Shown: positions 1 through 64,000 of the stretch, one piece after another
How positions within the stretch are numbered: position 1 is the first letter of the stretch
Layout: each line of letters opens with the position of its first letter
Source: an uncultured delta proteobacterium
GTDB taxonomy: Bacteria > Desulfobacterota > Binatia > UBA9968
NCBI GenBank assembly: GCA_963760795.1
Contig: CAVXEP010000004.1
Span: 230,233 to 294,232 of the forward strand
Length of the DNA: 64,000 nucleotides
Direction of reading: 5' to 3'
Translations under genes and position numbers: made by a program
The notes under the pieces: model-generated
The model's database searches: none
The model's input: the letters and a program-made list of their open reading frames with translations, nothing else
What the model was told of the DNA's origin: nothing

Positions 1-1040
1 GGCACCGCGCTGAACTCGCTCGACTGCCAGATTGCCTGCGCCTCGGCGGTCGTGATCCAGAGCGCGAATAGAGTGGCGGCGGCCGGATGGCGGGCGCCGG
101 TTCGCACGCCGTAATAATTCGAGTTTCGTTCGTTGTAATCTTCGAAATATTTAAACGCGATCGGCGCCTTCGGATCTTGCGCCATGACTTGGCGGAAATA
201 CGCGTCCTGAGCCAGGGCAAAGGCAAACTCTCCCAGCGCCACGCGCTGCACGCCGGTGGTTTCAGGCAGCACTGCGGCGGTATTCCTGCCGGCGCGGCGC
301 ACCACGTCGAGCCACTTCTCCCTGTCGAAATTGCTGAGCACCGCGGGCGCGATCTCCCAATGAGCGGTCCAGGGCGGTTGGGTAAACTTGCCTTTGTACT
401 TGGCGTCGGCCAGGTCGCTGTGATTCTTGGGAAGCTCCGCCTCGGAGATCAGCTTCGGGTTATAGACGATCTGCTTCACATTGGAATTGATCAAGAACCC
501 CGACTGCCGAAACGGTCCGCTGGAGATCTGCTCGCGCCGAACTTTTCCTGAAGCAATCACCGGATTGATCTCGGCGATCAAAGTTTCCCAATTGTCGACC
601 TTTTGAATTCCGCCCGCGCCGATCAACTGCATCACCTCGGCATCGTCGCCCTGAACCACATCGTAGGTCGCCGGCGCGCGCGCTTGGGTCTCGGCGATGG
701 CGACGGGAAAGTGTTGCGCCGACCTCATGTTTGCGATCGTCACCTTGATATTCAAACCGAACCGCTTATTGAAACTCTCGCCGAGCGGCTGCGCCAGAGC
801 TTTGTTCCAGCTCGACTGCACGGTAGCGATAAGCTCGCCCTCTTGCCGGGCCTTCTGAACCAACTCGTCGAGCAGCGCTTTACCCTTCCCCGGAGCGACC
901 GGAGTCGCAGCCATCGCAGCTGAAGGAACCAAGACATGTCGCGAACTACGATATCCGAGGCCGAAGGCAACACTTATCGCCGCCGTTAATAAAATGACTA
1001 GAACGATGAGCTTATCTATGTAATGACTCTTGCTTCGCAT
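1..1040 (-). CDS. Extracellular solute-binding protein (Fe3+/thiamine/polyamine-type), 3' end off window
   Basis: Not in the ORF track; manual translation from ATG 1040: MRSKSHYIDKLIVLVILLTAA...ALLDELVQKARQEGEL...IVYNPKLISEAELPK...ARHPAAATLFALW. Confidence 0.8.
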   Translation of the reverse strand, partial: MRSKSHYIDKLIVLVILLTAAISVAFGLGYRSSRHVLVPSAAMAATPVAPGKGKALLDELVQKARQEGELIATVQSSWNKALAQPLGESFNKRFGLNIKVTIANMRSAQHFPVAIAETQARAPATYDVVQGDDAEVMQLIGAGGIQKVDNWETLIAEINPVIASGKVRREQISSGPFRQSGFLINSNVKQIVYNPKLISEAELPKNHSDLADAKYKGKFTQPPWTAHWEIAPAVLSNFDREKWLDVVRRAGRNTAAVLPETTGVQRVALGEFAFALAQDAYFRQVMAQDPKAPIAFKYFEDYNERNSNYYGVRTGARHPAAATLFALWITTAEAQAIWQSSEFSAV

Positions 1041-1304
1041 CTGGAATAGCCCCCTTCTCGTAGTGGTAGTGCCACGCTCGACTTCGAAAACATTTTCAGT
1101 CCTGCGCCATCATAACAACTCAGGTCGCCTCCATTGTTTGCGCGGGCGGCCTTCTATCAGACTCCGAAGCTCTCTTTCCCAGATCTTACGGAGTTATCCC
1201 GTAAAACCTGTAAAAAGCACCGATTAAATCTGTGGTCACTCAATAACGCGATGCAAGGGACGATATAACACATTAATTTCTTTGACAAATAAATTATTTA
1301 TTAA

Positions 1305-1709
1305 TCAGATATCGGATAAATATTTGCGCGAGATTGGAAACGCCACTGATAAATTCCAAAGCTTTTTGTCCGTACGGAAAACGATTTTGATCGGATCCTT
1401 CGATAACCCCAAAATCGACCTCATTATCCAAAATTCATTTCTCGACTTCATGGCTTCGCCCGTCTTGATCGAAATTTCGGTATCCGGGTATTGTTTCTCA
1501 AAATGTCCCACCGCGAGTGGAACCAGCGGCTGTAAGATAAACGCGCCGGCCGAACCGCTCGAACAGCTTTACCTCCAAAGCATCTTCCAGGTTTTTGACC
1601 TGTATGGATACCGACGGCTGGCTGATGCCCAGTTTCTCCGCAGCTTTCGAGAAGCGCGCTCGCGCGCGATACGCAGAAAGATTTTTAACTGATGGAGATT
1701 GATTTACAT
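1305..1709 (-). pseudogene. Degraded LysR-family regulator
   Basis: ATG-TAA, then INLHQLKIFLRIARE / frameshift / FSKAAEKLGISQPSVSIQVKNLEDALEVKLFERFGRRVYLTAAG (LysR HTH), joined to a substrate-domain remnant FEKQYPDTEISIKTG. Confidence 0.8.
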
Positions 1710-1773
1710 TGATGGTCGTCTATCGTCCCCATCAAAATATTATATTTGAATAACGAAACCAAATCCCGTATGG

Positions 1774-2823
1774 ATGACCCATCACCGTCAATTTCCAGTG
1801 AGGAACTCTATGCTTCTTCGGGTAGTTTCGATCGCCTGCATCGTGGCGTTGTTGCCGTGGAATTTGGCCGCGGCGCAGGAAAAGAAGCTCGAGCCGCTGA
1901 TCGTTTCCTACAGCTCAGTCACGGGGAATCGCGCGCCGTTTTGGATCGCCAAGGATCTCGGCCTCTACGAGAAGTACGGCTTGGACGTGAAGCTGGTCAA
2001 CATCGCCGCCGGCAGCGTATCGCTGACGGCCTTGCTCGCCGGCGACGTGCATCTGACCACCGACTCGAGTTCCGGCGTGGTCGCCGCCGCCGGCCGCGGC
2101 GCGCCCATCGTCACGGTGTCCACCAACGGCGCCCTGCCCTATCAATTCGTCGCGCTCGCTTCGATCAAATCGCCCGACGATCTCAAAGGCAAGATTGTCG
2201 GCAGTAGCCGCATCGGCGCCGGCACCGATTTTTTGCTGCGCCGGATTCTCGCCAAGATTGGCTTGACGCCGGGCAAAGACGTGAGCCTGATTCCAACCGG
2301 AGTCAGCGAATCGGATAAACGACTTCAGCTGATGTTTCAGGGCAAGATCGACGCCACCATTGGCGAGTCGGACAAAGTATTTCAAGTCACTGAAAGCGGC
2401 GCGCAAAAACTCACTATCTTGGGCGAGCCCAAAGACTTTGGCGTGGCCGCGCCGGGCAGCGAAATCAACACCACCCGGCAGGTGATCAAAGAGTTGCGGC
2501 CGCGCTTGAAGGCGTTCTTCATGGCCTATAGCGAAGCGATCGCGCTGGGCCGAAAGAACCGCGAGCTGGCGTACCAAATATTCCGCAAGTACATGCGGCT
2601 GCCGAATAATCCCAAGCTCTTGGAGTTTACCTATCGAGCCCAACTGCTCGACGCGATCCCGGCCAAACCCTGGCCGCGGGAAGATTCCGTGCAAGCGAGC
2701 ATCGAAGACCTGCGCGGCACCATCGCCAAGCTCGAATCGATGAAAGTCGGCGATTTCGTCGACGCGTCATTGATTCGGGAGCTCGACCAAGAGGGATTTT
2801 TCGCGCGCTTGGAGAAGCCATGA
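1774..2823 (+). CDS. ABC transporter SBP, NitT/TauT (NMT1/THI5) family
   Basis: Signal peptide; PFWIAKDLGLYEKYGLDV, DLKGKIVG motifs; true start possibly 1810. Confidence 0.9.
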   Translation: MTHHRQFPVRNSMLLRVVSIACIVALLPWNLAAAQEKKLEPLIVSYSSVTGNRAPFWIAKDLGLYEKYGLDVKLVNIAAGSVSLTALLAGDVHLTTDSSSGVVAAAGRGAPIVTVSTNGALPYQFVALASIKSPDDLKGKIVGSSRIGAGTDFLLRRILAKIGLTPGKDVSLIPTGVSESDKRLQLMFQGKIDATIGESDKVFQVTESGAQKLTILGEPKDFGVAAPGSEINTTRQVIKELRPRLKAFFMAYSEAIALGRKNRELAYQIFRKYMRLPNNPKLLEFTYRAQLLDAIPAKPWPREDSVQASIEDLRGTIAKLESMKVGDFVDASLIRELDQEGFFARLEKP

Positions 2824-2837
2824 AACGGCCATTGATT

Positions 2838-2942
2838 CTAACTAAACCCGCCTCATAGGCGGGCACAAATAAATGGGGTTTCCAAAGGGGGCGAGCATCC
2901 CCTTTGGTCGCCCGCGGGGTTCAAACCCCGCGGGCGAATTCA
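2838..2942. mobile_element. 105-bp triple-hairpin insertion flanked by ATTGATT duplication
   Basis: ATTGATT at 2831-2837 and 2943-2949; three internal stems including a perfect 14-bp stem TCGCCCGCGGGGTT/AACCCCGCGGGCGA. Confidence 0.7.
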
Positions 2943-2943
2943 A

Positions 2944-3891
2944 TTGATTTTCCTGCTGATTTCGCTTTACTGCTTGTGCGGTTACCGCGACGGCGCCGCC
3001 CAGGAAAAAATCCGCATCGGCATTTCCGCCATCTCGCTGGGTTTTTTGCCGACCATCATCGCTGAAAAAAAAGCCTTCTATGCCAAGCACGGCATCCAAT
3101 CCGAGCATGTGCTGGTGCCCTGTGCCATCGCCACCAACGCGCTGCTCTCGGACGATCTCGACTTCGCGGTCTGCACCGGCCCGGGCATCGCCGGCGCCAT
3201 CAAAGGACTGCCGATCAAATTGGTGATGACCACCCAGGACAAGCTCGGCTATCTGCTCCTGGTCAAAGCCAACGTGCAAAAGCTCACCGACCTGCGCGGC
3301 AAGACCATCGGCATCAGCACTTTCGGCAGCCAGCTCTACTTGACCTCGATAACTCTGCTGCGCCGTTACGGCCTGGAACCCGGTAAGGATATCAATCTCA
3401 TCCCCGGCGGCGACAACACCGCCCGCCTTGCCGCTATGGATGGCGGCAAGGTGGACGCGGCCTTCGTCTCCTCGCCTGCCGATATCTTCGGCGCCAAGCG
3501 CGGCTACAAGGTGCTGCTCTGGACCCGCGATCACGTGCCGCTGCTACAAAACGCCATGGTGACCACCGACAAGCAGCTCAAGACGGCGCCGGACAAAGTA
3601 AAGCGCACGATCAAAGCCAGCATCGAAGCGCTGCGCTTCATTCGCGAGCAGCCCGAGGAAACCATCAACATCGCCGCCAAGTGGTTGAAGCTCGACCTCG
3701 CCATCACGCGCGCGGCCTTTGAAAATTACCTGCCATGCTACAGCGCCGACGGCGCTCTGTCCGATCAGGCACTGCAGGATTTGATTCAATACGAATTGGA
3801 TCGCGGCAATCTCAAGAAAGAGATTCCCTTGACCCAAGTGGCGAGCCGCGCGCTGTTGCAGCAAGCGCAAAAGGAACTTCATCTGCGCTAG
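2944..3891 (+). CDS. ABC transporter SBP, NitT/TauT family (original start likely ATG 2820, interrupted)
   Basis: DLRGKTIGISTFGS, GLEPGKDI motifs; removing the insertion restores MKRPLIFLLISL. Confidence 0.85.
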   Translation: MIFLLISLYCLCGYRDGAAQEKIRIGISAISLGFLPTIIAEKKAFYAKHGIQSEHVLVPCAIATNALLSDDLDFAVCTGPGIAGAIKGLPIKLVMTTQDKLGYLLLVKANVQKLTDLRGKTIGISTFGSQLYLTSITLLRRYGLEPGKDINLIPGGDNTARLAAMDGGKVDAAFVSSPADIFGAKRGYKVLLWTRDHVPLLQNAMVTTDKQLKTAPDKVKRTIKASIEALRFIREQPEETINIAAKWLKLDLAITRAAFENYLPCYSADGALSDQALQDLIQYELDRGNLKKEIPLTQVASRALLQQAQKELHLR

Positions 3892-3895
3892 AACC

Positions 3896-5104
3896 ATGAA
3901 CGATTCAACCACAGCCGCGCCGCTCGCCGGAGTTCGCGTCCTGGATTTTACCCATGTGCTGGCCGGTCCCTTTTGCACCAGGCTCTTGGCCGACCTGGGC
4001 GCGGATGTCGTGCGCGTCGAAAGCAGCAAGCATCCGGATCATCCCTGGCCCTCCGCTCATATCGGCACAGACGGCCGCCACGCTTCTTATTTGAATACCA
4101 ACCGCAACAAGCGCTCCATCGCCATCGATCTGAAACACCCGAGCGGCCAACAGACCGCGGTCAACCTCGCGGCGCGGGCCGATGTCGTGGTGGAGAATTT
4201 TAGCGCCGGGGTGATGGATCGGCTCGGTCTCGGCTATGAGACTCTGCGTTCGCGCAATCAAGGGATCATCTCCGTGAGCATGTCAGGATATGGCCATGAC
4301 GGCCCGAGACGCGGCTGGACGAGCATGAACATGAATCTCCAGGGCTACAGCGGCCTGATGACCGTCACCGGCGCCGAAGGTGATCCGCCGACGGCGATCT
4401 CGAATTCTTGGAATGATTACATCGGCGGGCTGCACGCCTGCGTCGCGATTGTTCAGGCGCTCGACGAACGCGGTCTGAGCGGCATCGGAACCCGGCTCGA
4501 CCTGAGCCAGTTCGAGTGCAGCGTCGCGATGATCGCGCCGTTGCTCTTGGCCAGCGCGGTTACCGGGCGGAATCCGCCGCGCATGGGCAACCGCTCGGCG
4601 CGCTTTGCGCCCCAGGGGGTTTATCGCTGCGCCGGCACCGACAACTGGTGCGCCGTCAGCGTGCGAACTGAAGACCAGTGGCGCTCCCTCGGACGAATCA
4701 TCGGCAAAGATAGCTGGGCAGCGCAGGAGCGCTTCGCGACAGTTTCCGGCCGCCAGCAATGGCACGACGAAATCGACGAGCAACTGAGTACGTGGACCAG
4801 ACCGCTGTCAAACCTTGCAGTGGAGCAAATCCTCAAAGCCGGCGGCATTCGCGCCGAACGGGTGCGGCGCATTAATGATTTGTTCGACCAACCGGATGGC
4901 GCGACGATTTTTCGCTCAATGACGGAACCGCGTGTCGGCACCATGCTCACCACCGGATTACCATTTCGATTTTCCACTGGCTCTTTCCCTGCGCCCTCTC
5001 CCGCCCCCGCGCTCGGCCAGCACAGCGACGAGGTTCTGCGCGACTGGTTGGGCCTCGGCCAGGAGGAGATTCAGGCGCTCGACAACCAAGGAGCGCTTAC
5101 CTGA
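3896..5104 (+). CDS. Class III CoA-transferase (CaiB/BaiF)
   Basis: PLAGVRVLDFTHVLAGPFCTRLLADLGADV, NRNKRSIAIDLK, NDYIGG catalytic Asp region. Confidence 0.95.
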   Translation: MNDSTTAAPLAGVRVLDFTHVLAGPFCTRLLADLGADVVRVESSKHPDHPWPSAHIGTDGRHASYLNTNRNKRSIAIDLKHPSGQQTAVNLAARADVVVENFSAGVMDRLGLGYETLRSRNQGIISVSMSGYGHDGPRRGWTSMNMNLQGYSGLMTVTGAEGDPPTAISNSWNDYIGGLHACVAIVQALDERGLSGIGTRLDLSQFECSVAMIAPLLLASAVTGRNPPRMGNRSARFAPQGVYRCAGTDNWCAVSVRTEDQWRSLGRIIGKDSWAAQERFATVSGRQQWHDEIDEQLSTWTRPLSNLAVEQILKAGGIRAERVRRINDLFDQPDGATIFRSMTEPRVGTMLTTGLPFRFSTGSFPAPSPAPALGQHSDEVLRDWLGLGQEEIQALDNQGALT

Positions 5105-5640
5105 TGGCCGATGGCAGCGATTTGATCACCACAGAGATGTTGAACTGGATCGGCCGCGCCACGCCGCCGACTCCGTTGATCGTCATGACGCTGTCGGATG
5201 TCCGCCGCTATGTCGATGCCACAGGCGATCGCAATCCGCTCTGGTGCGACGACGACTATGCCAAGGCCGCAGGCTACCAAGGGCGCATTCTGCCGCCAGC
5301 TTTGGTCGGTTGGGTGCCGTTCAGCATCAGGGAAAATCCCGATGGCTCGAGCGCGGAAGCGCCTGATCTACGGCGCCAGATCCCGGTGCCGCCGCACTAC
5401 ACCAACGTCCGCAACGCCGGCTCAGAAACCGAATGGCTCCAACCCGTCTACCCCGGCGAGCCACTTTTAACGCAGAGTTGTCTGGTCGATATTATCGCGC
5501 GCCAGGGCCGCGCCGGGTTGGGCATCTATATTACCCAAGAGGAACAGATCCTGAATTCCGGCGGCGAAACCGTCATGCGCCGGCGCCACACAATGGCGCT
5601 TTTTCCCGCAGCCAAACTCGCCGGCGCGGCGAAAGAATAA
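5104..5640 (+). CDS. MaoC-like (hot-dog fold) dehydratase, N-terminal-type subunit
   Basis: VRRYVDATGDRNPLWCDDDYAKAAGYQGRILPP motif. Confidence 0.9.
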   Translation: MADGSDLITTEMLNWIGRATPPTPLIVMTLSDVRRYVDATGDRNPLWCDDDYAKAAGYQGRILPPALVGWVPFSIRENPDGSSAEAPDLRRQIPVPPHYTNVRNAGSETEWLQPVYPGEPLLTQSCLVDIIARQGRAGLGIYITQEEQILNSGGETVMRRRHTMALFPAAKLAGAAKE

Positions 5641-5641
5641 C

Positions 5642-6772
5642 ATGGCTCGGATCATCGAAGTTACCGATCTCTCGGGAGCCTACGCTTCGCGCCTGTTCGT
5701 CGAAAGCGGCCATGAAGTGATCCGCGTCGAATGGCATAATCCGGACTCCTTGCGCTACCGAGAACCTCTGCTCGACAGTGGCAATAACGGCGAGAGCAGC
5801 GCTTACCATCATTTTCTCAACGCCGGCAAGAAAAGCTTGGCGCTCGATCTCGACTCCACCGCGGGCCGGGAGATATTCTTGCGCCTGGTCGCGCAGGCCG
5901 ACGTTTTGATCGCCAACACACCGCTTGCCATTGAAGACGCAGCGCTGATTGCCGCCAATACTAAGCTCGTTTACAGCAAGATCGAAGACGAAGAACCTGA
6001 CATCTGCGCCATGGCGCGCTCCGGATTGATGTCATTGACCGGCCAACCGGATCAGTCTCCCATGGTCTTGGGCGGCGATATCGCGGCATTGGCAACCGGC
6101 ATCTATGTCGCCGTCGCCACGGCGGCGGGGCTGCGCAGCGCCACGAAAACCGGCAAAGGATTGATCGTTACCGTGTCGCTACGCGAAGCATTGGAGAGCT
6201 TCGCCGAGCAGGCGATGGTCGAATACAGCTTCTCCGGCGTTGTTACCGAGCGGCGCGGCAGCAAGGGTGCGATTACCGCCATTTCCGGCGCCCTGCCCTG
6301 TAAAGACGGCCATTGGGTCATCAGCCAGATCCATCGACCGGGACGTTGGAACAAATTCGTCGAATGGGTGAGCGATCCCGAACTCGCGGCCGACGCGTCA
6401 CTGGCGGAAGAAGAAAACCAAATCAAACGACGCGATTTTATTCTCGACCGGGTGCTTTCGTGGGCCGGCCAACATGCCAAGAACGACCTGGTGCAGGAAG
6501 CGCAAAAACGCCACTTCCCCGCTTCGCCGGTATCGACGACTTTAGATTTAATCGACGATCCGCAACTCATCGCGCGCGGATTTTTGCGGCGCATCGAGCA
6601 TCGGCAATTCGGCACAATCACGTTTCCCCAGGGCGCCATCGCCACCATGCGCAAAAGTGAAATGGCAGCGGCGCCGCGGCTCGGCGAACACAACCGTGAG
6701 ATTCTTTCACAGTTAGGCTACTCCTCAAGCGATCAACAAGCCTTTGCCGCAGCGGGAGCGGTCCGAGGATAA
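5642..6772 (+). CDS. Class III CoA-transferase (divergent subunit)
   Basis: GAYASRLF, LNAGKKSLALDL, APRLGEHN. Confidence 0.9.
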   Translation: MARIIEVTDLSGAYASRLFVESGHEVIRVEWHNPDSLRYREPLLDSGNNGESSAYHHFLNAGKKSLALDLDSTAGREIFLRLVAQADVLIANTPLAIEDAALIAANTKLVYSKIEDEEPDICAMARSGLMSLTGQPDQSPMVLGGDIAALATGIYVAVATAAGLRSATKTGKGLIVTVSLREALESFAEQAMVEYSFSGVVTERRGSKGAITAISGALPCKDGHWVISQIHRPGRWNKFVEWVSDPELAADASLAEEENQIKRRDFILDRVLSWAGQHAKNDLVQEAQKRHFPASPVSTTLDLIDDPQLIARGFLRRIEHRQFGTITFPQGAIATMRKSEMAAAPRLGEHNREILSQLGYSSSDQQAFAAAGAVRG

Positions 6773-6777
6773 AACCC

Positions 6778-7233
6778 ATGGCACTGCACCAACCCGTCCG
6801 TTTCGAAGACGTGCATATCGGCGACACCATCCCGGAACGCCAGTATGGCCCGCTGACCATCATCGACACGGTACGCTGGGCCGGCCTACAGGAAAATTCG
6901 CAACAACTACATTTCGACCGCGATCACGTGCGCCAGCACAATGGGCTCAAGACCTTCATCGCCAGCGGCGCCTACCGCCAGGCGCTGCTCATGCGCATGT
7001 TGACCGATTGGATCGGCCCCCAGGGCCGGCTCAGAAAAATCGCCGTGCGGCAGACCTATTCGACCTTCGAAGGCGATCTGATGTGCTTCGGTGCTAAGAT
7101 CGTCGAGAAATCCGCCGATCCAACCGATCCATGGATCGACTGTGAACTAAATGGCAAGAATCAAGACGACAAGCAGATACTTACCGGACATTGCCGCTTA
7201 ATGTTGCCGTGCCGCGCTCGATCCGGGATTTAG
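6778..7233 (+). CDS. MaoC/PaaZ-like dehydratase
   Basis: FEDVHIGD...LHFDRDH...LTDWIGPQGRL. Confidence 0.85.
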   Translation: MALHQPVRFEDVHIGDTIPERQYGPLTIIDTVRWAGLQENSQQLHFDRDHVRQHNGLKTFIASGAYRQALLMRMLTDWIGPQGRLRKIAVRQTYSTFEGDLMCFGAKIVEKSADPTDPWIDCELNGKNQDDKQILTGHCRLMLPCRARSGI

Positions 7234-7339
7234 GACGAACCGAGTACGCGACGCCGTTACGGCCATGCACCGACAACGACTCAATACAACCGGCTAGCCC
7301 TTTTCTCCAACCCCCGGCTTTGTTATAGACCAGGCTTGC

Positions 7340-8374
7340 ATGGGCGCGCTCACCAAAAACTCGCTGCGCTTTGTCGCGATCGCCGGGCTGTTGTGCACGA
7401 CGGTTGCGGTGAGCGCCAATCCCTACCTGCCGAAATCAAATGAAGCGTTAACCAGCATCCGCGTCGGCACCTGCGGCACCTCGGGCGGCTTCATTCATTT
7501 TTACACCGCGCTATCCAGCGGATTGTTCGAAAAGTACGGCATCAAAGTCGAGCATGTGACGCTGCGCGGCGGCGCCGTTACCATTACGGCGCTGGCCTCC
7601 GACGGCATCCAATTTTTATATTGCTCGGCCGACCCGCAGATCCCGCGCATGGCCGCCGGCGCTGAAGCGAAAATCGTCAGCTCGCTGATCGTCGGCTTGC
7701 CCTGGGTGCTGATGGGGAAGAGCGACATCAAGCGACCCGCCGATCTCAAGGGCCGGACCATTCCGGTTTCGCGTCCAGGGGGATTGACCGATCACCTCGC
7801 CAAAGCCGTGCTCAAGAAAAACAATCTGACCACCCAAGACGTAAAGCTCTTACACATTGGCGGCACCGGCCAACTGGAGCCGTACAATGCCCTCTTGCAG
7901 GGGCTGGCCGACGCCGTCCTACTGACGCCGCCCCTCGACGTGCGCGCCAAGCGCGATGGTTATCACTTGATCTTCAGCCTAAAAGAGTTGGACGTGCCGT
8001 CGATTTACAGTTCGATTTTAACCAACTTTAGAACCCTCAAAGAACGGCCTCAATTAGTCCAGCGCTTCGTCGCGGCGATGAGTGAGACGATTTATTTCGT
8101 CGAGAAGAACCCGGAACGCGCTACGCAAAGCCTAGGCAAAGCGCTCGCAATTAACGACCCAGAAATACTGCAATCCGCCTATCAAGCTTACGCGCGCAAC
8201 CTGGTCAACCGGCGCATGACCGTCCCCGGCAAAACCGTCGCCGACGCCGTCGAGTTGGCGCGCGAAGAAGTGGCGCAGATCCGCCGCAAGCCCGAAGAAC
8301 TGTACGACAACAGTTTCACCGACAACTTAGTGAAGAGCGGTTTCTTGAAAGAACTGTGGGGCACTCTGCCGTAA
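7340..8374 (+). CDS. ABC transporter SBP, NitT/TauT family
   Basis: Signal peptide; GLFEKYGIKVE, DLKGRTIPVSRPGG. Confidence 0.9.
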   Translation: MGALTKNSLRFVAIAGLLCTTVAVSANPYLPKSNEALTSIRVGTCGTSGGFIHFYTALSSGLFEKYGIKVEHVTLRGGAVTITALASDGIQFLYCSADPQIPRMAAGAEAKIVSSLIVGLPWVLMGKSDIKRPADLKGRTIPVSRPGGLTDHLAKAVLKKNNLTTQDVKLLHIGGTGQLEPYNALLQGLADAVLLTPPLDVRAKRDGYHLIFSLKELDVPSIYSSILTNFRTLKERPQLVQRFVAAMSETIYFVEKNPERATQSLGKALAINDPEILQSAYQAYARNLVNRRMTVPGKTVADAVELAREEVAQIRRKPEELYDNSFTDNLVKSGFLKELWGTLP

Positions 8375-8504
8375 CAGGCTGCTGAAAAAGGGTGGAGAAT
8401 GGTTCGACAAGCTCAGCATAAACGGAATTTTTTATCCTTCTCAGTTCCTCTCCGTTCGTCCTGAGACTGTCGAAGGACTCCGAGAGGGCTTTTTAGCAAC
8501 CGGT
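8375..8504. repeat. MITE-like element with imperfect terminal IRs and an internal TTCGACAAGCTCAG palindrome
   Basis: CAGGCTGCTGAAAAA ... TTTTTAGCAACCGG; inner TTCGACAAGCTCAG (8403) / CTGAGACTGTCGAA (8461). Confidence 0.6.
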
Positions 8505-8564
8505 CAGGGCGGGAACTCGCCGTAACCGCGCCACCAAGAACCAACAATTCACAAGGAGCAGAAC

Positions 8565-9443
8565 ATGGAAGAGAAAATCAGTTTCCAATCCGACGGATTG
8601 AAAATCGCCGGTCTCATCGACACCCCGGCCGAATACAAAACCGGCGAGCGCCGGCCGGCGTTCATCACGCTGCATGGCTTTGGCGGCAACAAGGACGGCC
8701 AAGGCCAAAAAGTCGTCGCCAAGCAACTCAGTCAATGGGGCTACATCGCGCTGCGGCTGGACTTCCGCGGCTGCGGCGAGAGCGAAGGTGAACGGGGCAG
8801 GATCATATGCCTGGACCAAGTGGCCGACACGCGCAATGCGATCTCATACTTGGCGACAAGACCGCAGGTCGACCCCGCGCGCATCGGCCTTATCGGCAGC
8901 AGCTTCGGCGCCGCGGTGGCAGTATTTACTGGCGGCGCCGACAAGCGCGTCGCCGCGGTGATCTCCTGCGGCGGCTGGGGCGACGGCGAAAGAAAATTCC
9001 GCGGTCAGCATCCCGGCGCGGAAAAGTGGGCGAAGTTCACCGCCATGCTCGAAGAAGGTAAACGCCACCGCGAACAGACCGGCAAATCCCTCATGGTGCC
9101 GCGCTACGACATCGTGCCGATCCCGGAAAAGCTGCGCAACCGCATGAGCGGCGGCTCGATCATGGAGTTCCCCGCCGAGACCGCCCAGAGCATGAACGAC
9201 TTCCGCGCCGACGATCAGGTCGGCAACATTTCACCGCGGCCGCTCTTGCTCATCCACAGCGCCAACGACTCGGTGACACCGACCTACGAGTCCATCGAGA
9301 TGTTCAAGAAAGCCCGCCAGCCGGCCGAGCTGCACCTCTTGTCGGACGTCGACCATTTTACCTTCAACGAAGAGAATCCGCGGCTGACCAATATCGTGCA
9401 TGAATGGCTAGAGAAATATTTTCCCGTGGAGAACGGTAGTTAG
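8565..9443 (+). CDS. Alpha/beta hydrolase
   Basis: LHGFGG, DFRGCGESEG, GSSFG nucleophile elbow, C-terminal D and H. Confidence 0.9.
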   Translation: MEEKISFQSDGLKIAGLIDTPAEYKTGERRPAFITLHGFGGNKDGQGQKVVAKQLSQWGYIALRLDFRGCGESEGERGRIICLDQVADTRNAISYLATRPQVDPARIGLIGSSFGAAVAVFTGGADKRVAAVISCGGWGDGERKFRGQHPGAEKWAKFTAMLEEGKRHREQTGKSLMVPRYDIVPIPEKLRNRMSGGSIMEFPAETAQSMNDFRADDQVGNISPRPLLLIHSANDSVTPTYESIEMFKKARQPAELHLLSDVDHFTFNEENPRLTNIVHEWLEKYFPVENGS

Positions 9444-9457
9444 AAAGCAAAAATTGT

Positions 9458-9779
9458 TTCACCACGAAGGCACGAAGGACACGAAGGTTCGGAAATTACT
9501 TTTGTTAACTTCGTGCGCTTCGTGTCCTTCTTAGAAATTACATGTGAGAGGATGATATGCACAATGAAGAGCGTCCGGGCTCCGTCATGCCGGCGCAGGC
9601 CGGCATCCAGACCCATCATCCACCTGGATACCGTTTTTCAACGGTATGACGGACTCTGTCCGTCACCTGGATTCCGCCTGCGCGGGAATGACGAATCGAA
9701 AAATGAAGCAACTTCTAGGAATGCGAACCATGTTCATGGTCTGTAGGCGAGCGTAAGCTCATGGACACTTCGTGGTGAA
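9458..9779 (+). mobile_element. Nested element copy 1: CACGAAG palindrome + 237-bp insert (9531-9767) + REP hairpins
   Basis: CTTC at 9527-9530 and 9768-9771; insert ends shared with copies at 30001 and 40520. Confidence 0.8.
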
Positions 9780-9810
9780 TAACGAATTTTCTTTAGACTA
9801 GGAAACAGCA

Positions 9811-10860
9811 GTGGCCAAAATCGATCACCAACAACTTCTAAGCTTCTGCAAACAACTCTTGGCCACCGGCGGCATGTCGCGCGACGACGCCGATCTGGTC
9901 GCTGAACTGCTGGTGCGCGGCGAGCTGCGCGGCTACGCCGGCCACGGCGTGCTTCGCGTCAATCCCTATTTGAATTGGATCAAAGACGGCACCTATCAGA
10001 TCAAAGACAAGCCGGCCATCGAGCGTGAAGGCAAGATCACCGCCATGGTCGACGGCAAACATTACATCGGTCAAGTCGCCGCCCACTTCGCCATGGAGCT
10101 GGCCATCGAGAAAGCGAATACCCATGGCGCCGGAATCGTCTGCTTGCGCCGCGCCGGCCATACCGGACGGCTCGCCGACTACATGGAGATGGCCACCGAC
10201 CGCGGCATGATCGGCATCGCCGCCGCCAGCGTCGGCTCGGCGGTCACCGCGCTCTACGGCGCCATGCAGCCGATCACCGGCACCAACCCGATCGCCTTCG
10301 GCATTCCGGCGCGCGGCGGCCGTCACATCATTCTCGATTTCGCCACCGCGTCCATGAGCATGGGCGAGATTCAGAAACGCATCCGCAACAAAGAAAAAAT
10401 TCCCGAGGGGGTCATGCTCGACGGCCACGGCAACCCGACCACCGATTTCAAAACCTTCCGCGGCCCGCCGCGCGGCGTGTTCCTGGCCTTTGGCGGCTAC
10501 AAAGGTTCGGGCTTGGCGCTGATCACCGAAGTCCTCGGCGGCCTGCTTTCCGGCAACGGCTTGGGCAAACAATACTGGGACAACCGCGCCCACGGCGTCA
10601 ACGGACTCTTTCTTCAGGCTATCGCGGTCGAAGAATTTCAGGAATTGGAAATCTTTTACGACAAAGTCGACGAACTCATCGCATTCATAAAATCGACGAA
10701 GTGCGCGCCGGGTTTTAGCGAAATCCTTTTGCCGGGAGAGTCGGGCAAGAAACGCGAAGCTCACAATCGCCAACATGGCGTCGAAGTCGAAGCAGGCACT
10801 TGGGCCAATCTCACCGAGCTTGCAGCAGAATTGAAAGTTGAAGTGCCAACACCGCTGTAA
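9811..10860 (+). CDS. Ldh_2 family (malate/L-lactate/ureidoglycolate dehydrogenase-like) oxidoreductase
   Basis: GHGVLR, GHTGRLADY, GTNPIAFGIP, GGYKGSGL. Confidence 0.92.
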   Translation: MAKIDHQQLLSFCKQLLATGGMSRDDADLVAELLVRGELRGYAGHGVLRVNPYLNWIKDGTYQIKDKPAIEREGKITAMVDGKHYIGQVAAHFAMELAIEKANTHGAGIVCLRRAGHTGRLADYMEMATDRGMIGIAAASVGSAVTALYGAMQPITGTNPIAFGIPARGGRHIILDFATASMSMGEIQKRIRNKEKIPEGVMLDGHGNPTTDFKTFRGPPRGVFLAFGGYKGSGLALITEVLGGLLSGNGLGKQYWDNRAHGVNGLFLQAIAVEEFQELEIFYDKVDELIAFIKSTKCAPGFSEILLPGESGKKREAHNRQHGVEVEAGTWANLTELAAELKVEVPTPL

Positions 10861-10865
10861 ATGAA

Positions 10866-10968
10866 TTTGTAATCTTCAGCCAACTATGGCATGGTCCGAC
10901 CGTCAGAAGAAACAATTTTAATCACAACGCCGACTATGGCATGGTCCCACCGTAGGGACGAAAAATTG
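10866..10968 (+). repeat. Imperfect 50-bp-period tandem duplication
   Basis: GCCAACTATGGCATGGTCCGACCGT (10879) and GCCGACTATGGCATGGTCCCACCGT (10929). Confidence 0.8.
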
Positions 10969-11005
10969 CTCGCCTACACTATCGGAACACAGAGGAGGAA
11001 CGCAT

Positions 11006-11827
11006 ATGGTTATCCGAGAACTCAAAGACGGCCGTTCGTATGTCAGCCTGCAAGAAGATCACGCTGAACTAGCGGCGCAGTTCGCCGCCCACTGGGGCAA
11101 CAGTCGTTTCTCCAAACTGCGCCCCTACGACACCATGGTGTTCGCGACCACCTATCACGACAGCGGCTACCGCGAATTCGAAGGCAACCCGCCGATGAAT
11201 GTCGAAAAAGGCCGCCCCTACGCCCACCGCGAAGAGGTGCCCAACTTCGAAGCGACGGAGCTCAAAGCGTATTCGAAGAATGTCGAATGGCTGCACGCGC
11301 AGGATCCCTACGCGGCTTTGATCGTTTCCATGCACCGCACCGGCTTGTGGCACAACCGCTACAATATTTTGACGGAACCAGCGGGACGCGTGCGCGAGCG
11401 CAGCGCAGCGGTCAAGGACGCCAAAATCAAGATGGAGAGCCAGCAAGCCGAGATCAAGCGCAAACTGATGGAATTAGAGCCGGGATTCGAGAACGAGCTC
11501 GCCTACAACTACATGGTGCTGCAAGTGTTCGATTTGTTGTCGCTGTACTTCTGTTGCGACGGCTACGCCAACGAAAATGAATTCAAGGAATATAAAATCG
11601 CTCCCGTGCGGGTTTCCTACGACAGCGATGATACCGTAACGTTAACGATCAAACCCAATGGCCCCGGCTCGGTGATCTTCGATCCCTACCCCTGGGACAT
11701 CAGCCCGCTCAAAGTCTCCGCCCGCGCCCGCATCGTCGCCCCGCCGGCGGAAAAAACCGAAGCCGCCTGCGCCGAAGCGTATCATAAGGCGGCGCGGCAA
11801 CTGCTGACGTTCGAACTATCGGCGTAG
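11006..11827 (+). CDS. DUF3891-like protein
   Basis: QEDHAELAAQFAAHWGN, HDSGY, DPYAALIVSMH, FDLLSLYFC; strong RBS. Confidence 0.8.
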   Translation: MVIRELKDGRSYVSLQEDHAELAAQFAAHWGNSRFSKLRPYDTMVFATTYHDSGYREFEGNPPMNVEKGRPYAHREEVPNFEATELKAYSKNVEWLHAQDPYAALIVSMHRTGLWHNRYNILTEPAGRVRERSAAVKDAKIKMESQQAEIKRKLMELEPGFENELAYNYMVLQVFDLLSLYFCCDGYANENEFKEYKIAPVRVSYDSDDTVTLTIKPNGPGSVIFDPYPWDISPLKVSARARIVAPPAEKTEAACAEAYHKAARQLLTFELSA

Positions 11828-11841
11828 TATTTGAAATCGAT

Positions 11842-11898
11842 TGTAGGGGCAGGCCCCCTGCCTGCCCTTTCGGAGGGCAACCACAGGGGGTTGTCTCT
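11842..11898. repeat. GTAG-type REP doublet
   Basis: GTAGGGGCAGGCCCCCTGCCTGCCC ... GGGCAACCACAGGGGGTTGTC. Confidence 0.7.
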
Positions 11899-12059
11899 CC
11901 CGAATGAACGCCAGTTAGAATGCCGATATCTCCAACGCCTTCGCGCCCAGTTGCTGCAGCAAACCTGACCGCGATTGATGGACTGTTATTTCCCAGGCGA
12001 CATTACTGGCTCGCTTATTCGCCACGGTTTAGCCGCATGTCGTTAGGCCGTTTCACACC

Positions 12060-12440
12060 ATGCGAACATTCCAAAATGTCCTCGTCATTATGAGCTTCCT
12101 CTCATTTCTCTTCGGCGGGTGCGGCAAGAAGTCTGCTTCACAGAGTCCAGTGAGTGGTGACGAGCCCGTCTTGAAGTTAGCGGTTTTTGCAGATGGCCGA
12201 CTCACAGTGAACGGCACAGCATCCACGATTGAGGCAGTCCGAGCGTCTTTGCGAGGTTTGAGCGAGAGAAAGGGAGTCGTCTGGTACTATCGTGAGGAAG
12301 CACAGCAAGAGCCGCCACCGATTACGATGGAGGTGATGCAGGCAGTCATTGAGGCGCAGCTACCGATTCGTCTTTCGAGCCTTCCAGATTACTCTGATGC
12401 CGTTGGTGCGGACGGCAAACCAACAACGAGGCGAGTATGA
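12060..12440 (+). CDS. Integron-cassette hypothetical protein, possibly a lipoprotein with an ExbD/TolR-like domain
   Basis: Lies between GTTAGGC and attC; FLFGGC; LAVFADGRLTVNG. Confidence 0.7.
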   Translation: MRTFQNVLVIMSFLSFLFGGCGKKSASQSPVSGDEPVLKLAVFADGRLTVNGTASTIEAVRASLRGLSERKGVVWYYREEAQQEPPPITMEVMQAVIEAQLPIRLSSLPDYSDAVGADGKPTTRRV

Positions 12441-12450
12441 GCGAGACGCG

Positions 12451-12537
12451 GCCTAACCATGCGCTGCAAAGAACGGCGGCATCGCGCTGCTGTTCCGATT
12501 GGCGCGTCTCGTGGCCGCCGTCCCTGAGCTTGGGTCG
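12451..12537 (+). mobile_element. attC recombination site of a solitary gene cassette (cassette 12043-12537)
   Basis: R'' GCCTAAC is complementary to GTTAGGC at 12042-12048; L boxes GCGCTGCA / CTGAGC; inner stem ACGGCGGC/GCCGCCGT. Confidence 0.8.
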
Positions 12538-12634
12538 TAACTCGGCGTCGAAACTTCCGCTTTCATCCGCGATCTCGACCCATCATGGCCACGGTTTTCC
12601 CAAACAGTATGCCGCCGTTTGCCTACCAAACCCC

Positions 12635-13828
12635 CTAACCTAGCAACTCCAACGCCGTCGCTGCATAAATCCGCGCGGCGTCGCGCACTTCCTGCACCGA
12701 CACAACTTCCTCATCGGTGTGGGCAAAGCGCAGATCGCCGGGCCCGAACATGATTGTCTCAATTCCGCGCTGATTGAGATAACCAGCGTCCAATGCCGCA
12801 GGCGAATAGAAGAGTTCGCCGTCTTGTCCGTTCAATGCCCGACTAGCGCGGCGCAGGGCTGCTGCAACGGCACAATCGGCGTCAACCTCGGACGGGTACA
12901 TAAACGCGCCGCGTGTGACTTCGACCGACCACGGCGGCAAATCCGCCACGGCATCTTGAATGCCTCGTAATGCGGTGTCTGGATTGTCGCCCGGCAACAG
13001 CCGCCGGTCGAAAGTGATCCGGCAAGTGTCCGGCACCGTGTGGCTGATCTCGGGGGCGCTCTTGATCTGCGTCACCGTCAATGTGGCTTTGCCAAGGCCA
13101 GCGTGTTCATTGCCAAGCGCGAGGCGATCGAGCCGCTCCAACACCTTGCGCGCGCCGTCGACGGCGTTGATGCCGTCCGAGGGCATGCTGCTATGCGCTG
13201 ACCTCCCGCGCACGGTGATCTCCACATCGATCCGGCCTTTGTTGCCGATGCATATGCGATTGGCCGTTCCCAAACCGATGACACCGGCTTTAGCGGTAAT
13301 TCGATTATTCTCAAGAATAAATTTAGCTGCGTCGTGACGGCCAGTCTCGCCGGCCAAGCTGACGGCGAGATACAACGGCGCGCGGAGCTTCACCTGTGAT
13401 CGAGCGACAATCGCACTTGCATACATCATCGCCGCCAACGCGCCCTTCTGCTCGCAGGCGCCGCGGCCCGCCGCACAGGAGCCGGCAATGCCAAACTGCG
13501 CACCATCGACGATCGCGCCCGAGAACGGCTCTTTCATGCCGCCCGCCGGAAACGTCATGGCGTAGCCCATGAGCAGCAAACCCGCTTCGCTGGCATTCGC
13601 ACCTGACTGCCACAACAAATTCCCCATGCCGTCGAGCGCCGCTGCGCTTCCCGTCAGCGTTTCCAACCGCGGCGCGACGAAGTCGGCGACAAACTTTTTT
13701 AGATTGGGATCGGCTTCCTGAAGTCCCGTCTGAGGCGACGGCGCGCGGAGCAGGTCGACGAGCAGACTGTCGATCTCGGCATCATTGGCATACTGATTGA
13801 CGATCTTGATCGCTTCTTCAGGAGTCAT
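12635..13828 (-). CDS. M20 family metallopeptidase/deacylase (ArgE/DapE-like)
   Basis: GRGACEQKG, GRSAHSS, GPGDLRFAHTDEE; first metal motif divergent (GYAMT). Confidence 0.85.
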   Translation of the reverse strand: MTPEEAIKIVNQYANDAEIDSLLVDLLRAPSPQTGLQEADPNLKKFVADFVAPRLETLTGSAAALDGMGNLLWQSGANASEAGLLLMGYAMTFPAGGMKEPFSGAIVDGAQFGIAGSCAAGRGACEQKGALAAMMYASAIVARSQVKLRAPLYLAVSLAGETGRHDAAKFILENNRITAKAGVIGLGTANRICIGNKGRIDVEITVRGRSAHSSMPSDGINAVDGARKVLERLDRLALGNEHAGLGKATLTVTQIKSAPEISHTVPDTCRITFDRRLLPGDNPDTALRGIQDAVADLPPWSVEVTRGAFMYPSEVDADCAVAAALRRASRALNGQDGELFYSPAALDAGYLNQRGIETIMFGPGDLRFAHTDEEVVSVQEVRDAARIYAATALELLG

Positions 13829-13882
13829 GTGGAGGAAACTACCCAGAGCAATATCAATTGTTGGCGGAGACTAAACTCCAAT

Positions 13883-13968
13883 CCGTCATACCGGCGCAGG
13901 CCGGTATCCAGCGTTTCTGCCGCTGAATCACGTACGAAGATGGATGCCGGTCTTCACCGGCATGACGA
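13883..13968. repeat. GTCAT-type REP doublet
   Basis: CCGTCATACCGGCGCAGGCCGGTATCCAG ... TGGATGCCGGTCTTCACCGGCATGACG. Confidence 0.8.
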
Positions 13969-14013
13969 ACACAGGAGACTCTCGTCTCGCGAGTATGCGA
14001 AAAATACCTGTAC

Positions 14014-15231
14014 TCACCACGCCGCCTCCAGCACCTCCAGCACCTGTTCCGCGCTACGCACCGGTTTGGGATTGGTGTGTATGCTGTAATCGCCCAGCGT
14101 ATCCACCGACAACTGCTGCAAGCCATCGCGCGGCACGCCGAGATCGCGCAGTTTGAGCGGCAAGCCCATTTTTTGATTCATGCCGTAGACATATTCCGGC
14201 ACGGCGGCGGCCAATTCTTTTTCGTTCGCGGCTTCGATGCCGATCTCCCGCGCCATTCGCAGATAATGGCGCTGCACCACGTCCAAATTCCAGCGCATGC
14301 CATAGGGCAACATCAAGGCATGAATCTCCGCGTGCGGCGCTTTGTAGCGCCCGCCGATGACGTGGACGATGGCGTGATGGATGCCGGTCCAGGCGCTATA
14401 AACACCCATGCCGGACAAACACGCCGCCACTTGGACCTGACTGAGCGCTTCAAGATCAGCGGAATCCGCAACCGCCCGCGGCAGATAACGCGCGATCAAA
14501 CCGATACCAGTGAGACAATAAGCCTCCGTCAAGGGTTGCGTCTCCGTGGAGTAGACCGCTTCGACGCAGTGCGCCAGCGCATTCATGCCCGACGCCGCCA
14601 GCAAACGGCCGGGCGCCGTCGCTGCCGCTTCGGGATCGAGCAGCACTGTCTTTGGCGCCAGCTTGGGATCGGCGACGATAAATTTCTTGCCGCCCTGGGT
14701 AATGCCGGCGGAATAACTGTACTCGCCGCCGGAGAGAGTGGTCGGAATCGCGATGTGAGGAATTTTCGGCGCCGGCATGGGCGTCACTTCTTTTTTGTTC
14801 GGCGGCGTGAACCGCACACCGAAACGCGGCAGCGATCCGCCCTCGGCCAACAGCGCCGCCACGCCCTTACCGGTGTCGATGGCGCTGCCACCGCCGACGC
14901 TGACCAGAATGTCGATCTTCGCATCCCGCGCCAACTCCACCGCCTTTTCGATCGACTCCGTCGGCGAATGCGGCTTCACCTGGTCGAACACCGCCACGCA
15001 TTTACCGCCGAGCCCAGCTTTAACTTTGTCCAAGAGAAAGGTCTTCGCCACCGACGGCGATATGAGTACAAGGACACGCGTGCCGCCCAGCCGCTCGACT
15101 TCCTCGGCCAACTTGCCCAACGAGCCCGGCCCCGATATCACCCGCTCGACATGGGGATTGTTGAAAGTAAAATTTGTACCCGTCATCCCGCCTCTCACCG
15201 ATCGCTGAGGCCGCGAATTTCCGTTCGCCAC
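14014..15231 (-). CDS. Iron-containing alcohol dehydrogenase family, maleylacetate reductase-like
   Basis: GGGSAIDTGK, PTTLSGGE, GMNALAHCVE, HHAIVHVIGG; start may be 15185. Confidence 0.9.
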   Translation of the reverse strand: MANGNSRPQRSVRGGMTGTNFTFNNPHVERVISGPGSLGKLAEEVERLGGTRVLVLISPSVAKTFLLDKVKAGLGGKCVAVFDQVKPHSPTESIEKAVELARDAKIDILVSVGGGSAIDTGKGVAALLAEGGSLPRFGVRFTPPNKKEVTPMPAPKIPHIAIPTTLSGGEYSYSAGITQGGKKFIVADPKLAPKTVLLDPEAAATAPGRLLAASGMNALAHCVEAVYSTETQPLTEAYCLTGIGLIARYLPRAVADSADLEALSQVQVAACLSGMGVYSAWTGIHHAIVHVIGGRYKAPHAEIHALMLPYGMRWNLDVVQRHYLRMAREIGIEAANEKELAAAVPEYVYGMNQKMGLPLKLRDLGVPRDGLQQLSVDTLGDYSIHTNPKPVRSAEQVLEVLEAAW

Positions 15232-15285
15232 GAATGCACGATTCTTTTATTGCGCCCTTTGCGTTCTTTGCGGCTAAATCTCAAA

Positions 15286-15924
15286 TCACTCGTCGTAAAT
15301 CTCCACCCGCATAGCCTGCCCGCGGCCCGACTCCGGACAAGCGCTGGCGGCCACCAGCAAATCCATCTCGGCGCGAAAGTCGACATGAGCTTCATCCTTG
15401 GGCCGGACCATGGTGTCGTACATCACGCCGGTGTCGGGGTCGATGCGCATGCACTGAAAAATATTGAACGGGCTCGGCACATCGTCCGGCGTAATATTCC
15501 ACGGCTTAACCGCCCCGCTCAAATTCTCCCAACAACCATGAGCCGGAATCTCCTCCGCCGTCTTGGGATTGATATCGACGCCTTCGACGAACACCCGTTT
15601 CGACTGGCCCTGCGCCACCATTTCGAAACGCTTACGGCTGCACATGCCCTTCTGCAAGTCATGGCGCCCTTCGGTAAACGTGTCTGCAACGATGGTCATC
15701 ATCGGAGTGTTTCTTTTCGAATAGAGAACATCGCCGGTGCTGATAAAGATCTTCACCTGGTTGGTCTTGGTTCGCGCCTGATCAAAGCGCTCGGTCAAAT
15801 CGCGCAGATTGAACGCGACGAAATCGACGATGCTCCGCCCCGCGACCCGTATCCGCTGCCCCTTCAATACTTCAAACGCCGCGCCCGAGTTTTTCGCCAC
15901 GACCTGACTCTTCAAGATAGACAT
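15286..15924 (-). CDS. DUF1989 / urea carboxylase-associated family protein
   Basis: DFVAFN, HDLQKGMCS, HGCWENL, PSPFNIF, SACPE. Confidence 0.9.
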   Translation of the reverse strand: MSILKSQVVAKNSGAAFEVLKGQRIRVAGRSIVDFVAFNLRDLTERFDQARTKTNQVKIFISTGDVLYSKRNTPMMTIVADTFTEGRHDLQKGMCSRKRFEMVAQGQSKRVFVEGVDINPKTAEEIPAHGCWENLSGAVKPWNITPDDVPSPFNIFQCMRIDPDTGVMYDTMVRPKDEAHVDFRAEMDLLVAASACPESGRGQAMRVEIYDE

Positions 15925-15979
15925 CGATGATCCTCTTGCTCACTCGAAAGTATGCGCAATTAGACTGCGACATGATCAT

Positions 15980-16090
15980 GGAGCAAATAGAGTGATGGAG
16001 TACTGGAGTGTTGGAGTAATGGAGAAGACGCGGCCTCGCCACTATCCATCATCCATCCTCGATCCTCGACCATCACTCCATTCTTCTCCT
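15980..16090. repeat. 8-bp-periodic GGAGTANT palindromic element
   Basis: GAGTGATGGAGTACTGGAGTGTTGGAGTAATGGA ... ATCACTCCATTCTTCTCC. Confidence 0.7.
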
Positions 16091-16091
16091 C

Positions 16092-17607
16092 TCATTTCAC
16101 CTTCATATTCCACCCGAAGATCCGCTCGCTCGGCAGCGGCCGGTAGTCGATGTTCTTCGCCATGCCGAAGAGCAACTGATGGCGCCAGAGGAAATGCGCC
16201 GGGGCTTCGTCGGTAATGACGCTCATCACCTCGGCCAGGGCTTTCTTGCGCTTGGCCGGGATCGAAGGTTTGCCGTTCCTGCTTCAACAACTCGTCGACC
16301 TTGGGATTCGAGTAGCCGATGCGCGGCGAGCCGCCGGTTTCGAAATACTGCGCCAACGCCGCGCTGGGGTCGACCACACCGCCGCGGCCCATGTAGTAAA
16401 AGGGCACCTTGCCGACTTGCACATTGGCCCATAGCGTAGCCCACTCGGGCGTTGCCAGCTTGGCGCGAAATCCTCCGGCATTGAGCATCGGAATCATCGC
16501 TTCGCTCAACTGTTTGTCCAGAGTATAGCGGCCCACCGGAGTTTGCAGTTCGACGTCGACGCCGTTGGGGTAGCCGGCTTGTTTCAAAAGTTCTTTGGCC
16601 TTCTCCGGATTGTACGCATACTTCGGTTGGAGTTTGGGATCGTAGCCGTATTGGCCCTCGCCGATCGGACCATCGAGGCGCGACGCCTCGCCGCGCAATA
16701 TTGTCTTGATAATCGTATCACGGTCGATGGCGTAGGCGACCGCTTGGCGCACCAGCTTATTATCCCACGGTTTCACTTTCGGCATCATGCCTAAAAACAT
16801 AATCTCAGCGGAGTGAAACTTGACGATCTTGTGGTTGGCGCTACGCTCGACCCGCTCGCGCAGATGCGGCGGCACGAATTGGGCGATCTGGATTTCATTG
16901 TTCAGCAGCGCTGTCACCCGCTGCTCCGGTTCGCGCATGATGCGAAAAACGATTTCATCGGGCGCCTGCGGATACTGTTTCCACATCGGATGGGATTTGT
17001 CTTTGCCGATCACCAGACGCTGCCCGGGGATCAACTCGCGGAATTTGTACGGTCCGGCGCCGAAGGGATACTGCTTGTCGGCCACTTCCGCGCCATGCTT
17101 GTCGTAGAGTTGCTTGCTGGTGACGATGATCCGGTCGAAGAGATAATCGAGCAACGGCGCCGTCGGAATTTTCGTCGTGACTTGAACGGTGTAGTCGTTG
17201 AGCGCCTTCTCGCTCGCCACCGCCGATATGTTCTGCGTCTGCTTACTCTGCGGGTCGCTGCGCGTCCGGCCCATGGAGTGAACGATGTCGTGGGCGGTCA
17301 CCGGGGTGCCGTTGTGAAACTTGAGCCCCTTGCGCACATGAAACAACCAGTTGTTGGGATCCTTGACTTCCCAGCGCTCCAGCACCAAGCCGACATGCTG
17401 GCTTTTGTCGAAATCATAGGTACCGAGACAGCCCAGCACCTGGCACCAGACGCTGTACATCAACGAAACGCTGTCGGCGTAAGGATTAAAAGTGTCCATG
17501 GTCTCGGTCACACCGATGGAGATGCGCGTCTCCGCCGCGCCGGAATGGCGCAGCGTCGCACCAGTACACACGCTCACAAGCAGCAATCCCAATAAGAGCC
17601 GTTTCAT
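16092..17607 (-). CDS. ABC transporter SBP family 5 (peptide/nickel), frameshift near 16258
   Basis: GLKFHNGTPVTAHD, GAGPYKF, VRQAVAYAIDR; the shifted frame continues AKRKKALAEVMSVITDEAP...NMKVK*. Confidence 0.9.
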
Positions 17608-17670
17608 AATCTATCCTCCATGGCGATTATCGACGTTCGCACCGCCAATTTCCAAATCCATCCTCGATTA

Positions 17671-17710
17671 CATCCCAACACTCCATTACTCCAACACTCC
17701 ATCGCTCCAG
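17671..17710. repeat. 8-bp-periodic ACTCCA arm
   Basis: CCAACACTCCATTACTCCAACACTCCATCGCTCCA; 20-bp exact reverse complement of part of 15990-16024. Confidence 0.75.
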
Positions 17711-17711
17711 T

Positions 17712-18699
17712 TCATTTCCACAGCTGTTTATAAAACCCTTGACTATCCAACTCGCGCACATACTTGTCGTCGTAAAAACTTTCCGGCTTGGCTTCCTTCG
17801 CCTTGGGATTGCGCACCGCCGCTTGATTTAAAACTTCCTGCACCGCCTCGCGCGAGTTGTAGGGAATCTTTTCGATGTAATCGATGGCGTATTGATAGAC
17901 CACATCGACGATTTTCGCATCGCTGGTGCGCGCGTACTTGCGCACCGCGCGCTTGCCCGCCGCCGGATCGGTGAACAAGCGGTGCACCCCTTCGGAATAG
18001 GCCCGGGTCGCCCTACGGACAAAATCTTCATTGCCGTTGATGAACGTGCGGCGCGCCATCAAGGCATCGTGCGGGAAATAGACACCGGCGGTGCCCATGT
18101 TGAGCAGCGAGCGGGCACCGGTCTCCTGCGCCCGTAGATTGGCCGGGCTTGAGAACGGCGCCGCAAAGATCGCCTTGGTCTTGAGCATCGCCGCGGCCGC
18201 GTTCAAATCGCCGGCCTGGATCATCGTCACGTCACGGTCGGGATTCAGGCCATGCTTGCGCAGAAGATAACGCATGGTGAAGTCGGTGGACGAACCGAAA
18301 CGCGTCACCCCCACCGGCTTGCCGCGCAGGTCTTCGATAGTCTTGATCTCCGGCAGCGCCATGATGTAGAACGCCGGCACTTTAGCCAACACGCCGAGCA
18401 TGACCATATCCGCGCCGGAGAGATTGGCATCGACAGCCGCATTGCCGCCCGCCGCCGCGAACGGCACATCGCCGCCGAGCATGGCTTGCACCATCTTCGA
18501 CGCCGAAGTGACCAACAGCAGCTCAGCCTGAATATTATGCTTGTCGAAAATCCCGGCGTCTTCCGCGACCCAAAGCCCGGCTTTGATACCGGTGATCGCC
18601 GTGTAGCCGATGATCAGTCGATCCTTGGCAAAGGACCGCTCAGTCAACAATCCCAATAAGAAGCGCAAACACAAAAACACCGACAGACTTAGCTTTCAT
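17712..18699 (-). CDS. ABC transporter SBP, NitT/TauT family (frameshift in signal peptide near 18655)
   Basis: AAGGAG RBS + ATG 18699 (MKAKSVGVFVFALL); body DLRGKPVGVTRFGSSTDF. Confidence 0.88.
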
Positions 18700-18840
18700 G
18701 CCATCTCCTTATTCGATCACGAATTTAGCTATACTTTATGATGCGCTACTGTCAATCAGGGGCGAGTGACGCAACCAGAAAAGAATCACCAGCGGAGTGG
18801 TAGCCGCGAAGAATGCAACAAATCTTGAGGGACAGTCCGA

Positions 18841-18866
18841 CGTAGGGGCGTATTGAGATACGCCCT
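18841..18866. repeat. GTAG-type REP
   Basis: CGTAGGGGCGTATTGAGATACGCCCT. Confidence 0.6.
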
Positions 18867-19021
18867 GGAGTGGCGGAGTAGCGGTCTGGCAGGTAGAGGA
18901 GATAACCGCAAATCGACGGTTACAGCTCACTCGATCGCGAGCGTACGATCTTTCAGTGGCGCCGAGTTTGGTCAGGACTGACTGATTGGCTTTCAACGCC
19001 TTGCGTCATCGATCCATGTTT

Positions 19022-19207
19022 TCACATAGCTTGAGCGCGTGCGCTTCGGCTTTGCCTCTTGTCTTGAAAGTCTAGTTCGGCGCACTCCAATCTTTTAATC
19101 TCCGTCACTTTATCTGCGGGGTTAAATATCAAACCCCGGCAATGCCATTCTTTCCCCGCGCCACGGACTCCAATCCCGTAAATGGGATGATCTTTGTATT
19201 GGGACAT
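19022..19207 (-). CDS. Small hypothetical protein, probably frameshifted at the 3' end
   Basis: MSQYKDHPIYGIGV...; the alternate frame continues TFKTRGKAEAHALKLC. Confidence 0.5.
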   Translation of the reverse strand: MSQYKDHPIYGIGVRGAGKEWHCRGLIFNPADKVTEIKRLECAELDFQDKRQSRSARAQAM

Positions 19208-19495
19208 GCATCAGCCTTTCGATAACCGTCAACAATTGCCGATAAGTAACTTCCTCGCGAACCGGCCGTTGTGGGCTATACCAAAACTATACGCAAGATT
19301 CGGTAAGAACTGTCTGTTCAATATTGGACGATTTCTGAGAATCGCCTGGCGGTTGCGAAATCAATAAGCCAGTCGGAATGAGTACGGCGTCTCGCAATGG
19401 CGCTCGGTCTATGACGATCTGGTTTTGCAGACAATGACTACTTGCACCAGATGACGTGATTGCCAGAAATCAAATTCCGTATTTGCAGACTCGCC

Positions 19496-20791
19496 CTACT
19501 TCGTCGGCGGCCGAAGAAACAAACTCAACCCCGCTGAAACGATCAGCAGGCCGACGAAGATGCTAAACGAGAGCATATAGCTTTGCGTGGCGTCGAACAG
19601 AAAACCGAAGAACGGCGGGCCGCCGGCGCTGAAGCCGTGGGTGACCAAGGAGCCTAGACCGCGAATTTTGCCGAGGGAAACGCGACCAAAATAGTTGGCC
19701 CAAATCAATTCAGCAAGAATCGACGTTCCACCCATGCCGATGCCATATAGAAAAAACCCGGCATAGAGGGAAACCAACCCAGGGTCAGAGAGAGCCCAGG
19801 AAATCCCGGCGGCTTGAATCACGAACTTGGCCATGATGACCCGGCCGATGCTGATGCGCTCGGCGCACAACCCCCAGACGATCGGCGTGCTGAACTGCAT
19901 GATCGCGATGGTGCTCATGACTAGAGCAGCCACCGTCGCCGGATGGCCTTGATCGCTGACGAAGGAAAAGACATGCAGATTGAGCCCGCTGACACCGATA
20001 TGGGCGACGCCAAAAGTCGTGACGATGAGCCAGAAAGCCGGCGTGCGCAGCGCTTCGCGCCGCGTCCACTCGACGTCGTCGGTTGCAGCTCGATTGGATT
20101 TCTTATTCTTGCCATCCGCTGTCACCCCGCCGCTGTCATTCTCGGCGGCCAATTTTCCGTCTGGAAGCAAACCCAGGTCCTCAGGACTGCGCCGCATGAA
20201 CAGCAGCGACGGTCCGACCACCAACGTCAGGGTTAACAGGCCGAATACCACCCAAGTGCCGCGCCAGCCGGCGTAGGCGATCAGCGACGCGGCGCACAGC
20301 GGCATCAATACTTTGGCCAGGCCATGTCCCATGCCGGCGAACGCGAGGGCGCGGCCGCGCATGCGGATGAACCAGCGCGAGATCGTCACGTTCACAACCA
20401 TGTTGCCCATGAGCGTGTCGCCAGGACTGAGGATCAGCCAGCGGACCAATAGAAACTGCCAAAAATCCCGCACCTGTCCGAGCAGCAGCAAGCCCAGCCC
20501 CGCGATGACCCCGCCTGCGGCCATGAGTCCACGACAACCGTGACGATCCAGGAGCGTGCCGACGAGTGGCGCGGCCACGGCGCCGATCAGAACTTCGCCC
20601 GAGCGAACCAGGGAAAAGACACCGCGCGAGACGCCAAGATCGCTCGACAACGGTTTGAGAAACACACTGAGCGTGCTTGAAATCGTAAAAGCAGAGGCGA
20701 TATGCGCGAGAAAACCGACGGCGACAATGGTCCAGCCGTAGAAAAACTTCGCAGGTTTGATGGGCGGTTCAGAGTCGGTCAAAGCTTGCAC
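19496..20791 (-). CDS. MFS transporter
   Basis: Multiple TM segments; FYGWTIV, GTLLDRHG, YFGRVSLGKIRG. Confidence 0.92.
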   Translation of the reverse strand: MQALTDSEPPIKPAKFFYGWTIVAVGFLAHIASAFTISSTLSVFLKPLSSDLGVSRGVFSLVRSGEVLIGAVAAPLVGTLLDRHGCRGLMAAGGVIAGLGLLLLGQVRDFWQFLLVRWLILSPGDTLMGNMVVNVTISRWFIRMRGRALAFAGMGHGLAKVLMPLCAASLIAYAGWRGTWVVFGLLTLTLVVGPSLLFMRRSPEDLGLLPDGKLAAENDSGGVTADGKNKKSNRAATDDVEWTRREALRTPAFWLIVTTFGVAHIGVSGLNLHVFSFVSDQGHPATVAALVMSTIAIMQFSTPIVWGLCAERISIGRVIMAKFVIQAAGISWALSDPGLVSLYAGFFLYGIGMGGTSILAELIWANYFGRVSLGKIRGLGSLVTHGFSAGGPPFFGFLFDATQSYMLSFSIFVGLLIVSAGLSLFLRPPTK

Positions 20792-21137
20792 GCCGTCGTT
20801 TGTATCAAGCTTCGAAACAAAACGACAGCGTAGCGTTGTTGTAATCGAAGACGGATCGCGGAATCGGCCCTTCGACCGTCAGGGCGTCGGGCATAAAGAA
20901 CGCAAAGTACACAAAACGGATTCGGAACATGTCGCGCCAATCAACCAGGGCGCGACGGCAGGAAAGTTCTGTCATTTCGATCGAAGGGAGAACGCTCTCT
21001 TCAAATCTTTCCAAGTCTCGGATGATGGGCCTCGGCCCGTCACTTGGCCCCCCTTCGAAGAGAATCAGGACCGCTTGGCGGGAAAAATGTCCGAGCGGAC
21101 GAATGATTCATTCGACCATCTCAGATCAGCCGCGGAT

Positions 21138-21797
21138 TCAGTATTTCGCCAGCGCATCCAACAGTTTCTGCGTACTGGCCGGCGGCGTAATCTTGCCCTC
21201 AAGAATATCGGCCGGATAGACAGGCTTACCGTAAAACTCCTCGTTCGCTTCATAGCGGGTGGCAACCGCCGTGCCCTCCAGGGACACTCCGGCAAAAATT
21301 CCTTGGCTGCGGCTGTAAGTGTATATCGCGGCCTTCGGCGCGACACCGGCCTCGGCTGAACGCCCGACCGGACCCACCGCGACGCTTAGATTGGCCCCGA
21401 GTGTAAAATTGGTGCCTTGTGTGAAAGCCTTGATCGCCTCTGGAGTGTTGAGAATAATCACGTGCTCGGTGACCTGCACCCCCGCTTGGAAGCCGACTCC
21501 GACGCCTCCTGTACCGATCGCCGAGGGACCGCTCCAACCCGTCGGTGTGCGCGCCAGGACAATCCCTGTTCCGCCCCTGCCGCTGACCACGAAACCGGCT
21601 TTGGTCATGGCGAAGATCGCCACACCCTTGGCGTCGCGCATGACCGCCGGCGGAATCGCCGACTCCGGTATCTCACCAAAACGCTCGATAATCGATAACG
21701 CCTGGTCGACATCGTCCTGCATGGTGGCATGCCCGGGAGAAGCCACAGAGAACAGCGCAAATATCGCAACAGCAAACAAAATTAGTCGAGTTTTCAT
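21138..21797 (-). CDS. Lipid-binding SYLF (Ysc84) domain protein
   Basis: Signal peptide MKTRLILF; KAGFVVSGRGGTG, WSGPSAI, YSRSQGIFAGVSLEG. Confidence 0.92.
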   Translation of the reverse strand: MKTRLILFAVAIFALFSVASPGHATMQDDVDQALSIIERFGEIPESAIPPAVMRDAKGVAIFAMTKAGFVVSGRGGTGIVLARTPTGWSGPSAIGTGGVGVGFQAGVQVTEHVIILNTPEAIKAFTQGTNFTLGANLSVAVGPVGRSAEAGVAPKAAIYTYSRSQGIFAGVSLEGTAVATRYEANEEFYGKPVYPADILEGKITPPASTQKLLDALAKY

Positions 21798-22025
21798 TGT
21801 ATACCCTCCCGCTGGCGACAACTTACAAGTATCGCAGGCGAAAAATCTTTCACTCTTAGAGTAAACTACGGCAGGCGGTGCCACAAGAATGCCCCGCAAT
21901 TGAAGTCAACTTTCTCTTTTGCGTCATTCACCAGCACGGGGGAATCCAGGTGAAGTGTTGATATTTACTGCCGATTTGTTGATTACTATTTCAAACAGAC
22001 ATGGTATCAGCCACGGAGGCCGTTT

Positions 22026-23099
22026 GTGATCTCCAGACAGCTAGGTTTGAAAAGCCAGATTCTGGCCAATTCCATCGCTTTCGTCACGCGTTCGCTCGGG
22101 CTGTCGCTGTTGCTCGCGAATCTTCAACCGGCTCTCGCTCAAGATTTCTACAAAGACAAAACCATTCGCTTCATCGTCGGCCAGGCGGCCGGCGGCGGCT
22201 ACGATACCTACACGCGCACCATCGCGCGCTACATCGGCAAATATATACCCGGCGGGCCAACCACCGTGGCCGACAACATGACCGGCGCCGGCAGCTTGGT
22301 GGCGGCCAATTATATTTTTAATAACGCCAAGCCGGACGGCTTGACCGTCGGCATGTGGAACAGCGCGCTGGTTTTCAATCAGGCGATGGGCGATCGCAAC
22401 GTCAAGTTCGATGCGCGCAAGTTCGGCTGGATCGGCGCGCCGAGCAAGAGCGTGCCGGTATGCTTGGTGATGGGTTTCGCTGGGCCGAAGACCATGGACG
22501 AGATTGTTAAATCGGCGAAACCGCTGCGCATGGGCGGCACTGGACCGGGCTCGCACAGCATCGACATGCCGCTCTTGCTAAATAAAATGCTCGGCAGCAA
22601 ATTCGCCGTGGTATCGGGCTACCAGGGCACGGCGCAAATCAAGATCGCCTTGCAGCGCCGCGAGGTCGACGGCTACTGCACCAACTGGGACTCGATCTTG
22701 GCGACGCAAAAGGACATGCTCGACGGCAAAGGCGACGACCGTTTGATTCCTTTCATCCTGCACGCCCCTGTGCCCGAGACTGAAGCGAAAGGCGTGACCC
22801 TCGTCAACGAGGCGATCAAAGACGAAAATCACCTGCGCGCCTATCGCGCCTACATGGCGCAGATGGAATACTCGCGCCCGTTCACCATCGCGCCCAACAC
22901 CCCGAAAGATCGCTTGGAAATCCTCCGGCGCGCGTTCAAGGCGACCTTGGCTGACGGCGATTTCCTCGCCCAAGCCGCTAAGTTGAAACTCGACATCAAC
23001 TACGTGTCCGGCGAAGAAAGCGAAAAGTGGGTTGGCGAAGTGCTGTCGCTGCCGCCCAAGATGAAGGAAGAGCTGAAGTATTTATCGCCGGTGCAATGA
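22026..23099 (+). CDS. Tripartite tricarboxylate transporter (Bug/TctC-like) SBP
   Basis: FYKDKTIRFIVG, AGGGYD, NMTGAGS, KPDGLT, GYQGT. Confidence 0.9.
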   Translation: MISRQLGLKSQILANSIAFVTRSLGLSLLLANLQPALAQDFYKDKTIRFIVGQAAGGGYDTYTRTIARYIGKYIPGGPTTVADNMTGAGSLVAANYIFNNAKPDGLTVGMWNSALVFNQAMGDRNVKFDARKFGWIGAPSKSVPVCLVMGFAGPKTMDEIVKSAKPLRMGGTGPGSHSIDMPLLLNKMLGSKFAVVSGYQGTAQIKIALQRREVDGYCTNWDSILATQKDMLDGKGDDRLIPFILHAPVPETEAKGVTLVNEAIKDENHLRAYRAYMAQMEYSRPFTIAPNTPKDRLEILRRAFKATLADGDFLAQAAKLKLDINYVSGEESEKWVGEVLSLPPKMKEELKYLSPVQ

Positions 23100-23139
23100 A
23101 GCGTCAGTGAACCAAGGGGAATTGCCAAGGAGAATCGAA

Positions 23140-24259
23140 ATGAAGAACAGTTTCAAAGCGATGGATTCCGACATGCATGTCTTCGAGCCGGCCGATCTAT
23201 GGCAGCGTTACATCGATAAAAACTACCTCGACCGCGCGCCCAAGGGACTTGAACCGCGCCTTCCGCGATCTCGGCATCGAGGTCGACGGCAAAGTCCTAC
23301 CGATCCCGCGCAAGCCGGAAAACCCCGCCCTGGCGAAATACCGTGAAGACTTCTTTGATGAGAAATACGGTGAAGCCGGCAAACGCAACTTCGACGGCGT
23401 GTCGCAACTCCAAGCCATGGATAAGGAAGGACTGGATATCGCCTTTCTATTTCCAACCCGGGCGCTAACCGCACTCGGCATCGACGGTCTCGACCCCGAC
23501 TTCGCCACCGCCATCGCCCGCGCTTACAACGACTGGCTGCACGACTTCGCCCAGGCCGATCCCAAGCGCATGTTCGGCGTCACCATGGTCGCGCCCCATG
23601 ATATCAGCGGCGCCATCGAAGAGATCCGCCGCACGGTCAAGGAGTACGGTTTTCGCGGCATCTTCATCCGCCCGAACCATGTCAACAACAAGAAATGGAG
23701 CGATCCCTACTACGATCCGCTTTGGGCCGAGTGCGAGAAGTTGAATTTACCGGTGGGCTTCCACGAAGCCGGCCGGGTCTATCTGCCCCAGCCGGCGTTC
23801 TTCCACATCTGCTCGACCTTCTCGATGTTCAACACCTTCGGCTTTCCGTTTGCGAATATGCTCGCCTGCGGCGACATGATCTTCGGCGGCGTCATGGAAC
23901 GCTTCCCCAAGCTGAAAGTGGCGTTCTTGGAAGGCAACTGTTCCTGGGTGCCCTGGCTGCTCTGGCGCATGGGCGAATACGCCGAGACCACCGGCGTGGC
24001 GGAATATCCGGATTTGACGATGACGCCGCTGGAATACTTCCAGCGCAATTGTTACGGCGCCGTGGAGTGCGACGAGGTCACCGCCAAACATATTCCCGAG
24101 TATGGCCTCGAAGACAACATGGTCTTCTCCACCGACTACCCGCACCTAGACGTAAAATACCCCCACGCCATCGACACCTTCCTGGAGCAACCCTTCACCG
24201 AACAAATGAAACGCAAATGGCTCTGGGACAACTGCGCGCGAATGTACAACTTCGAATGA
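23140..24259 (+). CDS. Amidohydrolase_2 family protein, frameshift near 23246
   Basis: RBS + MKNSFKAMDSDMHVFEP in one frame; ARAYNDWL, VGFHE, FSTDYPH in the next. Confidence 0.9.
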
Positions 24260-24267
24260 GACGGGAA

Positions 24268-24762
24268 TGGCCGCAAAGAACGCAAAGTTCGCAAAATGGG
24301 ATAAAGAATCGACGCCTCTCATCTGCCTTACGAGAGCGGTTGACGTTTAATGAATTGCGACCACGCGAACTTACGAATTTCGAATTTGGACGAGCCAAAA
24401 TTTATCAGCAATCCATGCTCGAGTTTCGCGGAGCGAAGGTAACCGAGAATTTGCGCTTCATGTTCAAGGGCTAGAGATCTGCCGGCCTTGACCTCGATTA
24501 TCAGAACTTCCTCAACCAGCAGGTCCGCGAAGTATTCGCCGAGTAAAGTTCCATCTTCATCGAATACGTTCAGCGAATGCTGTGGTTTCACACTGATGTT
24601 AGCCTTGCGCAATCGATGGATGAGCGCAGTTTCGTAAACCCTCTCAAGATGCCCCGGTCCAAGATACACATGAATGTCATAGGCGACTTGCCGCACTCGA
24701 TCGCACAATTGCTTAACTTCAAGCTCTGTCATTTTTTGTGTACTTTGCGTTCTTTGCGGCCA
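24268..24762. mobile_element. GxxExxY module bounded by perfect 21-bp inverted repeats
   Basis: TGGCCGCAAAGAACGCAAAGT (24268-24288) / ACTTTGCGTTCTTTGCGGCCA (24742-24762). Confidence 0.7.
24328..24732 (-). CDS. GxxExxY protein (PD-(D/E)xK nuclease superfamily)
   Basis: LGPGHLERVY, ADLLVEEVLIIEVKA, AQILGYL, GLLINFG. Confidence 0.93.
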   Translation of the reverse strand: MTELEVKQLCDRVRQVAYDIHVYLGPGHLERVYETALIHRLRKANISVKPQHSLNVFDEDGTLLGEYFADLLVEEVLIIEVKAGRSLALEHEAQILGYLRSAKLEHGLLINFGSSKFEIRKFAWSQFIKRQPLS

Positions 24763-24774
24763 ACCCACCGAATC

Positions 24775-25536
24775 CTAAATCTCCACGATCACCGGCGCGT
24801 GGTCGGAAGGGCGCTCTTTGGCGCGGAAATCGCAGTCGATGGCGCAGCTCTTACACGTCTTCGCCAGTTCCGCTGAGAGCAGGATATGATCGATGCGCAG
24901 GCCTAGGTTGCGCTTGAAGCCGTTCATGCGGTAGTCCCACCAGCTGTAGGACTTGTCGACTTGGTCGAACATGCGGAAACTATCGGTCAGGCCCAGGGCG
25001 GCAATTTCCTTGAACGCGGCTTTTTCCGGGTCGCTAAACAACACTTTTCCAGCCCAAGCCTTGGGATCGTAAACATCGCGGTCCTCCGGCGCGATATTGT
25101 AATCGCCCAACAGCGCGAGTTTGGGATGGGCCGCCACTTCCTGTTTCAACCATACGGTCAGCGCCTGCAGCCAGCCGAGCTTATATTTGTATTTTTCAGA
25201 TTCGACCGCCTCGCCGTTGGGGATGTAGACGCAGATCACCCGCACACCGTTCACCGACGCTGCGATCACGCGCTTTTGCAGATCTTCCAGGCTCGGTATA
25301 CCCGCGCACACGTCGGCCGCAGCCGTCGGTGTCAGTATCGCCACGCCGTTGTAGGTCCTCTGGCAGGAGTACACCGCCTGATAACCTGCTGCGTTGATAG
25401 CCGCCAGCGGAAAATTCACATCTTCGAGCTTGAGCTCCTGCAAGCACAGCGCATCGGGTTTGTGCCGATCGAGAAACTCCAAGACATGGGGCAGACGCAC
25501 TTTAAGGGAATTGACGTTCCAGGTTGCCAGTTTCAT
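24775..25536 (-). CDS. xth: Exodeoxyribonuclease III
   Basis: ATWNVNSL, LQELK, GDYNIAP, GLRIDHILL, SDHAPV. Confidence 0.96.
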   Translation of the reverse strand: MKLATWNVNSLKVRLPHVLEFLDRHKPDALCLQELKLEDVNFPLAAINAAGYQAVYSCQRTYNGVAILTPTAAADVCAGIPSLEDLQKRVIAASVNGVRVICVYIPNGEAVESEKYKYKLGWLQALTVWLKQEVAAHPKLALLGDYNIAPEDRDVYDPKAWAGKVLFSDPEKAAFKEIAALGLTDSFRMFDQVDKSYSWWDYRMNGFKRNLGLRIDHILLSAELAKTCKSCAIDCDFRAKERPSDHAPVIVEI

Positions 25537-25551
25537 GATTCTCCTCTGAAG

Positions 25552-26733
25552 CTATTTTTTTCCCGCTGCCGCCAAGGCGTCGTCGACGACTTTGAGCACG
25601 GGCTTCATCGCCAGCCATTGATCGGTGTCGAGATATTTGACGCCGTCGAGGCGCCGGCTCTTGGGATCGACCTCGTCCTTCGCTATATCGATGCGCAGTG
25701 AATCCGGCGATCCTTCGTCGGCCTTGCCCAGCGCCTTCTGAAAATTCACCTGGCCGTCGCGGGAGAGAAACCAGTTGATAAACACTTTTGCGGCGTTGGC
25801 ATGGGGCGCTTGATTGACCAACGTGAGGATCGCCTGCCCGGCGCTCAAGCCGGCGCCTTCCTTCATGCGGCCGAAGGTATCCACCGGCAAGCCCTGCGTG
25901 TTGGCCTTGTCGACACCCTCACACCAGAAGCAAATCGGAAACTTTCCCGTCGCCAGCCAATCCAAGCCCTGGCGCCGGTCGCGAAACAAAGTAATGTCAG
26001 TCTCGGCGAACAACTTGCGAACGAACTCCGGACCCATCTCGGGTGGTAGTAAAACAACCGAATCGCGCTGCCGCCGCTACCCGGCAAACGGATATCGCGC
26101 GATAATATTTTGCCTTTCCATTTGGGCTGCAAGAAATCCCAGAATGACGTGAACTCCTTCGGCTGCACTAACTGCGTGTTGTAGGAAATCTGCCCATACT
26201 GGGCCGACGCGACATAGCGAAACAGATATTTACGCTCGGGATCGCTGTAGTGGTGCTTGCCTTGCCACCATTTCGATTCGTCGACAACTTCGGGCAGGAC
26301 CAACACCGGCTTGATCGGGTCTAAGAACTTCGCCTGCATAAAATCGTAACTGCGCAGGACGCCGACCATGAAGACATCGGCGAGGAACTTGCCGGCGCGC
26401 CGCTCGCTGGTGAAACGCCGCTCGAGGTCGTTCTCGACGCCGCTGACCATCGTTAACTTGATACCAGGAAAAGCTTTCTCGAACGCGCCTGAACTAAGTA
26501 CCGGCCCGTAGGTGCTATGCACATAGACCGTCACCTGACCTTCCGCCTTCGCCGCGGCTACTGTCTTGTCCCAGTCTTGCTGCCACAACTGGCGCGCTTC
26601 GCCGGCACCAGCGATCGAGGCGAAAAGCATCAAGAGCAAAACATGGGCACCGGCCGCAACCAGCATGCGGCACGGCGATCGCAGTTTCCTAAGCGATGAA
26701 GGAATTGAAATGATTCTAACAATTCCATTTATC
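25552..26733 (-). CDS. Extracellular solute-binding protein, frameshift near 26040
   Basis: WDKTVAAAKAEGQV, YNTQLV, PKWKGKI; second frame APHANAAKVFINWFLSRDGQ; start uncertain. Confidence 0.85.
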
Positions 26734-26902
26734 ATCTGCAGTTGTCGAGGCATAGGCCGCCCCCTATTCAGCCGCATGTTAAAGCGTCTCAACAATCGCA
26801 TATCGACGGCGAATAACACAAGAATCAGACTTAGGAGCAAGGCGCGCACATTTCTCGATGCGCCAAAGCCAAGCGGGTTTCAACCCCTACAACTCCCAAT
26901 AC

Positions 26903-26966
26903 TTTTTTGCGCCCTTTGGGTTCTTTGCGGCCATTCTTCTGTTTGGTTGCGGCTATGCCGCGCCAG
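26903..26966. repeat. Solo CTTTGCG arm plus GGTTGCGGC hairpin
   Basis: TTTTTTGCGCCCTTTGGGTTCTTTGCGGCCA resembles the GxxExxY IR. Confidence 0.7.
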
Positions 26967-26983
26967 CAGCGTGAGACACGATG

Positions 26984-28804
26984 CTAACGATAGCCTTCCG
27001 CCTGCAGGCTGAACAAGCGGGCGTAGGTGCCTTTGCGATCGACCAGCTCTTGATGGCCACCGATCTCGCTAATCGCGCCGCCTTCGATGACCGCGATGCG
27101 ATCGGCCATGCGCACCGTCGAAAAGCGATGAGAGATCAGGATCGCCATCTTCCCCGCGGTCAACTCTTGAAAGTGACGAAAGATTTCGTACTCGGATTGG
27201 GCGTCCACCGATGCCGTCGGTTCGTCGAGAACAAGAATCTCGGCGTCGCGCATGAATGCCCGCGCCAACGCGATCTTTTGCCACTGGCCCAAGGAAAGCT
27301 CGTGGCCGCCGTGAAACCAGCGGCCGAGCATGGTGTCGTAATTTTCCGGCAAGCCGTCGATGATCGTATCGGCGCCGCTCTTGTGCGCCGACTCGATAAT
27401 CCGATCGAGATCCGCCATCGCGTCGATCTGGCCGAAGCCGATATTTTCCTTCGCCGGCACATGATAGCGCACGAAGTCCTGGAAGATCACGCCGATTTTC
27501 TGGCGCAAGGCGAGCGGATCGACTTCGCGCAGATCGATGCCGTCGATCAGAATTGAACCCTCGGTGGGATCGTAGAGCCGGCTCAAGAGCTTGATCAGGG
27601 TCGTCTTGCCGGCGCCGTTGTGGCCCACCAGGGCGACCTTCTCGCCTGGCCGGATAATCAGATTGACGCCGCGCAGCGCCCATTCGTCATTGTCCGGATA
27701 ACGAAACCCGACATCGCGAAACTCAATGCCGCCGCGCAATATTGCCGGCAACGCCCTGGGCTGCGCCGCGATAGCCAATTGCGGTGTCATACCCAAAAAC
27801 TCGAAAAAGTTCGACATGTACAGGTTGTTCTCATAGATGCTGCTGACGGCATAAAGAATCGATTGAAAGGTCGTCTGGCCCTGGCGAAAGATCGCCAGAT
27901 AGAGAGTCATGTCGCCGAGAGAAATCTTGCTCTGCACCGTGTACCAGACGATCCAAGCGTAGGATCCATAGAAGCCCAAAGTGGCCACCAATCCAAGACT
28001 AAATCCGGCGATGGCGCGCCGGCAAGCGAGCGCCTTATCTTCGCGAAAAAACTTTTCGAATAACGTCATGTAGCGGGTCAGCAGCGTGGCACCCAGGTTG
28101 AATAGTTTAATCTCCTTGGCCGAGGAGTCCTCGGTCAACAACCTGGAGAGATAGTTGATCTGCCGGCTCTCGGGGGCACGGTAGGTCAATAGGCGAAAGC
28201 CTTGGCCGGAGAAGCGCGTCTCGGCGATGAACGCCGGGATACTGGTTAAGACCAAAATCGACACCAGCCACGGACTGAAACGCAAAAGCAATACGGCAAA
28301 TGACGCCAGCGTAATGACATTTTGGACGATCTGAAAGGTATCGTTGATCAGCTCCACCGGTTTGTAACCGCCCTCGCGCCGGGCATTTTGCAGCTTGTCG
28401 TAGTAGTCCGGGTGCTCGAAGAAAGCTAAGTCCAGGGTCAGCGCCTTGCCGATGATTTCACCGCGGATTTGGTTGGCGAGCTTGAGTTGGGTGAGCTGCT
28501 GAATCAGCCGGCGCGCCTGGACAACCCCAGTGCTGAGCAGGATCAGTACGAGTTCAACGACCAGATAGTAAAATACCGATTTCGCCTGCTCATGCTCTCG
28601 GCCATGCTGGATCGCCGCCACCACGCCGTCGACGATCAGCTTGCCGACCCAAGCCTGCGCCGCCGGCAACAACGCGCCGGCCAGCGTGAGCACGGCCAGA
28701 CCGAGGATGCCCCAATGATTGCCGCGCCAAACAAAGCGAATCGCCTGCGGCGTGTGCACGAAAGAAAAGCGCAGTTCGTTGAATCGCTGTGCGAGACTTT
28801 TCAT
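26984..28804 (-). CDS. ABC exporter, fused permease/ATPase
   Basis: GHNGAGKT, LSLGQWQK, LVLDEPT, ISHRFST. Confidence 0.95.
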   Translation of the reverse strand: MKSLAQRFNELRFSFVHTPQAIRFVWRGNHWGILGLAVLTLAGALLPAAQAWVGKLIVDGVVAAIQHGREHEQAKSVFYYLVVELVLILLSTGVVQARRLIQQLTQLKLANQIRGEIIGKALTLDLAFFEHPDYYDKLQNARREGGYKPVELINDTFQIVQNVITLASFAVLLLRFSPWLVSILVLTSIPAFIAETRFSGQGFRLLTYRAPESRQINYLSRLLTEDSSAKEIKLFNLGATLLTRYMTLFEKFFREDKALACRRAIAGFSLGLVATLGFYGSYAWIVWYTVQSKISLGDMTLYLAIFRQGQTTFQSILYAVSSIYENNLYMSNFFEFLGMTPQLAIAAQPRALPAILRGGIEFRDVGFRYPDNDEWALRGVNLIIRPGEKVALVGHNGAGKTTLIKLLSRLYDPTEGSILIDGIDLREVDPLALRQKIGVIFQDFVRYHVPAKENIGFGQIDAMADLDRIIESAHKSGADTIIDGLPENYDTMLGRWFHGGHELSLGQWQKIALARAFMRDAEILVLDEPTASVDAQSEYEIFRHFQELTAGKMAILISHRFSTVRMADRIAVIEGGAISEIGGHQELVDRKGTYARLFSLQAEGYR

Positions 28805-28957
28805 CGAGTCGGCCTAGGAAAGATCGAATGCCGCGGTGGATTCACAAATTCTACAATAACATGACCGGCAGCGATTGCTGAAATCGCCGGACGCGAAATA
28901 GTTTGACTTAACCGCGCTCAGCTGGATAACTGGTCACGACTTGGTGTGAACAATTAC

Positions 28958-29019
28958 TCACACGAAGGTCACGAAGGTTTCGGATGTTGAGTTCCGAACT
29001 TCGTGTCCTTCGTAGCGAA
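28958..29019. repeat. CACGAAG palindrome (empty)
   Basis: CACGAAGGTCACGAAG...CTTCGTGTCCTTCGTAGCGAA. Confidence 0.8.
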
Positions 29020-29038
29020 CAAATTTAACGGAGATTGT

Positions 29039-29914
29039 ATGCGCATCGCATTAGGACTACCCAGCCGCATCGCCTCGGCGTCCGGCGACATGATGTTGGA
29101 CTGGATCAGCCGCGCGGAGGCGGGGCCATTTTCCAGCGTCGTCGTTACCGATCGCGTGGTCGGGCAGGTGTTGGAGCCGCTCGCCGTGCTGGCCATGGCC
29201 GCTGGCGCCACCAAGCGCATCGGCCTCATGACCAGCGTGGTCATCGGTCCGACGCGCGAAACAACTTTGTTAGCGCGCCAAGCCGCGACCATCGAGACGC
29301 TGTCAGGCGGCCGCTTGACACTTGGCGTCGGCATTGGCGTGCGCACGAACGATTATCTCGCCAGCGCCACGGACTTTCACCGGCGCGGCCGCAGCTCAGA
29401 GAAACAATACGAGCTGCTGCGCAGACTTTGGACTGGCGCTGAATTATCCGCCGACACCGGCCCCATCGGTCCGCCGGCGGTACGCAATGGCGGACCGGAG
29501 CTGCTCATCGGCGGCTACGTTCCGGCGATCGTCGAACGCATCGCCAAGTGGGGCGACGGCTACATGGCCCCCGGCGGCGGCGAGCCGGAAGCGATGCTCA
29601 AGACTTGGCAGAATATTCTGCAAGCATGGAAAGAGCATGGTCGCCAAGGCCGCCCACGCTGGGTCGGCGCCAGCTATTTCGCCCTCGGCCCCAACGCCCA
29701 GGATCATGCCGCGCACTACATTAACCACAGTTACGGCTACAATCCCGACCTCGCGGCTAAACGATTGCGCTCGCTGCCGGCCTCCCGTGAAGCCGTCGAA
29801 GCAGCGATCAAGCGCCAAGCCGACATGGGCGCCGACGAATTTATCCTGCGCCCCTGCGCCGAGGACCTGGATCAAATGGAACGGCTCGCTGAAATCGCGG
29901 CGTCAATCAAATGA
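29039..29914 (+). CDS. LLM class flavin/F420-dependent oxidoreductase
   Basis: EPLAVLAMAAGATKRI, LSGGRLTLGVGIG, PELLIGG. Confidence 0.92.
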   Translation: MRIALGLPSRIASASGDMMLDWISRAEAGPFSSVVVTDRVVGQVLEPLAVLAMAAGATKRIGLMTSVVIGPTRETTLLARQAATIETLSGGRLTLGVGIGVRTNDYLASATDFHRRGRSSEKQYELLRRLWTGAELSADTGPIGPPAVRNGGPELLIGGYVPAIVERIAKWGDGYMAPGGGEPEAMLKTWQNILQAWKEHGRQGRPRWVGASYFALGPNAQDHAAHYINHSYGYNPDLAAKRLRSLPASREAVEAAIKRQADMGADEFILRPCAEDLDQMERLAEIAASIK

Positions 29915-29928
29915 CAAAATACCATCTA

Positions 29929-30212
29929 GCCACGAAGGCAAGAATGACACGACGGTTGCGCATAATTTAAGCTCCGAACTTCGTGATCTTCGTGTCCTCC
30001 TTTGAAAATACCTGTAAGGCGATGGTCTCCCACAATGAAGACGTCACCTGGGTTCCGTCATACCCGCGAAAGCGGGTATCCAGGCTAATTGGCCGCAGAC
30101 CAAACCTGGATTCCCGCGTGCGCGGGAATGACGAGTCGAGCAGATGGAAGGAGTTCCAGCCATTTTCATTCTCCGTGGGCGTGCGTGAGATCATGATTCA
30201 CTTCGTGGTGAA
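29929..30212 (+). mobile_element. Nested element copy 2 (insert 30001-30200)
   Basis: CTCC 29997-30000 / CTTC 30201-30204; internal REP doublet 30056-30134. Confidence 0.8.
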
Positions 30213-30258
30213 AGTTTTGGTCGAATCGGCACCCGCCTCACCTACGCAGGGATCTCAA

Positions 30259-30882
30259 TCATTTTCTACCAAGCCCGGCAATGAAACCGCTCTGATCGAG
30301 GCGGCGCACGAAGGAAGCATCGAAAATCGCAATGGTATCGGTTTGCTTGGCTTGGGGATACTGCAACGAAAGAATGTCCAACCCGCTGCGAATGACTTGC
30401 AGTAACGGTGGTCGGGAACCAACCCTAACTTTGCGCAAAACATATCTTATTACCGAATCGGAGATCGAACCGGCACGGCCGACGCCGATGGTTTTACCGC
30501 GCAGATCTTCAGGAGTTTTGATTTCCGGCTTCGAATAGATCGCGCCGCCGACTTTATTGATGAAGTTGGCGACGATCACTTGATCCTTGGCGCCGACGAT
30601 GTGCGAAGTCAGCGCGCCGCTGCCGGTGGCGATGACGATGGGCACGTCGCCGCTCATCAGTAACTGCTGCGGTCGCATCCGGTCGGCGTACACCGCTTTG
30701 AGATCGATGCCGTATTTCTTGCCGAGAGCATCCTCCACGGCGATCCACATGGGCGTGTAATGGCCGGAAAAGGAAGCGTAGCCGACGGTCACATTGTCCA
30801 AATGCGTTGCCGCACCGGCGCCCGCGACAGCGGTCCAGCACCAGCTGAGCACGGCTAAGACGGTGTGAACTCTCCGGCGCAT
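30259..30882 (-). pseudogene. NitT/TauT SBP with a large internal deletion
   Basis: Close paralog of 37356 and 38428, but jumps from YVLR.KLGLVPD straight to the C-terminal LQVIRSGLDILSLQYPQAK. Confidence 0.8.
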
Positions 30883-30911
30883 TATTACGCGCACCTCCGG
30901 CGGCAACAGTC

Positions 30912-32372
30912 TCAAGCTGTCAAAGATTCGCCCTTCGCGACCGGCTCCATGTAACGCTTGAATAAGCGCAGCGCCACTTGCGGCAGGGTCTCGGATAAGA
31001 GCCCGACGGCGTAAAGCAAATACGACGAATCTAAATAGATTTGCGGATCGCGCGGCCGCAGCGCCTGCGCGCCATGGGCATCGGTAACCGGACGCTGCGC
31101 CAGGATGTAACCGGCATGCGGATTGTGAACGAAGACGCCGCCGGTACCGATCAGGGTGCGCGTGTCGCGCATGTCTTTGCCAGAATGCACCCACGCCTCG
31201 CCTTCGCGCGCGACAACCCTTTCGCGCCGGCCGACATGGCGTTCGACGGCGAGGGTGACGGCGTTATTGGCGAGGACGGCATCCGCCGCTATGTGCCAAT
31301 TTTCCAACGGCACCTTGCCGGTTTCCTGGGTGATCTGCTCGATGTAATCACTCAACTGTGGCCCATCGACGCCGGTGTCCGAGAATTCATGACGCAAATC
31401 GTCAAGCAACTTTTCCAAGCCGACGCGGCCGACGATGGTTGCGGCGTTAAAACGAATCCCCAGATCGCCTTCGACGGTGCGCTTGGCATAGGACTCAGCC
31501 AACCCTTGATCGATGACGTTTTCACCTTGAGGTTGTCCGTAGCCGATGGAATGAACATCAGTGGTGGCGCCGCCGACGTCGACCACCAGCATATCGCCCC
31601 AGCCCTTTTCATCGGCCGCACCGTCGGCGCCGATGCGAACGCCTTGGAGCACCGCCATCGGTGTCGGCAAAACCACGGGAACCATGCCAGCGAGCCCATC
31701 GAGCCCCTTCGCTTGGGTGATCCGCGCCATGAAAATTTCCCGGATCGCCTCGCGCGCGGCTTCAACCGCAAGCGTGCCCGATCTCGGCATGACGTTGTCA
31801 ACGACGCGGACTTCTTTGCCGGCTTGCATCAGGACGGCGACGACTTCATCGGCCACGGCGCGATTGCCGGCAACGACAATCGGCACCGCAAGCGGCGCCC
31901 GCGCCAACAGCCGGGCATTGTGCAGAATGGTGTCGCCATCGCCGCCATCGACGCCGCCGGTGAGCAGGATCATATCCGGACTGAGCCCCGCCATTTGCGC
32001 GATTTTGTCGCCGTTGAGCTTGAATGCCGTGGAACCGACGATCTTGGCGCCGGCGCCGAGCGCCGCCTGGTTGGCCGCTTCGACGGTCAAACCGGGCACG
32101 TTGCCAATGACCACAATGCGCAACCCGCCGGCCGCGCTGCTCGACGCCAAAACCGTTTTGCCGGAGAGAATCGATAATGTCTTTGGGCGTTCGTCAAAGA
32201 GCGCATACCGCTCGTGCAGCAGCGTCAGCGCGCGCAGCAAGCCTTCGCGTACATCCGTCGATACGGTCGAAGGGGATTGGCTCCGGCCAACGACTTGGGC
32301 TTGAGTCAAATCGACAGCGGTAACCTTGGTAAAAGTACTGCCGAAATCGATGAGGATGGCGAGAGCACTCAA
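30912..32372 (-). CDS. glmL: Glutamate mutase accessory/reactivating protein GlmL (MutL)
   Basis: IDFGSTFTK, SSSAAGGL, GGVDGGD, PTPMAV, DVGGATTDVHS, KRTVEGDLG. Confidence 0.9.
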   Translation of the reverse strand: MSALAILIDFGSTFTKVTAVDLTQAQVVGRSQSPSTVSTDVREGLLRALTLLHERYALFDERPKTLSILSGKTVLASSSAAGGLRIVVIGNVPGLTVEAANQAALGAGAKIVGSTAFKLNGDKIAQMAGLSPDMILLTGGVDGGDGDTILHNARLLARAPLAVPIVVAGNRAVADEVVAVLMQAGKEVRVVDNVMPRSGTLAVEAAREAIREIFMARITQAKGLDGLAGMVPVVLPTPMAVLQGVRIGADGAADEKGWGDMLVVDVGGATTDVHSIGYGQPQGENVIDQGLAESYAKRTVEGDLGIRFNAATIVGRVGLEKLLDDLRHEFSDTGVDGPQLSDYIEQITQETGKVPLENWHIAADAVLANNAVTLAVERHVGRRERVVAREGEAWVHSGKDMRDTRTLIGTGGVFVHNPHAGYILAQRPVTDAHGAQALRPRDPQIYLDSSYLLYAVGLLSETLPQVALRLFKRYMEPVAKGESLTA

Positions 32373-32379
32373 GGCAAGT

Positions 32380-32450
32380 CAAAAGGTAAAGGTAAAAAGG
32401 CAAAAATTTATAACTGCAATTTTGCCTTTTTACTTTTTCCTTTTACCTTT
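32380..32450. repeat. ~7-bp-periodic AAAAGGT palindrome
   Basis: AAAAGGTAAAGGTAAAAAGGCAAAA ... TTTTGCCTTTTTACTTTTTCCTTTTACCTTT. Confidence 0.8.
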
Positions 32451-32452
32451 CT

Positions 32453-33493
32453 TCATTTCGCCGAGGCGATCATGCGGTAGAGATCCATGAGGCGCTTATC
32501 GCGCAGCGTGCTCTCGATATCGCGGTTCATCTCTTCGCCACGAATCAAATCGACTTCCAGGCCCAACTTCTCGGCCTCTTTGTTGAAGGCCTCGTCTTTG
32601 GTCATGACCGCAAATGCATCGCGCCAGACTTTCACCCGGTCCGCCGGCACCCCCGGCGGCAGAACCACCGAGCGGGCGAGATTTTGCCCGGCGTAGAGAG
32701 CGTTGAGCAGCCCTTTGCTGCCCGCCGGTGCGAGCTCTTCCATGGAAGCGACGTCCGGGATGCGCGGGTCGCGCCGTTTTTTCGACGTCGCCAACATTTT
32801 AATATAGCCGTTCTTGAGCCACTCACGCCGCGTCGCCATCAAAGAGCCGATACCCTGGGCGCGGCCATCGAGAGCGCCGCGCTCAATGTCGAGGAGAATC
32901 TGCGGCGTGCCGGGATAGCCGGGAATCACCGTGAAGTCCAAGCCGAAAATCTGCTCGGCGATTTTGACCACAACGTTGCTGGTATGATCGAGCGACTGGG
33001 CGCCCATCTTGGGCTGCTTGCCTTCGCGGTTGGCCTTTTTGACCAGCTCGAAGCTGGTGTAGGGCGTCGAAGTCTTTAGATAGAGAACCTGCGCGTCGTC
33101 AAACGCCTGGCCGACCCAGAGAAATTTTTGCAGATCGAACTTGATCGCCTCATTGGCTGTCGCCGTCGCGAACAACGCGCCGGTGTTGAGCGTGCTGATA
33201 CTCAGGCCATCGGGCTTTTTCAGATTGTAAAGTTCATTGGCCGCGATCATGCCGCCCGCTCCCGGTTTGTTGGCGATATCGATGCGCGGCTTGCCCGGCA
33301 ACCGGCGTTCGATATGGCGCGCGATCAACCGTGCCGTCAAATCCGTGCCACCGCCGGCCGACGAACCAACCAGGAAAGTAATCGTTTTGCCGTCTAAGAA
33401 GTTCTGCGCCTGAACGGTTGAAATTTCCAACAATGCCCCGAAAAGAAACAGCACAGATAGAATTCCAAAGTATTTATGATTCGTTGATCTCAT
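32453..33493 (-). CDS. Bug/TctC-like SBP
   Basis: GKTITFLVGSSAGGGTD, NKPGAGG, KPDGLS, GYPGT. Confidence 0.9.
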   Translation of the reverse strand: MRSTNHKYFGILSVLFLFGALLEISTVQAQNFLDGKTITFLVGSSAGGGTDLTARLIARHIERRLPGKPRIDIANKPGAGGMIAANELYNLKKPDGLSISTLNTGALFATATANEAIKFDLQKFLWVGQAFDDAQVLYLKTSTPYTSFELVKKANREGKQPKMGAQSLDHTSNVVVKIAEQIFGLDFTVIPGYPGTPQILLDIERGALDGRAQGIGSLMATRREWLKNGYIKMLATSKKRRDPRIPDVASMEELAPAGSKGLLNALYAGQNLARSVVLPPGVPADRVKVWRDAFAVMTKDEAFNKEAEKLGLEVDLIRGEEMNRDIESTLRDKRLMDLYRMIASAK

Positions 33494-33563
33494 TAAAATC
33501 TCACTCTTCTACCAACCGCGGATGCGAAGACCGATCCGAAACGATTTGAACGGGAGCGCAGCG

Positions 33564-34604
33564 CTAATATCCCCACCGCGCCTCAACCTTGCTCACGCGC
33601 TCATACTCCTCCGCCAGCTCTTTGCGACCGCGCAATTCCTTGAACGCCTCGTCGACTAAATCTTGCGCCGCGACCTCTTTGATCGGCGGGACATCATAAT
33701 TGAGTTCGCCGAGCCGTTCTTCTTCCTTGAGCATATCTTCGAAACCGGTCGCCCGGCCGTTCAGCGGGAAGGGCATGGCCTCGAGATCCCGCGGGCTTCT
33801 CAAATGCGTCACCACGCGTTCTTCAGGGTCCGGACTTTTCAGCCGCAGGCGCTTTTCCAGATTATTCACATATTCGAAGTTCTTCGGCATGTCTCGAATG
33901 AACCAATAGCTGCGAATCATGCCTCTGAGAAAACTCTTCACCAAGTCAGGCCGCTCTTCAAGGATGCGTCCGGTCGCGGCGATGATCCGCTCCGGGCGTC
34001 CGTCCGGATATTGATCGGCCGGCGAAACCAGCGCGTTGCAACCTTCCTTTTTGAGATCCTCCGCGTGCCAGGGCGATACTGGAGCGCATTCGACTTTGCC
34101 GCTGCGGATCGCGTCGACATGAAACCGACCGTTTACGCCGAGCCTCACCCATTCGACGTCACGCTCCAAATCCAAACCGGCCTTCTTGAGTTGTATCTGG
34201 ATCGCCCAATGGCGAATGCTGTTGAAGTCGCTGATACCGACGCGCTTTCCTTTCAAATCCTGCAGCGTCTTGATATGCGGCGGCGCCATCCACACGTTGG
34301 TGTGCTGGTTGCGCCAGCCGCAAAGAATGTATAGATCCGCGCCCCGCGCACGCTGATAGAAAACCGTGCGTGATTGCACGTCGAGCGCGATGTCGATAGA
34401 CTTCTCTTTCATCGCCTGCGAGATGCCGAGCTTTTCGAGGCCAAAAGGCACCATCGAATCGGTCAACATCTCATAACCCAGCGTTCCGTGCGGCGTTACC
34501 AGCCCCTCGTCGTAAAAGAAATTCATCTCGTGCGCCGTCATCACCGGCACCTGATGCAGCATATGATAACAAGTCGGAGCAATTCTTAGTTTTCCATCAA
34601 GCAT
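33564..34604 (-). CDS. NMT1/THI5-fold protein without signal peptide
   Basis: DLKGKRVGIS, GLDLERDVEW, PDLVKSFLRG; N-terminus has no hydrophobic segment. Confidence 0.8.
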   Translation of the reverse strand: MLDGKLRIAPTCYHMLHQVPVMTAHEMNFFYDEGLVTPHGTLGYEMLTDSMVPFGLEKLGISQAMKEKSIDIALDVQSRTVFYQRARGADLYILCGWRNQHTNVWMAPPHIKTLQDLKGKRVGISDFNSIRHWAIQIQLKKAGLDLERDVEWVRLGVNGRFHVDAIRSGKVECAPVSPWHAEDLKKEGCNALVSPADQYPDGRPERIIAATGRILEERPDLVKSFLRGMIRSYWFIRDMPKNFEYVNNLEKRLRLKSPDPEERVVTHLRSPRDLEAMPFPLNGRATGFEDMLKEEERLGELNYDVPPIKEVAAQDLVDEAFKELRGRKELAEEYERVSKVEARWGY

Positions 34605-34629
34605 TTTAGTTTCTCATTTCTAAATAATT

Positions 34630-35010
34630 TTAAACCAGAAAAAATCCTACCGCTAATAATGTCGCCAAGGCGAGAATTGCCGCCGCTTCCAGAGCCGTGC
34701 GCCACCATCCACCCGCCCGCACCTTACGCTTGACGCCCACACGGGACGAGCGATTCGGCCCGGGCGCAGCGCCATGCTGTTCGCGCAACAGCTCGATGGC
34801 CCGTTTAGCGTCACTGCGGTCGACCTGCACTTTGATACCGCCGGGGTGGTACCTGCCGCCGCTGGCTGGAACCGTCAGCCGTTCTTCGACGATGGCCCAC
34901 TCGATCCCCGCCGCTTCCAGCCGCGTCGCTACCTGGCGCGCTTCCTCGCGCCGGCGCACCGTGGCGATCGTCACACTACCGGTTTTCGCTGCATCCGTTG
35001 CCTTAGCCAT
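34630..35010 (-). CDS. Small membrane protein, DUF2007-like
   Basis: EARQVATRLEAAGI, GIKVQV...AKRAIELL, C-terminal TM helix. Confidence 0.7.
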   Translation of the reverse strand: MAKATDAAKTGSVTIATVRRREEARQVATRLEAAGIEWAIVEERLTVPASGGRYHPGGIKVQVDRSDAKRAIELLREQHGAAPGPNRSSRVGVKRKVRAGGWWRTALEAAAILALATLLAVGFFLV

Positions 35011-35025
35011 TGTCCACCCGCTCGG

Positions 35026-35392
35026 TTACTTACCGAAATATGTTCTATACTCTTCCAAATACTTTCGAAAGTTCGCCTGCAAAGCCGCCGCCGAAGTTGA
35101 GCACATCGACGAGATATTTTTTGGCGCGGTATTCCGTCGCCAAGCGTTGGAGCATCTTGTCGCTGTCGGCCTTGTACTGCTTCACTTTCAGAAACGGGTA
35201 TTTGGCCTCGAACATCTTCCAAATATATTGCGCCGTGTCCGTCCGCAAAGTGACGTAAGCCTCGATCTCGCCGCCTTCCTTCTTCGCCGCCTCGACGACC
35301 TTGGGATCGCTCGCCTGCGCCCCACAATAGTTCACAAATGAGACGAGAGACAGAATAACCGGCATCAAGCAACGAAACTTCAAGTATTCCAT
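35026..35392 (-). pseudogene. Solute-binding protein remnant (N-terminus joined out of frame to the C-terminal tail)
   Basis: VVEAAKKEGGEI...FEAKYPFLKV...VDV, then FRKYLEEYRTYFGK* in another frame. Confidence 0.75.
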
Positions 35393-35463
35393 CAGCATCT
35401 TCTTTCCCAATCCGAAACGATTTGAACGTTTTGAACTACTTGAACGGCTTGAACAAATCCTGT

Positions 35464-36339
35464 TTATTTCTTTTGATCGCGAAACGGCGCATCGCGAGTT
35501 GCAAAAAATGCCTTCCACCCACCCTGCTCGCGCGCCGCTTCCAACGGTTGATAAAATTCTTCCCGGCGCGACAACTGCGCCAGCGCCGACAGCTCGGCAT
35601 TGAGCGACCAGGCCTTGCCGAGACCCATCATCTCGTAACCCGAAGTGGCTTTCTGCAAATTGATCTTCACGGTGTCCGGCGGCACCAAAGCGATGCGCTC
35701 GACCAACCGGAAGCATTCGTCGAGCAGCTGATCTTTCGCCACGACTTTGTTGACCAGGCGCAAGCGCAGCGCTTCCTTGGCGTCGACACTATCGCCGGTG
35801 AGGCCATAGCGCAAAGCGTTCTTAAACTTCCCCAACACGGTCCAGATAAAATCCGTGCCGTCGCTATGGCGCACTTGCGGCTGGCCGAAGACGGCGTCAT
35901 CCGCGGCGATGGTCAGATGAGACGACAACGCCAGCCACGACGCCGAACCGAGACACCAACCGCTCACCGCGGCAATGATCGGCTTGGGAAACTGCCAGCG
36001 ATAGAGCTGCTCGTCGATCTTTTCCTGCCGCGCCCGGTCGCGCAGTCGATCATAAACATCCGCCAAGGCGCTGCCTTCGGCAATGCCATAGGGCCACGCC
36101 GGCTTGCCGGCTAGCGACTCGTTCATATCGTCGCCGCTGGAAAACAGCCCACCGGCACCGGTAATCACCACGGCACGAATCGCATCGTCGTCGCGCGCCA
36201 ACACCAACGCCGCCCGCAACTCGTCTTTCATCTGCCGGTTAAGCGCATTGCGCAGCGCCGGCCGGTTGAGCGTGATCAAAACGCCACGGCGCTGTTTCTC
36301 GAATAGAATCGTTTCGAAGTTGGTCACAATTTTTTTCAA
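35464..36339 (-). CDS. Enoyl-CoA hydratase/isomerase family
   Basis: ITLNRP, FSSGDDM, PKPIIAAVSGW. Confidence 0.92.
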   Translation of the reverse strand: MKKIVTNFETILFEKQRRGVLITLNRPALRNALNRQMKDELRAALVLARDDDAIRAVVITGAGGLFSSGDDMNESLAGKPAWPYGIAEGSALADVYDRLRDRARQEKIDEQLYRWQFPKPIIAAVSGWCLGSASWLALSSHLTIAADDAVFGQPQVRHSDGTDFIWTVLGKFKNALRYGLTGDSVDAKEALRLRLVNKVVAKDQLLDECFRLVERIALVPPDTVKINLQKATSGYEMMGLGKAWSLNAELSALAQLSRREEFYQPLEAAREQGGWKAFFATRDAPFRDQKK

Positions 36340-36344
36340 TCTCT

Positions 36345-36462
36345 CCGGGGTTCAAATCGTTCAAACAGATCAAATCGTTCAACCCGTAGGATAAACCACG
36401 CGACCGGCAACCTCCGAAAACGACTTGAACGGTTTGAACGTTTTGAACGGCTTGAACTCCGG
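36345..36462. repeat. 9-bp-periodic GTTCAA/TTGAAC palindrome
   Basis: GTTCAAATCGTTCAAACAGATCAAATCGTTCAA ... TTGAACGGTTTGAACGTTTTGAACGGCTTGAAC; solo arms at 33536, 35412, 56402. Confidence 0.85.
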
Positions 36463-36471
36463 TTCCCGTGT

Positions 36472-37350
36472 TTATTCCCGCCGCTTCGCGCGTGGCCCAA
36501 ACGGCTCCGGCTGAAACGGCCCATCGCGCATCTGCAAGTAAGCTTTGGTCCCTTCGGCCTTTCTTTTTTCATCGAGCGGACGGCGCAGTTCCTCTCGTAG
36601 TAATGTGTGCGCCGCCGCCGATAATTGCCCATCCATCGTCCAGGCGTCTTTGAAGCCCATCATCTGCATGCCCATGGTCGCCAATTGCAGATTGAGCTTC
36701 ACAGTCTCGGGCGGCACCAAGGCGATGCGCTCGACGATGGCGAAGCATTCGTCAAGCAGCCGGTCGGCCGGCACCACTTGATTGACCAAACCGATGCGCA
36801 GCGCTTCCTGGGCATCGATGTGATCGCCGGTGAGCGAGTAACGCAGCCCGTCTTTGAAGCCGGCGAGCAATGTCCAAATAAATCCCGTATTGGAGCCATG
36901 GCGCACTTCGGGCTGGGCGAACACGGCCTGCTCCGAGGCGATGGTGATATGGGTGAACAACGACATCCACGAGCCCACGCCCATGGCCCAGCCGTTGATC
37001 GCGCCGATGACCGGCTTGGGGCACTCGAAGATGCGCATGAAGATCGCTTCATGGCCGCGGTAATTGTCGATGAAGTCCGCCGCGCTCTCGCCGGCGCGCA
37101 CGCCGTAGGGCCAGTCCATGTCGCGCCGGTGCGCCGCCCCGCCGCCCTGGTCCATGCCGGTCGAGAAGCCCCGGCCGGCGCCGGTGAGGACGATGGCGCG
37201 CACTTGCGCATCGGCGACGGCATCGTCGAGCGCGGCGCCGAGCTTGTGCAACATCGGCCGGGTCGCCGCGTTCATCGCCGCCGGCCGATTAAGCGTGATC
37301 AGCACGCCCTGACGCTGCTTGTGATAAAGAATCTCGTCGCTGTCGGCCAT
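36472..37350 (-). CDS. Enoyl-CoA hydratase/isomerase family (paralog of the previous gene)
   Basis: ITLNRP, FSTGMDQ, PKPVIGAINGW, QPEVRHG. Confidence 0.92.
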   Translation of the reverse strand: MADSDEILYHKQRQGVLITLNRPAAMNAATRPMLHKLGAALDDAVADAQVRAIVLTGAGRGFSTGMDQGGGAAHRRDMDWPYGVRAGESAADFIDNYRGHEAIFMRIFECPKPVIGAINGWAMGVGSWMSLFTHITIASEQAVFAQPEVRHGSNTGFIWTLLAGFKDGLRYSLTGDHIDAQEALRIGLVNQVVPADRLLDECFAIVERIALVPPETVKLNLQLATMGMQMMGFKDAWTMDGQLSAAAHTLLREELRRPLDEKRKAEGTKAYLQMRDGPFQPEPFGPRAKRRE

Positions 37351-37355
37351 AGCGT

Positions 37356-38399
37356 TTACTTCTTTTGCAGCGCCCGGATGAAGCCGCTGTCTTCGATCTT
37401 CTTCATAAACATTGGTTCGACGATGGGATTCGGGTCGGTCTGTTTGGCTTGCGGATATTGCAGCGCCAACATCTCCAGCGCCACTTTCACCGACTGGAGG
37501 GTCGGATGGGGCGCATCTTCCAACGTCGCGCGGGTATGCTGGTAGGTGGCTTCGAGGATCTCATCGTCGGCGCCCTTCATGTAGCGCTTAAAGGCAGCCA
37601 AGGTTTTCGCCTTGTTGGTCTTGAAGACATAAATACCCTCGACGATGGTCTTTAAGAAGCGCTCGATCAAGTCCGGGCTCTTCACCACCGTTTGACGCAG
37701 CACCACCACGCTGGTGTAGGGATATTCGACGCCCAACTTGTCGAAACTGGCCAATTCCCTGAAACCCGCTTTGCGCGCGACAAACATATGCGGGCTCGAC
37801 ATCGCCGCCGCTTCGACCACTCCGCGCTCCAGGGCCTGCAAACCGAGGGCTGGCTCGCCGGTGGGCAACAGTTTCACATCGCGGTCCGGCATCAGATTGA
37901 ATTTGCTCCGCAGCACGTAGCGCACCGTCGCGTCCAAGAACGCCCCGGGCCGGCCGGTGGCGATGGTCTTGCCTTTGAGATCCTCGATGCTTTTGATATC
38001 GCTGCGGGCGAATATCGACGTGCCGACTTTGTTGGTGATCGTCGCCACCAGCACATGATCTTTCACGCCGAGAATATGCGAGGTAATCGTCCCGGTCGCG
38101 GTGGCCAGCACGATCGGCACTTCCCCGGTGGCGAGCAACTGCTGCGGCCGAATCCGCCCGGCGTAGATCGCTTTCAAATCCAAACCATATTTAGCGCCGA
38201 GGTTCTCTTCGACCGCCACCCAGAGCGGCGCATAGGTGCCGGTAAAATTGGAGTAAGCGACGGTGAGGGTTTCTAACTTGGTCGCCGCCGAAACCATCGA
38301 GACCGGCGCCAGCCATACCGGCAACAGTGCGATGGCGATTGCGACGCAGCGAAGTCGGTTCTTTGCTCTGACCGTCATAGATAACACCGCCGTATTCAC
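37356..38399 (-). CDS. ABC transporter SBP, NitT/TauT family
   Basis: DLKGKTIATGRPG, PDRDVKLL. Confidence 0.9.
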   Translation of the reverse strand: MNTAVLSMTVRAKNRLRCVAIAIALLPVWLAPVSMVSAATKLETLTVAYSNFTGTYAPLWVAVEENLGAKYGLDLKAIYAGRIRPQQLLATGEVPIVLATATGTITSHILGVKDHVLVATITNKVGTSIFARSDIKSIEDLKGKTIATGRPGAFLDATVRYVLRSKFNLMPDRDVKLLPTGEPALGLQALERGVVEAAAMSSPHMFVARKAGFRELASFDKLGVEYPYTSVVVLRQTVVKSPDLIERFLKTIVEGIYVFKTNKAKTLAAFKRYMKGADDEILEATYQHTRATLEDAPHPTLQSVKVALEMLALQYPQAKQTDPNPIVEPMFMKKIEDSGFIRALQKK

Positions 38400-38427
38400 C
38401 GCGACTCAGCCATCGTGTATCCCATCG

Positions 38428-39423
38428 TCATTTATTTTTATAGAGCGCGCGAATGAAGCCGCTCTGCTCGATGCGTTTCATGATCGTGGTGTCGATGATC
38501 AAGCTCGCATCGGTTTCCTTCGCCTTGGGATATTCATAGGATAAAATTTCCAGCGCCGCCTTGATGATTTCTAACGACGGGGTCGGCACCTCTTCGGTTA
38601 CGCTCTTCGTGTAACGATAGGTTTCTTCCAAGATATCGTCGCTGGTTCCGCGCATGTATTTCTTCATCACCGCCAAACTTTTCTCCCGCTCGGTTTCGGC
38701 GATATGACTTCCTTCGATGAGCGTTTTTAGCACCCGCTCGGTTAGATCGGGATTTTTCACCACCGTCTGGCGCAGCACGGTGACGGTGTTGTACGGATAA
38801 ACGACCCCTGCTTGGTCGTAGTCGATCAGCTCCCGGTAGCCCATTTTCTTGGCGATCAAGGTAAACGGCATGGTCAGCGACGCCGCCTGGACGACGCCGC
38901 GCTCCAGCGCCGGGAAAGCCAACTGCGCTTCGCCGATCGGCAGCAGCTTTACATCGCGATCCGGCACCAGCCCAAGCTTCGCCCGCAAAACATAGCGGAC
39001 CATGGTATCGCCGAAGGCGCCGGGGCGGCCGGTGGCGATGGTTTTACCGCGCAGATCCTCGGCCCGTTTGATCTCCGGTCTGCTGAAAATCGCCGAATTA
39101 ACCTTGTTGATCGTGACCAAGATGATCGCTTGGTCCTTGACGCCGAGAATATGCGAAGTGAGAGCGCCGGTGCCTGAAGCCATGACAAAGGGCACGTCAT
39201 TACTTGCCAGGAGCTGTTGCGGTCTGATTCGGCCGGCATAAATCGCCCGCAGATCGAGACCGTATTTAGCGCCCAAACGTTCTTCAATGGCAATCCAGAG
39301 CGGCAGATAGGCGCCGGAAAAGGTCGAGTAGCCGATGGTGACCGGCTCGAGCGCAGCCGCAAAAGCGACCGGCGTGAGTCCAAGCCAGCCGCAGCAAATT
39401 AGCCATATGACAACTGCTTTCAT
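38428..39423 (-). CDS. ABC transporter SBP, NitT/TauT family (tandem paralog)
   Basis: Shares YAGRIRPQQLLA and TSHILGVKD with 37356. Confidence 0.9.
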   Translation of the reverse strand: MKAVVIWLICCGWLGLTPVAFAAALEPVTIGYSTFSGAYLPLWIAIEERLGAKYGLDLRAIYAGRIRPQQLLASNDVPFVMASGTGALTSHILGVKDQAIILVTINKVNSAIFSRPEIKRAEDLRGKTIATGRPGAFGDTMVRYVLRAKLGLVPDRDVKLLPIGEAQLAFPALERGVVQAASLTMPFTLIAKKMGYRELIDYDQAGVVYPYNTVTVLRQTVVKNPDLTERVLKTLIEGSHIAETEREKSLAVMKKYMRGTSDDILEETYRYTKSVTEEVPTPSLEIIKAALEILSYEYPKAKETDASLIIDTTIMKRIEQSGFIRALYKNK

Positions 39424-39588
39424 CGCATCGATATTTCCTCAGATTGGGTTATCCCAGGGAGTCACCGCGAGTCAACAGCTAACAGCGATCGTCAAGATTA
39501 TTACCCTGGCGATCAATCGCCGCAGCGGAGTTCCAATCCCGCGGTGCACCGAATTCGCGTCTTCGGAAAACAGCCAGCGTTGCCGTCC

Positions 39589-40482
39589 TCACTGACCAAG
39601 CTTGGATTGGAACGGTTTGGCGAGAATCTCGCTGCCGATCTCGATCTGCAGCAAGTCCGATCCGACGATCAGCGGACCGTCATATTTTTTTCGCGTCGCC
39701 GGTATCAAATCTTCGGGCTGTGCGCTGCCGAACAGCAGTAGATGATTGTAAACCGCCAGCTTCGGCCGCACCCGCGCGAACACTTCACCGGCCTGCTCCG
39801 GCGTCGTGTGGTTGGCGCCGATCCGTTTTAATTGCTGGGGATTTTCCGCCGCGCTGCCGGCGATCGCGGTCACCTCATGCACCAACAAGTCGGCACCCTG
39901 AGCGTGGTGAATTAAATTCTCATTGAACGTAGTATCGCCCGACAGCACCGCCGAGCGCCCTTGGTAATCGATGCGGTAACCAAAGGCTGGCAACTCCTCG
40001 CCGCCGTGGTCGACCTCAAACGCACTGACCCTGACGCCGTCATGATCGAACACCACGCCTTGGCGGATCTCGCGGGCGTCCAGTTTAACGCCGTCCGGCG
40101 GATAGCTGCGACTGCGCACTCGGATATCGACATGGAAAGCCAACGGCAGGTGCTCCATCATCTGCCGCGTCCCCTCGGGACCATAAACCGGCAACGGCTG
40201 CGCGCGCTGCCCCCAAGGCCGGCCGATCCAACCGGTAAGCCAGAGATCGGGAAAGCCGACGACATGATCCGAGTGATGATGGGTCAAAAACATCCCGCTA
40301 ATGTCGCTGAACGGAATGGCCAGCTGATGCAGCCGCTGCATCGCCCCGCGGCCGGCGTCGAAAATAAATTTCTGCTTGCCGACTTCGACCAATGTGCTCG
40401 GCCCGAAGCGATCCAAGCGCGGCGGCGGCGCGCCGGTGCCGAGCAGCGTCACACGAAATGTATCTTCAGTGGATTGCGCCAT
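39589..40482 (-). CDS. MBL-fold hydrolase, RNase Z/arylsulfatase-like
   Basis: LLGTG, THHHSDH, SGDT, LVHE, NHTTPEQAG. Confidence 0.92.
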   Translation of the reverse strand: MAQSTEDTFRVTLLGTGAPPPRLDRFGPSTLVEVGKQKFIFDAGRGAMQRLHQLAIPFSDISGMFLTHHHSDHVVGFPDLWLTGWIGRPWGQRAQPLPVYGPEGTRQMMEHLPLAFHVDIRVRSRSYPPDGVKLDAREIRQGVVFDHDGVRVSAFEVDHGGEELPAFGYRIDYQGRSAVLSGDTTFNENLIHHAQGADLLVHEVTAIAGSAAENPQQLKRIGANHTTPEQAGEVFARVRPKLAVYNHLLLFGSAQPEDLIPATRKKYDGPLIVGSDLLQIEIGSEILAKPFQSKLGQ

Positions 40483-40507
40483 CGACTGCTCCTACAGAAA
40501 ATTCGAA

Positions 40508-40789
40508 TTCACCACGAAGTGTCCGTGAGCTTACGCTCGTTTACAGAATAGAAAATGGATGGGATTCCCTCCATAGCGATCTGCTTGACGCGTCATTCCC
40601 GCGCACGCGGGAATCCAGATTTGGCCTGCGCCCAATTAGCCTGGATACCCGCTTTCGCGGGTATGACGGAACCCAGGTGACCTCTTCATTGTGGAGACCC
40701 TTCTCTTACATGTATTTTCTATGAAGGACATGAAACTCCACGTAGACAAGAATGATTTCTTTGCGAACCTTCGTGTCCTTAGTGGTGAG
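40508..40789 (-). mobile_element. Nested element copy 3 (insert 40520-40722)
   Basis: GAAG 40516-40519 and 40723-40726; core nearly identical to the reverse complement of 30030-30145. Confidence 0.8.
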
Positions 40790-40813
40790 TCTTAAGCGTT
40801 TACTATCCTCAGC

Positions 40814-41812
40814 TCACTTCGCCGCCAGCAGCGACTTTACGAAGCCGCTCTGATCCATTTCGCGCACCAAGCGATTGTCGATAAACTCCTCGGGCTTGGC
40901 GGTTTTGGCTTTAGGTGTAGTTTTTTCCAAGTCTTGCAACAGACCGGCAATGCCCGCCGGGTACGGCGGCACGGTAAAACCGTTCTTGATACTGAGCTCG
41001 TAGGTTTCGTCGAGCACCTCTTTGTCGTCGGTGCGAAAATATTTTCCCATGGTCTTGATCGCGAAGGCCTTGTCTTTCATGCCGCGCACCGCGCCTTCGG
41101 TATAGGCGCGCAGAAAACGCCGGGTGATGTCTTCGTTGGCCTTCAAATAGCGCCGCGTCGTCACCACGCCATTGACGTGATACTCGACATCGAGGGTGGT
41201 CAGATCCATCAAATCCTTGAGCTTCAATCGCTTCGCTTGCAGCGTCGCCGGCGGGCTGATCGCCGCCGCGTTGACCCGGCCCGCAGCCATGGCGGTTACG
41301 GTTTCCGCCGGTCCGCCGGTTTGAATCATCGTCACATCCCGCTCCGGCTCGAGCCCGGCCTTGCGTAGCGCAATGCGCGACGCCAAATCGGACTGCGTGC
41401 CGAAGCGGGTCACGCCAAAAATCTTGCCCTTCAAGTCCTCCACTCGCGCAATATTCGGTTGGCCGAAAATCCACCAGTTAAATTTCTTCACGATGGTCGC
41501 AAGAATCACCGTGTCGGTTCCCGAAAGCGCAACTTGAATCGGTCCGGCGCCGCCGGCTTGAATGATCGGCAACTCCCCCGACAGCATGGCTTGTATCGCC
41601 AGCGAACTACCTGGAATGCTGATCACTTCGACATTGAGCCCATGCTTCTCATAGAACCCGGCTTCTTTAGCGAACCATATCGCCATCTGTGCCGCCGACG
41701 CCGAACCGCCACCGACACGCAGACGGTCGAGTTTTTTCTCCTGGGCGAGCGCGAGCCCCGAAAACAACAACGCCACGGTGAAGCAACAACAAACAACGTT
41801 CCGGTAAATCAT
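40814..41812 (-). CDS. ABC transporter SBP, NitT/TauT family
   Basis: WFAKEAGFYEKHGL, DLKGKIFGVTRFG. Confidence 0.92.
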   Translation of the reverse strand: MIYRNVVCCCFTVALLFSGLALAQEKKLDRLRVGGGSASAAQMAIWFAKEAGFYEKHGLNVEVISIPGSSLAIQAMLSGELPIIQAGGAGPIQVALSGTDTVILATIVKKFNWWIFGQPNIARVEDLKGKIFGVTRFGTQSDLASRIALRKAGLEPERDVTMIQTGGPAETVTAMAAGRVNAAAISPPATLQAKRLKLKDLMDLTTLDVEYHVNGVVTTRRYLKANEDITRRFLRAYTEGAVRGMKDKAFAIKTMGKYFRTDDKEVLDETYELSIKNGFTVPPYPAGIAGLLQDLEKTTPKAKTAKPEEFIDNRLVREMDQSGFVKSLLAAK

Positions 41813-41969
41813 GATTATTCTAGCTCCGGTTTTCTACTCAAAACTGACAATCCGCCGTCCATCTAACATGAAAACCCGATGTGATGTCGAGAACCGCGAC
41901 ACACAGAGAGTTCGGCAATAACTGTTCGTTCTGACGTGGCGGTAAACAACGCGGCAATTGTCAATTCAC

Positions 41970-42336
41970 TCACGGCCGCGTGAGCAGTTCGAGCAAGTGA
42001 CCGTCGGGACCATGAAAGTAGACACCGCGGCCGCCCTTGCGAGTATTCAACTGGCCGTTGGTGGGAGCTCCGCGGCTCGCTGCCCCAGGTAATTCCGGCT
42101 TCCTGGATGCGCCGGAAGATCGCATCGAACTCGTCATCGCTGACGTGGAATGCATAATGATGCGGCTCGAAAGACTCGGCGTTATCGAAGTCCAGCGTCA
42201 GCTCATCGTTAATCCGCACCGGCGCAAAATGGCCCGCCGGGCCATCGTAGTTGAGGCCGAAAATCTTCGCGAAGAAGCTTGCCGCGGCCTCTTTATCCTT
42301 TGCCGGCACAATCGTGTGATTCAACTTGATCGACAT
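41970..42336 (-). CDS. VOC/glyoxalase family protein, frameshift near 42068
   Basis: LNHTIV, HYAFHVSDDEFD; second frame GGRGVYFHGPDGHLLELLTRP*. Confidence 0.88.
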
Positions 42337-42448
42337 ATTCCCTCCTTCGATCGTTGCGACCCTTGAGGAACGCTGATGATAGCCGTGGAAGAAATCTTAG
42401 CGCTTAAATTTTGCCGTGTGAAGCGGATTGTCGGGCCGGCGCCAGCAT

Positions 42449-43459
42449 TTACTTAACTCCGAAGATTTCCTGATAAAGCTTAATGTACCGATCAAAATCA
42501 TCGTACACCTCGGGCGCGGTAAATGCCGGCGTCACTCCTTGCAGCAGCGTCGGCGGATCAGGCGGAGTATCCATGCGATCCGGAATGCGCTTGAGCGCGC
42601 GCACCACTTCCTGACCTCGGCGCGAAAGCATGAAATCGATAAACAGCCTCCCGGCGTTCGGATGGGGCGATTTCGCGGAGAGTCCCACGGGATGGAGATT
42701 AGCGAAGGACGGCGCCAGCGCCACCCACTCCACCGGCGCGCCACTAGCCTTCAGCGTGTCGAAGTTGTGCATGTAGGAAGTCAGCGCGCCGTTGAACTCG
42801 CCGGCGGCAACCAGTTGGGCCAAAAGCGTTCTGCCGCCGCGCAGGCTGGGCTGTTGCGCCGCCAGCGCGCGCATGAAGCTCAGCCCCTTTTCTCTTCCGA
42901 TGCCGCTGATCGTCGCGGTGAACCATTCATAGGCTCTGCTTTCGATGCCGATATGCCCCTTCCAGGCCGGCTTGAGCAGATCGTCATGGGAGCGCGGAAT
43001 ATTCGCCTTCGCGACCAGCTTGGTGTTGAAGCCGAAAACGCCGTAGGTGGTATAATTCGAAGTCCAAAAACCCTGGGGATCCTTGAAACCTTCACGGAAG
43101 AATTTCCGTTCCGGCGAATCGTAGGCGGCCAGGAGTCCGCGTTTTTTCATCAAGTAACCGTAAAACCCCGTCGTCGAAACCACATCCCAGAGCGATTTTC
43201 CGGCCCGGGCCTCAGTAAGAATCTTCTCCATCATCTGGGAGTCGGTCGTGCGGTCGAACTGGACATCGATCTTGGGATAAAGTTTCCGGAAACTATCGGT
43301 AAGGGCTTTCGTGTCCGCCGTGTTGGCGGTGGTGTAGAAAACTAACTTTCCCTCCGCTTCGGCTTTGTCCTTCCACTCGGCGGCGAATGAGGTCCAAGGG
43401 GATAAGCATGCGCATCCTAATATAAACGTCCACACCGCCATCAACTGCGGTTTATTCAT
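42449..43459 (-). CDS. Extracellular solute-binding protein (Fe3+-type)
   Basis: AEAEGKLVFYT, FNTKLV, PAWKG, PHPNAGRLFIDF. Confidence 0.9.
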   Translation of the reverse strand: MNKPQLMAVWTFILGCACLSPWTSFAAEWKDKAEAEGKLVFYTTANTADTKALTDSFRKLYPKIDVQFDRTTDSQMMEKILTEARAGKSLWDVVSTTGFYGYLMKKRGLLAAYDSPERKFFREGFKDPQGFWTSNYTTYGVFGFNTKLVAKANIPRSHDDLLKPAWKGHIGIESRAYEWFTATISGIGREKGLSFMRALAAQQPSLRGGRTLLAQLVAAGEFNGALTSYMHNFDTLKASGAPVEWVALAPSFANLHPVGLSAKSPHPNAGRLFIDFMLSRRGQEVVRALKRIPDRMDTPPDPPTLLQGVTPAFTAPEVYDDFDRYIKLYQEIFGVK

Positions 43460-43640
43460 TTCGAGTATTCCTCCACAGGCTCATTTACCACGGATGCAAA
43501 TCGTTGTCTGCCAGGACAACTGCTCGGAGCTGCGGTTTTTGCGTGTGCCAGATCCCGCCTAAGGATGAAAGCAAACCACAGCGCCGTCCCATCGAACAGT
43601 TGATTTGTGTCGTCAAAGGCGCGCCATTACCTCAGTCCCG

Positions 43641-45090
43641 CTAGTCACCAACTTCCTGAGGTTTCTTAGACCAGGTCTCCGCCATCGTGTCCGGCTCCTG
43701 TTCAAGGGCAGCCCGCGGATTTAGCATCCGCACCACCGGCGCTGTCATCATCGTGGTCACGAGGGCCATCAATACCATCATCGCAAAGAGCGTGGGCGTG
43801 ATGACGTGCAAGTCCAGCCCGACGTTTAGGACGATCAGTTCCATCAGCCCCCGGGTGTTCATGAGCGCGCCGAGAATCGCCGCGTCCCGCCAGCGAAGGC
43901 CTGTCAGGCGGGCTGCCACCAGCGTGCCACCAAACTTCCCGGCCACGGCCGTCAATAATGATCACAGCACAAATCAGCCACTGGCCGGGCTCGTACAGCA
44001 AATCGATCCGCGTCCGCATGCCCGTCAAGGCGAAGAAAGCCGGAAGTAGCAGGATGGTGACAATCTGCTCGAGCTGGCGGGTGAGGGCTCGTGCCAAGGC
44101 GCTGTCGTGAGGAATCATCGCCCCGAGCAAGAAGGCTCCGAAGATGGCGTGGATACCGATTACCTCAGCGGTGAGGGAGGACAAGAGGAGCGCCACAAAG
44201 ACCAGAGTCGTGGCTCCGCGGGTCTGCGCTTCTCCTTCCCACCGGACGGCGACCCATTGCAGGATCGGACGACCCAGTAGGAACATGAACGTGATAAACG
44301 CGAGGGCGCCGGCCGCGACCAACAGCCCTTGGCCCATTTCGGCCTTGGCAATTCCGACCACGAACGCGAGCAAACACCAAGCCGTAACGTCATCGATGGC
44401 CGCACAACTCAGAGCCAGCACTCCGAGCTTAGTGCGGCTCATCCGGTAGTCGGTTAGGATGCGCGCAAGCACCGGAAATGCCGTGATCGACATCGATACG
44501 CCCATGAACAGGGCGAAGCTGGTGAACGTTACATCGCTACTAGAAACTCGCGGGTACAAGAGCAGCGCGAGCAGCGCTCCCAGAATGAATGGGGCAAGGA
44601 TGCTCGCGTGCGACGTGGCCACGGTGGTATGAGCGCGCTGATTGAGCAGCGCGGGGTTGAGTTCCAGGCCGACGAGGAACATGTACAAGACCACGCCCAG
44701 TTGAGCGATGATCCCAAGGTAGGGAGCGACCGACGGCGGCAAGACCAGCGCGGAAACCTCTGGTCCCAACAAGGAGGGTCCGAGTAGAATGCCTGCCACC
44801 ACCTCGCCGATCACCGGCGGTTGGTTCAAGTGGGCAAACACCCAGCCCAACATTTGACCTGTCACAATGATCGCAATGAGGGCCACAAGGACCCGCAGCA
44901 AGACGTTACTCGCTTGCACGGTCGTGGCGACGTGGGCCGCTGCGGCAGCGGTCGGCGCCAACAGCGTTTCGCCATAACTACGAATGAGAAAAAAAGCGGC
45001 GATGGTGACGAGAACCATCAAGCCATAACCTATCACAGTCGGAACCAGCGACCGGGGACGTGATTGTTCATTTTGCATATCGCTGTGCAC
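43641..45090 (-). CDS. Cation:proton antiporter (CPA2), frameshift near 43960
   Basis: QPPVIGEVVAGILLGPS, SITAFPVLARIL, IDDVTAW; second frame LMNTRGLMELIVL. Confidence 0.92.
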
Positions 45091-45505
45091 GCGAGATTAC
45101 CTCCGAAGCTGACAAGCCGAACGCATAGCGATTTATGCCGAAAATCTGCGGGCAATCAAGTTGCCGATAGAAATCATCGGAAGAAAAAATCAACCAAAGT
45201 CGCACCTGACGGGGTGTCGGTATGTGTCGGACGATTTGACGCCCGACGCTTCAACCCTGCCCCGTCGCGGACCGCGCGGAGAGCAGTCGAATTCAGCACC
45301 GCAACGATGCGTGAGTGCAGTCGTAGTGTTGCTGGAAAATTAATGTGGTTCTTCCCTATCCTGTGATAGGTGGTAATTTAGAGAGTAGATTCGAAAGGAG
45401 GGACAAAAGAGGGTTGTGCTCATTAAGCTACTGACCAGGCGGTTCGGCGCACAATCTTCCAGCAAGTAAATTTCTTGGCTTTGATTTATTGACAAGGAGG
45501 TCGTT

Positions 45506-45796
45506 ATGTCGATTGTCAGAATGATTTTCGTTACCGTAAAGCCCGATCAGGTTTCGCAAGCGATCAGTCTGTGGAAAAACCACTGCGCCCCTCTTATGAT
45601 CAAGCAGCCGGGATGTCTGTCCGAAAAACTATTGGAATGCGCCGATGAGCGCGGCGAGTTCATCTCCTATTCCGAGTGGGACAGTCAGGCGAGCATCGAC
45701 AAGTATCGAAAAGGCGAAGCCCACACGGAGATTCAGAAACATTCACGCGGTTTGCAAGGCGGGCGCGCCACCGTCAAGCGTTACGAAGTGAAGTAG
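45506..45796 (+). CDS. Antibiotic biosynthesis monooxygenase (ABM) domain protein
   Basis: AAGGAGG RBS; QPGCL, ISYSEWDS...AH. Confidence 0.85.
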   Translation: MSIVRMIFVTVKPDQVSQAISLWKNHCAPLMIKQPGCLSEKLLECADERGEFISYSEWDSQASIDKYRKGEAHTEIQKHSRGLQGGRATVKRYEVK

Positions 45797-45832
45797 AAAG
45801 CGACTCACCGACGACATCGACTGTGAGGCCGG

Positions 45833-45870
45833 AGCATGCGGTCGCGCTCTGAAAAACGCGACCGCATGCT
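45833..45870. terminator. Perfect 14-bp hairpin between convergent genes
   Basis: AGCATGCGGTCGCG / CGCGACCGCATGCT; no poly-U tail. Confidence 0.55.
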
Positions 45871-45914
45871 GGTCATACAGTTACTGCACAGAGGTATGGC
45901 CAGACCCTATTGGA

Positions 45915-46889
45915 TTATCCTGGTCCCGTCGTGAAAAAGAAGCGCTGTGGAGCAATCGGTTTTGGCTGGCCAAGTCCGCGGAATGCTCTGCCCAGATCAT
46001 AGTTTTCCAAGCCGACGTTCGGATTTACGTTAAAAGAGTATCGCTGGTTTGGCTTAAGGCCCGCTGTAAGCGTAACTACCAACGTCCGGTCGTCGCGCCA
46101 GTAAACGCCGCCTTCACTACATCTGCGACCTGCGGATGCGTTGGGATAGAATGTTGGCGAACAGCTCAAATTCCATGAACTTGACATCGGCTGATCGAAG
46201 ACAATAAGAATCTCTTTTAGCGAAGCCGGTACGTTTTCGCTCCCGTCCTCGGGGATCGTGTGAATCAATTTCGCCGGGATTTCCGCTTTGTCGGCTTGTC
46301 CAATCTTCCTTTTCTCATTGTCCGTCTTCTGCCGCTCATCTGAAATTCTATCGGCGAGCCTAAACTCCACGAGTTCGAACGAGCTTGCAGTGTTCTCAGT
46401 CTTCATTCTTACAATATTTTTCACATCCGGCGCATACCAGATCGTTCTCTCGCCGCAGTCACGGTCTTGGTTGGCGATCAGAGCGCACGAGCATTGGCCC
46501 TCAAAAGCTCCGAAGGTACCGGCCGCAACCGTAACCTGATTAAAAGCAGAAACGCTGCATTCTGTGCGTACAGGGACGCGGGATGCTTTGCTAGTTGCAT
46601 CCGATTGTCCGATTAATAAACTTGCACCCTCATAGCTCCACGTTTTGCCTATCCAAAGGGGGAATTCTATATTGGCGGCTAGTGCGGTGCTCTTTCCCCT
46701 TGTGGCGTTCCCGCGTTGATAAACCCAGTAGTCTCCGCGTTGTAGAACTGGACGCTCAGCAACGGGTCCTTTGTAATTCTCCGGCCGAGTCGAAGGCAAA
46801 TTCGTAGGCGAACAACTTAGGACGACGCCGAGACAAAGGAGCGAACTCCATGCAGTTCTAATAGAAAACTCTGCAAGAATCTCTTTCAT
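45915..46889 (-). CDS. Putative lipoprotein with a C-terminal Ig-like (Big_5) domain
   Basis: VVLSC lipobox; VTVAAGTF...WYAPDVK; PEDGSENV...IVFDQPM...LKPNQRY. Confidence 0.7.
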   Translation of the reverse strand: MKEILAEFSIRTAWSSLLCLGVVLSCSPTNLPSTRPENYKGPVAERPVLQRGDYWVYQRGNATRGKSTALAANIEFPLWIGKTWSYEGASLLIGQSDATSKASRVPVRTECSVSAFNQVTVAAGTFGAFEGQCSCALIANQDRDCGERTIWYAPDVKNIVRMKTENTASSFELVEFRLADRISDERQKTDNEKRKIGQADKAEIPAKLIHTIPEDGSENVPASLKEILIVFDQPMSSSWNLSCSPTFYPNASAGRRCSEGGVYWRDDRTLVVTLTAGLKPNQRYSFNVNPNVGLENYDLGRAFRGLGQPKPIAPQRFFFTTGPG

Positions 46890-46969
46890 TTCCGGACCCC
46901 ATACTTGATTCGAACTTCGAAACTACTGGCAATTGTTACATTTCCACCGTACTTCGTTGCCCAATTTAA

Positions 46970-47120
46970 TCGTCATCCCGGGCAATCTGGTGATAGCCAG
47001 GCCGGACCGGAATCCAGGAAATTCACGAACTCGGATGCCGGTCAGAGTTTATCCTGAGCCATGTCGAACGGTCGGCATGACGACAAAGTGGACATTCGAA
47101 TTTTTCAGCGAACTTCTGAG
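46970..47120. repeat. Composite GTCAT-REP element with an internal CCTGAGC..GTCGAA motif
   Basis: TCGTCATCCCGG...GGAATCCAG...GGATGCCGG...CGGCATGACGA; ends TTTTTCAGC. Confidence 0.65.
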
Positions 47121-47152
47121 CCTAGAGACTAGACATACTGCGCAAAGCTACG

Positions 47153-47515
47153 TCACACTTTCCACCCCGGCGACAAATCCACGCGCGTCCCCACCGGATC
47201 GAGCACGAAGGTTTCGGCGAAGCGTCCATCCTTTGGGAGATTCGCCGTGCCGCCGGTGGCGCCGGCGGCAAGTGCGGTTTGCGTGGCGCCCTTGACGTCT
47301 TCCACTTGCATGCCGAAATGATAAATCCCTTCGCGCCGATTGCGCGCCGGTAGAATCGCCAGATTGATATGGCCGTCGGAAAGATAGATCGCGCTGCCAT
47401 TTTCAGTCGGCTCACCACTGCGGGCAACCTCGTTGAGCCCGAAAGAGGCCTTGTAGAACGCCGCGAGTTTCTCGGTGTCCTTCGTCAGTAATGCGATATG
47501 TCCTATGCGTGCCAT
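47153..47515 (-). CDS. VOC family protein
   Basis: IGHIAL, LSDGHINLAIL, HFGMQVED, DPVGTRVDL. Confidence 0.9.
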   Translation of the reverse strand: MARIGHIALLTKDTEKLAAFYKASFGLNEVARSGEPTENGSAIYLSDGHINLAILPARNRREGIYHFGMQVEDVKGATQTALAAGATGGTANLPKDGRFAETFVLDPVGTRVDLSPGWKV

Positions 47516-47598
47516 GTTATTCTCCCTTCGTGTTTTGGAGGCCGGGTTAATATTCCGTCGTCAACTTCGAAACAGCTTTGCATTTGCGAGCAATCCAA

Positions 47599-47624
47599 GA
47601 GGGCAGGTTTCAAACCTGCCCTAA
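47599..47624. repeat. GTAG-type REP (minus orientation)
   Basis: AGGGCAGGTTTCAAACCTGCCCT. Confidence 0.65.
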
Positions 47625-47707
47625 CATTCGGATTCCCACATTTGGTTTCTTTGATTTTATTACCTTGGCTTTTTTGCGCCGTTGCGGGAGACAATTCTTG
47701 GTCCCAA

Positions 47708-48745
47708 TTACTTCCGATACAACTGCTCGATCAAGCCGCTCTTTTCGATCTCTCTAAAAAAGCTCGCGTCGATGAAATCCGCCGGCGTCATTGTTTTCAA
47801 CTTCGCGTCGCTCTCGCGCTCAAGCACGGCCTGCAGCGCTTTGTCGTTGGGCGCCGGCAGGCGTTCTAGCAGATCGGCTTGCTCGTCGTAAAGATAGGCC
47901 GATTCTTCCGCGCTTAACCCACCGAAATATTTCTGCAGCATAGTAATTGAACCCGTGCGATTGGTCTTAAGAAAATGAATCACCTCGACGAATGAGCGGG
48001 TCAACCTCTCGACCACGGTTCGCTTGCGCTGGATATAGCTGCGAGTCGTCGCGAATGTGCCCGAAGGCGAAAGGATTTTCAGCTCGACAGCGCTGCTGAG
48101 AAGTCTTCCGCCCGAGCGCTCCACTGAGAGCGCGGGCAGACCGGCCAATGCGCCGACTTCGATTTTGCCCGCCACCATCGCAGCGGCGACCTGCGGATGG
48201 CCGCCGAGTTGGAGGATCGTCACATCCTTGTCCGGCCTCAATCCCGCTCTCGCCAGCGCGTTACGCGCGAAGGTGTCCGCTTCCGAACCGTACTGCGACA
48301 CGCCGAGGGTCGCGCCCTTCATCTCTTCGAGCCGGCGTATTTTCGAATTACGGCCAACCAGCAACTTCTGGCTAGAGAGATTAGCCGCCGCGCCAAGGAT
48401 CGCCACATCCGCGCCGGCCACGCGCGCGCGGGTCAACGCGGTGACCCCCGCGAAAACTACATCGACGTCGCCAGCGATGAGCGACTGGACCGATCGTGGG
48501 CTCCCGGTAATCAGCAGAATTTCCGCCGCCAGGTCGTGCTTGGCGAAAATCCCGCTCTCCTTGGCCAGCCACGGCAGCGACAGCGAAACGCTCGGCGCGA
48601 CGTATGCGACGCGCAGCTTGTCGGCTGCACGAACCGGTACGTGCGGCACCGTGACCAGTATTGCGGTGATAACCAATGCCCGGACAAACGCTCTCTGCAT
48701 GATTTTCCCGTGGCTATCGGCTGACGTATCGAAACGAATTGTCAC
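47708..48745 (-). CDS. ABC transporter SBP, NitT/TauT family
   Basis: WLAKESGIFAKH, GLRPDKDVTIL; start possibly 48700. Confidence 0.9.
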   Translation of the reverse strand: MTIRFDTSADSHGKIMQRAFVRALVITAILVTVPHVPVRAADKLRVAYVAPSVSLSLPWLAKESGIFAKHDLAAEILLITGSPRSVQSLIAGDVDVVFAGVTALTRARVAGADVAILGAAANLSSQKLLVGRNSKIRRLEEMKGATLGVSQYGSEADTFARNALARAGLRPDKDVTILQLGGHPQVAAAMVAGKIEVGALAGLPALSVERSGGRLLSSAVELKILSPSGTFATTRSYIQRKRTVVERLTRSFVEVIHFLKTNRTGSITMLQKYFGGLSAEESAYLYDEQADLLERLPAPNDKALQAVLERESDAKLKTMTPADFIDASFFREIEKSGLIEQLYRK

Positions 48746-48799
48746 TCCTGCGCCGTCACACGTCTGTCGACGTTATCACAAACCGTTGTCGCATCGTTA

Positions 48800-49855
48800 C
48801 TAATTGGCCAGCAAATCCTTCAGCCGCTCGACCACCTCGCGGGGCTGAGCCATCACTTCCTTTGCGAGGCTTTCGAGCTCCTCGCCCCGTATAGTTTCAA
48901 CCTCCAGTTGTTTCTTCGCGGCTTCCGCCAGCAGAGCCGGGTCGCTGAGCGCTTTGACGAAACCGTCGCGAAACATCTTTGTCCGCTCGGCGGGCAACCC
49001 CGGCGGAGCGGCGATGGGCCAGGAACCGAAGCGTCCGGCGTCGAGAAATACTCCGGTCAAACGGCGGCTCGCCTCCGGCGTCTTGTACTGATCCATAAGC
49101 TCGTAAATCGTCGGCACGTCGGCGAGCCGGGCATCGCGCTTGTTACCGGTCTGAATCAGCACCCGCACGAAGTTCTTCTTGCGCCAGGTGTGAAACGGTT
49201 CGCGGCCGAAAAACACCGATAGCGACGTCGAGTTGCACTGCACTTCGCCCTTTTCGATCGCCAGGTCGACCTCGCCGCCGCCCGGATAGCCGGTAACGAT
49301 TGCGAGCTTGAGGCCGAGGGTTTCCTCGAACAGCTTGGGCAAAATATAGCCGCTGTTGCCGCGCCCTGCCGTGCCGCATTTCGCCGGCTCGGTGGCCCGG
49401 CGAAGATCGGCGATGGTCGCGAAGGGATGGTCGGCGCGGATGTAAAAAAGCCGCGTCGCCGGCGTCGAACTGCCGATCCAGGCAAGCTTGGGCCAGTCAA
49501 ACTGCACTTCCTTGCGGCCGATCAACTGCTCGAAATAGAGCGCCGCGTTGAACGTCGCCAGCGTCAGGCCGTCCGGCTTGGCGACGCCGTTGAGGTAATT
49601 GACCGCCACCATGGAGCCGGCCCCGGCCATCGACTGCACGATGAAATCGGGATTGCCCGGTAGATACTTTTTTAGGTAAGGCGTCACCGTTCGGGCCCAG
49701 ATGTCATGGGTGGTGCCGGCGGGATAACCGACGATCAATCTGATCGTCTTGCCGTCGAAGAACGACGATTGCGCGGCGACACCGGCAACGTCGCAGCTAG
49801 CAATCGCGACAACGGCCAAAATAGCCGGCGAGAATTTCCATCTGGATAACAACAT
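48800..49855 (-). CDS. Bug/TctC-like SBP
   Basis: GKTIRLIVGYPAG, AGAGS, KPDGLT, GYPGG. Confidence 0.9.
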   Translation of the reverse strand: MLLSRWKFSPAILAVVAIASCDVAGVAAQSSFFDGKTIRLIVGYPAGTTHDIWARTVTPYLKKYLPGNPDFIVQSMAGAGSMVAVNYLNGVAKPDGLTLATFNAALYFEQLIGRKEVQFDWPKLAWIGSSTPATRLFYIRADHPFATIADLRRATEPAKCGTAGRGNSGYILPKLFEETLGLKLAIVTGYPGGGEVDLAIEKGEVQCNSTSLSVFFGREPFHTWRKKNFVRVLIQTGNKRDARLADVPTIYELMDQYKTPEASRRLTGVFLDAGRFGSWPIAAPPGLPAERTKMFRDGFVKALSDPALLAEAAKKQLEVETIRGEELESLAKEVMAQPREVVERLKDLLAN

Positions 49856-49985
49856 GACAACTCCCGCGCTCAGTTAGGTCTCAGCGTCTTTGCGCCAATC
49901 GTCTTGATAGTTCTGCAACTTTTCTAAATACTCCGATGATTACGATACTAACCAAGCTATCGACGGTTTGTAAACCAAAAACATC

Positions 49986-50059
49986 TCACTGCGGAGACAC
50001 AGACCACGCCGAGGGTTTCATTGCGATCTATCCTCTGTGAACTCTGCGCCTCTGGTGAA
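49986..50059. repeat. CACAGAG/CGCGGAG-type periodic palindrome
   Basis: TCACTGCGGAGACACAGA ... CTCTGTGAACTCTGCGCCTCTGGTGAA. Confidence 0.65.
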
Positions 50060-50198
50060 TCCGAATCTCCGCGAAACTAATCAGAACCCGAAACCCAAGA
50101 GCCGAAAACTCGAAACTGCGTCCGCGCGCCTTGACACTCTACTTTCATCCAAGTAAGAATCGCCACGAATCAATTTATATTTCGCTCTGAGGAATTTC

Positions 50199-51404
50199 AT
50201 GGCAACACCAACAGGACCGTTGACCGGCTACCGCGTGCTCGATCTGGGCGGGCCGCTGAGTCTGCACTGCACCAAGCTGCTCGCCGACATGGGCGCCGAT
50301 GTGATCAAGATCGAAGCGCCTGGCGGCGACGAGTCGCGCCGCGTGCCGCCGTTCAAAGATGACCAGCCGCATCCGGAAAAGAGTCTGTACTTTCTGCACT
50401 TCAATACCAACAAGCGCGGCATCACTCTCGACGTCGAGAAGCCCGACGGCCGCGCGATCCTACTCGAACTCTGCAAAAAAGCCGATGTCATCATCGAAAC
50501 CTATCGGCCGGCGCGCGCCAAGGAATTGGCTCTGACCTACGCAGATCTCAGCTCGGTGAATCCGAAATTGATCGTCGCCTCGATCACCCCCTTCGGCCAA
50601 AACGGACCATGGAAAGATTATAAAGCCAATGACATGGCCGGCATTGCGCTGGGCAACTTGCTTTATCTCGCCGGCGAGCCGGGCGAGCCACCGCTGCAAC
50701 CGCCGGGAGAAATCGCCTACGGCATGGCCTCGACCTACGGCGCCTTCGGCATCGCCGTGGCACTGTACCACCGGCTCGACGGCGGCAAAGGCCAGCACAT
50801 CGACGTGTCGATGCATGAATGCGGCGGCCATATCGCCGGCTATTTCATTCCCAACTACGGTTACACCGGCGACAAACCGGCGCGGGCATCGCGCAAAGGC
50901 GAGGAAACCGATCTCTACGATCCTTACAAGACCAAGAACGGCTACGCGCGCATTTTTATCATTCCCGTCGAACAATGGCGCCGCCTGGTCGAGTGGATGG
51001 GCAGCCCGCCGTCGATCTCCGGGCCGGAGTTCGAGAAGATGGCCTACCGGCGCAAACATCCCGAGATCGTCGTCGGCGCCGTCGCCGAATTCTGCGCAAA
51101 GTACACCAAGGAAGAACTTTACGAGGAAGGCCAGAAGCGCCGCATCGCCGTCACACCGATCAACACCGCCGGCGAATTCATCGAAATGGAACAGACCAAA
51201 GCGCGCGGCCTGTTCGTCGACATGGAACATCCGGTGGTCGGCAAATACAAACAATTCGGCCCAGTGCCGCGCTTGATGGAAACACCCGGCGGCATATTCC
51301 GCGCCGCGCCGCTGTTGGGCGAGCACAACCAGGAGATCTACGTGGGCGATCTCGGCATGACCAGCGACGACTTGGTCGCCCTGCAAGCCGAGGGTGTGAT
51401 CTGA
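50199..51404 (+). CDS. Class III CoA-transferase (subunit apparently lacking the catalytic Asp)
   Basis: KLLADMGADVIKIE, NTNKRGITLD, EIAYGMAS. Confidence 0.93.
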   Translation: MATPTGPLTGYRVLDLGGPLSLHCTKLLADMGADVIKIEAPGGDESRRVPPFKDDQPHPEKSLYFLHFNTNKRGITLDVEKPDGRAILLELCKKADVIIETYRPARAKELALTYADLSSVNPKLIVASITPFGQNGPWKDYKANDMAGIALGNLLYLAGEPGEPPLQPPGEIAYGMASTYGAFGIAVALYHRLDGGKGQHIDVSMHECGGHIAGYFIPNYGYTGDKPARASRKGEETDLYDPYKTKNGYARIFIIPVEQWRRLVEWMGSPPSISGPEFEKMAYRRKHPEIVVGAVAEFCAKYTKEELYEEGQKRRIAVTPINTAGEFIEMEQTKARGLFVDMEHPVVGKYKQFGPVPRLMETPGGIFRAAPLLGEHNQEIYVGDLGMTSDDLVALQAEGVI

Positions 51405-51424
51405 GCAAAAGTGAAATTGCGTGT

Positions 51425-51515
51425 TTCACCACGAAGGACACGAAGAGCACGAAGGTAAGACAAAGACGTACGCATCGATTCTTTTTTACTTTAACTTCGT
51501 GCCCTTCGTGGTGAA
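51425..51515. repeat. CACGAAG palindrome (empty)
   Basis: TTCACCACGAAGGACACGAAGAGCACGAAG ... CTTCGTGCCCTTCGTGGTGAA. Confidence 0.85.
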
Positions 51516-51544
51516 GAGTATCTTGCAATCTAAGGAACAACCCC

Positions 51545-52753
51545 ATGTCACAACTACCCCTTGAAGGCATTCGCGTCATCGAACTTACCACCGGCGCCGC
51601 CGGTCCCACCGTCGCCCGCGTGCTTTGTGAGTTTGGCGCGGAAGTGATCCGCTGCGAGACCCGTCTGCGCGGCGACGGCCATCGCGGCGAAGACCCCAAG
51701 CTGTGGAACAAGAAGCCCGACTTCATGAAGCTGCAACGCGGCAAGAAATCTTTCACGGTCAATATGTCGACGCCGAAAGGCCGCGAGCTGGTCAAGGAGC
51801 TGGTGAAAAAATCCGACGTGCTGGTGGAAAACTTCGGTCTGGGCATTTTAGAAAAGTGGGGCCTCAATTGGCCGGATCTGCAGATGATCAATCCGCGCAT
51901 GATCTTGATCCGCGTCAAAGGCATGGGTTGCTCCGGCCCCCACGCCGCCGACCTCACCTACGGTCCCAACGTCGGCAATACCATGGCGACAACCTACTTG
52001 TGGAACTATCCCGGCGCGACCACGGCGACCGCCGAGCCGCGCACGCAGCATCCCGACTTCATGGGCGGGGTCACCGGCGCCTTCGGTGTCGTCCTCGCTT
52101 TGATTGAAAGAAAAAAGAGCGGCCGCGGCCAATGGATCGACAACGCCCAGCAAGAGATCGGCGCCGCCTTGCTCGGACCGCGTTATCTCGAATACACCGT
52201 CAATAAGCGCGAGCCCCAGCCCGAAGGCAACCGCAGTCTCGTCGCCTCGCCCTACGGACCCTATCAATGCAAAGGCAATGATCGCTGGTGCGTGATCGCG
52301 GCCTACACGCAAGACGAGTGGGAACGCTTTGCCAACCTGCTGGAAAAATCCGGGCTCAAGCGCAGCGCCAATTTCGCCACCCACTGGCAACGCGTGCGCC
52401 ACAAAGACGAACTCGACAAGTGGGTGACCAGCTGGACCAGGCAGCATGATCCCTACGATATAATGGAGCTGGTCCAAAGCGTCGATGTCTGCGCCGCCGT
52501 GGTGCAAGACGTCGAAGATCAGTTCAAGAACGACAAGCAATACGCCGCCACCGGTTTTCTCGTCAATCTCACTGAGCCTGAAGCCGGCGATGTCGTAACT
52601 GAAAACGTCCCGATGCGCATGTCGCTGACACCGGGCAAAGTTCGCGGCGTCGCGCCGCTCATGGGCGAACACACCCATGAGATCGCCCGCAACCTGCTCG
52701 GTCTCAGTGACGCCGAAATCAAGAAATTGGACGAAGAGAAGGTGTTGTATTGA
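51545..52753 (+). CDS. Class III CoA-transferase
   Basis: PLEGIRVIEL, RGKKSFTVNM, HPDFMGG. Confidence 0.93.
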   Translation: MSQLPLEGIRVIELTTGAAGPTVARVLCEFGAEVIRCETRLRGDGHRGEDPKLWNKKPDFMKLQRGKKSFTVNMSTPKGRELVKELVKKSDVLVENFGLGILEKWGLNWPDLQMINPRMILIRVKGMGCSGPHAADLTYGPNVGNTMATTYLWNYPGATTATAEPRTQHPDFMGGVTGAFGVVLALIERKKSGRGQWIDNAQQEIGAALLGPRYLEYTVNKREPQPEGNRSLVASPYGPYQCKGNDRWCVIAAYTQDEWERFANLLEKSGLKRSANFATHWQRVRHKDELDKWVTSWTRQHDPYDIMELVQSVDVCAAVVQDVEDQFKNDKQYAATGFLVNLTEPEAGDVVTENVPMRMSLTPGKVRGVAPLMGEHTHEIARNLLGLSDAEIKKLDEEKVLY

Positions 52754-52756
52754 CCC

Positions 52757-52840
52757 GAGGTCGGCAGCCGGCGGTCAGAGGTCAGCATGCGCGAACGCGC
52801 GATCTGACTTCTGACTTCCGACCACGGACTTCTAACTCTG
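52757..52840. repeat. 7-bp-periodic GAGGTCA/CTGACTT palindrome
   Basis: GAGGTCGG..GGTCAGAGGTCAG ... CTGACTTCTGACTTCCGACC. Confidence 0.7.
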
Positions 52841-52861
52841 GCTACAAACAAGGAGGAACAC

Positions 52862-53704
52862 ATGGCCGAACCAGGACCCCTATGTATTTACGAGAAGCGC
52901 GATCCCCATATCGCGATCATCAAGCTCAATCGCCCGGAGAAAAAAAATGCCATCAGCCGCGACCTTTACTGGGCGCTCGATGAATGCTGGCAAAAAGCTA
53001 AAGCCGACGACGATGTCTGGTCAATTATCTTGACCGGAAGCGCAGATGCTTTTTGCGTCGGCGGCGACTTGAAGGAAAACATCGCCTTCGCCAGAGGTGA
53101 AATGACCGGTCCGCGCTCGGGCCCGCGCGGCTACTCCAGCCTGCGCCCGCTGCAAATGCACAAGCCGATCATCGCCGCCATCAACGGTTACGCGGTCGGC
53201 GGCGGCTTCAGTCTGGCGCTGTCCTGCCATATACGCTACTGCGTGCCGGCGTCGAAATTCGGCTGTTCCGAAGTGCGCTGGTCGCATTTGGCGGCGTGGC
53301 CGAGCTATATCTGCCAGCTGCCAACCGGTTGGGCTTACTGGTTCGCCCTCAGCGGCCAGATGGTCGATGCCGACACTGCGTTTCGTCTAGGGCTGGTGCA
53401 GAAAGTCTGCGAACCGGCCAAGCTATTGGACGACTGCATCGAATTAGCCACCACCATCAACCGCAACGGCCGGCTGATCGCCCAGCACACCGTGGAGTTC
53501 ATCGAAGACAAACTGCTCTACGAGATCCAGGGCTGGGAAAAGGGCTTCGAAGTGCACCGGGAATTCTACGCCCACCTGCGCAGCAGCAAAGACTACGACG
53601 AAGGCTCAGCCGCATTCTCCGAACGGCGCAAACCGGAATTCTCCCAACAGTACTACGACGAGAAAACCAAGCTGCCCGGAGTGCCGATCCCGGCCAAGAA
53701 GTAA
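52862..53704 (+). CDS. Enoyl-CoA hydratase/isomerase family
   Basis: LNRPEKKNAI, FCVGGDL, KPIIAAINGYAVGGG. Confidence 0.93.
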   Translation: MAEPGPLCIYEKRDPHIAIIKLNRPEKKNAISRDLYWALDECWQKAKADDDVWSIILTGSADAFCVGGDLKENIAFARGEMTGPRSGPRGYSSLRPLQMHKPIIAAINGYAVGGGFSLALSCHIRYCVPASKFGCSEVRWSHLAAWPSYICQLPTGWAYWFALSGQMVDADTAFRLGLVQKVCEPAKLLDDCIELATTINRNGRLIAQHTVEFIEDKLLYEIQGWEKGFEVHREFYAHLRSSKDYDEGSAAFSERRKPEFSQQYYDEKTKLPGVPIPAKK

Positions 53705-53744
53705 CTAGCAGAATCGCCAGTGCAAACGGCTGGAGCAATTGGAT

Positions 53745-53854
53745 GGTTCCAAACGTTCCAATTGTTCCAGCCGTTCCAATTGTTGCCGCCCTCGCCAATT
53801 ATGGCAAGTTCATCCGAATTTGGAACCCGTGGAACTGCTGGAACGACTGGAACC
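53745..53854. repeat. 9-bp-periodic GTTCCA/TGGAAC palindrome
   Basis: GTTCCAAACGTTCCAATTGTTCCAGCCGTTCCA ... TGGAACCCGTGGAACTGCTGGAACGACTGGAAC; solo arm at 58691-58733. Confidence 0.85.
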
Positions 53855-53865
53855 GAATCCGACTA

Positions 53866-54303
53866 CTACCCGTTGGCGAGTTCCTCAAAAGTTGACTCGG
53901 GCATGCCCGCCTTCCAAGTCGGATCGCGCAATTCCAAGCGATTGCCACTCGGATCGAAGAAATAAAGTTCCCTTCCGGTGAAAAAACCCTTCGCGCGGTA
54001 ATAAAGCCGGTCGATGGGAACTTTCTTCTCGGAAAAAACCTTGCACGCCTGCACCAGCGTCTCCGGCGTCACCGTGAATGAGTGATGCACGTTGGCTTCT
54101 TCCACGTGCGTTTTGTCGACGTTAGCCGAGCGCTCGCAGAGTAGGATGTTTTGGTCCGCGACATTGAAGCAAGACATGCCCGAATTGCCGAGCCGACCCA
54201 ACGGCTTAAGACCGAGAAGATCACCGTAGAACTTCTCTGACTCATCTAGGTTGTTCACCGGAATGGACCAGTGCGTGATTCCCTCTATTTTCAATAGTCC
54301 CAT
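53866..54303 (-). CDS. VOC family protein
   Basis: ITHWSIPV, HHSFTV, YFFDPSGNRLEL. Confidence 0.9.
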   Translation of the reverse strand: MGLLKIEGITHWSIPVNNLDESEKFYGDLLGLKPLGRLGNSGMSCFNVADQNILLCERSANVDKTHVEEANVHHSFTVTPETLVQACKVFSEKKVPIDRLYYRAKGFFTGRELYFFDPSGNRLELRDPTWKAGMPESTFEELANG

Positions 54304-54367
54304 AGAAACCTCCTTGTGTTATCGCCTATTTGCTCCAAGCGGTTCGATAATGTCAACCCCCAGCAAA

Positions 54368-54407
54368 TTGATCGATCGATCTCTTTGGTGTACACTTCAA
54401 GTGTACA
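54368..54407 (+). promoter_or_regulatory. TA promoter with overlapping operator palindrome
   Basis: TTGATC-17bp-TACACT; TGTACACTT-C-AAGTGTACA at 54389-54407. Confidence 0.7.
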
Positions 54408-54420
54408 TAAGGAGAGTATC

Positions 54421-54720
54421 GTGGGAAAAGAAAAAACCATGACTTTCGTGCAAGCGCGCTCCAAGCTTAGCGAGATCGTTGATCGGGTCGCTGAGCATGG
54501 CGACGCTTATGTCGTTTCCAAGCGACAAAAGCCGGTCGCGGTTATCATCGGCATTGACAGATACCGGGAGCTCTCGGGTCCATCGAAATATCTGAAGACA
54601 ATTCGGGGAAAACGAATCTTGAATCTTGAAGGGATCGCGACTGCCGTCGGCGACATCGATGAAGCCATTCGCGAACTGCGAAAGTCCCGGATCGACGCGG
54701 TTCTTAAGAGCTTCCCGTGA
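54421..54720 (+). CDS. Phd/YefM family antitoxin
   Basis: AAGGAG RBS; QARSKLSEIVDRV, SKRQKPVAVII. Confidence 0.88.
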   Translation: MGKEKTMTFVQARSKLSEIVDRVAEHGDAYVVSKRQKPVAVIIGIDRYRELSGPSKYLKTIRGKRILNLEGIATAVGDIDEAIRELRKSRIDAVLKSFP

Positions 54721-55118
54721 CCTTTATCACGGACACCCATCCCTTCGTCCATCACGTCACGGGGAAAAGAAATCGCCTAGGACACAGAGCCCGCCGTATA
54801 TTCGATTCAGTGAAACGTGGCCGGGACACTTTGATCGTGCCATTTACCGTACTCGAAGAAGTAATGCTTCTCTCCGAGATCGGCAGAATTCGACTTCCAC
54901 TTCCCTTCCGTGACTTCGTCATTTCACTTGGCCAAGCCGATAATTTCGATTTGGCCGTCAATGACACAGCGCTGCTACTCGAAGCCTCATCGTTCTCAAC
55001 CATCCGCGATCCCTACGACCGCCTGATAATCGCCCAAGCGAGGATAGCCGGCTTACCGCTAATTACGGCCGACGCAAGGATTCAGGAGTCAGGTCTCGTT
55101 CGCACCTTGTGGGACTAG
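54717..55118 (+). CDS. vapC: PIN-domain (VapC) toxin
   Basis: TDTH, RDPYDRLIIAQA, LITAD; 4-bp overlap with the antitoxin. Confidence 0.9.
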   Translation: MTFITDTHPFVHHVTGKRNRLGHRARRIFDSVKRGRDTLIVPFTVLEEVMLLSEIGRIRLPLPFRDFVISLGQADNFDLAVNDTALLLEASSFSTIRDPYDRLIIAQARIAGLPLITADARIQESGLVRTLWD

Positions 55119-55241
55119 AGTAACGACAACGTCCGGCACCGAACCAATATAACCACACTCGCATTGACATCGCTTGCTCCGCTGGGCGATATTGCGCGCC
55201 ATAGGTGAAGCTATATTGGCGTCGAAGCATGGAGGCGCACC

Positions 55242-56303
55242 ATGCTCCTAACGAATTCGAACTGTCGGCGATCACTGACACTGATAGTGTTGCTAATCTT
55301 TGGTTGGCATCCCCCGCGCTGTCGCAGGCGCCAGTTCTACCAGGGAAAGACTCTCACGATCCTGCAATCCTCCGACCCCGGCGACACCTCCGATACTATG
55401 GTGCGGGCGACGATTCCGGTGTTGAGAAAGCATATACCCGGCGAGCCAACCATCGCCTACCAATATATGCCCGGCGGCGGCGGCACCAAGGCCGCCAACC
55501 ATATTTTTCACAACACCAAGCCCGACGGACTCACCATCGGCCGCATCGGCGGCGGACTGGTCGCCAATGCCGCGCTGAAAGAGGTCGGGGTCCTTTACGA
55601 TCTCGACAAACTGATCTATCTGGGCTCCGCCCACAGCACCTACCACTGGGTTTTTATCACCCGGCGCGATGCCGGCTTTGCCAGCTTGGAAGCACTGCGC
55701 CAAGCGCCCGGAATACGCATCGGCGCCCAGGCGGTCGGCCATTCCAATTATTTCGTCGGCCGCCTGTTTGCTTGGCTGATCGGCCTGAAAGAACCGAAAA
55801 TGCTCGTCGGCTATTCTGGAAATGAGCAAGACATCGCGCTCGCCAGAGGTGAAATCGACGGTCGCGTAAACAATCCCGACACTTTGGTGCGGCGCAACGC
55901 CGATATGCTCGCCAAAGGCATGATCGACATCCACGCGATCATGGAAGTTCCGCGCGGACTAAAACAACCCGGCTTCGACCGCTTGCCGGAGATCGATGAG
56001 TTTGCCAAGACCGCCCGCGAGCGGCGGTTAACCTCAATGGTTCGCGCCTTCAGACAAGTCGGCTCGCCCTATATCCTGCCGCCGGGCACTCCCGTCGAGC
56101 AGTTAAAACTTCTGCGCCAAGCTTTTAGCAAAACTTTCAGCGACCCGGAATTTCACAAGGAATACAAAAAAATGGTCGGCGAAGAACCGACGCCGATATT
56201 GCCGGAAGAAATGGAAAAGCTGGTCAAAGATCTGCCGCGCGACCCGGAAATCATCGACCTGTTCAAGAAGATCAATGCCGCCGGCCCGTTGCCGCCGCGT
56301 TAA
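55242..56303 (+). CDS. Bug/TctC-like SBP
   Basis: FYQGKTLT, YMPGGGG, KPDGLT, GYSG. Confidence 0.88.
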   Translation: MLLTNSNCRRSLTLIVLLIFGWHPPRCRRRQFYQGKTLTILQSSDPGDTSDTMVRATIPVLRKHIPGEPTIAYQYMPGGGGTKAANHIFHNTKPDGLTIGRIGGGLVANAALKEVGVLYDLDKLIYLGSAHSTYHWVFITRRDAGFASLEALRQAPGIRIGAQAVGHSNYFVGRLFAWLIGLKEPKMLVGYSGNEQDIALARGEIDGRVNNPDTLVRRNADMLAKGMIDIHAIMEVPRGLKQPGFDRLPEIDEFAKTARERRLTSMVRAFRQVGSPYILPPGTPVEQLKLLRQAFSKTFSDPEFHKEYKKMVGEEPTPILPEEMEKLVKDLPRDPEIIDLFKKINAAGPLPPR

Positions 56304-56453
56304 ACGCCGCCAGTAATCGGGTTAACAAAGATTTAACTTATGCACTCGGCTGTGTTGAGTAATATTGATGGTGAAAAGGCTCCGTGTGTCTCCCGCGCCA
56401 CCCGAACGATTTGAACGGCATGAACGTTTTGAACGATTGGAGCTCTGGATCCC

Positions 56454-57176
56454 CTATCCGACCAGATGCCTGGCAAAAAAGTCCATCGCCTTGGGCCATG
56501 ACAGCGCCGCGGCGTGGGGCCGATAATTTCTCGAACCTGAGTTAACGAACGCGTGCGCCGCGCCGGCGTAGCTGTGAAATTCGTGCGGCTTGCCGAACTT
56601 GGTCAGCTCGGCGTCGAGTTTACGCATGTCGTCCGGCGACGGATTTTGATCGTCGGCGCCGAAGTGGCCCTGGATCGGACAATTGATTTCCCGTGTGCGA
56701 TCGAACGGTGTCGGTCCGGCTTCGCCGTAAGGCTCCATCGTGCTGCCGCCGTAAAACATCACTCCGGCTTTCAAGTCCTTGCTCGCCGCCGACATCAGAT
56801 AGACTAGCCGCCCGCCCATGCAGAAGCCGACGATGCCGAGCTTGCCGCCGTCGACCTGTTGGTGATTTTTTAGAAACCCGATGGCGCCTTCGATGTCGCG
56901 AATGATCGACGGATCGCGCAGGCGCGCCTTGCGCACGTCGTTGTCGTCTTTGCAGTCCGGTCCGTCGCGATGATATAGATTCGGCGCCACCGCCGCGTAG
57001 CCCACTTGGGCGAACATCTTGGTGGTATCCTTGATGAAGTCTTCCAAACCCGACCGCCCATGCACCACAACGATACCCGGCACGGTTCGCTCGCTCGCCG
57101 GCAAGTTTAAATAAAGCGGCATGTCGCTATTATCGACACGCACCGTTTCCCAACTATTAGCCATGGCTACCTCCAT
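56454..57176 (-). CDS. Dienelactone hydrolase family
   Basis: GFCMGG, HFGADD, AAHAF. Confidence 0.93.
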   Translation of the reverse strand: MEVAMANSWETVRVDNSDMPLYLNLPASERTVPGIVVVHGRSGLEDFIKDTTKMFAQVGYAAVAPNLYHRDGPDCKDDNDVRKARLRDPSIIRDIEGAIGFLKNHQQVDGGKLGIVGFCMGGRLVYLMSAASKDLKAGVMFYGGSTMEPYGEAGPTPFDRTREINCPIQGHFGADDQNPSPDDMRKLDAELTKFGKPHEFHSYAGAAHAFVNSGSRNYRPHAAALSWPKAMDFFARHLVG

Positions 57177-57242
57177 TCAACTCTGGTCACTTTTCTAATG
57201 AATCGAAGACCGCTCTGCAACCGGTTCCGCGATTCGATGCCT

Positions 57243-57266
57243 GGGCGACCGCCAGTCGCCCCGACG
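57243..57266. repeat. REP-like hairpin
   Basis: GGGCGAC-CGCCA-GTCGCCC-CGAC. Confidence 0.5.
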
Positions 57267-57369
57267 TAAGATGCCATACCAACAGTGATTGCCACCAATG
57301 CAGAAATGGTGATAAAACCACTGCGACAATCGAAAAGCGACCCAGTAGACAAAAATCGGAATTGACCAG

Positions 57370-58647
57370 ATGCTTTCCCAAGAAGAAAATAACCTAATCA
57401 CTCACACCGGCCCGGGCACGCCGGGAGGAAATTTGTTGCGGCGCCATTGGCACCCGGTGGCCCTCGTCGCAGAACTGCCGAGCGACGGCGCGCCGCTGCC
57501 GGTCAAGGTCATGAGCGAAGATCTGGTTCTGTTCCGCGGCAACGACGGCCAACTCGGCTTGATCGGCCAATACTGCTCGCACCGGCGCGCCGACTTGAGC
57601 TATGGCCGAGTCGAAGATGGCGGCCTGCGCTGCCTGTACCACGGCTGGTTGTTCGACCGTAAAGGCCGCTGCGTCGAGCAGCCTTGCGAGCCGCCGGACC
57701 GGCGCTTTTGCGAGAAAGTGCGCCATCCCGCCTACCCCTGCCAAGAGCGCGCTGGAGCTATCTTCGCCTACATGGGACCCGGCGAGCCGCCACTCCTGCC
57801 CAACTACGAACCGCTGGTGGCGCCGGCCGGCCATGTGCTGGCCTCCAAGTTCTATCATGAGTGCAATTTCTTTCAGGCCAACGAAGGCAATCTCGATCCG
57901 AGCCACGTCTCCTACTTGCACCGCCAGGCCAACGTGCCGGATAATTTGAAACGCACCGTCACCGGCAGCGACGGCAAGCTGCCTCTGGCGCTCTACGACG
58001 CCGACATGGCGCCGCGCATCGACGCTGAAGAGACCGATTATGGCGTGCGCATATTTTCCCTGCGCGATGTCGATGGGCGGACGTTTTTCCGCGTGACCAA
58101 CTACGTGTTTCCCAACAAGGCGACGATCCCGGGACCGATGTCAGGCGACGGCTACAATCTTTACTGGCATGTCCCCATCGACGACACGCACCATTGGCGC
58201 TACGACTTCGTGTTTCGCCGCAGCGCGCCCATGGAACAGCGCGACATCGAGCGCGATCGAGAAATCCTGGACGAGCTCGGCCCCGGCTACCGGCCTAAAC
58301 GCAACAAAAGCAATCGCTACCTGCAGGACCGCGAGGCAATGAAAACTTGGAGCTTTTCCGGCATGGGACGGATCTTCAACGTCCACGATGTCGCCATCGT
58401 CGAAGGCTGCGGCGAGATCGTCGACCGTAGCAAGGAATTCCTCGGCCCCAGCGACAAAGCCATCATCGTCGCGCGCCGCCAGCTCTTGCGCGCAATCCGC
58501 GACGTCGAAGCCGGCCGCGAAGGCCCGCATCTGATCCGCGAGCCCGACGCCAACCGTTTCCCGCAACTCACGGTCGAATCCGAAGTTCTCGCCCCCGGCG
58601 CCGACTGGCAGGAACACTGGAAGAAAAAGCTAACGACTCTAGTCTAG
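57370..58647 (+). CDS. Rieske oxygenase alpha subunit, phthalate 4,5-dioxygenase-like
   Basis: CSH...CLYHGW; EGNLDPSHVSYLH; HDVAIVE. Confidence 0.93.
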   Translation: MLSQEENNLITHTGPGTPGGNLLRRHWHPVALVAELPSDGAPLPVKVMSEDLVLFRGNDGQLGLIGQYCSHRRADLSYGRVEDGGLRCLYHGWLFDRKGRCVEQPCEPPDRRFCEKVRHPAYPCQERAGAIFAYMGPGEPPLLPNYEPLVAPAGHVLASKFYHECNFFQANEGNLDPSHVSYLHRQANVPDNLKRTVTGSDGKLPLALYDADMAPRIDAEETDYGVRIFSLRDVDGRTFFRVTNYVFPNKATIPGPMSGDGYNLYWHVPIDDTHHWRYDFVFRRSAPMEQRDIERDREILDELGPGYRPKRNKSNRYLQDREAMKTWSFSGMGRIFNVHDVAIVEGCGEIVDRSKEFLGPSDKAIIVARRQLLRAIRDVEAGREGPHLIREPDANRFPQLTVESEVLAPGADWQEHWKKKLTTLV

Positions 58648-58738
58648 GATGACTGGGATTAGATCAAAGCTCCGTTATCGTGCTCATGAATTGAACATCT
58701 GGAACTATTGGAACCTTTGGAACAATTGGAACCAATCT

Positions 58739-59714
58739 CTAAGGCTTCTCGGCCTTCAACTCCGCATTGATCTTCCGCGCCAAGCGCGAAATCGAAAAAT
58801 CGCCCAATTGAAACATCTTTACGTCCGACGCGCTCCAAAAGTGGACTCATTACTCGCTTTTGCAAATCGTCGTTGAGAATCCCTTCCGGCGTCAGCGCCG
58901 GTTTGACTAGATCATAAACCTTGCCCGCCAGATCTTCCGACGACCTGGCGTTGCGCGCCAGGATCGACACGGCGCCGCTGCGATTGGTCGAGTAGTAAAT
59001 CAGGCCGCGAATCGTCGCGCGAAGAAACTTCTCCACCAAGCTCGGATCCGATTTTAGCAAGCCGTCATGGGTCACGATGGCGCCCTGTAACTGGATGATA
59101 TCCGAAGCAATGAACGATATCAGTTCGCGAAAGCCCTGTTCCGCGGCGGTGATATTATGCGGAAAGGTCATCATCGCGGCGTCGACGACGCCGGTCGCCA
59201 GCGAACCCAGCCGGGTCGCAGTGGTGCCAATGGCGAGGATCGCCACTTCGCGATTTTCATCCATGCCGTTATTCTTGAGCCACTCGCGTAGCGCCGAGTC
59301 CCCCGCCGCGCCCAAGCTCGATACCGCGACCTTTTTCCCGCTCAGATCCTTGGCCGTGCGAATGGCCGGGCGCGCATAAAGCCAGAACATCGGCTTGTGG
59401 AAAGTGCTGAGCAACACCTTTACCGGCGCCCCTTGCAGACCCGCTTGCAGCGCCGCCGTCGGCACGGTGGTGAAATCGACATTGCCGGTGATCAACGCCT
59501 GGTTCGCCATGCCGCCGCGCATCAAGACGAAGTCGACTTCGAGCCCTTCCTTGTGAAAGTAGCCGCGGTCGCGCGCGACATAAAGCGCACTCTGGGTCAC
59601 GTCGACGACTGGAATACCCACCGACACCTTTCGCGCTTGGCAAGGCACCGCTGTGGCGAGCAGAAGCAACAAAACAACGAAAATCGTCATCAGGTTAATT
59701 TCCTTACACGGCAA
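58739..59714 (-). CDS. ABC transporter SBP, NitT/TauT family (frameshift near 58780)
   Basis: YVARDRGYFHKEGLEV, DLSGKKVAVSS; corrected tail ARKINAELKAEKP*. Confidence 0.88.
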
Positions 59715-59833
59715 AACATCGCCGGATGATACACGCTGGTTTAAGCCGGCTCAAGGTGTTGACGCACACGCTTGCGCACAGCCGCGGCGGGAATTATGAT
59801 CGACAACAATGTTAACCCAACCGGGTAACAACC

Positions 59834-60631
59834 ATGCTCATCGACGCCCATGTTCATTTAGATAAGTACGGAGATCTACTCGATCGCGCTGTGCAAGAGA
59901 TCGAAGAACAGCAAATCTTTACCGTCGCCACGGCGATGGACCTGCCATCCTACTTGGAGCTGCAAAAGATCGGTGAGCGCTCAGAACTGGTTCTGCCAAT
60001 CTTCGGCATCCACCCTCGGCGCGCCGCTGACTACGCCGATCGTTTGCCGGAACTCAGCCGCTATATCGACATGAGTCCCGCCATCGGCGAGATCGGTCTG
60101 GATCTTCATTGGGTGAAGGACACGACAACCTATCCCGCGCAAAGAAAAGTCTTGGAATACTTCATCGCCGCCGCCGGCGAGCAGAACAAGTTCGTCAACC
60201 TGCACACCAAAGCCGGCGAAAAAGAAATCCTCGACTTGCTTGTGAAATATGACGTCCGCCGCGCCATCATCCATTGGTACTCCGGGCCGATGGATGTTCT
60301 AAAAGCGATGATCGACTTCGGCTGTTACTTTACCATCGGCGTCGAAGTGCTTTATTCCGACTACATCAAAACCATCGCCAAGACGGTGCCGGAACATTTA
60401 CTGCTCACCGAAACCGATAATCCCGGCGCGCTCAAGTGGTTGAAGAAAAACGATGAGGTGGGAATGCCGGTGGCGATCAAGAACGTGGTAGAGGCGCTTG
60501 CGCTATTGCGACAATCCACAAGCGAGCAAATCGAGCAGCTCGTTTACGATAATTTCACGAGATTGGTCAAAGGCGATCCGTTTCTGGAAGCGGTTCACCG
60601 AACTTTATCCACTGGCGAGACTAGTCGATAA
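59834..60631 (+). CDS. tatD: TatD family hydrolase/DNase
   Basis: IDAHVHL, GIHP, IGEIGLD, LLTETDNP. Confidence 0.92.
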   Translation: MLIDAHVHLDKYGDLLDRAVQEIEEQQIFTVATAMDLPSYLELQKIGERSELVLPIFGIHPRRAADYADRLPELSRYIDMSPAIGEIGLDLHWVKDTTTYPAQRKVLEYFIAAAGEQNKFVNLHTKAGEKEILDLLVKYDVRRAIIHWYSGPMDVLKAMIDFGCYFTIGVEVLYSDYIKTIAKTVPEHLLLTETDNPGALKWLKKNDEVGMPVAIKNVVEALALLRQSTSEQIEQLVYDNFTRLVKGDPFLEAVHRTLSTGETSR

Positions 60632-60730
60632 AAGGAAAACAAAAATTGGATGGCTTGCTTATTCTATATAATTTGACCGAACTGTCTTCTCCGTCTGCAC
60701 GCACTACTGCCCATGGCGAACGAATGTCCT

Positions 60731-61132
60731 CTAGCCCGCCCGTTGATAGACTAAACTCGCGCTACCATCCATGGGCGTCGCTCGGAAGCGGTTCGCTCCC
60801 TGAAATTGGATGCGAGCGGTAGTGCCTGGAGGGCGCAGGATCTTGGTGCAGCCGAGAGGCCCGCACCATTCTTTGGGCTGCCAGTCATCGATGTCGAAGC
60901 GGGCAATCCCACCGTCCATCACCCGCCAACGACCGGTGTAGGTATTCAAGACGTTCCGGCCGCGCCACTGTTGGCTATATGTTCCGTTGGCTTGAATCAC
61001 GATTTCGACCTGCTGCTCGCCGGCCTGAGTGACCGCGGAGGAGCGCCAGGTGCCGACCAGCGGATGATGTTGCCCAAGCGAAGATAGAACGTTCGAAAGG
61101 CTGAGAACGAAGGTCAAAACAAGGACACGCAA
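60731..61132 (-). CDS. Secreted hypothetical beta-rich protein
   Basis: Signal-like RVLVLTFVLSLS; LVGTW, NGTY, YTGRW; TTG start with upstream AAGGA. Confidence 0.6.
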   Translation of the reverse strand: MRVLVLTFVLSLSNVLSSLGQHHPLVGTWRSSAVTQAGEQQVEIVIQANGTYSQQWRGRNVLNTYTGRWRVMDGGIARFDIDDWQPKEWCGPLGCTKILRPPGTTARIQFQGANRFRATPMDGSASLVYQRAG

Positions 61133-61411
61133 GTTATCATCCTTTGTTGTCGAAACCTGTATGGGAATTTCAAGTTTCCGACAGCTAGTCAACAGTCCTG
61201 TAAAGCCCTGCAAAGAGAAGGTTTCATGCCGCCGGAAGCGTTCTCGCGCTCGGCGGAAAATCCTTCCGCCAACTTGAAAGTTCGCACAACTTACCCCAGC
61301 CTCATTCCAAGTCAAGAAATTTTTCACCGGTCGATTTGCCGCTCGTGCTGGTATCTTCGCTGAATTCTTGCGACAAACTCTCAGGACTTATTGAACAAGG
61401 GGGAACTACTC

Positions 61412-62548
61412 ATGTCAGCAAACGCCGTTGAATCGTTCGTCGCGAGGATCATGGCCATCAGTGTGAATGCACTCCAAGGGATCATACGCATCGCCGTGAT
61501 CGTCGCCCTCGCTTATGTCGTCGTCAAACTAGTGCGCGCCACCTTAAGCCGATTTGAAACATTCCTGATCCGCAGCACGAGTTACGACGAGACCTATCCG
61601 GGCGCCGCCGCCAAACGCATCAAGACTTTGTCGAGCGTGCTCTGGACCATCAGCAGCGGGCTTCTTTGGTTTGTCGTGGTGTTGATCACGCTCAGCCAGA
61701 TCGGCGTCAACATCGGCCCGATCCTCGCCGGCGCCGGAGTCGTCGGCCTCGCCGTCGGCTTCGGCGCGCAGCATCTGGTGCGCGATCTGGTCAGCGGATT
61801 TTTTCTGCTGTTGGAGAATCAGATCCGCGTCGGCGATATGGCGATCATCAACGGCACCGGCGGCGTGGTTGAATCGGTCACCTTCCGCACCGTGGCGCTG
61901 CGGGATCAAGCGGGGGTCGTCCATGTCTTTCCCAACGGCTCGATCACGACCCTGGCCAACGCCACCATGGACTGGTCGGCTTATGTCATCGACGTCACCG
62001 TATCCTACAACGAAGATACCGACCGGGTCATCGATATCATGCGGCGGGTCGCGGACGACATGCGCAAAGAATCCGAATATGGCCGGGCGATGATCGAACC
62101 CATCGAAATTTACGGCGTCGACAACTTCACCGAGGTCGCCGTAACGATCAAGGCAAGATTCAAAACCCAACCCGCGCAGCAAAATACCATCGGCCGCGAA
62201 TATCGGCGCCGTCTGAAGAAAGCCTTCGACAGCGAAGGCGTCGAACTAGCCAACGCGCCGCGCCGCCCGGCCGCCAGAAGCGCGGCTCCGGTAGCGCCAC
62301 GTCATGAACTCGGGAATTTCACCACGAGGAAGCAAGCGCGACGTTGTCGGACAATTACGCAAACTAAGAACACAAATTCGGGAAGGACAGTTCACCACGA
62401 AGGACACGAAGATCACGAAGGTCGGAGACTTAACATCCGAAACCTTCGTGTCCTTCGTGCCTTCGTGGTGAAAAAACGTCTTCACCTTACGCGAACCGCG
62501 CATCCAGCATCTTCCCTCTTCCTATTTCCGGCAAAGCATGTAATTTAA
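61412..62548 (+). CDS. MscS family mechanosensitive channel (YbiO-like); C-terminus probably over-extended
   Basis: GAGVVGLAVGFGAQHLVRD, VGD, FPNGSI; the ORF tail runs through a repeat. Confidence 0.9.
   Translation: MSANAVESFVARIMAISVNALQGIIRIAVIVALAYVVVKLVRATLSRFETFLIRSTSYDETYPGAAAKRIKTLSSVLWTISSGLLWFVVVLITLSQIGVNIGPILAGAGVVGLAVGFGAQHLVRDLVSGFFLLLENQIRVGDMAIINGTGGVVESVTFRTVALRDQAGVVHVFPNGSITTLANATMDWSAYVIDVTVSYNEDTDRVIDIMRRVADDMRKESEYGRAMIEPIEIYGVDNFTEVAVTIKARFKTQPAQQNTIGREYRRRLKKAFDSEGVELANAPRRPAARSAAPVAPRHELGNFTTRKQARRCRTITQTKNTNSGRTVHHEGHEDHEGRRLNIRNLRVLRAFVVKKRLHLTRTAHPASSLFLFPAKHVI
62391..62472. repeat. CACGAAG palindrome (empty, best-conserved copy)
   Basis: TTCACCACGAAGGACACGAAGATCACGAAGG ... 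CCTTCGTGTCCTTCGTGCCTTCGTGGTGAA. Confidence 0.88.
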
Positions 62549-62585
62549 CGGTCTATTCCAACGGCATCGGAGACCACGCTTCACT

Positions 62586-63767
62586 TTGGCTGACAGTTCT
62601 CACTCCTTCACCCGCGAGGAGATCGCGCCGGTTATTACCGTCAGCTTGATCTCGGCGCTGCGCTTGCTCGGGATCTTTCTCATGCTGCCGATCTTCAGTG
62701 CTTACGCGGTGCGCTATCCCGGCGCGTCGCCCGCGCTGGCCGGCGTCGCCTTCGGCATCTACGCGCTGATTCAATGTATTTTCCAAATTCCGTTGGGTTG
62801 GGCTAGCGACCGCTGGGGGCGCAAACCGGTACTGCTGGTCGGCCTGCTACTGTTTATTTTGGGCAGCGTCGGCTGCGCATGGGCGAACGATATTTATGGG
62901 CTAATTCTGGCGCGGGCGCTCCAGGGCACCGGCGCTGTGGGCGCGGTCGCGTTCGCGGTGCTCGCCGATCTCACCCGCCCGAGCGTGCGTGCCCAAGCCT
63001 ACAGCATCACCGGCATCGCCATCGGCGCGTCGTTTATGATCGGCCTGCTCGCCGGGCCGCTGCTCGCCGCGCAGATCGGCCTTAACGGTTTGTTCTACCT
63101 ATTGGCGGGGCTGGGATTTCTCGCCATGATTCTGACCGCCACGTCATTCCCCCCCGATCGGCGCGGCGCCAGCGCCGAAGCGCCGATGACGTTCAAAGCG
63201 ATCCTCGGCCAAAAAAAACTACGGCCGATATTCACAGCCACCTTCGTGCTTTCCTTTACTTTGAATTTATTTTTTTTCACCTATCCGTTAAGCTGGACCG
63301 ATATCGGTTTCGACAAAGCCAATCTTTGGCAGGTCTATTCGATCATCTTCCTGCCCAGCGTCTTGCTGGTCTTCCCTTACATGCGCCGCGCTGAAAAAGC
63401 CGGACGCTTTCGCCGGCCGATCATGATCGGCTGGCTTACGGCGACGGTGGGTTACGCGATCTATCTGGTCGGCGCCAATGCCCAGTACGAACTGCTTCTA
63501 TATATCAGCGGCGCGGCGTTTTTCTTCGGCTACAGTATCTACCAACCGATGCTGCCGGCGTTTCTCACCCAGCAGGTGCCCGCCGGCGGGCGCGGCACGG
63601 CGAGCGGCGTTTATAATTCCTTCGGCTTCATCGGCTCGTCCCTCGGCGGCATGCTCGGCGGCGCCCTGAGCCATGTCTCGCCGACGCTGCCGGAATTTGT
63701 CGGCGTTGCATTACTGATCCTGTGGTTTTTTGTCGGCCTGCCGGTGGCGCCGGAGGCCAATTCGTAA
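62586..63767 (+). CDS. MFS transporter (YajR-like)
   Basis: LRLLGIFLMLP, GWASDRWGRKP, ARALQGTGAV. Confidence 0.92.
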   Translation: MADSSHSFTREEIAPVITVSLISALRLLGIFLMLPIFSAYAVRYPGASPALAGVAFGIYALIQCIFQIPLGWASDRWGRKPVLLVGLLLFILGSVGCAWANDIYGLILARALQGTGAVGAVAFAVLADLTRPSVRAQAYSITGIAIGASFMIGLLAGPLLAAQIGLNGLFYLLAGLGFLAMILTATSFPPDRRGASAEAPMTFKAILGQKKLRPIFTATFVLSFTLNLFFFTYPLSWTDIGFDKANLWQVYSIIFLPSVLLVFPYMRRAEKAGRFRRPIMIGWLTATVGYAIYLVGANAQYELLLYISGAAFFFGYSIYQPMLPAFLTQQVPAGGRGTASGVYNSFGFIGSSLGGMLGGALSHVSPTLPEFVGVALLILWFFVGLPVAPEANS

Positions 63768-63802
63768 GCTACGGTATGCCTGTGTTTTAACTGGAGGTTC
63801 CA

Positions 63803-64000
63803 ATGCGCTGGCGATTGAATTCCATACGCGGCGGTTTTTCACTTCCCGTCCTCTTGCTGATTATACTCGCCAGCTCCTGCGCCGGCTCACGCGACGAAAC
63901 CGTCGGCGGCGTAACCGTTCCCGTGCCGGGCGCCATGAAGAAGGGCGCGGAAAAGCCGGTGGAACTATCGTTCCTAGGATTTGGCGCGGGCCAGGCGAGC
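63803..64000 (+). CDS. Putative lipoprotein, partial
   Basis: GGAGG RBS; MRWRLNSIRGGFSLPVLLLIILASSC, open to the window end. Confidence 0.65.
   Translation, partial: MRWRLNSIRGGFSLPVLLLIILASSCAGSRDETVGGVTVPVPGAMKKGAEKPVELSFLGFGAGQAS

Follow-up and report, generated by a model that had tools for sequence, protein, structure and literature searches.

The window, by which we mean the whole stretch of 64,000 nucleotides analysed here, contains three palindromes that are interrupted by an insert (copies A, B and C) and two unoccupied palindromes of the same family (Table 1). At copies A-C, the palindrome is built of CACGAAG units in the left arm and CTTCGTG units in the right arm, and an insert of 200-237 bp, hereafter called a mini-element, lies just before the outermost right-arm unit, CTTCGTGGTGAA. 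Copy A has outermost arms of 12 nt (9458-9469 and 9768-9779), which pair without a single mismatch and which the insert keeps 298 nt apart. No inverted repeat joining the insert's own ends was found by inverted-repeat analysis of copy A. Beyond its first 9-13 nt, the left module of copy A is common to mini-elements only, as judged from the alignment.

Table 1. Palindromes, mini-elements and their parts in the window
Feature	Position	Strand	Remarks
Host palindrome of copy A	9458-9530	+	Three CACGAAG left-arm units, loop, two inner right-arm units, CTTC at 9527-9530; from inverted repeats
Mini-element copy A, 237 bp	9531-9767	+	Transposase-sense strand of the parent IS corresponds to the window minus strand
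Copy A left module	9531-9582	+	First 9-13 nt are the reverse complement of the parent IS 3' terminus (alignment)
Copy A REP doublet (REPIN-like)	9583-9693	+	Third REP hairpin in the spacer; from inverted-repeat analysis
Copy A right module tail	9726-9767	+	Matches, in reverse complement, the initial ~40 nt of the parent IS, at the terminus adjoining its 5' non-coding region
Copy A outermost palindrome unit CTTCGTGGTGAA	9768-9779	+	Target-right half; initial CT is the overlap common with the left junction
Degenerate host palindrome of copy B	29930-30000	+	Ends in CTCC at 29997-30000
Mini-element copy B, 200 bp	30001-30200	+	Subfamily with variant ends
Copy B outermost palindrome unit CTTCGTGGTGAA	30201-30212	+	
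Degenerate host palindrome of copy C	40723-40788	-	Ends in CTTC at 40726-40723
Mini-element copy C, 203 bp	40520-40722	-	Reads 40722-40520
Copy C outermost palindrome unit CTTCGTGGTGAA	40508-40519	-	Reads 40519-40508
Unoccupied palindrome, same family	51425-51515	.	Reads ...CTTCGTG(1-2 nt)CTTCGTGGTGAA
Unoccupied palindrome, same family	62391-62472	.	Three units per arm; reads ...CTTCGTG(1-2 nt)CTTCGTGGTGAA

An earlier reading of this DNA, made from its letters alone (below, the sequence-only reading), had described three inserts at one palindrome junction, all in the same relative orientation and devoid of terminal inverted repeats and of a credible open reading frame. The sequences at all three loci read as described: no inverted repeat joins the insert ends, the longest stop-free stretch shifts strand and frame between copies, and the orientation, which is the same in copies A-C, is always single genome-wide. 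A REP doublet that differs between copies had also been described, and the alignment bears this out, with a doublet in every copy and three doublet types. Two details need amendment. The inserts had been said to be bounded by CTTC on both sides (CTCC once), which is correct for the window copies and does not extend to the genome, where the left tetranucleotide is mostly CTCC (14 of 21 copies). The same reading quoted asymmetric insert ends, of which copy B has a diverged variant.

The roughly 200-bp inserts of the window are members of a family of 21 copies in this genome (a 6.58-Mb assembly in 35 contigs, 88.9% complete). The sequence-only reading had proposed a genome-wide search with both insert ends, and the family was recovered when nhmmer profiles of the left and right ends were run against the whole genome. 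These profiles gave 19 left-end and 28 right-end matches, which form 17 left-right pairs with a spacing of 130-186 nt; together with four copies recognised by their right end alone, the pairs make up the 21 aligned copies. Longer copies with an enclosed gene, which had also been suggested as worth seeking, were not found in this assembly: the end profiles yielded no pair spaced wider than 186 nt, up to 20 kb. The palindromes are numerous, well in excess of chance. CTTCGTGGTG occurs 247 times in the genome, compared with about 15 expected occurrences, and there are 136 clusters of at least three exact heptamer units, 79 of which have at least two units per arm (median span 72 bp). Twelve of the 136 clusters adjoin an insert.

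The mini-elements are 184-237 bp long. Both ends are present in 19 of the 21 copies, and the right module is placed against the outermost palindrome unit in all of them. The right flank is an exact CTTCGTGGTGA in 16 copies, differs from it by one letter in 4 and is degenerate in 1. The left tetranucleotide is CTCC in 14 copies, CTTC in 3, ATCC in 1 and ACGC in 1, the remaining 2 copies having no recognisable left end. An exact CTTCGTG is found 1-3 nt to the left of this tetranucleotide in 11 of the 21 copies; flanks judged by eye add a degenerate unit at that position in 6 further copies and show the left unit to be absent in 4 (C27:11630, C5:39439, C17:10457 and C20:56643). Across the family, therefore, the ends lie mostly in CACGAAG palindromes, the opposite of the distribution that the sequence-only reading had named as contrary to its proposal. 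The overlap that flanks the mini-elements is only 2-4 nt, and they possess neither the terminal inverted repeats nor the DDE-made target-site duplication of classical MITEs.

In every mini-element of the 21-copy alignment, the central position is occupied by the REP doublet, an inverted pair of REP hairpins of one of the three types, and at least 14 other genomic loci have the same doublet but lack the mini-element ends. The interior varies between subfamilies, no conserved open reading frame is present in the 21 copies, in which the longest stop-free stretch differs in strand and frame, and an Rfam scan of copy A returned sub-threshold chance matches only. The distance between the mini-elements and neighbouring ORFs is 12-57 nt, which is compatible with the proposition that the insert owes its persistence to a non-coding function (as a small RNA, promoter or terminator acting on adjacent genes) and that its position in a palindrome is incidental. 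An abundant small RNA is indeed carried by MITEPpu9, a published element considered below (PMC12288879). This proposition is nevertheless highly improbable in our judgement: the mini-elements have mixed orientation relative to neighbouring genes, they match no Rfam family, their interior differs between subfamilies, and no promoter or terminator consensus is present at the one junction scanned (locus L089, described below). A promoter or leader role in particular was rejected because of the mixed orientation.

A full-length parent insertion sequence (IS) of the mini-elements occurs in public genomes of the same and related lineages. Matches to PF01548 are present in 20 of 31 genomes of the genus, and the right-end profile of the mini-elements is found in 3 of 30 IS110 loci of the genus (E values of 5e-10, 1.6e-9 and 2.9e-9), each of which adjoins CTTCGTG units with the same junction as the mini-elements. 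Read on the strand of copy A, the layout at these loci begins with two inner right-arm units, CTCC and TTCGAAAAT..., and continues with the transposase gene, encoded on the other strand, followed by a long non-coding segment, a tail that matches the right module, and CTTCGTGGTGAA. The element is 1537-1552 bp long and encodes a DEDD-type transposase of 421-425 aa (421 aa in L054), which has both domains typical of the family, the N-terminal DEDD (RuvC-like) one (PF01548, 1.3e-32) and the C-terminal IS116/IS110/IS902 one (PF02371, 2.7e-18), and scores 289.5 bits against NF033542, 'IS110 family RNA-guided transposase', for which the cut-off is 140. Its 5' non-coding end is 242-246 nt long and abuts TTCACCACGAAG, and its 3' end is about 30 nt long. 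The element has no terminal inverted repeats. It inserts at a specific site and in a fixed orientation, and each junction shows a short overlap.

Junctions were counted in eleven close relatives of the transposase that have flanks in public genomes. The left junction, CACGAAG/TG... (the slash marking the point of insertion), is seen in 10 of the 11 full-length loci, the remaining locus having a diverged unit. The right junction, ...AAGGAG, is visible in 9 of the 11, and a CACGAAG unit follows within 1-3 nt in 6 of these 9. At L095, the IS lies within a complete, perfect palindrome with three units per arm. The target-unit GAAG is always kept at the left junction, while GGAG is found at the right in all full-length copies and in most mini-elements, which confines the point of exchange to the final two letters. 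This two-letter overlap reads AG on the transposase-sense strand, which is CT on the window plus strand of copy A. A natural head-to-tail junction is preserved at L089, where the 3' end of the IS, AG, about 40 nt of the 5' end of a second IS and then a REP doublet are contiguous in the chromosome; no sigma-70-like promoter was called across this junction. A paralogue that is 48% identical, L086, occupies the equivalent spot of a sister palindrome family.

It should be noted that all full-length counts use the eleven-locus set; the 30-locus set is kept apart, as it possibly includes the same records. Three loci, L055, L082 and L036, come from an unpublished genome (G004), and L055, one of the first three full-length copies, was among the sequences used for the Rfam scan and the folding of the 5' end and for the BLAST searches of this genome; no conclusion depends on any of these loci alone. 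Public data contain thousands of close homologues of the transposase (at least 78% identity), nearly all of which are on contigs of 1.3-3 kb; the few names supplied by their sources are 'Deltaproteobacteria bacterium' and 'Candidatus Binatia bacterium'. Separately, the flanks of nine further IS110 loci show other IS110 lineages adjoining other repeats, although the frames are off in several of these.

Comparison with the parent accounts for both ends of the mini-elements. In blastn-short searches, 20 of the 21 mini-elements match IS positions ~4-42 at the 5' terminus, in the same orientation and with 84-100% identity, and no mini-element matches internal IS sequence of the full-length copies. 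At the other terminus, the IS and the mini-elements have CTCC-TT(C/A)GAAAAT in common, with the same C/A polymorphism in both; the match to the IS 3' terminus is only 11-13 nt long, and blastn-short finds nothing significant there. Searched with blastn as a whole, the IS matches only its first ~50 nt plus target in this genome. It follows that the mini-elements have lost the transposase gene together with all of the structured 5' region, in place of which they carry about 45 nt of sequence of their own and the REP doublet. As a minor observation, ~40 nt are conserved at one end of the mini-elements, though about 20 bp should suffice.

We consider it highly probable that the insert arose by deletion from an IS110-family insertion sequence, of which it is a miniature, non-autonomous form. 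Shared termini, the same target and orientation, the loss of the transposase gene and RNA region, and several separate insertions (see below) are the basis of this assignment, and several of these are among the features by which a MITE-like IS110 derivative is recognised. The sequence-only reading had anticipated much of this. Its non-autonomous IS110/IS1111-type element is now matched by a full-length IS110 element that sits at the same junction in the same orientation and shares both termini; the repeat-parasitising, site- and orientation-specific behaviour it had proposed agrees with separate insertions into resident palindromes at one junction in one orientation; and its inserts without a recombinase of their own are indeed free of the transposase and of all internal IS sequence in blastn and tblastn searches.

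Since the mini-elements carry neither the transposase nor the presumed bridge-RNA region, they would therefore need both to be supplied in trans. In this 88.9%-complete assembly, however, tblastn with two parent transposases found no parent transposase, and whole-IS blastn found no bridge-RNA region of the parent. The absence of a cognate IS from the assembly is weak evidence, because short IS contigs are usually not binned. The genome's sole IS110 gene, on contig C32, was considered as the mobiliser and rejected, as its ends are unrelated and it sits in another repeat. Public sequencing runs contain at most 0.36 of the sampled words per run and gave short assembled contigs only. The contigs of four such runs cover the repeats heavily, and a few of them cross the filled junctions of copy A; no insert-skipping or circle junctions are present in these contigs, which has no bearing on excision.

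Several properties of the inserts recall a different class of transposon. The lack of terminal inverted repeats, the fixed orientation and the constant short word on the left would suit a relic of a single-strand transposon of the IS200/IS605 or REP/RAYT type, inserted on the 3' side of a tetranucleotide, with a Y1 (HUH) transposase as the mobilising enzyme; moreover, a REP doublet lies inside the insert, and the genome has three Y1_Tnp genes. These three genes are not flanked by the repeats in question, however, and TnpB was not found in the genome. IS200/IS605-type elements and REPINs are recognised by similar subterminal hairpins and a repeat-associated Y1 transposase, and the mini-elements have neither: no similar subterminal hairpins are present at their two ends, which are dissimilar to each other. 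Above all, the ends and the target are those of an IS110-family element, and an origin by Y1 transposition is, in our opinion, barely conceivable.

The history of the insertions can be read from orthologous intergenic sites, which were compared in congeneric genomes for six copies. For five of the six, at least one congener carries, at the orthologous site, a palindrome of this family that has a similar loop and contains no insert. Thus, at the site of copy A, three relatives (G013, G006 and G041) have the same palindrome and outer flanks with a similar loop, uninterrupted: the relatives read ...CTTCGTG, two letters, CTTCGTGGTGA, and the window reads ...CTTCGTG, two letters, CTTC, the insert, CTTCGTGGTGA. 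The site of copy C holds an unoccupied, degenerate palindrome in G003. Unoccupied palindromes are likewise found at the site of C3:213233 in G040 (the closest relative, with 95% flank identity) and G003, at that of C32:186983 in G013 and G003, and at that of C16:82395 in G013. The site of copy B is occupied by other sequence in G040 and G003, which has no bearing on its insertion history. The unoccupied orthologous palindromes of five of the six copies therefore indicate separate insertions into palindromes already present. One ancestral insertion that spread as a composite unit, the history which the sequence-only reading had set against its own proposal, is not what these sites record. A separate observation is that, between closely related species, one palindrome family takes the place of another at a given intergenic site.

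The relationships among the copies are less simple. The modules are mosaic, the nearest partner of a copy being different for the left module, the REP doublet and the right module, from which it follows that recombination between copies occurs. Moreover, the similarity of palindromes correlates weakly with that of left modules (Mantel r 0.35, 0.016), so that some co-inheritance or gene conversion of composite units is possible. Both results would also be expected if a single entry into one palindrome had been followed by composite spread, or by homologous recombination or gene conversion, with no site-specific recombinase acting on the mini-elements. Other evidence opposes this scenario. Unoccupied palindromes with a similar loop are resident at five of the six orthologous sites, which places the palindromes first; the homology to the right of the insert is 12 nt only (CTTCGTGGTGAA); the junction of the mini-elements is exactly that of the full-length IS; and some copies have degenerate or missing left arms. 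Taken together, these observations make the scenario improbable as an account of the family. The most similar whole mini-elements are 96.5% identical, and most pairs are far less alike; therefore, there is no sign of very recent bursts.

The preferred explanation, a deletion derivative of the parent IS, implies a mechanism that is assembled here largely by analogy with IS621. The parent IS enters a CACGAAG palindrome between its outermost heptamer unit and the next one inwards, always in the same direction, and leaves a two-letter overlap on both sides of the inserted element. Of the IS, the mini-elements retain no more than ~40 nt at the beginning and ~11-13 nt at the end, which make up the donor sequence flanking the overlap. 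The recombinase and its bridge RNA would come in trans from a full-length copy. An excised mini-element with its ends joined would then serve as donor, and the palindrome junction as target. In this manner, the 21 copies would have arisen by separate insertions into resident palindromes, and later recombination between copies would have shuffled their modules. Mobilisation in trans, guidance by a bridge RNA and a circular intermediate are the parts of this mechanism that we infer. In IS621, a donor of 22 bp recombines with a bridge RNA that is provided in trans (PMC11208160, Durrant et al., Nature 2024), a property that would explain how an element consisting of little more than ends could move.

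According to the description of IS621 in the same source, the parent IS resembles it in having two transposase domains, a long 5' non-coding end, a short 3' end and no inverted repeats, as well as a two-letter overlap at both junctions and a fixed site and orientation (PMC11208160). The overlap is AG on the transposase-sense strand here and the core is CT in IS621 (PMC11208160), by which no correspondence is implied. Unlike that of IS621, the bridge RNA of the parent IS is only predicted, and no Rfam model matched its 5' end above threshold, the matches returned being those of chance. Over its distal 160 nt, this 5' end hardly varies, and its predicted consensus fold consists of a closing stem and two stem-loops with internal loops, with compensatory changes limited to 2 pairs among 9 sequences. 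In the first loop, a copy of the target unit, 8-9 nt long, lies on the 3' side; in the second loop, the 3' side contains 8 nt identical to the IS 3' end plus overlap. Both words are statistically weak, the target-like one being reached by 79-337 and the donor-like one by 298-362 of 5000 mononucleotide shuffles. Neither by eye nor with shuffles could guides be placed on the 5' side of the loops, where the IS621 model would have them (PMC11208160). Family membership and architecture are thus suggestive of bridge-RNA guidance, and it is from these that the idea is drawn.

The mini-elements are a further example of a kind of element already published as MITEPpu9, rather than a new kind (PMC12288879). 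MITEPpu9 is described there as a MITE-like derivative of ISPpu9, a member of the IS110 family, in Pseudomonas putida KT2440 (published in 2025 in Nucleic Acids Res; PMC12288879). Like MITEPpu9 in that account, the mini-elements are gene-less, bounded by the two end regions of the IS, without terminal inverted repeats, and inserted in repetitive extragenic palindromes (PMC12288879). MITEPpu9 is reported to depend on the IS transposase and to occur both beside the IS and alone; it carries a small-RNA gene, ssr9, and is present in 8 copies, 5 of them linked to the IS (PMC12288879). Minicircles have been shown for MITEPpu9 (PMC12288879), whereas those of the present mini-elements are putative. The mini-elements differ from MITEPpu9 further in their REP doublet, in their 21 dispersed copies and several mosaic subfamilies, in belonging to a different phylum-level lineage, in using a palindrome with three heptamer units per arm, and in that no cognate IS was found in the assembly. 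A literature search on limited terms found no IS110-derived miniature family besides MITEPpu9.

The primary survey of REP-targeting members of the IS110/IS1111 group is said to be that of Tobes and Pareja in 2006. Such members include ISPpu9, ISPpu10 and ISPa11 (PMC12288879, PMC11208160). Like these three, as they are described, the parent IS enters a repeated extragenic palindrome at a single position and with a fixed orientation; it is unlike them in that its target is a palindrome of tandem heptamers, roughly 72 bp long, and not a classical REP or BIME. A separate comparison concerns the interior of the mini-elements. REPIN (REP doublet) families are reportedly mobilised by RAYT transposases, an idea associated with Bertels and Rainey. 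As in REPINs, the interior is an inverted pair of REP hairpins that also occurs alone at many loci; unlike in REPINs, the doublet here is cargo and not the mobile unit, and no RAYT flanked by these REPs was found.

IS110-family elements are RNA-guided 'bridge' recombinases that are in development for genome writing, and derivatives without a transposase or RNA show what is required in cis, namely only a few tens of bases around the joined ends. Natural mini-elements of this kind suggest that the bridge system operates in trans in the wild. The family described here has 21 copies in one genome and extends across a genus of soil bacteria; its diverged donor ends, mosaic modules and mobile-repeat cargo make it a natural data set on donor tolerance, mobilisation in trans and the carriage of passengers.

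A broader and more tentative reading is that the genus holds a co-diversifying system, in which each IS110 lineage is matched, via bridge-RNA loops, to one heptamer-palindrome family. We regard this as possible, if rather doubtful. Its palindrome units would be CACGAAG, CGCAGAG, CGCAAAG and GGAGTG and, on a similarly speculative footing, partly mismatched guides might move mini-elements with diverged donor ends. If co-diversification were true, the evolution of the repeats would be coupled, in conflict or in concert, to that of the RNA-guided recombinases, this machinery might also disperse the palindromes or exchange them, and the genus would hold a natural record of bridge-RNA reprogramming.

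For annotation, the results are of more immediate use: they account for a recurrent 200-bp intergenic repeat and show that the palindromes are where an insertion sequence responsible for breaks in metagenome assemblies inserts.

The palindrome family found at an orthologous intergenic site differs between closely related species. This is the case for both window sites compared, the one that holds the mini termed copy A (9458-9779) and the unoccupied palindrome at 51425-51515, when they are set against the comparison loci L019, L021, L025, L030 and L039 and stretches of genomes G040 and G003, the flanks at such sites being 90-95% identical. The families share an architecture, namely tandem heptamer units in each arm and a ttcgga-type loop, and are separated by the unit sequence, which is CGCAAAG, CGCAGAG or GGAGTG in place of CACGAAG. 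In six congeners that are more distantly related, the corresponding intergenic sites comprise just 8-15 bp. The loop also varies: in one species the loop of an orthologous palindrome is reverse-complemented relative to others (L022 versus L023 and L027), and likewise at C3:213233 between the genome holding the window (G000) and G003, as if the hairpin loop had been flipped.

Copy A's orthologous site in G002 (locus L024; see the table) lacks the left module and the inner right-arm units. This arrangement represents a deletion derivative or, alternatively, a different insertion.

Other modules adjoin palindrome units. The sister repeat of G000 has in common with the minis only the right tail of ~40 nt and the CTTCGTGGTGAA-like unit; its interior is a different module of ~70 nt, and the left module is absent. 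A second module, of ~45 nt, immediately precedes a solo CTTCGTGGTGAA unit, and a degenerate unit of the CTTCGTGGTGAA type sometimes stands ahead of it. This module may be a second type of insert at the spot used by the minis.

Coordinates and arrangement of the features compared
Feature	Location	Arrangement
Orthologue of window 9458-9779	L024 (G002)	palindrome left arm, REP doublet, right tail, CTTCGTGGTGA
Sister repeat	G000 C14:47938-47976, C33:57475-57513	minis' ~40-nt right tail + CTTCGTGGTGAA-like unit
Second ~45-nt module	G000 C2:39147, C2:150519, C5:39439 left flank; L166 ~1170-1215; L095 downstream	...ttggttgcg...gccgcg(c/t)tagg..
Natural head-to-tail junction	L089 2170-2330	contiguous: IS 3' end, two-letter overlap, second IS 5' ~40 nt, REP doublet
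Paralogous IS110 transposase element	L086 (G008:C2) 900-1010	ends ...ATGTATTTTCATAA|GAG
Only IS110-family gene of G000 (L001)	C32:23000-26200	small gene upstream; between two repeat copies
Three Y1_Tnp (IS200-like) genes	G000 C9:1600-1926, C25:48409-48738, C25:43983-44156	

The main IS occurs in a natural head-to-tail junction at L089, downstream of which a clear second IS 3' end was not found. The transposase of the L086 element is an IS110 paralogue (48% identity). Palindrome units of the CGCAGAG family adjoin this element, at a position equivalent to that used in CACGAAG palindromes, and the left end of the minis resembles its 3' end more closely than that of the main IS. The repeat on both sides of L001 is a different one (ccctcgcc..gggagaggg...), and L001 homologues in other congeners adjoin a ccccacctctttcctcc...gggggagactttctatgagg repeat; therefore, other IS110 lineages here too sit in repeats.

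Neither REP doublets nor heptamer palindromes flank any of the three Y1_Tnp genes of G000, two of which have a long C-terminal extension.
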